Below, one piece after another: positions 1 to 34,104 of a stretch of DNA of 34,104 nt. The position numbers and the translations under genes were made by a program. Numbering within the stretch: position 1 is the first letter of the stretch; each line of letters starts with the position of its first letter. Under the pieces are notes generated by a model. The model was not told where the DNA came from. It saw nothing but the letters and a program-made list of their open reading frames with translations, and did not search any database. This DNA comes from Pseudoduganella sp. (GTDB taxonomy: Bacteria > Pseudomonadota > Gammaproteobacteria > Burkholderiales > Burkholderiaceae_D): contig DASVVD010000364.1 of assembly GCA_036386715.1 (NCBI GenBank), positions 1 to 34,104 of the forward strand. Direction: 5' to 3'.

Positions 1-137
1 GGACGCGTCGTCGATGCTGGGATCGGTGAATCTGCGACCTTGAGCATCGTACCAATTCTCCCTCCAAGGCACGCTGCATAAAAGTTGAATGCTTCTTCGC
101 ATTCGCCGTTGTAGTCAATGTGAAATGCCAAGCTCAT
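1..137 (-). CDS. VOC/PhnB-like (glyoxalase superfamily) protein, partial; 3' end runs off the window
   Basis: Not in the ORF track. Manual translation from the ATG at 137 gives MSLAFHIDYNGECEEAFNFYAACLGGRIGTMLKVADSPIP..., matching the PhnB/VOC N-terminal pattern xxNGxCEEAFxFYxxxLGG. Confidence 0.75.
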   Translation of the reverse strand, partial: MSLAFHIDYNGECEEAFNFYAACLGGRIGTMLKVADSPIPASTTR

Positions 138-189
138 GGTCAATTGTGAGTTCGTTGTGGTCCTGTTGATGGTGACATTCGTCAGCGCG

Positions 190-247
190 GTCTGCTTATG
201 GCGATTGCTACCGTCCAGTGTACGACAGCTTCCGCCCCTAATCAGAC
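190..247. repeat. Palindromic inter-gene repeat, copy 1
   Basis: GTCTG(190-194)...CAGAC(243-247) terminal inverted repeat; internal pairs GGCG/CGCC, GCT/AGC, CGT/ACG; core CTACCGTCCAGTGTACGACAGCTTCCGCCCC at 208-238. Confidence 0.8.
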
Positions 248-546
248 GTGGAGCCACTTTCTTTCGTCAACCGCGAGGATCTATACGCAAGGAAAAACAG
301 TAAGCAAGCTTGCGCCAAACCACAGAGGATTGCCCAGCCAACTTGGGCGAAGGGTAGCGAGAATAAGCTTGGCCAAGCTGTGTGCAAAGGGCTGACAGAA
401 AGCGACGAGGGCAAAGTTAATGCAAAAAGCACAACATCAGGTAATAGATGTTCCCGCTGCGAGTGAAGGAGCGTCGAGTCCACATAGAGTGCCCAGCACG
501 CCGCAAGTAACACGACAATTAAATAGACTCTAGCAAATATACCCAT
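238..546 (-). CDS. Small hypothetical membrane protein (about 3 hydrophobic segments)
   Basis: 102-aa ORF with hydrophobic stretches; GAGAG just upstream of the ATG; its TAG stop (238-240) lies inside repeat copy 1. Confidence 0.6.
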   Translation of the reverse strand: MGIFARVYLIVVLLAACWALYVDSTLLHSQREHLLPDVVLFALTLPSSLSVSPLHTAWPSLFSLPFAQVGWAILCGLAQACLLFFLAYRSSRLTKESGSTSD

Positions 547-622
547 CTCTCGTGACCGTGCTTTCTAGTTGACTGGTGAACGTCAAGACCGAGCGTGACT
601 CATACGGTTTGGAATCTTGAAC

Positions 623-681
623 GTCTGGAATTGGCCGCTTTCTGCCGTCTAGTCCACGACAACTTCCGCCCCATTGTGGAC
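623..681. repeat. Palindromic inter-gene repeat, copy 2
   Basis: Core 642-672 CTGCCGTCTAGTCCACGACAACTTCCGCCCC matches the copy 1 core at 26/31 positions; flanked by TTGAACGTC(617-625)/GACATTCAA(679-687). Confidence 0.8.
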
Positions 682-944
682 ATTCAACTCACGCTTTGTG
701 ATGCAAAAGATCATTCCACAGTCGGCCAAGTTGAACTCATCATTGATAGAGTCAAGCTGAGCGTAAAACGACATATCTTGCCACATGAACATGTGGGAAT
801 GTCGTCTGCTTGGATAAGATCCGGCTTGCCTCCGAGACGGTGACGCTTGCCGATGTCGTCGCCTGCCCACTTGAATGAGGGTAGAGCAGCGGCTTTCTGA
901 TCAAGGGGCGCCGGGGTCAACTTGAATGGTGGTATAGGTCGCAT
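649..944 (-). pseudogene. Frameshifted YwqG/DUF1963-like small protein gene
   Basis: The 944 frame reads ...HRLGGKPDLIQADDIPTCSCGK and the motif continues in another frame as MSFYAQLDSINDEFNLADCGMIF. The junction GGC AAG AT ATG TCG (about 772-782) is one base short of in-frame. The reading ends inside repeat copy 2. Confidence 0.65.
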
Positions 945-1023
945 GATGCACTTCGTTCGTTCTAAGGAGTTGTTCGGTAATCACAAGCTATGGAGAGGGG
1001 CGCCATGTCTGCTATGGCTCCAT

Positions 1024-1080
1024 GCCGGCTCGGTTGTCTGTTGCCGTTCAGTGTCTGTCCGTTTCCGCCCCAAACCGGCC
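1024..1080. repeat. Palindromic inter-gene repeat, copy 3
   Basis: Core 1041-1071 matches the copy 1 core at 23/31 positions, including exact TTCCGCCCC (1063-1071); terminal GCCGG(1024-1028)/CCGGC(1075-1079). Confidence 0.7.
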
Positions 1081-1126
1081 CTTCACCTGCAGGATAAAGA
1101 CTGAACTTGCGTCATCTGATTACTCA

Positions 1127-1549
1127 CTACACGTCATGCTCGAAATCATCGACGTAATAAAAATCTAAATCGATGGAAAGACCAAGTTGCGCGGCTTGCC
1201 TTATTTGTTCACGGTCAAAATGTGCTCCGTGGCCGGCCGCTGGAAAGTACCCCACGCATTGAAGCTGAAGATCGTAATCTATCCAAAGTTCTCGAATAGC
1301 TTCGGCCTTGCGGTGAAGTACAAGGAAGAGACCTTCAATGTGTTGAGTTAGCGGTATCGTGTCGTCGAACCCGCTGCTGAGTCGCCAACTCATGAAGCTG
1401 CGCGGTTTTCCATTTCTTGGATTCTCGTCCCCGACATTCCACGCTTCTGAAGGACTTAGGCCAAGAATGCTAGTAATAGTTTCGTGTAAGCCAGGGCCGG
1501 TAATTCGGAGATAGGCATACTCGCGACACGTCAGCGGTGGTGAAGTCAT
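1127..1549 (-). CDS. DUF4279 domain protein
   Basis: 140 aa; AYLRITG...ITxxLGLxP...W..GD...W.L.S and C-terminal LGLSIDLDFY pattern; AGGAG RBS upstream. Confidence 0.75.
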   Translation of the reverse strand: MTSPPLTCREYAYLRITGPGLHETITSILGLSPSEAWNVGDENPRNGKPRSFMSWRLSSGFDDTIPLTQHIEGLFLVLHRKAEAIRELWIDYDLQLQCVGYFPAAGHGAHFDREQIRQAAQLGLSIDLDFYYVDDFEHDV

Positions 1550-1580
1550 TGCACTCCTGTTGCGTTTTCAAGCGTTGAAT

Positions 1581-1641
1581 GGCCCGTTTTGGGCCGAAAG
1601 CTACCGGTCGGTATGACTCAGTCTACGACCTTGTTGCCGAC
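1581..1641. repeat. Palindromic inter-gene repeat, copy 4 (most diverged)
   Basis: 1601-1631 aligns ungapped to the copy 1 core at 18/31 (GCTACCG shared); preceded by TTGAA as in copy 2; ends in GAC like copies 1 and 2. Confidence 0.55.
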
Positions 1642-1787
1642 AGGACAAGCTGCAGGGCGCCTGCCGCTCTGTTTGTTGAGGCATTCAATATTGGTAGGTG
1701 ACGGACTATTTCACTTTGTGGCGAACTTTGCTAGCGGGCCACAACAGCACGCGTACGCACTTGAAATGCTCAGCGTGCTTCATCATG

Positions 1788-1822
1788 AAAAAACCCCAAA
1801 GCTGGTGTTCAACTTTTGGGGT
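1788..1822 (-). terminator. Rho-independent terminator for the TonB receptor gene
   Basis: Minus strand ACCCCAAAAGTTG-loop-CAGCTTTGGGGT followed by a T run, about 65 bp after the receptor stop codon. Confidence 0.65.
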
Positions 1823-1886
1823 CCGGGCAGTTTTGTCAGGGCTTTTTTAGATCAGGACAGGCAGGATGCCCGGCCGGGAACCGTGG

Positions 1887-4070
1887 TCAGAACCGGTAGC
1901 GCAGCGTGGCCGACACGCTGCGCGGTGCCTGGTACGTGATCGCGTTGAAGGCGGCAAACATGGCGAAGTGCTTCTTGTCGAACGCGTTGTCGATGTTCAG
2001 CTGGGCCGACAGGCGGTCGTTGATGTCGTAGCGCGCCATCAGGTTGACGAGGGTGAACGCCGGCTGCTCGATCATGATGCTGGGAGTATCCGCCGTCTTT
2101 GGAGCGAGCGTCCAGGTACGGCTCTCCCAGTTGGCGCCGCCGCCCACCGTCAGCTTGCTCAGCTCGCCCGGGAAGCGGTAGGTGGTAAACACGCGGAAGG
2201 TCTTGCGCGGGTAGATGCTGTTGAATTGCGTGCCGTTCGATTCCTCGGCCTTGAACCAGGCAAAGCCGGCGGTGGCGTTCCAGCCGCGTGCCAGCTCGCC
2301 CGACAGTTCGGTCTCGAAGCCCTTGCTTTCCGCGCCGTCCGCCGCGCGGTAGTAGGTTTCCGGCAGCGTGGTGCCGGGAACGGTACGGGTGTCGACTTCC
2401 ACGCCGAGCTTGTCCTGCTGGATGCGGAAGACCGAGAACTGCGCATTCAGGCGGTTGTTCAGGAATGCGCCTTTCACGCCGGTTTCATAGCTCTTGCCGA
2501 CCACCGGATCGAGCAGGTTGCCGTTCACGTCCTTCAGGTTCTGCGGCTGGAAGATGTCGGTATAGCTGGCGTAGGCCGACCAGTTGCGGTCGATGTCGTA
2601 GACCAGGCCGGCATACGGCGTCACTTCGCGGTCGTTCTTGATCGCATAGGCGGCGGTCCACAGGCCATGGCCGGTTTTCTCGTAATTGCTGACGCGCGCG
2701 CCGATGATCAGTTTCAAGGGATCGGCCAGCGAGAAGCGCAGCACGCCATAGAGCGCTTCCTGCCTGGTTTCGCTGCTTTCATAGAACGTGCGTGCGCCCC
2801 AGCTCGGCCGAGGGTAGGCGCCCGGGTTGAAGCGGTTGAAGTCGCCGACGGCGGAACTGACGTCGCCGTAGTCCGCGGCGCGGCTGTCGGAATTGAATTC
2901 CTGCTTCGAATGCAGGTAGCCGAATGCCGCCTCGTGCTGGCGGCCGCCCAGCGCGAACGGGCCGCTGGCGTGCAGGCTGAAGTCGTCCTGCTTGACGCGC
3001 GTATTGTAGGAGCCGGAGAAAGCGGACATGCCCAGGCCGGTCACGCGGTCGGGAATGCCCGACAGGTACAGCAGGTAGGTGTCGCCCTTGCGGTCGCCGC
3101 GCGTATACGAACCGCGCACTTTCCAGCCGTTGGCGAAGTTGTGTTCGAGATTCACGAAAACATTGTCGTAGCTGCTGCTCCAGGTGGTCCAGTCGGCAGC
3201 CGTGGTCTTGGAAACATCCCAGTTCGTCTTCGTGCCATCCGTGTAGTAGTAAGGCAGGCCGCCCCACATCGAGCCTTGCGGATCAGTTTCCTGGCGGCTG
3301 GCGCCGGCCGACAGCAGCGTGCCGGGCCCCAGGTCTGCCTCGATCGTGGCGTAGACTGTCTTGTCCTTGTTCTTCAGGGCATCGACCCAGCTGTCGGCCT
3401 TGCGGTACTCGCCGACCACACGGGCGCGCACGCTGCCCGATTCATTCAGTGCCGTCGACACGTCGGCCATCGCACGGCGCTCGTTCCAGCGGCCGATGGT
3501 CACTTCTGCGGTGCCGGCCAGTTCCTTGCTGGTGGCGCGCTTGCGCACCAGGTTGATCGCTGCGGACGGGTTGCCGGCGCCGGTCATCAGGCCGGTTGCG
3601 CCGCGCACGATTTCCACGCGCTCGTAGATCGCCAGGCTCCCCAGCGTCTCGCCGGCGCTCCACGACTGTTCCCACGTCGTCGGAATGCCGTCGATCTGCA
3701 GGTTGGTGATGTCGAAGCCGCGCGCGGTAAATCCGGCGCGGTGCGTTTCATACTGGTTCACCGAGACGCCGGTGGCGTTGTTGACCACGTCGGTGATCGT
3801 GGCCAGGCCCTGGTCCTCGATGCGCTCGCGGGTGATCACCGAGACCGCCTGCGGCGTTTCGCGGATCGACAAGTCCAGCGGCGTCGCGGTACCCACCACG
3901 CGCGTGGTGTAGCCGGTATCGCCTTCCTTTTGCGCCTGCACTTCAACCTGCGGCATCACGGGCTGGGATTGTTCGGCCACCTGGGCGAAAGCGGCCAGGG
4001 GCAGGGCCAGGCCCGCGTAAAGGGGAAAGCGGGCCAGCTTGCGGGCGGCGGCGCGGGAATTCTTCTTCAT
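1887..4070 (-). CDS. TonB-dependent ferric-siderophore receptor (FhuE/FpvA-like)
   Basis: Signal peptide; plug motifs LSIRETPQAVSVIT and YERVEIVRGATGLMTGAGNPSAAINLVRK; C-terminal LNIDNAFDK...YRF. Start placed at MKKNSR (4070); the ORF is open to 4112. Confidence 0.92.
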   Translation of the reverse strand: MKKNSRAAARKLARFPLYAGLALPLAAFAQVAEQSQPVMPQVEVQAQKEGDTGYTTRVVGTATPLDLSIRETPQAVSVITRERIEDQGLATITDVVNNATGVSVNQYETHRAGFTARGFDITNLQIDGIPTTWEQSWSAGETLGSLAIYERVEIVRGATGLMTGAGNPSAAINLVRKRATSKELAGTAEVTIGRWNERRAMADVSTALNESGSVRARVVGEYRKADSWVDALKNKDKTVYATIEADLGPGTLLSAGASRQETDPQGSMWGGLPYYYTDGTKTNWDVSKTTAADWTTWSSSYDNVFVNLEHNFANGWKVRGSYTRGDRKGDTYLLYLSGIPDRVTGLGMSAFSGSYNTRVKQDDFSLHASGPFALGGRQHEAAFGYLHSKQEFNSDSRAADYGDVSSAVGDFNRFNPGAYPRPSWGARTFYESSETRQEALYGVLRFSLADPLKLIIGARVSNYEKTGHGLWTAAYAIKNDREVTPYAGLVYDIDRNWSAYASYTDIFQPQNLKDVNGNLLDPVVGKSYETGVKGAFLNNRLNAQFSVFRIQQDKLGVEVDTRTVPGTTLPETYYRAADGAESKGFETELSGELARGWNATAGFAWFKAEESNGTQFNSIYPRKTFRVFTTYRFPGELSKLTVGGGANWESRTWTLAPKTADTPSIMIEQPAFTLVNLMARYDINDRLSAQLNIDNAFDKKHFAMFAAFNAITYQAPRSVSATLRYRF

Positions 4071-4144
4071 TTTTTTTGTCCAGTTGGCGGTGGGCGCGGC
4101 ATGCAAGGGCACTACGCACCGGTAGTCATTTACTCAAGAACGTG

Positions 4145-4173
4145 AATGATAACGATTCGCATTCTTAAGTCAA
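4145..4173 (-). promoter_or_regulatory. Fur box overlapping a sigma70-like promoter
   Basis: AATGATAACGATTCGCATT (4145-4163) resembles the Fur consensus; minus-strand TTGACT(4173-4168)-N16-TATCAT(4151-4146); lies upstream of a siderophore receptor. Confidence 0.75.
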
Positions 4174-4225
4174 GATAAACTATTTAACTGGACAGCAATT
4201 TTTGCATCAGCGGAATTTGCAAGGA

Positions 4226-4266
4226 TGAGCCCGTGTCAGGGTGCCTGGCCCCATGACACGGGCTCA
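4226..4266. terminator. Stem-loop at the 3' end of the sugar operon
   Basis: Perfect 13-bp inverted repeat TGAGCCCGTGTCA/TGACACGGGCTCA just after the Gfo/Idh/MocA stop codon; no clear U tract. Confidence 0.55.
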
Positions 4267-4271
4267 GCAAT

Positions 4272-5444
4272 TTACTGCAACGCCGTCCAGCGCGACCCGG
4301 CCCGATCGCTTTCCAGCACCGCATCGATGAACTTCATCCCCGCCACGCCATCATCCACGGTCGGCAGGTCGGCGGTCTCCGGAGAGACGGGCTGGCCGGC
4401 GATCACCGCGTGAATGCGCGCCGCGGCATCGCGGTACAGCTGCGCGAACGCTTCCAGGTAGCCTTCCGGGTGGCCGGATGGCACGCGCGTGGCATGTTCG
4501 GCCGCCGCCCCGCGCACCCGGCCACGGGTCAACCGCTGCGCGCTGCCGCCCTGCGGCGTGAGCCACAGCTCGTTCGGATTCTCCTGGTCGAACGCCAGGC
4601 TGGCCTTGCTGCCGAACACGCGCAGCTTCAGGGCGTTTTCGCAGCCGGTCGCCATCTGGCTCGACCACAGCATGCCGCGCGCGCCGTTCGGGTAGCGCAG
4701 CATCACCTGCACGTGGTCGTCCAGCACGCGGTCCGGCGTGAACGCGTGCAGCTCGGCCAGCAATTCGTTCGGCTGGATGCCGCTGACAAAACCGGCCAGG
4801 TGGAACGCGTGCGTGCCGATGTCGCTGGTGCAGCCGGTGGGGCCGGCCCGCTCTGGATCGTTGTGCCAGTTGGTGCGCTGGAACTCCTCGCTTTGCGGGC
4901 CCGCCTCGGCCATCCAGTCCTGCGCATACTCGACGTGCACCAGGCGCACCTCGCCGATGGCGCCGGTGGCCACCAGCTCGCGCGCATGCCGCACCATGGG
5001 GTAGCCGGTATACGTGTGGGTGAGGGCGAACACCCGGTTTTTCTCGCGCGCCAGCGCGGCCAGCGCCTCGCCCTCGGCGGTGGCGATGCCGAGCGGCTTG
5101 TCGCAGATGACGTGGATGCCGGCTTCCAGGAAGGCCGTGGCAACCGGCGCATGCAGGTAGTTCGGCGTGACGATGGCCACGGCGTCGATGCCGTCCGGCC
5201 GTGCGGCTTCGGCGCGCGCCATCTCGCGGTAGTCGGTGTAGCAACGCGACGGGTCGAAGCGCAGCGCCGTGCCGCTGGCGAGCGCACGTTCCGGATTACC
5301 GGACAGCGCGCCGGCCACGACTTCATAATCGTCGTCGAGCCGGGCGGCGATGCGGTGCACGGCGCCGATGAAGGCGCCGTCGCCGCCGCCGACCATGCCG
5401 AGGCGCAGCTTGCGGGGGACGGTCGTCGATACGGTCTTCGTCAT
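4272..5444 (-). CDS. Gfo/Idh/MocA family NAD(P)-dependent oxidoreductase
   Basis: LRLGMVGGGDGAFIGAVHR, IVTPNYLH, HVICDKP, DIGTHA. Start at MTKTVS (ATG 5444) overlaps the upstream stop (ATGA). Confidence 0.92.
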   Translation of the reverse strand: MTKTVSTTVPRKLRLGMVGGGDGAFIGAVHRIAARLDDDYEVVAGALSGNPERALASGTALRFDPSRCYTDYREMARAEAARPDGIDAVAIVTPNYLHAPVATAFLEAGIHVICDKPLGIATAEGEALAALAREKNRVFALTHTYTGYPMVRHARELVATGAIGEVRLVHVEYAQDWMAEAGPQSEEFQRTNWHNDPERAGPTGCTSDIGTHAFHLAGFVSGIQPNELLAELHAFTPDRVLDDHVQVMLRYPNGARGMLWSSQMATGCENALKLRVFGSKASLAFDQENPNELWLTPQGGSAQRLTRGRVRGAAAEHATRVPSGHPEGYLEAFAQLYRDAAARIHAVIAGQPVSPETADLPTVDDGVAGMKFIDAVLESDRAGSRWTALQ

Positions 5445-6496
5445 GCTTCGAGTCCCATCAGGTTGCGCAGCGCGGCGCGGTCGGTGCCGCTGCCGGCGAA
5501 ATCGTCGAAGGCCCGGTCGGCCACGCGGATGATGTGGCGGCGGATGAAGTCCGCGCCTTCGCGCGCGCCGTCCTCCGGGTGCTTCAGGCAGCACTCCCAT
5601 TCCAGCACGGCCCAGCCGCTGTAGTCGTACTGCGCCAGTTTCGAGAAGATCGCCGTGAAATCGACCTGGCCGTCGCCCAGCGAGCGGAAGCGGCCGGCGC
5701 GGTCCACCCAGCCGTTGTAGCCGCCGTAGACGCCTTGCCGGCCATCCGGCCGGAACTCGGCATCCTTCACATGGAAGGCCTTGATGCGTTCATGGTAGAT
5801 GTCGATGAACGCCAGGTAGTCGAGCTGCTGCAGCAGGAAGTGGCTCGGGTCGTAGAGGATGTTGGCGCGCGGGTGATTGCCCACGCCTTCCAGGAATCGT
5901 TCGAACGTCACACCATCGTGCAGGTCTTCGCCGGGGTGCAGCTCGTAGCATATGTCCACGCCGGCATCGTCGAACACGTCGAGGATCGGCTTCCAGCGCC
6001 TGGCCAGCTCGCCGAACGCTTCCTCGACCAGGCCGGCGGGGCGCTGCGGCCACGGGTACAGGTAAGGCCAGGCCAGCGCGCCGGAAAAGCTGGCTTGCGT
6101 GGTCAGTCCCAGGCGCCGCGACGCCTTGGCCGCCGCCTTCATCTGCTCGACCGCCCACGCCTGCCGTGCCTGCGGCTTGCCGCGCACGTGCGGCGCGGCG
6201 AAGCCGTCGAACAGCTGGTCGTACGCGGGGTGCACGGCCACCAGCTGGCCCTGCAGGTGGGTCGACAGTTCGGTGATCTTCAGGCCGTGCTCGGCCAGCA
6301 CGCCGGTGATCTCGTCGCAGTAGGTCTGGCTGTCGGCGGCCTTGTCCAGGTCGATCAGGCGCGGGTCGGTCGGCAGCTGCACGGCTTTGTAGCCGAGGCC
6401 CTTGGCCCAGCCGGCCAGGTTGGCCAGCGTGTCGAACGGCGCCTCGCCGCCCATGAACTGGGCGAGGAAGATCGCCGGTCCCTTGATGGTCTTCAT
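5441..6496 (-). CDS. Sugar phosphate isomerase/epimerase TIM-barrel protein (IolE/xylose-isomerase-like), cytoplasmic
   Basis: MKTIKGPAIFLAQF start; metal ligands in YELHPGED, YDPSHF, FHVKDAE and VLEWEC. Confidence 0.9.
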   Translation of the reverse strand: MKTIKGPAIFLAQFMGGEAPFDTLANLAGWAKGLGYKAVQLPTDPRLIDLDKAADSQTYCDEITGVLAEHGLKITELSTHLQGQLVAVHPAYDQLFDGFAAPHVRGKPQARQAWAVEQMKAAAKASRRLGLTTQASFSGALAWPYLYPWPQRPAGLVEEAFGELARRWKPILDVFDDAGVDICYELHPGEDLHDGVTFERFLEGVGNHPRANILYDPSHFLLQQLDYLAFIDIYHERIKAFHVKDAEFRPDGRQGVYGGYNGWVDRAGRFRSLGDGQVDFTAIFSKLAQYDYSGWAVLEWECCLKHPEDGAREGADFIRRHIIRVADRAFDDFAGSGTDRAALRNLMGLEA

Positions 6497-6523
6497 GCTG
6501 ATCCTTGACTAAAATTGTAAATG

Positions 6524-7471
6524 TCAGTACGGCGAATTCGGGTAGTAGAACTGGCTGGCGTTGGCGCGCGTGATCAGCACCGACGGGATGATCGTCTGCG
6601 CCGGCAGCGCCTCGCCCTTCAGCCGGGCGTTGGCGGTCATCTTGATCGCGTCGTAGATGAACTTCGGCGAGTAGGAAACGTTCGCCTGGATCAGCTTGTC
6701 GCCATCGAGCACCTTCTTGACGGCGAACTTCGCACCGGCGCCGCCGAACACCTCCTGGATGTCGGTGCGTTTGGCCTGCTCGATCGCCTTCAGCGCGCCG
6801 ATCGCCATGTCGTCGTCGGCGGCCCACACGGCATCGATCTGCTTGAAGCGCGTCAGGTAGTCCTGCGTGACCTTGAACGCATCGTCGCGGTTCCAGTTGC
6901 CATATTTCGCATCGAGCACCTTGATGCCCGGGTGCTTCTTGATCTCGGCATTGAAGGCATTCACGCGTTCGTTGTCGATGGTGCTCGGCATGCCGCGCAG
7001 CACCACGATATTGCCCTTGCCGTTCAGCTTCTTGGCCAGGTACTCGGCCGGCAGGCGGCCGAAGGCCGTGTTGTCGCCGGCCACATAGGCGTTCTGCGCC
7101 GCCGGGCTGGTCAGGCCGCGGTCCACCACGGTCACGTACACGCCCTTGTTCTTCACCTGGGCCACCGGCTGCGTCAGCGATGCCGATTCCAGCGGCAGGA
7201 TCACCAGCGCATTCATCTTGTTCACCACCAGCAGGTCCTGCACCTGGTTGGCCTGCTCCGGCGTGCTGCTGGCCGTCTTGACGATGATCTTCAGGCCCGG
7301 ATTGGCCGCTTCCAGTTCCTTCTTGGCCTGGTTGGCCCACCAGACGATGCCGCCGGTGAAGCCGTGCGTGGCGGTGGGGATCGCCACGCCGAGCGTGACG
7401 GGTTGCGCTGCAAAGCCTTGGCCGGCGGCGGCCAGCAGGCAGGCGGCGACGATACGGTTCAGTGTAAACAT
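6524..7471 (-). CDS. Sugar ABC transporter substrate-binding protein (RbsB-like)
   Basis: Signal peptide; [28 protein letters not shown]. Confidence 0.92.
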
Positions 7472-7489
7472 GGGGTTTCCTTTGAAATG

Positions 7490-8504
7490 CTAGCGGCGGC
7501 CACGCTGCAGGTAGGCCACGGTAATGATGACGACACCCTGCACGGCGGCGTTCAGGTACACGCTGATGATGCTGGTGAGGTTGAGGATATTGCCGATCAC
7601 GGACAGCAGGATGGCGCCGATCACGGTGCCCATGATGCGGCCCGAGCCGCCCTTGAGCGAGGTGCCGCCGACGACGACCGCGGCGATCGCTTCGAGCTCC
7701 CACAGGATGCCGGTGGTCGGCGTGGCCGAGCCCAGGCGCGGCACGTAGAGGATGGTGGCGATCGCCACGCACACGCCCAGCAGCAGGTAAGTCAGCGTCT
7801 TCACGCGGTCGACCCGGATCGTCGCATAGCGCGCCACCTGTTCGTTCGAGCCGATCGCCTGCACGTGCTGGCCGAACGGCGTGCGGTTCAGGATGACGAC
7901 GCCGGCCAGCGCCACCAGGGCGAAGATCCACACCGGTACCGGCACGCCCAGCACGCTCTGGTAGTACACCGGGCCGTAGGTTTCCGACAGGTTGAAATCG
8001 AGCGTGAGGGCGCCGCCGTCGGACAGCCAGGTGAGCACCGCGCGGAAGATGCCCAGCGTGCCGAGCGTGACGATGAACGGTTCGATACGCCCATGGGTGA
8101 CCAGGAAGCCGTGCGTGACGCCGGCCACCGCGCCGAATGCCAGCGCGAGCGCGATACCCAGCACCACGATCGCGAACGGGGAGGGCGGCGTGGCGCCCAG
8201 GGCCAGCGCGTTCATGGCCACGATCATTACGCCGGCGATCAGTGCGGCCATCGAGCCGACCGACAGGTCGATGCCGCCGGAGGCGATCACGAACGTCATG
8301 CCCACGGCGATGATGCCGATGAACGCGGTGCGGGTGAGCACGTTCATCAGGTTGTCGAACGTGGCGAAGCCCGGGTTCAGCAGCGCGCCGGCGATGCACA
8401 GCAGGACCAGCGCAATGATGGGGCCCGCGCCTTTGAATCGGGCCAGGCGGGAGGCTGAATGCGCTGGAGGTTTCAGGCGCGCGGAAGGCAGGGCGCCGCC
8501 CGTG

Positions 8505-8527
<23 letters not shown>
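7490..8527 (-). CDS. Sugar ABC transporter permease (RbsC-like)
   Basis: [45 protein letters not shown]. Confidence 0.93.
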
Positions 8528-9995
<1,468 letters not shown>

Positions 9996-9997
9996 GG

Positions 9998-10840
9998 CTA
10001 TTGCGCCGGCAGCCCGGCGATCACCGCCTGCAGGCCCTTCAGCGAAGCGGCCACGGTTTCCAGCTGGCCCATGCCGTTCGGGTATTCCTCCTGCTCGATG
10101 ATGATCCAGTCGGTGCCACCCTCCCGCCGCACGGCGCGCGTGAGGCCGGCCCAGTCGGTCTTGTCCTGGCCGATGATCGGCGTGCCCGTGCTGCCCTCGG
10201 CGAATTTGGCCTTGAAGTGCGTGGTGGTGGTGCGGCCCGGGTACTTCTTCACGTAGGCCACCGGGTCCTTGCCGGCATAGGTGGTCCAGCCCACGTCCTG
10301 CTGCATGATCGAGGCTTTCGGCGTGTTCTGCGCGATCACGTCCCACGGCGTGCTGCCGACGGCGCCGGCGAATTCCTCCGAGTGGTTGTGGTAGCCGATG
10401 CGCATGCCCTTGCCGGCCAGGCGGCCCGACAGCGCCGTCAATTCCTTGCTCATCTCGGCGCTGCCGGCGGTGGTCTTGCCGCGCGCATCCATCGAGATGA
10501 CCAGGTTCGAGCAGCCCAGCGTCTTGTAGAAGGCCGTGGTGGCCTCGAATTTGGCATCGGCCAGCGCGTCGAAGTGCATGTGCGCGCCGGCGCAGGCCAG
10601 CTTGTTCTTCTCCAGGAAGGCTTTCAGGCCGGCCGGGTTGTCCTTGTACGGCCCGAATTCGCCGGCGAATTCCACGCCGTCGAAACCGAGCTTGCCGATC
10701 TTCGACAGCGTGCCCTCGAAATCCTGCTTGATTTCATCCTTGACGGACCACAGCTGTACACCGAGGCGGGGCTGCGCCGCCTGGGCCAGCGTGGCGCTGC
10801 CGGCCAAGGCCAGCAGGGCGGCAATTTTTGTAATTTTCAT
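9998..10840 (-). CDS. Exported sugar phosphate isomerase/epimerase-family TIM-barrel protein
   Basis: C-terminal part of the 9998..12415 ORF. MKITKIAALLALAGSATLAQAA signal peptide with GGAG RBS; GVQLWSVK, GYHNHSEEF, QQDVGW, HFK, IIEQE. Confidence 0.88.
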   Translation of the reverse strand: MKITKIAALLALAGSATLAQAAQPRLGVQLWSVKDEIKQDFEGTLSKIGKLGFDGVEFAGEFGPYKDNPAGLKAFLEKNKLACAGAHMHFDALADAKFEATTAFYKTLGCSNLVISMDARGKTTAGSAEMSKELTALSGRLAGKGMRIGYHNHSEEFAGAVGSTPWDVIAQNTPKASIMQQDVGWTTYAGKDPVAYVKKYPGRTTTTHFKAKFAEGSTGTPIIGQDKTDWAGLTRAVRREGGTDWIIIEQEEYPNGMGQLETVAASLKGLQAVIAGLPAQ

Positions 10841-10863
10841 GTTGTCTCCGTTGTGGTAGAAAT

Positions 10864-12603
10864 TCAGATCCGGCCGGCCTTCAGCTCGTCCACCGCATGG
10901 GCGCAGGCGCGGGCGGTCAGCGCCATGAACGTCAGCGACGGGTTTTGCCAGGCCGAAGATGCCATCGAGGCGCCGTCGGTCACGAACAGGTTCGGCACAT
11001 CGTGTGCCTGGTTGAAACCGTTCAGCACCGAGGTCTTCGGATCGCGGCCCATGCGCGCGGTGCCCATCTCGTGGATCGACAGGCCGGGCGGCCAGTCTTC
11101 CAGCGATTTCATGCTTTTCCGAATATCCTTCAGGCCCAGGTCTTCGAGAATATTGGCGGCCGTATCGGCCATATCCTCCAGCATCCTGCGGTCGTTGTCC
11201 GAATAGGTGCAGTCGATATGCAGCTGTGGCATGCCCCATTTGTCCTTTTTGGTCGGGTGCAGGCTCACCATGTTTTCGTAGCGGGGCAGCATCTCGCCCT
11301 GGCCGCCGAGGCCGAAGTGCCAGTCGCCGGGCTTGCGGATCATTGCCTTGAAATCCTTGCCGAAACCCGGCTTGCCGGCCGCCGATGTCCAGCCATCGCG
11401 CCCGGCGCCACCCGACAGCGCATAGCCGCGCAGGAATTTCGGGTGCTTTTCCAGCACGTTGCGAAAGCGCGGGATGTAGGGCGAGGTGGGGCGGCGGCCC
11501 TGGTAGTAATCGTTCTCGAAACCTTCCACGCGGCCATAGGCGCCGGCGCCGAACAGGTGGTCCATCAGGTAGTGGCCCAGCACGCCGGACGAATTGGCCA
11601 GTCCGGTGGGGAAGGCCTCGGAGGTCGAGTTCAGCAGGATCGCCGTCGAGGCCAGCGTCGAGGCGCACAGCACCACCACTTTGGCATGGAATTCGCGCAT
11701 CTCCAGCGTGTTCGCGTCGATCACGCGCACCCCGGTGGCGCGGTTCGTCTTCGGATCGTATATCACGCTGTGCACGATGCTGTCGGTGGCGATGCGCAGC
11801 CGGCCGGTGGCGATGGCCGGCGGCAGGGTCGAACTTTGCGTGGAAAAGTAGGCCCCGAACGAGCAGCCGCGGTGGCATTGGCTGCGTGCCTGGCACTGGC
11901 CGCGGCCCTGCGCCAGCTGGGTTTCGCCGGGCGTGCGCAGGTTGGCGGTGCGGCCCATGATCATGCGCGCCGGCGCATGGCGTTCGTCGAACTTCTTCTT
12001 CAGCGCCAGTTCCACGGTGTTGAAGTCGAACGCCGGCAGGAACTCGCTGTCCGGCAGCACGGCCATGTTTTCCCGGCTGCCGCTGATACCCACGTGGCGC
12101 TCCACGTGGCTGTACCACGGCGCCAGGTCGGCATAGCGGATCGGCCAGTCCACGCCGTGGCCGTCCTTCAGGTTCGCCTCGAAATCGAGATCGCTCCAGC
12201 GGTACGACTGGCGTGCCCACATCAGCGACTTGCCGCCCAGCTGGTTGCCGCGGATCCAGCTGAACGGCCGGCCGTCCGGCGTGGAGTACGGCATGTCGCG
12301 GTCGTTGTTGAAGAACTGCTGCGTGTGTTCGTCGAACGCGTAGCACATCTTCTGGTTGAAGAACTGTTCGTCGGCCACTTTCGCATCGACCTTGCCGCGG
12401 TTGGGCATTTCCCACGGCGCCTTGTTTTCGCCGATATAGTCGACACCGTGTTCGACCGGCCGGCCGCGCTCGACCATCAGGGTCGACAGGCCGCGCTCGG
12501 TGAATTCCTTGGCGGCCCAGCCGCCGGTGATGCCGGAACCGACGACGATCGCGTCGAAACGTTCCGGGCTGCTCTTGATGTAAAACGACGAGACAGGTTC
12601 CAT
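10864..12603 (-). CDS. GMC family FAD oxidoreductase (glycoside 3-dehydrogenase large subunit-like)
   Basis: FDAIVVGSGITGGWAAKE, LGGKSLMWARQSYRW, DWPIRYADLAPWY, HEMGTARMG, QNPSLTFMALTARA; start at MEPVSS (12603). Confidence 0.92.
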   Translation of the reverse strand: MEPVSSFYIKSSPERFDAIVVGSGITGGWAAKEFTERGLSTLMVERGRPVEHGVDYIGENKAPWEMPNRGKVDAKVADEQFFNQKMCYAFDEHTQQFFNNDRDMPYSTPDGRPFSWIRGNQLGGKSLMWARQSYRWSDLDFEANLKDGHGVDWPIRYADLAPWYSHVERHVGISGSRENMAVLPDSEFLPAFDFNTVELALKKKFDERHAPARMIMGRTANLRTPGETQLAQGRGQCQARSQCHRGCSFGAYFSTQSSTLPPAIATGRLRIATDSIVHSVIYDPKTNRATGVRVIDANTLEMREFHAKVVVLCASTLASTAILLNSTSEAFPTGLANSSGVLGHYLMDHLFGAGAYGRVEGFENDYYQGRRPTSPYIPRFRNVLEKHPKFLRGYALSGGAGRDGWTSAAGKPGFGKDFKAMIRKPGDWHFGLGGQGEMLPRYENMVSLHPTKKDKWGMPQLHIDCTYSDNDRRMLEDMADTAANILEDLGLKDIRKSMKSLEDWPPGLSIHEMGTARMGRDPKTSVLNGFNQAHDVPNLFVTDGASMASSAWQNPSLTFMALTARACAHAVDELKAGRI

Positions 12604-12605
12604 GT

Positions 12606-13205
12606 TCAGAGTGCCCAGGTGCGGGTGGATCGGGTGAGCTTCAGGTTGCCCGTGAAACCGCCGGGGATCGGCAGGTAGGCCAGTTCGCGCGAGGCGCCCG
12701 CCTCGGATGTGTAATAGGCGAACGCCACGTAGCCCTTCAGCTGGCGGAAGAAGCGCCGGTCCTCGTCGGTAAAGGGCGCGGCGCCGTTGTCGATGGCATG
12801 CAGCAGTGCCACCTGGCGCGCCTGGGGCAGGGCGCCAAACCGCCTGCCGCCCTGCGATTGCGCTATCACCTCGATGCGCCCGAGGCCGGCGCGGAACGCG
12901 GCCTGTTCGGCTTCCGGCACGCAGGCCTTCAGCAGGTGGTCGACCGTGCGGTGCGCACCCACCGCCAGCGCGCCCGGTGTGTCCGTTTGCGGCAGGATCA
13001 ATTCGGCCAGCACGCCGGTCAGCGCCAGTTCCTCGCGCGTCAGCAGTTCGGGCGCGCCGCCATTGCCGGGGGCGGCGACCGCCGCCAGGATATCGCCACT
13101 CAGCGCCAGGCCGCACAGCGCACCGATGCGCAGCAGGGCGGAGCGGCGCGTGCCGTCGGGCTCTCGCGGCCCCTCTCTCGTCCCGTTTACTGTGTTATTC
13201 AACAT
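12606..13205 (-). CDS. Gluconate 2-dehydrogenase subunit 3 family (Tat-signal small subunit)
   Basis: TRRSALL twin-arginine motif; LILPQTDTPGA, AYYTSEAG, YLPIPGGF; immediately upstream of the GMC gene. Confidence 0.88.
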   Translation of the reverse strand: MLNNTVNGTREGPREPDGTRRSALLRIGALCGLALSGDILAAVAAPGNGGAPELLTREELALTGVLAELILPQTDTPGALAVGAHRTVDHLLKACVPEAEQAAFRAGLGRIEVIAQSQGGRRFGALPQARQVALLHAIDNGAAPFTDEDRRFFRQLKGYVAFAYYTSEAGASRELAYLPIPGGFTGNLKLTRSTRTWAL

Positions 13206-13262
13206 GTCTCCTCCAGGAATTACGACGAACTGACAGCGAAAGGCCAGCGATCGCGTGCCGCT

Positions 13263-14168
13263 TCAGGCCGGGGCCAGGCGTGGGCGGCGCATGCCGGAAC
13301 CGCGGCCGGCCAGCGACAGCTGGTACTGCTTGGGCGTGATGCCCACCACCGCGCGGAACTGCTTGGTGAAATAGCTCTGGCCGCCGAAGCCCGTTTCGGC
13401 GGCGACGCGGGCGATATTGTTCACCTGCGGCAGCAGGCGGCAGGCCTCGTGCACCTTCAGGTGCAGGATGTACTGTTTCGGCGTCAGCGAAAAATGCAGC
13501 TTGAACTTGCGTTCGAACGTCGACAGCGACATGCACGACAGTTTCGCCAGGTGCTCGATGCCGATGTGTTCCATCAGGTGCTCCTGCACGTATTCGATGC
13601 AGGCGCGGAATTCGTGGAAGGGCGCGATGATTTCCTGCGAGCGCTGCGCATCGCGCGAAAAGCCTTCGATGCCGACGATCTCGCCGTGGCGGTTGCGGAT
13701 CGGCGCCTTGGTCGTGAATAGCCAGGTCAGCGCGCCGTTCTCGCCGCCGAGCACTTCGAGCTTGTTCTTGACGGTCACGCCGCGCTCCATCACCGACAGG
13801 TCGTCGGCACGGATGCGGTCGGCGATATCGCGGCGGAAGAAGTCATGGTCGGTCTTGCCGAGGATATCGTTCACGTCGGCCCGGTTCACATCCCCCACCG
13901 CGCGCTGCTCCTGCAGCAGCCGGTTGCCCCAGACGAACTGCCCGGCCCTGTTCTTGGCGAAGTAATACATGTCGGACAGCGTGTCGAACAGCGCGCTGGG
14001 CGTGGAGATGCCGTGCTGGGTGAAAAAATTGGCACATTCCGCGTGGCTTTCGGCGCCGGCACGGCCTGCATCGGATGCCGCGCACGGCGCCATGCGGCCG
14101 GCCTGGTCCGTTTCGTTCCTTGCCCGCTGGGATACGATCATTCCCCTGCCAATGACCATGGTGCTCAT
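13263..14168 (-). CDS. AraC family regulator with N-terminal PAS domain
   Basis: PAS-like YYFAKNRAGQFVWGN...GKTDHDFF...TTKAPIRN..GEIVGIEG; AraC HTH IARVAAETGFGGQSYFTKQFRAVVGITPKQY; GGAG RBS. Confidence 0.9.
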   Translation of the reverse strand: MSTMVIGRGMIVSQRARNETDQAGRMAPCAASDAGRAGAESHAECANFFTQHGISTPSALFDTLSDMYYFAKNRAGQFVWGNRLLQEQRAVGDVNRADVNDILGKTDHDFFRRDIADRIRADDLSVMERGVTVKNKLEVLGGENGALTWLFTTKAPIRNRHGEIVGIEGFSRDAQRSQEIIAPFHEFRACIEYVQEHLMEHIGIEHLAKLSCMSLSTFERKFKLHFSLTPKQYILHLKVHEACRLLPQVNNIARVAAETGFGGQSYFTKQFRAVVGITPKQYQLSLAGRGSGMRRPRLAPA

Positions 14169-14242
14169 CGTGGCTGTCTCCGTCTTTTATGTGCTTTCGC
14201 TATGCTCAAATAGTAGCATTCCGGTAATTCCGGAAGTGTCAT

Positions 14243-14271
14243 GAAATCGGACAAATTTATAACGAAATCGG
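14243..14271. promoter_or_regulatory. Candidate AraC-type operator (direct repeat)
   Basis: GAAATCGG at 14243-14250 and 14264-14271, 21 bp apart, in the divergent intergenic region. Confidence 0.4.
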
Positions 14272-14371
14272 CAGCGGCCCGGCGGCGGGCGGACTGCCGA
14301 TTCTGTGCTAGCCGGCGCGGTCGCGCTCGTGTTAGATTGCGCTACCATTTCAACATCATAACGAGACAACC

Positions 14372-15205
14372 ATGCCTTCCCTGCTCCGAACCGCCCGCCT
14401 GGGCCTGCTGACCGCCGCCATCGCCTTCGCCGGCCCCGTGCTTGCCGCCGACGGGCAGTGGCAATCCCTCTTCAACGGCAAGGACCTGGCCGGCTGGACC
14501 ACCTGGATCAGCATGCAGCCCACGTCCGACAACATGAAGGCGCCGACCTCGAGCCGCGGCGCGAACAGCGATCCGAAGAAGGTGTTTTCCGTGGTGGACG
14601 GCATGCTGCGCGTGTCGGGCGAGGAGTGGGGCGCCGTCAATACCGTGGGCGAATACGGCAATTTCCACCTGAAGTTCGACTTCAAGTGGGGCGAGAAAAA
14701 GTGGTTCCCGCGGCTCGATGCGCCACGCGACAGCGGAGTGCTGTACTACGCGGTCGGGCCCGAGGGCGCGCAGAGCGGCCACTGGATGCGCAGCCACGAG
14801 TTCCAGCTGCAGGAAGGCGACTGCGCCGACTACCACAGCCTCGATGGCGTGACGGTGGATGCGCACGTGGGCGATGCCAACCAGGGCGACTGGAAATTCT
14901 ATCGCTACGAGCCATCGCTGCCGGAGCGCACCGGCCTGGCGGCGCGCATCCTGAAGAAAGGCAACTACGAGAAGCCGTCCGGCCAGTGGAACACGATGGA
15001 AGTGATCGCCGACGGCAAGACACTGATCCACATCGTCAACGGGCACGAAGTGCTGCGCGTCACCAATTCCCTGCAGAAGGTGGACGGCAAGATGGTGCCG
15101 CTGGCACGCGGCAAATTCTCGATCCAGTCGGAAGGGGCCGAGGCTTTCTACCGGAATATCCAGGTGAAGCAGCTGGACGGCCCGGCAGCGACGGCGAAGT
15201 TCTGA
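14372..15205 (+). CDS. DUF1080 (3-keto-disaccharide hydrolase family) exported protein
   Basis: Signal peptide; WQSLFNGKDLAGW, YGNFHLKFDFKWG, RDSGVLY, EFQLQEG, GQWNTMEV, IQSEGAEAFYRNI. Confidence 0.9.
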   Translation: MPSLLRTARLGLLTAAIAFAGPVLAADGQWQSLFNGKDLAGWTTWISMQPTSDNMKAPTSSRGANSDPKKVFSVVDGMLRVSGEEWGAVNTVGEYGNFHLKFDFKWGEKKWFPRLDAPRDSGVLYYAVGPEGAQSGHWMRSHEFQLQEGDCADYHSLDGVTVDAHVGDANQGDWKFYRYEPSLPERTGLAARILKKGNYEKPSGQWNTMEVIADGKTLIHIVNGHEVLRVTNSLQKVDGKMVPLARGKFSIQSEGAEAFYRNIQVKQLDGPAATAKF

Positions 15206-15209
15206 AACC

Positions 15210-15275
15210 AAAAACCCGGGACAGTCCCTGGTTTCTAGGAAATTTCCTCAAAACAAGGGACTGTCCCGGGTTTTT
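15210..15275. repeat. REP-doublet-like inverted repeat, probable bidirectional terminator
   Basis: AAAAACCCGGGACAGTCCCT (15210-15229) and its exact reverse complement (15256-15275), between convergent genes; each arm contains the palindrome GGGAC-N-GTCCC. Confidence 0.75.
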
Positions 15276-15292
15276 TTGTTGTCTTTCGGCGT

Positions 15293-16216
15293 TTATACCG
15301 CCCGCGATCGCTCCCAGTAGCCCTTGGCGTTGTAGACCTTCTTCAGGTGATCGATGAAGTGCCGGATCTTTGCCGGCAGGTAGCGCTGCTGCGGGTAGAC
15401 CGCCTGGATCGGGTAGCTCGGCACTGCGTATTCGTCGAGCACGGTCACCAGTTCGCCGCGTTTGAGTTCGGCCTGGATTTCCCAGGTCGAGCGCCAGCCG
15501 ATGCCGAGTCCCTGCTTGACCCAGTCGAACAGCAGTTCGCCGTCGTTGCAGGACAGGTCGCCATCGACGCGCACGGCGACCGGCTTGCCATCGGCCTGGA
15601 AGGTCCAGCCGCGCTGCTGGCCGCCCTGCAGGTTGAAGGCCAGGCAGTTGTGGCGCACCAGGTCGTCCGGCGTGCGCGGAATGCCGTGGCGCTCGAAATA
15701 GCCGGGAGTGCCGCACACCACGCGGCGGTTCGGGAACAGCGGCACGGCCACGTAGTTCGGATCGGTCACTTCGCCGATGCGGATCGACATGTCGTAGCCC
15801 TCGCGCACCAGGTCCACCACGCTGTCGGTCAGGTTGAACGACATTTTCAGCTCGGGGTGATGCGAGCGGAATTCCGGGGCGTGCGGCGCCACGTGCGAGC
15901 GGCCGAACGCGGCGGGCGCGGAGACCACCAGGTGGCCCCGCACGGTGGCGCGCCCGGCGCTGATGCTGTTCTCGGCGATGTCGAAATCGCGCAACAGCTG
16001 GCGGCACGGTTCGATGAATTGCTCGCCCAGCGCGGTCAGCGTGAGGCCGCGGGTGGAACGGTGCATCAGGCGCACGCCCAGGCGGCGCTCGAGGGCATCG
16101 AGGCGGCGGCCCATGACGACGGGGGTCACGCCTTCTGCTACGGCGGCAGCGGCAAAGCTGCCTTTTTCAGTCACCAGTAAAAAACTGCGAATTTCTGTAT
16201 AACGGTCCAATTCCAT
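15293..16216 (-). CDS. LysR family regulator, probable regulator of the gcl operon
   Basis: GSFAAAA...LERRLGVRLMHRSTRGLTLT HTH plus substrate-binding domain; divergent from gcl. Confidence 0.92.
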   Translation of the reverse strand: MELDRYTEIRSFLLVTEKGSFAAAAVAEGVTPVVMGRRLDALERRLGVRLMHRSTRGLTLTALGEQFIEPCRQLLRDFDIAENSISAGRATVRGHLVVSAPAAFGRSHVAPHAPEFRSHHPELKMSFNLTDSVVDLVREGYDMSIRIGEVTDPNYVAVPLFPNRRVVCGTPGYFERHGIPRTPDDLVRHNCLAFNLQGGQQRGWTFQADGKPVAVRVDGDLSCNDGELLFDWVKQGLGIGWRSTWEIQAELKRGELVTVLDEYAVPSYPIQAVYPQQRYLPAKIRHFIDHLKKVYNAKGYWERSRAV

Positions 16217-16251
16217 ACTCCAAGTATCGACTGATCGAATACTAGCAGCAA

Positions 16252-16280
16252 TTCAACACTCTGCGCCATCTCCGTATGCT
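16252..16280 (+). promoter_or_regulatory. Candidate sigma70 promoter of the gcl operon
   Basis: TTCAAC-N17-TATGCT upstream of the AGGAG RBS; an imperfect dyad AGTATCGA...TCGAATACT just upstream could be a LysR site. Confidence 0.35.
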
Positions 16281-16311
16281 GGGACCATTCACATGAACCC
16301 AGGAGACGAGC

Positions 16312-18090
<1,779 letters not shown>

Positions 18091-18155
18091 TCGGTAGCCA
18101 GTAGCCAGCAACCAGCAATCAACAAGCACGTAACAGGCAACAAAGGAGAACCACC

Positions 18156-18932
18156 ATGCCAAGATTCGCAGCCAACCTGACCATGCTCTTCAACGAGCTG
18201 CCGTTCCTGGAACGCTTCAAGGCCGCGGCCGACGCCGGCTTCAAGGGTGTCGAGTACCTGTTCCCGTACCCGTTCGCCAAGGAAGAACTGGCGGCGCAGC
18301 TGGAACAGCACGGCCTGACGCAGGTGTTGCACAACCTGCCGGCCGGGAACTGGGAAAAGGGCGAGCGGGGCATTGCCTGCCACCCGGACCGCGTGGAAGA
18401 GTTCCGCGAAGGCGTGGACCGGGCGATCGAGTACGCCACCGCGCTGCGCTGCCGCACCGTCAACTGCCTGGTCGGCATTGCGCCGGCCGGCGTGAGCGAG
18501 GACGTGCTGCGCCAGACGGTGGTCGACAACCTGGCCTACGCCGCGGCGAAGCTGAAGGCAGCGGGCATCCGCCTGCTGGTCGAGCCGATCAACACGTACG
18601 ACATTCCGGGCTTCTACCTGAACCGCACGGAACAGGCGCTGCGCATCCTGGATGAAGTGGGCTCCGACAACCTGTTCGTGCAGTACGACGTGTACCACGC
18701 CCAGCGCACCGAAGGGGAACTGGGCGCCACGCTGGCGCGCCATCTCGACCGCATCGGCCACATCCAGGTGGCCGACAACCCGGGGCGCAACGAACCGGGC
18801 ACCGGCGAGATCAACTATGCCTGGCTGTTCCGCCACATCGACAAGCTGGGCTACGACGGCTGGATCGGCTGCGAATACAAGCCCGCCGGCGACACGCGCG
18901 ACGGCCTGCGCTGGCTGGAAGCAGTGAAGTAA
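18156..18932 (+). CDS. hyi: Hydroxypyruvate isomerase
   Basis: MPRFAANLTMLF, VEYLFPY, LHNLPAGNW, HIQVADNPGRNEPGTGEINY; follows gcl. Confidence 0.95.
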   Translation: MPRFAANLTMLFNELPFLERFKAAADAGFKGVEYLFPYPFAKEELAAQLEQHGLTQVLHNLPAGNWEKGERGIACHPDRVEEFREGVDRAIEYATALRCRTVNCLVGIAPAGVSEDVLRQTVVDNLAYAAAKLKAAGIRLLVEPINTYDIPGFYLNRTEQALRILDEVGSDNLFVQYDVYHAQRTEGELGATLARHLDRIGHIQVADNPGRNEPGTGEINYAWLFRHIDKLGYDGWIGCEYKPAGDTRDGLRWLEAVK

Positions 18933-19001
18933 CGACATCAGGTGCTGCGCGACGAACCGCAGCACGAACGCATAACTGACGAGAACACAGAGGAGAACAT
19001 C

Positions 19002-19904
19002 ATGGCAAATATCGGATTCATCGGCCTGGGCATCATGGGCGCCCCAATGGCAAAACACCTGGCGGACAACGGCCACAAGCTGTTCACCTATTCGCAGACG
19101 CCGACGCCTTCGAACCTGATCGAAGCCGGCGCCAGCGTGTGCGCCTGCGGTACCGACGTGGCGAAAGCCGCCGACATCATCATCGTGATGGTGCCGGACA
19201 CGCCGCACGTGGAAGACGTGCTGTTCGGCGAGCACGGCCTGTCGAAAGGCCTCACCGCCGGCAAGATCGTGGTCGACATGAGCTCGATCTCGCCGGTCGC
19301 CACCAAGGAATTCGCCAAGCGCATCAACGCGCTGGGCTGCGAATACCTCGATGCGCCGGTCTCCGGCGGCGAAGTGGGCGCCAAGGCCGCATCGCTGACC
19401 ATCATGGTCGGCGGCAGCGAGAAGGCATTCGAGACCGTGAAACCGCTGTTCCAGCTGATGGGCAAGAACATCACGCTGGTGGGCGGCAACGGCGACGGCC
19501 AGATCACCAAGGTGGCCAACCAGATCATCGTGGCGCTGACGATCGAAGCGGTCGGCGAAGCGCTGCTGCTGGCATCGAAGGCCGGCGCCGATCCGGCCCG
19601 CGTGCGTGAAGCGCTGATGGGCGGCTTTGCCGCGTCGCGCATCCTGGAAGTGCACGGCGAGCGCATGATCAAGCGCACCTTCGACCCGGGCTTCCGCATC
19701 GACCTGCACCGCAAGGACCTGAACCTGGCCCTGACGACCGCGCGCCAGCTGAACATGTCGCTGCCGAACACCGCGACCGCGCAGGAACTGTTCAACGCCT
19801 GCGCCGCGCGCGACGGCGGCGGCTGGGACCACTCGGCCATGGTGCGCGCACTCGAAGTGATGGCCAATTTCGAGATCGGCCAGCAGGCAGGGAACTCGAA
19901 ATGA
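19002..19904 (+). CDS. glxR: 2-hydroxy-3-oxopropionate (tartronate semialdehyde) reductase
   Basis: IGFIGLGIMGAPMA, DAPVSGGEVGA, KVANQIIVA, FDPGFRIDLHRKDL; AGGAG RBS before ATG 19002. Confidence 0.93.
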   Translation: MANIGFIGLGIMGAPMAKHLADNGHKLFTYSQTPTPSNLIEAGASVCACGTDVAKAADIIIVMVPDTPHVEDVLFGEHGLSKGLTAGKIVVDMSSISPVATKEFAKRINALGCEYLDAPVSGGEVGAKAASLTIMVGGSEKAFETVKPLFQLMGKNITLVGGNGDGQITKVANQIIVALTIEAVGEALLLASKAGADPARVREALMGGFAASRILEVHGERMIKRTFDPGFRIDLHRKDLNLALTTARQLNMSLPNTATAQELFNACAARDGGGWDHSAMVRALEVMANFEIGQQAGNSK

Positions 19905-21163
19905 TCGCCGCGCCGCGTGAACTGTTAGGGGCAATGTTTACTGCCGCCGTGAACGCGGCGCAGCCATCGCTGACCATCGGCCGCCACCTGCCGCCGGCGC
20001 CCAAGGGCCGCACCATCGTCATCGGCGCCGGCAAGGCGTCGGCGGCGATGGCCCGGGCGCTCGAAGAGCACTGGCCGGGCAAGCTCGAAGGCGTGGTGGT
20101 CACGCGCTACGGCTATGCCGTGCCGTGCGAGCGCATCGAGATCCTCGAGGCGGCCCACCCGGTGCCGGATGCGGCCGGCCGCGTGGCGGCCGAGCGTATC
20201 CTGGCCGCGGTGCAGGGACTGACCAGCGACGACCTGGTCATCTGCCTGATTTCCGGCGGCGGCTCGTCGCTGCTGCCGCTGCCGGGCGTCGGCGTGACAC
20301 TGGAGGACAAGCAGGCGATCAACCGCGCGCTGCTGTCTTGCGGCGCCACGATCACCGAGATGAACTGCGTGCGCCGCCACCTGTCCGCCATCAAGGGCGG
20401 GCGGCTGGCCGCGGCGTGCTACCCGGCGCGCGTGGTCAACCTCCTGATTTCCGACGTGCCGGGCGACCACCCGGCCGATATCGCCTCCGGCCCGACCGTG
20501 GGCGATGCCACCACCTGCGCCGATGCGCTGGCCATCGTGAAGCGCTACGGCATCGAACTGCCGGCCGGTGCACGCCGCCTGCTCGAAAGCGGTGAGGGCG
20601 AAACACTCAAGCCGGGCGACCGGCGCCTGGAAAACGTCAGCACCCACATCATCGCCTCGCCGCAGATGGCGCTGGAAGCGGCGGCCGCCGTGGCGCTCGA
20701 CGCCGGCGTCACGCCGTTCATCCTGGGCGACAGCATCGAGGGCGAAGCCCGCGAAGTGGCCCGCGTGATGGCCGGCATCTCGCTGCAGGTGCAGCGGCAC
20801 AGCCAGCCGGTGGCACCGCCCTGCGTGCTGCTGTCCGGCGGTGAAACCACGGTGACCGTGCGCGGCAATGGCCGCGGCGGGCGCAACGTGGAATTCCTGC
20901 TGGCGTTGGCGGTGGCCCTCGACGGCGCGCCGAACCTGCACGCCGTGGCGGCCGATACCGACGGTGTCGACGGCGCCGAGGAAGTGGCCGGCGCCTTCAT
21001 CGGCCCGGACACATTGGCCCGCGCCTGGGCCAACGGCATCCGCCCGCGCGACAGCCTGGACAACAATGACGGGCATGGTTTCTTCGGCGCGCTTGGCGAC
21101 GCGCTGATCACCGGCCCCACACTTACGAACGTCAACGACTTCCGGGCGATTTTGTTGCTTTGA
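19901..21163 (+). CDS. ttuD: Glycerate 2-kinase, MOFRL/TtuD family
   Basis: IGAGKASAAMA, EAAHPVPD, LISGGGSSL, SGGETTV, GRGGRN, DTDGVDG, TGPTLTNVNDFRA. Confidence 0.9.
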   Translation: MIAAPRELLGAMFTAAVNAAQPSLTIGRHLPPAPKGRTIVIGAGKASAAMARALEEHWPGKLEGVVVTRYGYAVPCERIEILEAAHPVPDAAGRVAAERILAAVQGLTSDDLVICLISGGGSSLLPLPGVGVTLEDKQAINRALLSCGATITEMNCVRRHLSAIKGGRLAAACYPARVVNLLISDVPGDHPADIASGPTVGDATTCADALAIVKRYGIELPAGARRLLESGEGETLKPGDRRLENVSTHIIASPQMALEAAAAVALDAGVTPFILGDSIEGEAREVARVMAGISLQVQRHSQPVAPPCVLLSGGETTVTVRGNGRGGRNVEFLLALAVALDGAPNLHAVAADTDGVDGAEEVAGAFIGPDTLARAWANGIRPRDSLDNNDGHGFFGALGDALITGPTLTNVNDFRAILLL

Positions 21164-21223
21164 TCTCTGCTGCTTGATCTCTGCCGCCCCGAACCCTTGA
21201 CCACCTGCACCTTTGGAGAACGC

Positions 21224-22639
21224 ATGCTGCGCAAGCGCCGCTCACGGATACTGGCCACCCTTGGCCCATCCAGTTCCACGTACCAATCGATCCACGCCCT
21301 GGTGAAAGCCGGCGCCGATGTCTTCCGTCTCAACTTCAGCCACGGCAGCCATGCCGACCACGCGGAGCGCTATCGCACGATCCGCGAAGTGGAAAAGGAA
21401 ATCCGCCGCCCGATCGGCATCCTGATGGACCTGCAGGGCCCCAAGCTGCGCATCGGCCGGCTTGCCGGCGGCAAGGTGCAGCTGGTGGAAGGCAGGAAAT
21501 TCCGCCTCGACCTGGACCCGGCGGAGGGCGACGCAGTGCGCGCCTGCCTGCCGCACCCGGAAATCTTCGCCGCGCTGGAGCCGGGCACCGACCTGCTACT
21601 CGACGACGGCAAGCTGCGCCTGCGCGTGGATGCGTGCAGCCTGCAGCACGCCGAGACCACCGTGCTGACCGGCGGCGTGCTGTCGGACCGCAAGGGCGTC
21701 AACGTGCCCGGCGTGGTGCTGCCGATCTCGCCGCTGACCGAAAAGGACCGCGCCGACCTGGCCTTCGGGCTGGAGCTCGGTGTCGACTGGGTCGCGCTGT
21801 CGTTCGTGCAGCGCCCGGAAGACATCACCGAGGCGCGCGCCCTGATCGGCGACAAGGCATGGATCATGGCCAAGCTGGAGAAACCGGCTGCGATCGATGC
21901 GCTGGAAGGCATCGTCGCGCTGGCCGACGGCATCATGGTGGCGCGGGGCGACCTCGGCGTGGAACTGCCGGCGCACCAGGTGCCGGTGCTGCAACGGCGC
22001 ATCGTGCATGCCTCGCGCGCCGCCGGCAAGCCGGTCGTCGTCGCCACGCAGATGCTGGAATCGATGATCGCTTCACCGGTGCCGACGCGCGCCGAGGTAT
22101 CCGACGTGGCAACCGCGATCTACCAGGGCGCCGACGCGGTGATGCTGTCGGCCGAATCGGCCTCCGGCCAGTTCCCGGTCGAATCGGTGACCGTGATGGC
22201 CAACGTGATCACTGAAGTCGAGCAGGACCCGCTGTGGCGCGACGGCCTCGATGCCAGCCACTCGCCAGCCACCGCGACGACAGCCGATGCGATCTGCTGC
22301 GCGCTGCGCCGCGTCGACCGGCTGCTCAAGCCCGCCGCCACGGTGACCTACACGCTCTCCGGCGCGAGCTGCCTGCGCGCGAGCCGCGAACGGCCAAGCT
22401 CGCCGATCCTGGCGCTGACGCCGCAACCGGCCATCGCGCGCCGGCTGGCGCTGGCATGGGGCGTGCACCCGATGCCGTTCGACGAGGCAACCACGCTGAA
22501 CGGCATGATCGCCGACGCCTCCGCCGCTGCCTTGCAGAGCGGGCTGGCTGCGCTGGGCGACGACGTGGTGGTCATCGCGGGCTACCCGTCCGGTTCGGCC
22601 GGCAAGACCAACCTGCTGCACGTGGTGCGGGTGGAGTAG
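21224..22639 (+). CDS. pyk: Pyruvate kinase (TtuE-like)
   Basis: ILATLGPSS, FRLNFSHG, DLQGPKLR, IMVARGDLGVE, ATQMLESM, DAVMLSAESA; GGAG RBS before ATG 21224. Confidence 0.95.
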   Translation: MLRKRRSRILATLGPSSSTYQSIHALVKAGADVFRLNFSHGSHADHAERYRTIREVEKEIRRPIGILMDLQGPKLRIGRLAGGKVQLVEGRKFRLDLDPAEGDAVRACLPHPEIFAALEPGTDLLLDDGKLRLRVDACSLQHAETTVLTGGVLSDRKGVNVPGVVLPISPLTEKDRADLAFGLELGVDWVALSFVQRPEDITEARALIGDKAWIMAKLEKPAAIDALEGIVALADGIMVARGDLGVELPAHQVPVLQRRIVHASRAAGKPVVVATQMLESMIASPVPTRAEVSDVATAIYQGADAVMLSAESASGQFPVESVTVMANVITEVEQDPLWRDGLDASHSPATATTADAICCALRRVDRLLKPAATVTYTLSGASCLRASRERPSSPILALTPQPAIARRLALAWGVHPMPFDEATTLNGMIADASAAALQSGLAALGDDVVVIAGYPSGSAGKTNLLHVVRVE

Positions 22640-22668
22640 GGCGCTTTTTGATGTTGCTGTAAATGGGG

Positions 22669-22702
22669 AAATGGACAGGCGTGGGGCCTGTCCATTTTTT
22701 TT
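22669..22702 (+). terminator. Rho-independent terminator after pyk
   Basis: AAATGGACAGGC-GTGGG-GCCTGTCCATTT followed by further T residues. Confidence 0.85.
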
Positions 22703-22815
22703 GTGCATGCTGCGTTGGCACGGTGTTGCAGGTCGCACCTGCCAGCTTCGCCACAAGGATCGAAGTGCCAGCCGATCGAGTAACGATCTGTAATGGGGCA
22801 GGCTGCCACCTCCCG

Positions 22816-23361
22816 TCACATGCTGACCGACCCCCGGAATCCCCGCACGGCATAGTACGACTCGGCGCCGTTGTGGTACACGAATACCTGGCCATAGCGC
22901 CTGTCGCAGAACAGCGCGCCGCCCTGTTCCCTGATGCCGGCCGGCGTCGGCACCCAGCTCGATGTCTTCAGGTCGAACTCGCCGAACTGCTGGAGCTCGC
23001 GGTACCGGGTTTCGGTCAGGAGCGCGATGCCCATCGCCGCAGCCATGTCGGTGGCGCTGCCCTGCGGCTTGTTCGCTTTGCGGGATTCCAGCGCTTCGGC
23101 GTCGTAGCACAGGCTCCTGCGCCCCTGCGGACTTTCAGCGGCGCAATCGCAGAACAGGAAGGCGCCGTGTTCATCCACACTGCCGATGACATCGGGTTCG
23201 CCGCCGGTCTTTTCCATGGCATCGAGCGATTTCAGCCGGTCCGGATCGCCCTGCAATCGCTCGTGCACGTCGGCCCAGTCAACCCCCGGGTGCCTGTGCA
23301 AGTTTTGGCTGAATCGTTTTTCAAGGAGAGAGACGAGAAGTTCACGTTGCGTTGCTTCCAT
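22816..23361 (-). CDS. DUF4256 domain protein
   Basis: MEKTGGEPDV, DCAAESPQGRRSLCYD, FDLKTSSW, GGALFCDRRY, YHNGAESYYAVRGFRG. Confidence 0.85.
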   Translation of the reverse strand: MEATQRELLVSLLEKRFSQNLHRHPGVDWADVHERLQGDPDRLKSLDAMEKTGGEPDVIGSVDEHGAFLFCDCAAESPQGRRSLCYDAEALESRKANKPQGSATDMAAAMGIALLTETRYRELQQFGEFDLKTSSWVPTPAGIREQGGALFCDRRYGQVFVYHNGAESYYAVRGFRGSVSM

Positions 23362-23430
23362 GCGTTTGCTCCTGCCAGGTCGTGCTGGAACTTGTCTGAA
23401 ATACGGAAAGCCCGGGTAGACGTGATTCGG

Positions 23431-24039
23431 TCAGTTGTGGATATACTTCGCAAACACATCGCTGAAATCGCGCCTGGTATGCGTATCGAGCATGGCCGTA
23501 TTCAAGGCCGCCAGCAGTTCGCCATACTGGCTGGTCAGGCTTCCGGCACCCGGGGCGATATTCAGTTTGTGCACCGAGGCCGTGGCATCGAGCGCGCGCA
23601 GCGCATTGTCGCGGCATACCGCGTCGCGGTGCTGCTGCCTGCCGATGGTGATCAGGGCTTTATAGATATCCTTGAGCTGTTCGATGAACGTCTTCTTCAC
23701 GTCGATCGAGAAGCGCGTGTCGTCCAGGTTGAACTTGAGTTCGATGTCCATGTCCAGCGTGCCGGCGGTCTCGATGCTGACGGCGGAGATGCGGTGGGAT
23801 GAGTAATCGTAGCGCTTGATGGCGCGCTTGGACGACATGGCCGAGTCACCATCCACATGGATCAGCGCCAGGTTGGTGAAGCAGTATTCGTCCTTCTTGC
23901 TCTTGATGAGGAAGAAAATCTGTTCGCCGTCTTCGTTGAACAGGTAATCGTCGGCATCGACCTTGCCATATTCCGAAGGCCCGACAATGATGCCGATATC
24001 GCTGATGCCCATTGCTTCCGCGGCGAATTTCTTGAACAT
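23431..24039 (-). CDS. Bacterial PH-domain protein (YvbH-like)
   Basis: MGISDIG, KSKKDEYCFTNLALIHVDG, IETAGTLDMDIELKF; AGGAG RBS. Confidence 0.8.
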   Translation of the reverse strand: MFKKFAAEAMGISDIGIIVGPSEYGKVDADDYLFNEDGEQIFFLIKSKKDEYCFTNLALIHVDGDSAMSSKRAIKRYDYSSHRISAVSIETAGTLDMDIELKFNLDDTRFSIDVKKTFIEQLKDIYKALITIGRQQHRDAVCRDNALRALDATASVHKLNIAPGAGSLTSQYGELLAALNTAMLDTHTRRDFSDVFAKYIHN

Positions 24040-24161
24040 GGCTGTCTCCTTGTGATGAAAGCAGCAACATTACCACCATATCGCCGGCTGCCGCCATCAT
24101 CATCCGGTTTGTTCGCCCGGCTGCCGCCCTATAATGCAGGGCGCTTCCAGCCAGTGACTCC

Positions 24162-24701
24162 ATGTCGAAAAATCCTCCTTCCGCTACCGTCCCCCTGAAA
24201 CTACGCCCGCTGCAGGCGAACGACCTGCCGGCGCTGCTGGAAATACAGCTGGCCTGCTACGGACCGGATTTCATCGAACACGAGGCGGTGTATGCACGCC
24301 GCCTGGCCAGCGCCGCGAATTGCTCGCTCGTGGCCGAGCGCGATGGCCGCGTGTGCGGCTACCTGGCGGCCTACCAATCCGCGCAGGGAAAAGTCACCCC
24401 GCTGCACGGCGATTTCGAGAACCCGCAGGGACCGCCCGACACGCTGTACCTGCATGACATGGCCGTATCGCCGGTGCATGCGGGCCAGGGCATGGCGCGG
24501 GCGCTGCTCGAAGCACTTTGGGCACGAGGCAGGGCGGCGGGAGTGCTGCGCACCGCCCTGGTTTCGGTGCAGGATTCGCAGGGTTACTGGTCGCGCCATG
24601 GCTATCTCCCGCAACTTCTGGACGACGCGCAGGAACGCGCCCGCCTGGCGAGTTATGGCGACGGCGCCATCTACATGGTGCGGCCGCTCGATCCTGCCTA
24701 G
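24162..24701 (+). CDS. GNAT family N-acetyltransferase
   Basis: LYLHDMAVSPVHAGQGMARAL acetyl-CoA motif A; LVSVQDSQGYWSRHGY. Confidence 0.85.
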   Translation: MSKNPPSATVPLKLRPLQANDLPALLEIQLACYGPDFIEHEAVYARRLASAANCSLVAERDGRVCGYLAAYQSAQGKVTPLHGDFENPQGPPDTLYLHDMAVSPVHAGQGMARALLEALWARGRAAGVLRTALVSVQDSQGYWSRHGYLPQLLDDAQERARLASYGDGAIYMVRPLDPA

Positions 24702-26071
24702 CTGTTCGGCAGTTTCAACATGGCGGAAATGCCACGCCAGACTGCCCCCACGGCCTGGCCCGGCGGCAGGGCGGGGTGCAATTGGGCCAGCGCCGCCTGC
24801 AGCGCGCGATCGCCGGCCGAGCCGAAGGCCTTGCTGTCTTCGGCGACGGGCCGCAGCGCAGTATCCTGCCTGACTTCTACGGTGCTGGCGGGCAGGTGGT
24901 TTGCCATGTCGGCTTCGCGGTACAGCGGGGTATCGTCGCCGCCTTTCGCGACCGGCGGCGCCACCGGCACGTCCGGCTCGATGCCCTGCGCCTGCACCTC
25001 GCGGCCGTTGGGCGTGTAGTAGCGCGCGATGGTCAGCTTGATGGCCGACTCGTCCGACAGCGGAAACACGGTCTGGATCGAGCCCTTGCCATAGGTGCGC
25101 GCGCCGACGATCTTGCCGCGCCCATGGTCCTGGAGGGCGCCGGCCACCAGTTCCGCCGCCGATGCCGACGAGCCGTTCACGAGCACCGCCAGCGGGATGG
25201 TCTGCGCGAATGCCGGCAACTGGTCGTAGGCGTCCGCGGCACCCGGCTTGCCGAAGTAATTGGCCGACACGGCGACTTTGCTGTTAATTTCCGGCATCTT
25301 GCCGGCCGACGAGAAGACCACCGCGCCTTGCGGCAGGAAGGCGCCGGCGACCGCCACCGCCGCCGGCAGCAGGCCGCCCGGGTTGTTGCGCAGGTCCAGC
25401 ACGATGCCGTCGACACGGCGGGGGCCGTCCAATTGCCGTAGTGCCGCGATCAGCTCGGCCGCGGTGGCGCCGCCGAATTCCGAGATGCGGATGCGGGCGA
25501 TATTGCCGGCCAGGCGCTGCACGCTGACGGTGTGTTCCTGCAGGGCGGCGCGGACAACGCTGATGGTGCGCAGCGGCGTGCTGCCATGTTTGGCCAGCGT
25601 CAGCTCGACCGTCGATCCCGGTTCGCCGTGCATGCGGCTGGCGATCTGGTTGTCGCGCAGCCCGAACAGCGGCGCGCCCTCGATGGCGACGATGGAATCG
25701 CCGGCACGGATGCCCGCCTTGTCCGCCGGCCCGTTTTCCACCACGTCGCGGATCAGGATCTGGCCGTTCTGCATGTCCACTTCGACGCCGATGCCCACGT
25801 ATTCGCCCGAATGGATGCGCTCCAGGTCTTCCAGGTCGCTCTTGTCCAGGTAGCGCGAGTGCGGGTCCAGCGACGACAGCATGCCGCGGATCGCTTCCTT
25901 GAACAGGTTCCTGCTGTCGGCCGTGCCGACGTAATCCTTCAGCACGAGCTGGTAGCTGTCGAGCATCTGCTCGAACTCTTCCTTCGGCAAGGTCAGCGGT
26001 TCTTCCGCATGGCACGGCAGGCTCGCCGCGCAAACTCCCATCATGACACCCAATATCCAGCGCTTCATCAT
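24698..26071 (-). CDS. S41 family C-terminal processing protease (CtpA-like, PDZ domain)
   Basis: Signal peptide; LDPHSRYL, GIGVEV PDZ, LDLRNNPGG, catalytic SASAAE and GKGSIQT, LTIARYYTPNG; AGGAG RBS before ATG 26071. Confidence 0.92.
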   Translation of the reverse strand: MMKRWILGVMMGVCAASLPCHAEEPLTLPKEEFEQMLDSYQLVLKDYVGTADSRNLFKEAIRGMLSSLDPHSRYLDKSDLEDLERIHSGEYVGIGVEVDMQNGQILIRDVVENGPADKAGIRAGDSIVAIEGAPLFGLRDNQIASRMHGEPGSTVELTLAKHGSTPLRTISVVRAALQEHTVSVQRLAGNIARIRISEFGGATAAELIAALRQLDGPRRVDGIVLDLRNNPGGLLPAAVAVAGAFLPQGAVVFSSAGKMPEINSKVAVSANYFGKPGAADAYDQLPAFAQTIPLAVLVNGSSASAAELVAGALQDHGRGKIVGARTYGKGSIQTVFPLSDESAIKLTIARYYTPNGREVQAQGIEPDVPVAPPVAKGGDDTPLYREADMANHLPASTVEVRQDTALRPVAEDSKAFGSAGDRALQAALAQLHPALPPGQAVGAVWRGISAMLKLPNS

Positions 26072-26155
26072 CGTTGCTCCTGTATGAAGCATCGATTCTG
26101 CCGCCGGGAGGTGCCAGATGCCGTCAAGGGAGGTAAGTTCTCGTAAAGAGGACTT

Positions 26156-26196
26156 TGCCCGGCATGTGCCGCCCTCCGGAGGGCAGATGCCGGGCA
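26156..26196. terminator. GC-rich stem-loop downstream of the fusion gene
   Basis: TGCCCGGCAT (26156-26165)/ATGCCGGGCA (26187-26196) enclosing the perfect palindrome GCCCTCCGGAGGGC. Confidence 0.4.
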
Positions 26197-26209
26197 GGAC
26201 ACGGTGCGG

Positions 26210-28753
26210 CTATTTGCCCTCGACCGTCATCAGGAAACCGCTTTTCGGCACCGCCGGCAAGCGGGTCAGGTCGAGGGCCAGGTCTTGCGGCGGCACGCTG
26301 TAGGCCATGCCGCCGGCCAGCCAGCGCGCGGCGCGCTTCATCAGCTCGACCGTGATCCATTCGCCCGGGCAGCGGTGGCCCGTCACCGCGTTGCCGCCAC
26401 CTTGCGGCACGAAGGTGTAGGGATTCTCCTGCCAGGTGGCGAAGCGCTCCGGCTGGAAGCGCGCCGGCGACTGCCAGCCTCGCGGATCATGGTTGATGCC
26501 GTGCAGGTCGAGCATCACCCGGCGCCCCGCCGTAAAGCGGTAACCCTGCCATTCGAAGTCGTGGCGCACCCTTGCCACGGCGGCCGGGAAGAACGGATAG
26601 TAGCGCCGCACTTCCTGGGCGAACCAGTCGGCATAGCTGCCGTCTTCATCGTTGCGCAATGGCGCGCGGCACTCGGGGAACTCGTGCAGCGCCAGCGCCT
26701 CGTGGACGATGTACACGGCGACGGCCACCGTGGGCCGCAGCACGTTCAGCAGCTCCACGGCGGCGGTGCGCCGGTCCAGCGGGCGGCCGTCGAAGTCGGT
26801 ATGGTGGGCCACCGCGTACGCGGCGGTATCGACCGGCACGTTCAGTTGCCCCGCGCGTATACGCTCGATGACATCGCCGCACCAGCGCTGCGCCTTCAGG
26901 CGCGACAGGCGGCTGGCCCAGTGCCATGGCCCGGCCGCGCCGGCCAGGTCGAACAGGGCGGAAAGCTGCGCGGTGCGGCGATGTACGTCCTGTTCCGGCA
27001 GCGGCACGCCGGCCCATTCGCACACGGCACGCGTGAGCACCTCGCGCACCTCGCGGTACAGCTGCACCTTCGGCGCGGTTGCCCATTTGCGCGTCGACAC
27101 CTGCCACCATGCGTCGAACAGGTCGCCCAGGTCGCGGATGCGGGCCGGCGACATCAGCTTCATGAACAGGCTCTTGCGGTTGCCGTGCGCAGCATCGTCC
27201 AGCGTCTGCACGCCGCCGCGGCCGAACAGCGTGGCCTGCACCCGCAACGGGGCCGCGCCCTTGCGGATGAAGCGGGTGTGGTCGTAGAACAGTTCCGCGG
27301 CCGCCGGCCCGGTCATGCAGATCGTTTTGCGCAGCAGCAGCCGGGTTTCGAACACATCGCTGCCGAGCCGTTCGCACTGCTTGCGCAGGTAGCCGTACGG
27401 ATCCAGCTTCAGCGCCAGCGTGGCGTCCAGCCGGCCGTCGCGCGGCATCGGCCGGCCGGCATGGCCGGCTGCGGGCAGGGCATCGGTGGCCGTCAAGCTA
27501 TCCGCCGCGGCCACCAGCACCTGCACCTTCTGTACGGTGTTCACGCCATAGCCTTCCAGGTTCCACATCGCCGCGTCGCTGTCCGGCTGTACATTGCCGA
27601 GCGCATCGGTGGCGCGGCACCACAGCGCATGGTGGCCAGGCACGGCATCCCACTCGCAGGACCAGCCGGCCCAGGCAAACCGGGCGGGCGGCGGTTGCAG
27701 GCGCGCCACGCGCCATGTGTGTCCGCCGTCGGCCGAGAACTCCACCCGAGTCACCGGTGCCCAACCCGACCACGCGCGCCCCTGCACGACGATCTTGCCT
27801 GGTTGCAGGAAACGCTGGCGGTCGGTGGCGTCCGGCACGCCGGGTGGGATCATCACGGCATGGGGATTCTGGCGCGTGACCGGCAGGCCGGGATCGTCGG
27901 GATCCTGCTTGTAGCGATACAGCACCGCCTGCTGCACGCCGCGGAACGGCCGGGTCGACGCCGTGATCGTGCCCAGCCACTTGACCGAGGCCACCCCGTA
28001 CCAGCCCGGCACGATCAGCCGCAGCGGATAGCCGTGCTGCGGGGGCAGCGGCTGCCCGTTCATCTCGTAGGCCAGCAGCACGTCGTCGCGCAGCGCTTCC
28101 GCCAGCGGCAGGCTGCGTTCGAAAGGATGCTCGATGCCTTCCGCATAGCCATGGTCATGGCCGCTGAAAACGATCTCGACGACATCGCCGGCCAGGCCGG
28201 CCTGCTCGAGGATCGGGCGCAGCGGCGTGCCGGTCCATTCGGCGCAGCCCATCGCCTCGTCCTGCCACGGCCACAGTGCCGGGCGGGGGTGCAGCTTGGC
28301 CCGGCCCGTGCCCGAACACTCCAGCACCACGGGCGCGGTGACGCGTGGCCGGGCGCGCAGGTCGGCGAGGGTCAGTTCGAGCGGCTGGCGCACGGCCCCG
28401 CCGATATGCAAGACGAAGCGCGCGGCATCGAGTGGCGGAATGTCGAAGTGGTGCAGCACGTAGTGCATGCCGGCCGGCGTGACCGGGTAACGCAGGCCCT
28501 CCAGCGGCAGGCCGTGATTGCGGCGTGCCAGCGCCAGTTCATGGCCCTCGACGGCGCCATCCGCCAGCTTGGGGTGCGCGTTGCCGGCCAGCCGTGCCAG
28601 GCCGGCCAGCTCGCCCGGCTGGGCGCCGGCAAATGCCGACCTCGGCGCCGGCGGCGCGAAGTGCGGATAACTCTGCCGGGTCAGGTCCAGCAAACGGGAC
28701 CAGGCCTGGCTGGGAATGGCGGAATGTGCACGTTGCTTCATCGGCGCGACCAT
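26210..28753 (-). CDS. Fusion of sulfite oxidase-family molybdopterin oxidoreductase (N-terminal) and CYP152-family cytochrome P450 fatty-acid peroxygenase (C-terminal)
   Basis: N half: RNHGLPLEGL, LECSGTGR (Mo-ligand Cys), AYEMNGQPLPPQHGYPLRLIVPGWYGVASVKWL, dimerisation domain GRAWSG...VEFSADGG...RATDALGNVQP. C half from Met436: LFGRGGVQTLD, ELLNVLRPTVAV, FAQEVRRYYPFFP, PQGGG..GHRCPGEWIT (heme Cys). Start could be 28741. Confidence 0.9.
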   Translation of the reverse strand: MVAPMKQRAHSAIPSQAWSRLLDLTRQSYPHFAPPAPRSAFAGAQPGELAGLARLAGNAHPKLADGAVEGHELALARRNHGLPLEGLRYPVTPAGMHYVLHHFDIPPLDAARFVLHIGGAVRQPLELTLADLRARPRVTAPVVLECSGTGRAKLHPRPALWPWQDEAMGCAEWTGTPLRPILEQAGLAGDVVEIVFSGHDHGYAEGIEHPFERSLPLAEALRDDVLLAYEMNGQPLPPQHGYPLRLIVPGWYGVASVKWLGTITASTRPFRGVQQAVLYRYKQDPDDPGLPVTRQNPHAVMIPPGVPDATDRQRFLQPGKIVVQGRAWSGWAPVTRVEFSADGGHTWRVARLQPPPARFAWAGWSCEWDAVPGHHALWCRATDALGNVQPDSDAAMWNLEGYGVNTVQKVQVLVAAADSLTATDALPAAGHAGRPMPRDGRLDATLALKLDPYGYLRKQCERLGSDVFETRLLLRKTICMTGPAAAELFYDHTRFIRKGAAPLRVQATLFGRGGVQTLDDAAHGNRKSLFMKLMSPARIRDLGDLFDAWWQVSTRKWATAPKVQLYREVREVLTRAVCEWAGVPLPEQDVHRRTAQLSALFDLAGAAGPWHWASRLSRLKAQRWCGDVIERIRAGQLNVPVDTAAYAVAHHTDFDGRPLDRRTAAVELLNVLRPTVAVAVYIVHEALALHEFPECRAPLRNDEDGSYADWFAQEVRRYYPFFPAAVARVRHDFEWQGYRFTAGRRVMLDLHGINHDPRGWQSPARFQPERFATWQENPYTFVPQGGGNAVTGHRCPGEWITVELMKRAARWLAGGMAYSVPPQDLALDLTRLPAVPKSGFLMTVEGK

Positions 28754-28877
28754 ATGGTTGCCGGGCCGGCGCCGGCGGGAACTGAAGCTTAGCAGCGGGC
28801 GCGCTGCGAAGGGCGCACGGGTCTTCCAGGAAATATGCGCCCAGGATCGCGCGCCGTCGGGATGCCCGTGCCGGGTT

Positions 28878-29510
28878 CTACGCGCCGTGCTCGAGCGCCT
28901 CCATCAAGCCGGCCATCGCCGGGCAGGCGCCTTCCGCCCGAAGCCCCGCAATGACGCCTTGCCGGTCGGCGGGCGCCCGGTTCTGGCTGGCCTTCCACTT
29001 CCCGTCGATGGCGCGCACGGGGATCTCGATGCCGGCCAGCCCTTTGGTCAGTGCCGCGATAAAGTCATCCGGCGCATCCGCGATCCGCCACGGGTGCTCG
29101 CGGCCATCCTCATGGTCGCTTGTCAGTTGCTGGAGTTGCGCCAGAATCCAGGCCGCATCGTCGATGACGCGTGGTGCGCCGCGTGCCTGCACCATCGCAT
29201 AATTCCAGGTGGGCACCACCTTTCCATGTTCGGCTTTCGACGCATACCACGAGGGCGACACATAACTGTCCGGCCCCTGGAACACCACCAGCGCCTCGGC
29301 CCCTTCGCGCAGCGCATCGAGCTGCCTGTTGTTCCGTCCCAGGTGGGCGCGCAGGATCCCATGGTCGCCGCCTTCGTGCAGCGAGAACGGAACGAGGTTC
29401 GCTTCCAGTTCGCCACTGCCGAAGGTCACCAGGGTCGCCAGCGGATGGGCGCGCATCAGGCCATGGAGAACGTCGAGCCGGTCTTCCCTGAACGGTTGTG
29501 GGCAATGCAT
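28878..29510 (-). CDS. PaiB-family (FMN-binding split-barrel) protein
   Basis: HPLATLVT, LRAHLGRNN, FQGPDSYVSPSWY, VPTWNYAMV, GKWKASQNR. Confidence 0.9.
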   Translation of the reverse strand: MHCPQPFREDRLDVLHGLMRAHPLATLVTFGSGELEANLVPFSLHEGGDHGILRAHLGRNNRQLDALREGAEALVVFQGPDSYVSPSWYASKAEHGKVVPTWNYAMVQARGAPRVIDDAAWILAQLQQLTSDHEDGREHPWRIADAPDDFIAALTKGLAGIEIPVRAIDGKWKASQNRAPADRQGVIAGLRAEGACPAMAGLMEALEHGA

Positions 29511-29557
29511 CGCGAGTCCTTTCGGTTTATCAGTTGAGACATGTATTCTTGCGCAGA

Positions 29558-29605
29558 ACTGGACTATTATTCAGTGCCGGATAAGAAGAAAATGACTGGG
29601 CCAGT
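29558..29605. promoter_or_regulatory. Candidate MocR-family operator
   Basis: ACTGG (29558-29562), ACTGG (29595-29599) and inverted CCAGT (29601-29605) around an AT-rich tract between divergent paiB-like and MocR genes. Confidence 0.35.
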
Positions 29606-29629
29606 TTTGTCGTACAGGAAAGGGAGGCC

Positions 29630-31126
29630 ATGGCGAGACGCCGGCTAGTAGTGGAAATTCCGGCACTCGGGGCAGTCGATCGCACCCGCGGCAGTGTCGG
29701 GCGACAATTGGCGGATGTGCTTCGTGGCGCCATCGGCAACGGACAGCTGCGGGCCGGCGAGCGGCTGCCGTCCAGCAGGGCCCTGGCCGAATCCCTGAAC
29801 CTGTCCCGCGGGACGGTGAGCGAAGCGTACGACCAGCTGGTCGCCGAGGGATTCCTGGATGCCCGGGCAGGTTCCGGCACGCGCGTCGCGCCCGGCCTGG
29901 GCGAAGCGGCATTCGCCACGCAACCCATGCCGGACGAGTCCCCGGGGCAGGACCCGTTGCTTCCTGTGCCGGCCGCGCGGTACGCCGCCATGGCGGCCGG
30001 GCTTACGCCCTTGTCGCAGGTGCCTTTTTCGGTGGCCGTGCCGGATGGCGACGTGGCGATGGACGATCACTGGCGCCGGCTCGGCAATCGCGTTCGCGCC
30101 TCGCAGGCTGCCATGCCGTCCGGCTATCCGGACCCGCAGGGCCTGCCAGCCTTGCGGGAAGCCATCGCGGACTACCTGCGGCGGGCACGCGCCGTGAGAA
30201 CCGGTGCCGCGAACATCGTCATCACCGAAGGAACCCAGCAGGGCCTGTACCTGGCCGCCAAGGTGCTGCTGGCCGCCGGCGATGCCGCATGGGCCGAAGA
30301 CCCCGCCTATCCGGGACTGACTTCGGTGCTGGAAGACCGGGGCGTGCGGGTGCACCGGATCCCCGTGGACAGGCAGGGACTGGACGTTGCGGCCGGCATG
30401 GCGGCCTGCCCCGACGCCAGGGTGGCCTTCGTGACACCGTCGCACCAGTACCCGATGGGCATGCCACTGAGCATGCCCAGGCGCCTGGCACTCGTCGAGT
30501 GGGCCCGGCGGCATGGCGGCTGGATCGTGGAAGACGACTACGACAGCGAATTGCGCTATGCCGGCCAGCCGTTCCCGGCGATGCAGGGGCTGGACAGCGG
30601 CAGGGTGGTCTACCTGGGCTCGTTCAGCAAGGTGCTGGCGCCTTCGCTGCGGCTCGGCTACATCGTGGCACCCGATTGCCTGGTCCAGGCCTTTGCCGGT
30701 GCGCGCAGCCTGATGGGGCGAGGTTCGCCATCCATGGAGCAGCATGTCATCGCGGCCTACATGCGCGAGGGATATTTCGAAACGCATATCCGGCGGATTC
30801 GCGGCATCTATGCCGAACGGCGCGAGGTGCTGATGGATGCGCTGTGGGCCGAGCTGCCCCGGTTGCGCATCGAACCCGCCGACCAGGGCATGCACATCGT
30901 TGCCTGGCTTCCCGAGGGCCTGGACGATGTCGCGATCGCGTCGGCGGCCTGCGAGGCAGGTGTCGCCTTGCGGGCACTGTCGCCCATGTGCTCCAGCAAC
31001 CTGCGGTACGCCGCCCTGATGCTGGGCTTCGGCGGCTTTACCGCCAGGGAATTGCAAGACGCCGTGCGAACGCTGCGCCGTGTGCTGGGCCGATTCATGA
31101 ACGTCGATGCCGGTCATCCGCCTTGA
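29630..31126 (+). CDS. MocR/GabR family regulator (GntR HTH plus PLP aminotransferase-like domain)
   Basis: GERLPSSRALA...SRGTVSEAYDQLVAEG; VTPSHQYPMG, WIVEDDYDSE, YLGSFSKVLAPSLRLGY. Confidence 0.93.
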   Translation: MARRRLVVEIPALGAVDRTRGSVGRQLADVLRGAIGNGQLRAGERLPSSRALAESLNLSRGTVSEAYDQLVAEGFLDARAGSGTRVAPGLGEAAFATQPMPDESPGQDPLLPVPAARYAAMAAGLTPLSQVPFSVAVPDGDVAMDDHWRRLGNRVRASQAAMPSGYPDPQGLPALREAIADYLRRARAVRTGAANIVITEGTQQGLYLAAKVLLAAGDAAWAEDPAYPGLTSVLEDRGVRVHRIPVDRQGLDVAAGMAACPDARVAFVTPSHQYPMGMPLSMPRRLALVEWARRHGGWIVEDDYDSELRYAGQPFPAMQGLDSGRVVYLGSFSKVLAPSLRLGYIVAPDCLVQAFAGARSLMGRGSPSMEQHVIAAYMREGYFETHIRRIRGIYAERREVLMDALWAELPRLRIEPADQGMHIVAWLPEGLDDVAIASAACEAGVALRALSPMCSSNLRYAALMLGFGGFTARELQDAVRTLRRVLGRFMNVDAGHPP

Positions 31127-31478
31127 TGCGGGGCAGGGAACGGCATAGGGCTTTGCCCGATTTGCCAGTGCCCGACTTTGCCTGGCCGCTTGACATGCCA
31201 AAGAAGGAAGTTCACAGATTCCGGATCGGCGTCCTTGCCACGTATCGTTTCGACAACGCCGCAATTCGGCGTGCAGAAAGTACTGCTGAGCTTGCGACCC
31301 GCGCCAGTTCGTTATCTGTTGATACCAAATAGTGCAACGAAGGCATTCGATCGGAAAGCCGGTAAACAATGTTAAGAAATTCTTAAATTCTGGTTGCTTT
31401 AGGAAAGCGTCTGGTTACAGTAGAGCTGCACTTGCTGAAAATGAAATCACCTTTCCAACATCTACCAGGGAGTTGACT

Positions 31479-32135
31479 GTGCGTATTCCAAGTTCTGTCT
31501 CGACCGCAATCCTTTCCGCAATGCTGTTGTGCGCCGCTGGTGCCGCGCAAGCAGGAATCACCACTTACACCAGCCAGAGTGCCTACCTGGCCGCCGTCGG
31601 CAATACCGGTGTCGATACATTCGACGACCTGGAAGTGCGCTCGTATCAGGGGCCACTGGATCGCTTCGCGGGGGACTATGGCTATACCGTTTCCGCCGGC
31701 CCCGAAGCAACGACAGTCTGGGGCGCTAGCGATGACCTCTCGGACATGTGGCTGACCGGCGACAATCGTCTGGACGTTGTGTCGTTCGCCGCATCGACCC
31801 CGATCGCCGGTGCTGGCGGCTACTTTTTCGGCTCCGACCTCTTTGGTTCCTCCACACAGGCGGAATTCGTCACCCTGACCGCAACCGACAGCACCGGCGC
31901 GACGGTAACGTACACGCTGGATGCACCAGGCTTCGATTCGTTCGTCGGTTTCGTTTCAACCGACAATCTGGTCTCGCTGACGATGGCGACAGGCGATCAA
32001 CCGGGCGTATGGGCCACCGTGAACGACCTGCACCTGTCTGTCGCGGCCGTACCGGAGCCAAGTACCTACGGCATGCTGCTGGGTGGGCTGAGTCTGGTCG
32101 GCTACATGGCGCGCCGTAAAGCGAAAAAAGGCTGA
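31479..32135 (+). CDS. PEP-CTERM sorting-domain surface protein
   Basis: GTG start after AGGGAG; signal peptide ending AAQA; C-terminal VPEPSTYGMLLGGLSLVGYMARRKAKKG. Confidence 0.9.
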   Translation: MRIPSSVSTAILSAMLLCAAGAAQAGITTYTSQSAYLAAVGNTGVDTFDDLEVRSYQGPLDRFAGDYGYTVSAGPEATTVWGASDDLSDMWLTGDNRLDVVSFAASTPIAGAGGYFFGSDLFGSSTQAEFVTLTATDSTGATVTYTLDAPGFDSFVGFVSTDNLVSLTMATGDQPGVWATVNDLHLSVAAVPEPSTYGMLLGGLSLVGYMARRKAKKG

Positions 32136-32201
32136 TCGAGTATCCGGCATCCGCAATACCGCGGCTCGCAGCGCCGGCCGCAGTGGCGATGCCTGCGCCA
32201 T

Positions 32202-32235
32202 AAAAAAAAGCCCGCCCTCGCGAGAGGGCAGGCTT
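32202..32235 (-). terminator. Rho-independent terminator for the M20 operon
   Basis: AAGCCCGCCCTC-GCGA-GAGGGCAGGCTT hairpin preceded by an A8 run (U tract on the minus strand). Confidence 0.8.
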
Positions 32236-32258
32236 CACGCAGCGAAAACGCGGCTGAA

Positions 32259-33491
32259 TCAGTCCAGCAAATCGAACAGCGTGCGCGCCACGACCTTGGT
32301 CGCGCGCCGCAGGTCTTCCAGCGAGATGTGCTCGTCGCCGCGCTTGGCGTTGCTTTCCGAAACCGTGCGCGGGCCGGTGCCGTACAGCACGGCCGGGATG
32401 CCGGCTTCGCCGAACAGGCGCGCATCGGTGTACAGCGGGGTGCCGGCGGCGCCGATCGGCTCGTCGAACACGGCGGTGGCGTGGCGCGACAGTGCGTCGA
32501 CCAGCGGCACATTGCCCGGCAGCGGCTGCAGCGCCTTGGACAGCAGCATCTGGCGGATCTCGACGGTCACGCCCTGCAGGTCGGCCACGGCATCCTTGAT
32601 CACGCGGTGCAGCTTGGCTTCCACTTCGGCCGGGTTCTCTTCCGGGATCATGCGGCGGTCGACCTTCATGACGACCTTGCCCGGCACCACGTTGGTGTTG
32701 GTGCCGCCTTCGATCAGCCCGATGTTCACGTACGGGTGGTTGATGCCCGGCACCTGGCTGCGCACTTCCTTGTACTGGCGGTTCTGGTCGTACAGCGCGG
32801 TCAGGATCTTCGTGGCGGCCTGCAGCGCGTCGACGCCGGTTTCCGGCACGGCCGCGTGGCCCGACTTGCCGTGCACCGTGACTTCCATCTGCAGGCAGCC
32901 GTTGTGCGCGGTCACGACCTGGTAGCTGAAGCCGGCGGCGATCAGCAGGTCCGGTTTCACCAGCTTGTTCTCCAGCAGGAAGCCCGGGCCCAGTTCGCCG
33001 CCGAATTCCTCGTCGTACGTGAAGTACAGTTCCACGCCGCCTTTCAACGGCACGCCCAGTGCTTCCAGCGCGCGAGTGGCGAACGTGAAGGTGGCGAAGT
33101 CGCACTTCGACACGGCGGCGGCGCGGCCATACAGCTTGCCGTCGACCACGTTGCCGCCATACGGTGCCTGGGTCCAGCCTTCGCCCGGCGGCACCACGTC
33201 GCCGTGGGCGTTCAGGCCCACGGTGCGGCCTTCGCCATATTTGCGGCGCACCACCAGGTTGGTGATCGTCTCCAGGCCGGCCGCGCGGGTGCGCTCGGCC
33301 GGCACGGCGTGCTGCTCGGCCTCGAAGCCGAATTCCTTCAGCAGTTCGGCGGTGCGCTCGGCGTGCGGCGCGTTGTTGCCCGGCGGCGTGTCGGTCGGCA
33401 CGCGCACCAGTTCCTGCAGGAAGCGCACTTCCTCGTCGAAATGCGCGTCGATCCAGGCGTCGAGGGAAGCGTAAGGGGCAGAAGTGGTCAT
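32259..33491 (-). CDS. M20 family metallo-amidohydrolase (ArgE/DapE-like)
   Basis: LNAHGDVVPPG, GKLYGRAAAVSKCD, TYDEEFGG, HGKSGHAA, GGTNTNVVPG. Confidence 0.9.
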   Translation of the reverse strand: MTTSAPYASLDAWIDAHFDEEVRFLQELVRVPTDTPPGNNAPHAERTAELLKEFGFEAEQHAVPAERTRAAGLETITNLVVRRKYGEGRTVGLNAHGDVVPPGEGWTQAPYGGNVVDGKLYGRAAAVSKCDFATFTFATRALEALGVPLKGGVELYFTYDEEFGGELGPGFLLENKLVKPDLLIAAGFSYQVVTAHNGCLQMEVTVHGKSGHAAVPETGVDALQAATKILTALYDQNRQYKEVRSQVPGINHPYVNIGLIEGGTNTNVVPGKVVMKVDRRMIPEENPAEVEAKLHRVIKDAVADLQGVTVEIRQMLLSKALQPLPGNVPLVDALSRHATAVFDEPIGAAGTPLYTDARLFGEAGIPAVLYGTGPRTVSESNAKRGDEHISLEDLRRATKVVARTLFDLLD

Positions 33492-33492
33492 G

Positions 33493-34104
33493 TCAGGTCA
33501 GGTCCGTGGCAAGTTGGTTGAGAAGGTTCTGGAATGCGCGCACGCACAGTTCCGTATCGTCGTTGGTGATCGATTCCAGCGGGTTGTGGCTGATGCCGGC
33601 GTTCAGGCCGCGCAGGAACAGCATGGCCTGCGGCATCACGCGGTGCAGCATCATCGCGTCGTGGCCGGCGCCGCTCGGCAGCCGGAACACCGGCAGGCCT
33701 AGCGCCTCGACCGCGCTTTCCCAGCGCAGGCGCCATTCCGGCGCGCACGGCGCGGCATCGGCCTGCATGGTTTCTTCCAGCGTGAACGCCAGGCCGCGGC
33801 GCTCGCAGATCGCTTTCAGTTCGTTGCGGATGTCTTCCGCGGCGGCGTCGCGCACCTCATTGGTGGTGGCACGCACGTCGAGGCTGAAGCGGCAGCGGCC
33901 GGGCACCACGTTGATCGAGCCGTTCGGCACTTCCAGCATGCCGACAGTGGCGACCAGGTCGGCCACGGCACCGCCGCGCTTTTCAACGTACAGGGCCAGC
34001 TCAGAAGCGCCGGTGGCGGCGTCGCGGCGCCGGTCCATCGGGGTAGTGCCGGCATGGCTGGCCATGCCGATGATCTCGCCGACATAGCGCACGCTGCCGT
34101 TGAT
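33493..34104 (-). CDS. Allantoate amidohydrolase / hydantoin carbamoylase family, partial (5' end outside the window)
   Basis: GMASHAGTTPMDRRRDA, ATVGMLEVPNGSINVVPG, LPSGAGHDAM, GISHNPLE; frame open to the window edge. Confidence 0.88.
   Translation of the reverse strand: MNGSVRYVGEIIGMASHAGTTPMDRRRDAATGASELALYVEKRGGAVADLVATVGMLEVPNGSINVVPGRCRFSLDVRATTNEVRDAAAEDIRNELKAICERRGLAFTLEETMQADAAPCAPEWRLRWESAVEALGLPVFRLPSGAGHDAMMLHRVMPQAMLFLRGLNAGISHNPLESITNDDTELCVRAFQNLLNQLATDLT

Follow-up and report, generated by a model that had tools for sequence, protein, structure and literature searches.

The window analysed here is a stretch of 34,104 nucleotides from Pseudoduganella sp. that corresponds to the complete contig C364 of the source genome G000 (a draft assembly of 6.3 Mb and 1142 contigs), and it carries at its left end a run of small minus-strand genes separated by a repeat of about 60 bp. 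The original prediction described four copies of this repeat, all in the same orientation and strictly alternating with single minus-strand ORFs; the coordinates, the common orientation and the one-gene alternation were reproduced from the sequence, as were the matches of the repeat cores to copy 1 (26, 23 and 18 of 31 positions), the presence of TTCCGCCCC in three of the four copies and the low GC content of the array (0.51 over positions 1-1700 vs 0.66 across the remaining window). Copies 1-3 are full copies, whereas copy 4 consists of a single site (1582-1605) and a separate conserved leader (1606-1670). Indeed, each 60-bp copy is a compound structure made up of two palindromic sites of about 24-30 bp, here called L and R, that face each other across an 11-bp linker. 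The features of the array are the following:

1-137, minus strand: cargo gene of the VOC/glyoxalase type (YjdN/PhnB-like), of which the contig end leaves the 5' part; 87% identical in DNA to the gene at locus L049
190-212, plus strand: R site of copy 1; outer arm at 190-197, identity to the L049 homologue stops at 202
213-223, strand not assigned: 11-bp linker of copy 1
224-247, minus strand: L site of copy 1 (PWM score 29)
238-546, minus strand: DUF7942 membrane-protein cargo gene, 102 aa (Pfam PF25637)
623-646, plus strand: R site of copy 2 (PWM score 15.7)
647-657, strand not assigned: 11-bp linker of copy 2
658-681, minus strand: L site of copy 2 (PWM score 22.6)
690-944, minus strand: third cargo gene, broken; two overlapping frames, with a frameshift near 776 and a changed 3' end near 708
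1023-1045, plus strand: degenerate R site of copy 3, placed from the repeat alignment, with no PWM score
1057-1080, minus strand: L site of copy 3, where the DUF4279 module is exchanged (PWM score 21.7)
1127-1549, minus strand: DUF4279 cargo gene, 140 aa (PF14106)
1582-1605, plus strand: R site at the array head ("copy 4"; PWM score 18.1)
1606-1670, minus strand: conserved array-head leader, with promoter-like hexamers at 1648-1643 and 1625-1620 (17-bp spacer) aimed into the array

The gene labels first proposed for the array were retained in part. DUF7942 (the membrane protein) and DUF4279 were recognized by Pfam, the VOC label was reached through the homologue only (the L049 protein matches PF00903/PF06983, with NF007537 below cut-off), and the assignment of the third gene to YwqG found no confirmation. 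This last gene is frameshifted and truncated in the window and matches no Pfam family above cut-off; in a contig of run X7 it is unbroken, with one additional base at 776 and another 3' end. The R site of copy 1 has a core short by one base and is probably defective. An additional weak site-like stretch was observed at 1007-1030, near the R site of copy 3.

Since the window spans the entire contig, any leftward continuation of the array lies beyond view, and the search of the G000 draft for a contig extending it to the left gave no match. A profile built from the four window copies yielded 10 matches in G000 (11 after iteration) on five contigs, all of them within low-GC runs of small co-oriented genes. 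The raw PWM count over the same genome is unspecific (125 matches vs 84 for the reversed matrix), so that trust is limited to clustered low-GC sites. The Rfam scan of positions 1-2000 returned no family at E<1, and when the DNA of positions 1-1700 was searched against 301 family genomes (two candidates scored per genome), three other genomes matched. Plasmids searched with the window array gave one weak gene match and, with the leader, no match. At the TonB-receptor gene, where the gene order was inspected, the repeat is missing from all nine relative loci fetched.

The compound structure of the repeat was read from 20 regions fetched around matches in relatives. Both L and R have inverted arms around a 6-bp core that is specific for each of them, and the conserved positions of 371 distinct sites are symmetrical about the core at positions 9-14. 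The R core is TGGCCG in 215 of 250 sites and the L core is GGG(G/T)CG in 89 of 121, a conservation that is inflated by the selection of these sites with the PWM. Their polarity is marked: genes begin just beyond the outer arm of R (167 of 198 cases) and finish just beyond that of L (89 of 102). The middle part between L and R, measured in 50 elements, is 8-12 bp long in 23, 51-55 bp in another 23 and 35-85 bp in four, and the L-to-R interval as a whole ranges from 8 bp up to an entire recombinase gene. In several relatives lone R sites separate the genes, with an L site at the tail only.

The cargo genes beside the sites vary among strains. Nine shared cargo blocks were compared, after the exclusion of five further pairs that represented flanking genes or an enzyme fragment; in five of them at least one end falls inside a site core, one block stops at a site in just one of the partners, and in three the ends are away from sites. 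The position of the change was also read over 627 sites: eight pairs that share only the outer flank keep their identity up to position 14 and lose it at 15, and 128 non-independent pairs that share only the inner flank stay at background to position 8 and are alike from position 9. The switches of identity at positions 9 and 14/15 place the crossover within the core.

The modules of the window itself are found in other contexts. A 787-base contig from run X3 matches window positions 1063-1592, that is the DUF4279 module, with eight differences (98.5% identity); upstream of the module it has a linker of the 55-bp type in place of the leader, and downstream a different linker. The match of the X7 contig covers positions 708-1078, so that it stops within the L site of copy 3. 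Relatives of the DUF4279 and DUF7942 genes occupy R-site arrays beside different neighbours; a 73% identical homologue of the DUF4279 protein in genome G107 is flanked by R sites, which also adjoin the gene at five of six homologous DUF7942 loci in relatives. The VOC homologue in L049 is without the 33 inner bases of copy 1. Such a linker-less site was seen once, at this locus, and has 9 bases between the outer boxes and not 8, a spacing that fits slippage better than an in-register crossover. Lastly, a 151-base piece from run X8 joins the R site and linker of copy 1 to the L site of copy 3 (229 to 1063). This joint resembles the loss of two cassettes and was set aside as evidence because its shorter side measures 28 bases.

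The repeat is accompanied by co-oriented single genes that are variable across strains. The idea of cassette shuffling at a site other than attC was borne out: the cargo varies by strain, the breakpoints fall inside the repeat, and no IntI (TIGR02249) above cut-off was found in G000. We consider it probable that L and R are double-stranded recombination sites of a small recombinase that moves gene units, like recombining with like.

The ends of attC sites follow the rule RYYYAAC...GTTRRRY. As anticipated, none of the four window copies carries such a paired set on either strand. The original prediction interpreted the repeat as a folded single-stranded site and took the complementary ends of each copy as a sign of selection on a hairpin. 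Neither proposal was supported by the analysis. The outer arms of 50 L-linker-R elements pair no better than permuted partners (p=0.18), and no covariation was detected in the flanks of the L-R elements (p=0.45, n=50). The absence of covariation at the outer ends argues against a folded site, as do the lone R sites, the variable L-R distance and the different linkers on the two sides of a gene. As for the claim that the minus strand folds better, the cassette strand equals or exceeds the other in nine of nine copies and is better in eight, but copies 2 and 3 do not fold better than shuffles (z -0.1 and -0.7). That an attC-like hairpin, formed by L and R folded together on one strand, might be the true substrate appears very improbable to us. 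The 60-bp consensus is foldable into two bulged stems, with two-sided changes in 6 of 15 predicted pairs, and this possibility would also agree with the folding of the cassette strand and with the covariation of the inner arms of short elements (p=0.007, n=23). However, the inner-arm signal is expected if the linker travels as a whole unit, the covariation term of the alignment is unfavourable (+0.51), lone R sites and gene-sized L-R intervals exist, crossovers occur in both cores, and the genes do not retain their downstream repeat.

The same breakpoints bear on the possibility that the repeats are REP- or MITE-like sequences spread by a transposase and that the genes arrived independently. 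The repeats are indeed short palindromes scattered over several loci, and three RAYT-type Y1 transposase matches (PF01797) exist elsewhere in G000. These three matches, however, lie on contigs devoid of arrays, the repeats are restricted to low-GC head-to-tail gene runs, and the identity of shared genes ends inside the repeat and not at its outer edge. This reading is largely refuted by the core-centred breakpoints, and we regard it as extremely improbable.

Returning to L and R as double-stranded sites, a candidate for the recombinase was found in relatives: in genome G033 a tyrosine recombinase of about 208 aa, comprising the catalytic domain only, sits between an L and an R site. We collected 80 loci of this recombinase (the 80 best of 122) and 27 genome matches among 119 genus genomes, and scored the flanking sites with matrices built from loci other than the tested one. 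Of the 22 genus loci, 12 have an upstream site whose inner arm is turned towards the recombinase (all R, at 148-164 bp; away-facing in two of 22), an upstream site above threshold being missing in the other 10. Downstream, seven of 22 have a facing site (all L, at 49-52 bp; away-facing in none of 22). In other taxa, facing sites occur at 21 of 74 loci upstream and 20 of 75 downstream, compared with two of 74 and three of 75 for away-facing sites and with 2.3% in distant windows. At L061, L189, L192 and L200 arrays extend outward from the recombinase gene.

The recombinase frames are intact in 92 of 102 cases (197-217 aa), and these retain the catalytic R (92/92), the HxxR motif (92/92), the H (90/92) and the Y (86/92). 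The only Pfam match is PF00589. No long insertion interrupts the alignment of residues 36-184 with XerD 132-279, or that with the catalytic domain of XerH. The predicted structure (pLDDT 79) shows the fold of a tyrosine recombinase, and Foldseek matched it to XerA, Cre and XerH, with Cre and XerA at the top. The protein scores far below cut-off against TIGR02249 (IntI; about 23 bits (22.6), cut-off 265) and against a 198-position invertase model (22 bits, cut-off 222). No copy of this family was found in the 1142-contig draft of G000. The candidate enzyme for the sites lies outside the window, in relatives. A literature search, most subscription journals being outside its coverage, found no description of a paired-site cassette system or of such a small recombinase.

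The linkers offer a further connection between sites and enzyme. The 55-bp linkers are homologous to the region upstream of the recombinase gene: scored with a profile of that region, 28 of 29 exceed the 99th percentile of shuffles, and 19 of 29 still do so when the -10 box is left out. The motif TGnTAnnnT is directed at the cassettes in 25 of the 29 linkers and in 12 of 14 recombinase upstream regions; it was found in none of the 29 linkers on the opposite strand and in 5% of shuffles. The 110-bp variant of the repeat is a deletion relic of the recombinase module that retains an outward promoter-like motif. The flanking sites of the 11-bp linker of the window are as in the 55-bp type and the linker resembles the -10 region of the leader; we infer that it, too, may descend from the recombinase module. 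Regarding the leader, its profile gave 13 matches, each abutting an R site, and 13 of 15 leaders have no site in the 1.5 kb upstream. In the window its hexamers match the consensus at 8 of 12 positions, under the threshold of the promoter scanner, and the promoter/terminator scan returned nothing at 9/12 or above.

That the recombinase module occupies the position of a linker, and that the 110-bp variant derives from it by deletion, could also suggest a different scenario, in which the recombinase is itself a mobile element of about 750 bp with no other gene and has given rise to the 60- and 110-bp repeats as non-autonomous miniatures, the arrays being nested insertions piled up at a hotspot and not a selected cassette platform. 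The occurrence of the enzyme on plasmids (343 records, among them Escherichia, Klebsiella and Vibrio) and, in L049, a site without linker upstream of the VOC homologue would be in agreement with this scenario. We nevertheless judge it unlikely, given that the genes are single and polarised, that many arrays have lone R sites and no miniature element, that the gene modules themselves change context with ends in the cores, and that the array heads possess a dedicated leader.

The recombination sites postulated above might, alternatively, be served by the host XerC/XerD or by another chromosomal recombinase, as in pdif, the small recombinase being mere cargo. The arm-core-arm build, the 6-bp core and the alternating orientation are those of pdif (PMC10132070), and there are complete site-bearing genomes without the small enzyme. 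Against this stands the absence of a XerD arm: the 11-bp XerD-binding arm sequence used for the comparison, taken from a table in PMC10132070, reaches at best 2-4 of 11 positions in register in 337 of 371 sites, with a maximum of seven. Moreover, the sites are tied to the small recombinase by their constant spacing, by the bias in their orientation and by the homology of the linkers. This alternative is, in our opinion, improbable.

With respect to distribution, the covariance model detected the repeat in 13 of the 119 genomes of the genus. A strict site pattern was matched in 37 of 401 Proteobacterial genomes (about one match for the reversed control), and the recombinase is present in 67 of the 401. 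It occurs in 8 of the 37 site-positive and in 59 of the 364 site-negative genomes, a comparison in which the strict pattern misses divergent sites; co-occurrence at the genome level is weak and gives no support to the link between sites and enzyme. Six site-bearing genomes assembled in one or two contigs (G037, G041, G043, G061, G099 and G130) gave no recombinase match.

According to the mechanism that we propose, recombination of direct repeats, R with R or L with L, would move gene-plus-linker units, the two reactions together would swap one gene module, and because the cores of L and R differ all genes would retain one direction. The leader and the 55-bp linker would represent outward promoters, analogues of Pc, and the arrays of G000 would be orphans like CALINs. 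Arrays without the enzyme could arise because a recombinase placed between its own sites might be deleted, or might visit on plasmids; self-deletion and plasmid delivery would explain the weak co-occurrence of sites and enzyme.

Some of these features recall known systems. As in integrons and CALINs (PMC8618304, PMC4889954), single co-oriented accessory genes lie between recombination sites, arrays without the enzyme occur, the head of the array often holds a divergently oriented tyrosine recombinase gene together with an outward promoter-like motif, and most of the cargo has no Pfam family (109 of the 150 genes scanned here). The sites, however, have neither paired attC ends nor hairpin covariation, the crossover maps to 6 bp flanked by inverted arms, the sites are of two specificities, and the enzyme gene is itself flanked by sites. 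The better-folding strand also differs from that of attC, being here the cassette-sense strand. The enzyme of about 208 aa, unlike IntI, lacks the N-terminal core-binding domain and the insertion of about 35 residues that is specific to the catalytic domain of IntI (PMC4889954). Simple tyrosine recombinases usually have core-binding and catalytic domains, and the text passages of PMC8138268, the source of this statement, contain no subgroup matching the small recombinase.

The pdif/dif modules of Acinetobacter plasmids (PMC6449649, PMC10132070) share with these arrays the arm-6 bp-arm build, the alternating orientation and the swappable modules, and in both cases a specific IS family targets the sites. 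The present system differs in its GC-rich arms, the lack of a XerD arm, the two fixed cores and the strict gene polarity, as well as in its many chromosomal arrays and in a dedicated linked recombinase in place of the host Xer. Some overlap with one of the intergenic repeat families of Pseudomonas fluorescens (PMC2718517) may exist, and this may bear on the question of a prior description.

Invertases of the size of FimB/FimE and the heterospecific cassette exchange of Cre/lox are further terms of comparison. They have in common with our system a short or simple tyrosine recombinase, inverted arms and a directional core, and two incompatible cores allow the exchange of modules. FimB/FimE, on the other hand, control a single switch, whereas here we find arrays of captured genes, and the match to the invertase model is weak. 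Overall, the system is integron-like without an integrase (CALIN) in its working and pdif-like in its build, and it fails the defining tests run for both.

On the basis of these data, we lean, at somewhat better than even chances, towards an analogue of the integron that evolved independently and is spread throughout the Proteobacteria, in which a minimal recombinase with a catalytic domain only lies between its own incompatible double-stranded sites, polarised single-gene arrays, many of whose cassettes would encode orphan immunity proteins, are built up at a promoter-bearing head, the relics of the recombinase module serve as portable promoter linkers, and a plasmid-borne enzyme reactivates arrays that, as in the window, have none.

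A remaining issue concerns what these arrays carry. The 170 genes found directly behind R sites encode proteins with a median length of 130 aa; the scan of 150 of them identified seven of immunity type (barstar, SMI1/KNR4, SUFU, Imm33, Imm53 and CdiI), and this portion of the cargo points to a putative role in interbacterial competition. The 208-aa recombinase and the two natural incompatible cores would make a compact tool for cassette exchange. If the proposed reading is true, bacteria would possess a second route, independent of integrons, to gather and shuffle genes, a parallel system with other sites that is invisible to integron tools because those tools rely on IntI and attC; this paired-site system could account for many of the low-GC runs of small orphan genes.

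The cores of the R and L sites are the exact position at which an insertion sequence (IS) with a DUF772/DDE transposase, which we take to be of the IS1182 type, and its non-coding derivatives of about 170 bp are found:
L049:5680-7220 (locus from a relative), the full IS
C402:655-831 and C876:6529-6700 (contigs of the Pseudoduganella genome G000), derivatives of about 170 bp
C1055, C414 and C478 (same genome), further occurrences
In L049, the GGCC of the core lies on either side of the full IS. The IS1202 elements at pdif sites represent a parallel to these insertions.

The recombinase module of the relatives is often adjoined by a small gene encoding an H-NS-like protein (with a PF00816 match in L189), and in one genome, G123, a single array harbors two intact modules:
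L189:8440-8727, L200:6200-6490, L092:6808-7137 and L185:986-1309, H-NS-like gene
L192:1071-1697 and 4304-4930, two modules (G123)
A homologue of the recombinase is also carried by an enterobacterial plasmid, that of E. coli NZ_LR999867.1 (L206), where a divergent site lies just downstream of the gene, its inner arm facing it, and more site-like stretches occur nearby.

As for the window itself, the following features were recorded:
1640-1690, short inverted motif at the start of the leader
1759-1800, short stretch between the leader and the terminator of the TonB receptor gene
1887-10256, TonB-dependent receptor gene, then a cluster encoding a sugar ABC transporter, an isomerase and an oxidoreductase
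15210-15275, inverted repeat of 33 bp, almost perfect, whose arms adjoin directly
Several of the leaders open with such a motif, upstream of their promoter-like hexamers, and it resembles the cores of integron sites, which are GTTRRRY/RYYYAAC. The stretch at 1759-1800, single-copy in G000 and present also in unrelated contigs of two sequencing runs and in another genome (G005), looks like a remnant of an IS terminal repeat. The gene content of 1887-10256 is ordinary.

Lastly, the same sugar-dehydrogenase-like gene abuts the array tail in three genomes (C876 of G000, L048 and L057), with differing cargo, and another array-flanking gene is common to C414 and L046; these two groups of loci are possible hotspots.

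Follow-up and report, generated by a model that had tools for sequence, protein, structure and literature searches.

A natural fusion of a sulfite oxidase-fold molybdenum domain to a CYP152 cytochrome P450: a candidate self-fuelling enzyme

To our knowledge, the cellular source of peroxide for CYP152 cytochromes P450 is unsettled. The window (the whole stretch of Pseudoduganella sp. DNA that was analysed, 34,104 nucleotides) carries a gene in which a sulfite oxidase-fold molybdenum (Mo) domain precedes a CYP152 domain in the same chain, and this raises the question of whether one half feeds the other. The sequence-only reading of this locus knew of no described natural protein with such an architecture, and we likewise found no paper describing one.

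The gene is a single stop-free frame, as that reading had stated, and lies on the minus strand, which it had not given (Table 1). Its true start is likely the second ATG, at 28741, giving a product of 843 aa; we prefer this start because the NCBI record P0003 begins there and relatives align from there. In the fusion protein, Pfam matched Oxidored_molyb (102-272, E 2.5e-55), Mo-co_dimer (318-412) and a p450 domain, and residues 435-843 were covered by NCBIfam CYP152 CypC, which bears out the proposed composition of a sulfite oxidase-family Mo domain, a dimerisation domain and a complete P450. The linker lies where it had been described, as does the internal ATG of MPRD at 27448. The lack of a Shine-Dalgarno-like sequence before this ATG is weak evidence, since the upstream ATGs have none either. 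Across the 12 full-length fusions, the span 410-435 takes five different lengths of 23-28 residues. No twin-arginine export signal was seen at the fusion N-terminus. AlphaFold2 run on the whole chain with a 4-row alignment gave a model of pLDDT 35, which was discarded.

Table 1. Features of the fusion gene and its product in the window.
Feature	Position	Strand	Remark
Conserved upstream motif	28785..28796	-	extended -10-like core TGnTAAGCT; ~44 nt before the 28741 ATG
Fusion gene	26210..28753	-	single stop-free frame, 847 codons counted from the first ATG
N-terminal extension, residues 5-65	28559..28741	-	
Molybdopterin-binding domain, residues 66-300	27854..28558	-	sulfite-oxidase fold
Arg78	28520-28522	-	molybdopterin-binding domain, invariant
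Leu100	28454-28456	-	replaces SorA Arg55
Mo-ligand Cys146	28316-28318	-	aligns with SorA Cys104
Mo-co dimerisation domain, residues 301-415	27509..27853	-	
Glu400	27554-27556	-	dimerisation domain; chicken Arg450 / SorA Ala358 position
Linker, residues 416-435	27449..27508	-	Ala/Pro-rich, ~20 residues
CYP152 domain, residues 436-847	26210..27448	-	
Phe510, Gln516	CYP152 domain	-	P450SPalpha Leu78, Gln84
Arg673-Pro674	26732-26737	-	SPalpha Arg241-Pro242
Heme-ligand Cys795	26369-26371	-	within GHRCPGE

We confirmed that the fusion is natural, real and conserved. The same join is found in 11 further full-length records (P0005, P0117, P0118, P0006, P0007, P0120, P0122-P0125 and P0508), which comprise at least nine distinct sequences in four other 90% clusters, so that the recurrence the earlier reading had asked about is established; in all, five 90% clusters retain the join, at identities of 74-80%. 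The stop codon in relatives that would have split the gene is absent, the DNA of the loci L021 and L022 being free of stops across the join. Sequencing runs support the linker as well: contigs bridge it in all four runs examined, from three studies. The contig of X1, possibly the source sample, spans 27130-27646 with 0 differences from the window, and X2 (26901-28098), X3 (27385-27681) and X4 (27398-27788) bridge the linker by their span. An assembly artefact is excluded as the source of the join. Three DNA sequences gave dN/dS ratios of 0.13-0.15 in the Mo domain, with 0.19 in the dimer domain and 0.23 in the P450; purifying selection acts on both halves, and both are apparently functional. 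A decaying Mo domain was rejected on these ratios and on the conservation of the domain. Synonymous divergence among the fusions is 0.55-0.85, with in-frame changes in linker length.

The alignments give the P450 half a clear match to CYP152 at the family level, and a less than clear one to the CypC equivalog: it scored 533.9 bits against NCBIfam NF053744 over profile positions 4-411 of 416, below the cut-off of 600, while the other fusions scored 514-528 and the unfused P0277 527.7. The best PDB matches were P450SPalpha (CYP152B1, 3awm; E 3.5e-137), P450BSbeta (CYP152A1, 1izo) and OleT (CYP152L1, 4l40), all single-domain proteins of ~415 aa, to which the fusion adds a 430-residue Mo module. 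The P450SPalpha alignment covers 401 residues and is broken by a single 2-residue gap, so the P450 domain is complete; the two proteins have in common the Arg-Pro pair, the heme Cys and the Gln at the Q84 site. In 12/12 fusions the Arg-Pro pair, a CYP152 feature (PMC5818669), replaces the I-helix acid-alcohol pair. All 12 also carry Gln516 at the site of OleT His85, where an OleT-type decarboxylase has His, and since the residue is Gln, the P450 is most likely an alpha/beta-hydroxylase. From what is known of the family, it would bind the fatty-acid carboxylate at Arg673 and use H2O2.

The Mo half has an unusual active site on a familiar scaffold. An AlphaFold2 model of the sulfite-oxidase part reached a pLDDT of 90 and matched SorA in Foldseek with an E-value of 3e-39 and a TM of 0.74; the TM to plant sulfite oxidase (SO) was also 0.74. 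The SUOX fold, the Mo-ligating Cys and the dimerisation domain are all present, as are the active-site His, the second Arg and the Tyr (His102, Arg151 and Tyr279; H57, R109 and Y236 in SorA), all common to SorA (2blf), SorT (4pw3), chicken SO (1sox) and plant SO (1ogp); like plant SO, the Mo half has no heme b5. The central active-site Arg (SorA R55, chicken R138, human R160) is missing, with Leu100 in its place in 12/12 fusions and Leu or Val in all 198 relatives, none of which has Arg there. In the alignment, the Arg of the chicken WNLRG motif is matched by Glu400, so this substrate-binding Arg is not present either; we take that chicken Arg to be R450, with R374 as its plant equivalent. With Leu100 for the central Arg and Glu400 at the second site, the analogy to plant SO drawn in the sequence-only reading did not hold up. 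Human R160Q retains <5% activity (PMC10574614). Arg78 might compensate for the lost central Arg.

By its sequence, the Mo half is a member of a large uncharacterised cytoplasmic subfamily, in which at least 6584 proteins are related to it at E<=1e-90, mostly in Actinomycetota and Chloroflexota, and its clade probably belongs to group 3 of PMC7759655. These single-subunit SO-family enzymes of environmental bacteria share at most 65% identity with it, along with the RN[HP]G, HY[LV]L.H and Cys motifs; they are stand-alone proteins of ~357 aa. The window Mo domain keeps 128 of the 132 positions that are >=90% conserved in the 198 relatives, although Glu400 (shared with 8/198) and Thr149, at the SorA N107 position (10/198), are minority states, rare in the subfamily. 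It missed the NCBIfam cut-offs for SorA (204/600), SoxC (194/420) and SorT (169/570), and for MsrP/YedY (39.6 bits, cut-off 207), whose small Mo subunit, unlike the fusion, has no dimerisation domain. Because the subfamily is uncharacterised, sulfite oxidation and H2O2 production are activities that we infer for the Mo half.

Unlike SorAB, SorT and SoxCD, the fusion is apparently cytoplasmic, with no export signal seen, and has no cytochrome c gene beside it in the three fusion loci; neither a cytochrome nor any other acceptor gene adjoins it in the window, L021 or L022. An acceptor gene is described as adjoining nearly all characterised bacterial sulfite-oxidising enzymes (PMC3561395). Unfused genes of the two families were not neighbours: no CYP152 lay near unfused Mo genes (0/80 with flanks up to 5 kb, 0/21 with 1.5 kb), and no Mo gene near unfused CYP152 genes (0/28, flanks up to 1.5 kb). 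All 21 Burkholderiales members of the Mo subfamily have Leu at position 100, and 13 of these 21 genes are flanked on one side by the two genes of a UxaA/SuyAB-like lyase and on the other by Sdh-like genes. Such a context, in which SuyB is identified by family, subunit sizes and surroundings only, would release sulfite in the cytoplasm, for which a SuyAB-type lyase is a described source (PMC11489063). In the tree, these members are placed apart from the fused domain, and 10 of the 13 belong to one genus. In the fusion's own genome, moaA is present twice, along with ssuD and three genes of the TauD family; a search there for an Mpo1-like gene came up empty, and a SuyB-like query gave matches of 31-37% only. 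Around actinobacterial Mo relatives and unfused CYP152s, a conserved functional neighbourhood was sought and dropped, as nothing went beyond lineage synteny; the commonest neighbour there was a class-V aminotransferase (16 loci).

The carriers are the soil bacterium of the window and a few close relatives, and the comparisons make the fusion rare and of single origin. Its Mo domains form one clade in the tree, nearest to Rubrobacteraceae proteins. The Mo half occurs in one of 119 genomes of the genus (E<=1e-60), there only as the fusion, and none of 7997 scored candidates was a stand-alone Mo protein >65% identical to it. No two-domain match was among the best 150 of 15,053 in a search of 50% representatives, which is weak evidence against further lineages, since the known fusion was not returned either. 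Of 67 candidate stretches from a fusion-specific pattern scan of GTDB genomes, none was confirmed; none of 375 matched plasmid records covered 80% of the junction query, no RNA record with the fusion was listed, and the ESM Atlas gave P450 matches only, all below 0.9. Elsewhere, CYP152 is fused to many unrelated partners.

Half-forms are found close to the fusion. In P0119 (three contigs) an in-frame loss has removed the Mo-binding domain and left the P450, and G006, like three proteins related to it, consists of the P450 alone; a Mo-only descendant did not turn up, with P0116 as a possible exception. Repeated loss of the Mo domain, with P0280 and P0281 as proof, was dropped despite an AU test giving p=0.040 against fusion monophyly, because P0281 is 94% identical to the fusion P0508 and begins inside its linker; both proteins may stem from split alleles or from incomplete gene calling. 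The order of events was also dropped, the tree root being unplaced: either a P450 gene took up the insertion or the G006 type arose by deletion.

The conserved upstream motif precedes the fusion in L021 and L022 too, as well as the stand-alone CYP152 of G006, which points to a promoter, although a sigma-70 scan did not list it. The first ~16 codons of the N-terminal extension share homology with the G006 protein's N-terminal arm and are followed by a predicted helix restricted, among the sequences compared, to the fusion clade. For motif, 5' leader and these codons together, the score against G006 was reached by 0/1000 shuffles at each of the three fusion loci. That the linker is a duplicated ancestral 5' end was dropped as not significant: 32, 293 and 250 of 1000 shuffles reached its score, which also fell inside the range of 56 control windows each.

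Self-fuelling by H2O2 is our best reading of the fusion, held with somewhat less than even confidence. The Mo domain would oxidise a small donor, with sulfite as the best guess; ssuD and the TauD-family genes, which release it in the cytoplasm, lend this weaker support. The reduced Mo would then react with O2 as in heme-free eukaryotic sulfite oxidases, again with weaker support, and the peroxide so formed would power the hydroxylation of fatty acids by the tethered heme. The tether may let the heme capture peroxide that catalase or free sulfite would otherwise remove, though this too has weaker support. Since P450-only relatives persist, boosting by the Mo domain would be optional, and the domain's occurrence in the genus only in fused form, with close P450-only forms, fits a Mo domain serving the P450. 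Also in favour of self-fuelling are the conserved join with selection on both halves, the well-kept Mo domain, the lack of an acceptor gene beside the three fusion loci, the lyase context of the Burkholderiales members and the moaA, ssuD and TauD-family genes. That the chain is the first natural oxidase-peroxygenase P450, its Mo half making the H2O2 that its CYP152 uses, is a slightly more tentative claim. Known self-contained P450s differ: in CYP102A1/BM3 and CYP116B the same-chain partner also supplies the P450, but is an NAD(P)H flavin reductase, and in the fungal dioxygenase-P450 PpoA a heme dioxygenase makes the hydroperoxide substrate. Neither partner is a molybdoenzyme. An engineered OleT-alditol oxidase fusion, which beat its cleaved form in vitro (PMC6563810), resembles the proposal in setting an oxidase beside a peroxygenase for in situ H2O2, but is man-made and uses a flavin oxidase. 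Plant SO with calcium sulfite powered a fungal unspecific peroxygenase (PMC9629115), in a man-made cascade of separate enzymes with a non-P450 peroxygenase; H2O2 from the fusion's Mo domain is a prediction. Reduction of O2 with H2O2 as the end product is described for plant SO and for vertebrate SO stripped of its heme (PMC10574614).

Several observations count against self-fuelling: the atypical sulfite-binding site with Leu100 and the rare Glu400 and Thr149; sulfite dehydrogenases (EC 1.8.2.1), which by definition cannot pass electrons to O2 (PMC3561395); the acceptor gene beside nearly all characterised bacterial enzymes; the single origin with unfused genes never neighbours; the SuyAB-linked members lying elsewhere in the tree, mostly in one genus; and the Mo-less P0119 and G006 and its kin, along with the many unrelated CYP152 partners. 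Some of this comparative evidence speaks against an obligate Mo/P450 partnership. Close behind in our ranking, and plausible if rather doubtful, is that a Mo-enzyme gene, acquired horizontally, came to sit inside the 5' end of a CYP152 gene already present, or that a P450 joined behind it, and that the two enzymes act independently, sharing only promoter and start codon. The G006-like motif, leader and first codons, the Rubrobacteraceae affinity of the Mo half, the one origin with unclustered unfused genes, the half-loss form P0119 (possibly also P0116, P0280 and P0281) and the flanking genes of the fusion in the window, unlike those in L021 and L022, all argue for such a capture. The join has nevertheless outlasted the synonymous divergence seen among fusions, although full-length proteins show unbroken copies only, and the Mo-only descendant is missing unless P0116 is one.

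An unlikely reading gives the Mo domain a reducing or protective role: it would reduce S- or N-oxides or peroxides, like MsrP or mARC, and so limit oxidative damage near the peroxygenase. Loss of two anion-binding Arg positions and the acidic Glu400 would suit a neutral or cationic substrate, SO-family enzymes of Group 1 work as reductases (PMC7759655), and human mARC is reported to reduce H2O2 (PMC10489706); yet the Mo half is not MsrP-like in score or in its dimerisation domain, an electron-donor gene is absent nearby, and subfamily members sit in a likely desulfonation operon. Less likely still is direct electron transfer from reduced Mo to the P450 heme, with a normal O2 cycle and no free peroxide, on the model of transfer from Mo domain to cytochrome b5 in animal SO. 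Mo potentials in the SO family lie above CYP152 heme potentials, which would make this first step uphill. CYP152 enzymes do accept redox partners in vitro (PMC5818669) and vertebrate SO links its Mo and heme domains by a flexible hinge (PMC10574614), but the SorA Arg described as crucial for Mo-to-heme electron transfer (PMC3561395) is missing here.

A natural chain of a CYP152 and a candidate oxidase makes the peroxide-source question addressable in a single purified protein. If the Mo domain does not fuel the P450, a large unstudied sulfite-oxidase branch without the arginine thought essential for catalysis would be characterised instead. If it does, the fusion would be the natural counterpart of an arrangement known to date from engineered enzymes alone, and a ready-made NAD(P)H-free biocatalyst, with a P450 fuelling route off the usual list; thousands of sulfite-oxidase-fold proteins lacking the arginine would gain their first activity, and self-sufficient P450s a new class that runs on air and a small donor, inorganic or organic.

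The sequence-only reading had taken the Mo-domain/CYP152 fusion for a single uninterrupted frame of 847 codons, and frame analysis bore this out. Translation likely starts at 28741, giving 843 aa; residue numbers count from the first ATG. Pfam places all three domains on the fusion, Oxidored_molyb (residues 102-272), Mo-co_dimer (318-412) and p450, and residues 435-843 match the NCBIfam CYP152 model. The two halves have the same codon-position GC (0.86 and 0.89 at the third position), and both look active, on prediction.

Features of the window
Feature	Coordinates	Strand	Remarks
Fusion gene	26210-28753	minus	847 codons, stop-free (frame analysis)
FMN_bind_2 (PaiB-like) gene, divergent from MocR/PdxR-like regulator	28878-31126		directly upstream of fusion; absent beside it in metagenome loci L021, L022
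Ordinary glyoxylate-assimilation run	16312-22639	plus	glyoxylate carboligase (NCBIfam), hydroxypyruvate isomerase, then tartronate semialdehyde reductase, glycerate kinase, pyruvate kinase (last three by eye)
Low-GC stretch at contig start	1-2000		GC 0.51-0.53 vs 0.65
PEP-CTERM protein	31332-32135		in second lower-GC patch

The fusion is a genuine, conserved architecture. Among 7998 scored candidate proteins of 465-1483 aa, 111 matched, four with the three domains (the window's own protein, P0005, P0006 and P0007); the clusters of these four comprise 10 full-length and 4 partial proteins, and the full-length fusion P0508 comes from a fifth cluster. The fusion recurs in 11 further full-length records from four other 90% clusters, at 74-80% identity to the window's, two pairs being identical at rounding. 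Contigs spanned the linker in four of four sequencing runs examined, one of them (X1) possibly the source sample, and fusion DNA was recovered from 2 of 39 metagenome loci (L021 and L022). Nei-Gojobori dN/dS of the window against L021/L022, three sequences only, came to 0.13/0.15 in the Mo domain, 0.19/0.19 in the dimer domain and 0.23/0.23 in the P450 domain, at a dS of 0.55-0.85 across the domains; the N-terminal extension gave 0.38/0.44 and the 19 linker codons 0.45/0.20. The linker span has five lengths, every one in frame, a pattern biased toward unbroken copies because broken ones would be absent from full-length proteins. The fusion is also rare: at E<=1e-60 the Mo-plus-junction query matched 1 of 119 genus genomes (its own) and the P450 query 2, and in a family sample of 401 genomes, scored at two candidates each, every one of the 27 other matches at E<=1e-70 was P450-only.

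The P450 half aligns with P450SPalpha over 401 residues (E 3.5e-137). By this alignment its key residues are Arg673-Pro674, Cys795, Gln516 (SPalpha Q84) and Phe510 (SPalpha L78), unchanged in 12 of 12 fusions. The review PMC5818669 names the Arg-Pro pair as the hallmark of peroxygenases, with His85 as the state in OleT; since the fusion has the pair and carries Gln at the His85 site, we infer an H2O2-driven fatty-acid hydroxylase. Its score of 533.9 stays below the NCBIfam CypC equivalog cut-off of 600, as does that of the unfused CYP152 P0277.

CYP152 domains have other partners too. Mpo1-like (2-hydroxy-palmitate dioxygenase family) domains lie N-terminal to CYP152 in P0010 (confirmed), P0011, P0013, P0014, P0017, P0043 and P0045, from Sorangium and metagenomes; these are candidate one-chain fatty-acid alpha-oxidation enzymes, in which Mpo1 would cleave the 2-hydroxy acid formed by the P450. 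The alpha/beta-hydrolase of P0018, P0025, P0026, P0027, P0031 and P0167 (771-840 aa) is possibly a lipase or esterase supplying free fatty acid. Both types look to make pathway sense, while the remaining partners look accidental: DUF6544/DUF6920, CBS, short-chain dehydrogenase (SDR), topoisomerase I core and hemerythrin (P0008, P0009, P0053, P0075, P0081, P0082), mostly single clusters.

The predicted model of the Mo half, of high confidence (pLDDT 90, 92-row alignment), resembles SorA, chicken sulfite oxidase (SO), SorT and plant SO (TM 0.71-0.75). Cys146, His102, Arg151 and Tyr279 correspond to SorA C104, H57, R109 and Y236, but Leu100 replaces R55, Thr149 replaces N107, and Glu400 stands at the Arg of the chicken SO WNLRG motif. 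A comparison set of 198 relatives drew on the 120 best protein matches, 78 of the 80 GTDB loci and a few others. Of these, 195 carry Leu at position 100 and the other 3 Val; 196 have Arg78, 10 have Thr149 and 8 have Glu400. At 132 positions at least 90% of the relatives agree, and the window's domain shares the conserved residue at 128 of them. Judged by these alignments, the missing active-site Arg is thus a trait of the subfamily rather than decay. With 6584 of 7997 scored candidates matching at E<=1e-90, this is a large subfamily; most members come from Actinomycetota and Chloroflexota, and to our knowledge nobody appears to have assayed it. None of the 120 proteins closest to the fused Mo domain has a twin-arginine motif. 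The subfamily is probably the one that PMC7759655 describes as a group of uncharacterised single-subunit enzymes of the cytoplasm. P0073 joins a FAD_binding_4 oxidase-type domain to a partial Mo domain of this subfamily, and FAD/BBE-like oxidase genes lie near six of the Mo loci examined (L126, L141, L142, L144, L160, L162). More distant SO-family domains are fused to rhodanese in P0089, P0091 and P0093, two also to a metallo-beta-lactamase-fold domain, possibly as one-chain sulfur-detoxifying enzymes.

The fusion has a single origin: a quick 65-row tree groups the five fused Mo domains into a single clade (SH-aLRT 100), sister to a Rubrobacteraceae-rich group (85 and 94) and apart from Burkholderiales members. 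This placement suggests that the Mo half was acquired horizontally from soil actinobacteria. The window's fusion is flanked by an S41 protease and by an FMN-binding protein and MocR regulator, unlike the DUF488 and HD-domain proteins in L021/L022. A motif with an extended -10-like core lies ~44 nt upstream of the start in all three fusions; the stand-alone CYP152 of genome G006 is preceded by it too. Over motif, leader and first ~16 codons, the fusions align with G006 at scores reached by 0 of 1000 dinucleotide shuffles for each locus (coding part alone: 5, 0 and 0 of 1000). This homology places the Mo cassette within the 5' end of a gene that exists also without it; either the cassette was inserted into a P450 gene or the G006 type is a deletion product, and the P450 tree supports neither direction.

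Two records are half-loss candidates. P0119 (586 aa, 3 contigs) lacks residues ~31-291, an in-frame gap that takes out the Mo-binding domain but leaves the dimer domain and the P450, so the P450 can be retained without the Mo domain. P0116 (470 aa) breaks off near the beginning of its P450 and has a divergent tail, probably owing to a frameshift or contig end.

The best clue to substrate is indirect. In 13 of 21 Burkholderiales loci, 10 of the 13 from one genus, the Mo-subfamily gene has a two-gene UxaA/SuyAB-like lyase on one side and Sdh-like genes on the other, forming a lyase-Mo-SdhB core. The Burkholderiales cluster (L171:5219-16889 in genome G050, L170, L181-L200) comprises GntR, SuyAB-like lyase, arginine-less SO-family gene, SdhB/C/D-like, TctC, fumarase-like, SdhA-like and Ldh_2, with TauD upstream; the G050 cluster extends to the fumarase-like, SdhA-like, Ldh_2 and TauD genes. 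By gene content it would fit the sulfopropanoate-sulfoacrylate-sulfolactate route mentioned in PMC11489063, terminating in sulfite, and is a candidate for 3-sulfopropanoate breakdown via sulfoacrylate and sulfolactate. Neither model nor structure confirmed the lyase as SuyB, and these members are not the nearest kin of the fused Mo domain.

No export signal is seen and no acceptor gene lies beside the fusion, leaving O2 and the tethered heme as the visible acceptors for reduced Mo. In plant SO, O2 takes the electrons, giving superoxide and then H2O2; vertebrate SO behaves likewise when stripped of its heme domain, and a second sulfite can use up the H2O2 (PMC10574614), a loss that gives a reason for tethering the peroxide consumer. 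The Mo domain would then supply peroxide to the CYP152 in the same chain, a reading we hold tentatively, at somewhat short of an even chance. Against it, sulfite dehydrogenases by definition do not use O2 (PMC3561395), the anion site is atypical, CYP152 fuses to many other domains, and the unfused genes were never neighbours in the loci examined: no CYP152 beside unfused Mo genes in 80 loci (flanks up to 5 kb) or 21 (up to 1.5 kb), and no Mo gene beside unfused CYP152 in 28 (up to 1.5 kb). That two independent enzymes share a chain comes out only a little less likely. It is improbable that the Mo half acts as a reductase or protective partner, and electrons passing directly from Mo to the P450 heme, the other visible acceptor, seem slightly more so.

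In the open full-text literature searched, we found no natural Mo-P450 fusion; as the sequence-only reading supposed, the architecture is undescribed in the sources searched. Man-made precedents are an engineered OleT-alditol oxidase fusion (PMC6563810) and a system in which plant SO and calcium sulfite drive a fungal peroxygenase (PMC9629115). The host genome carries moaA twice, ssuD and three TauD-family genes, by which it could make molybdenum cofactor and release sulfite; SoxCD-like and MsrP-like enzymes are encoded separately. Self-fuelling of the P450 by peroxide from its own chain is plausible but would depend on two predicted steps, the substrate and the O2 reactivity of the Mo half.
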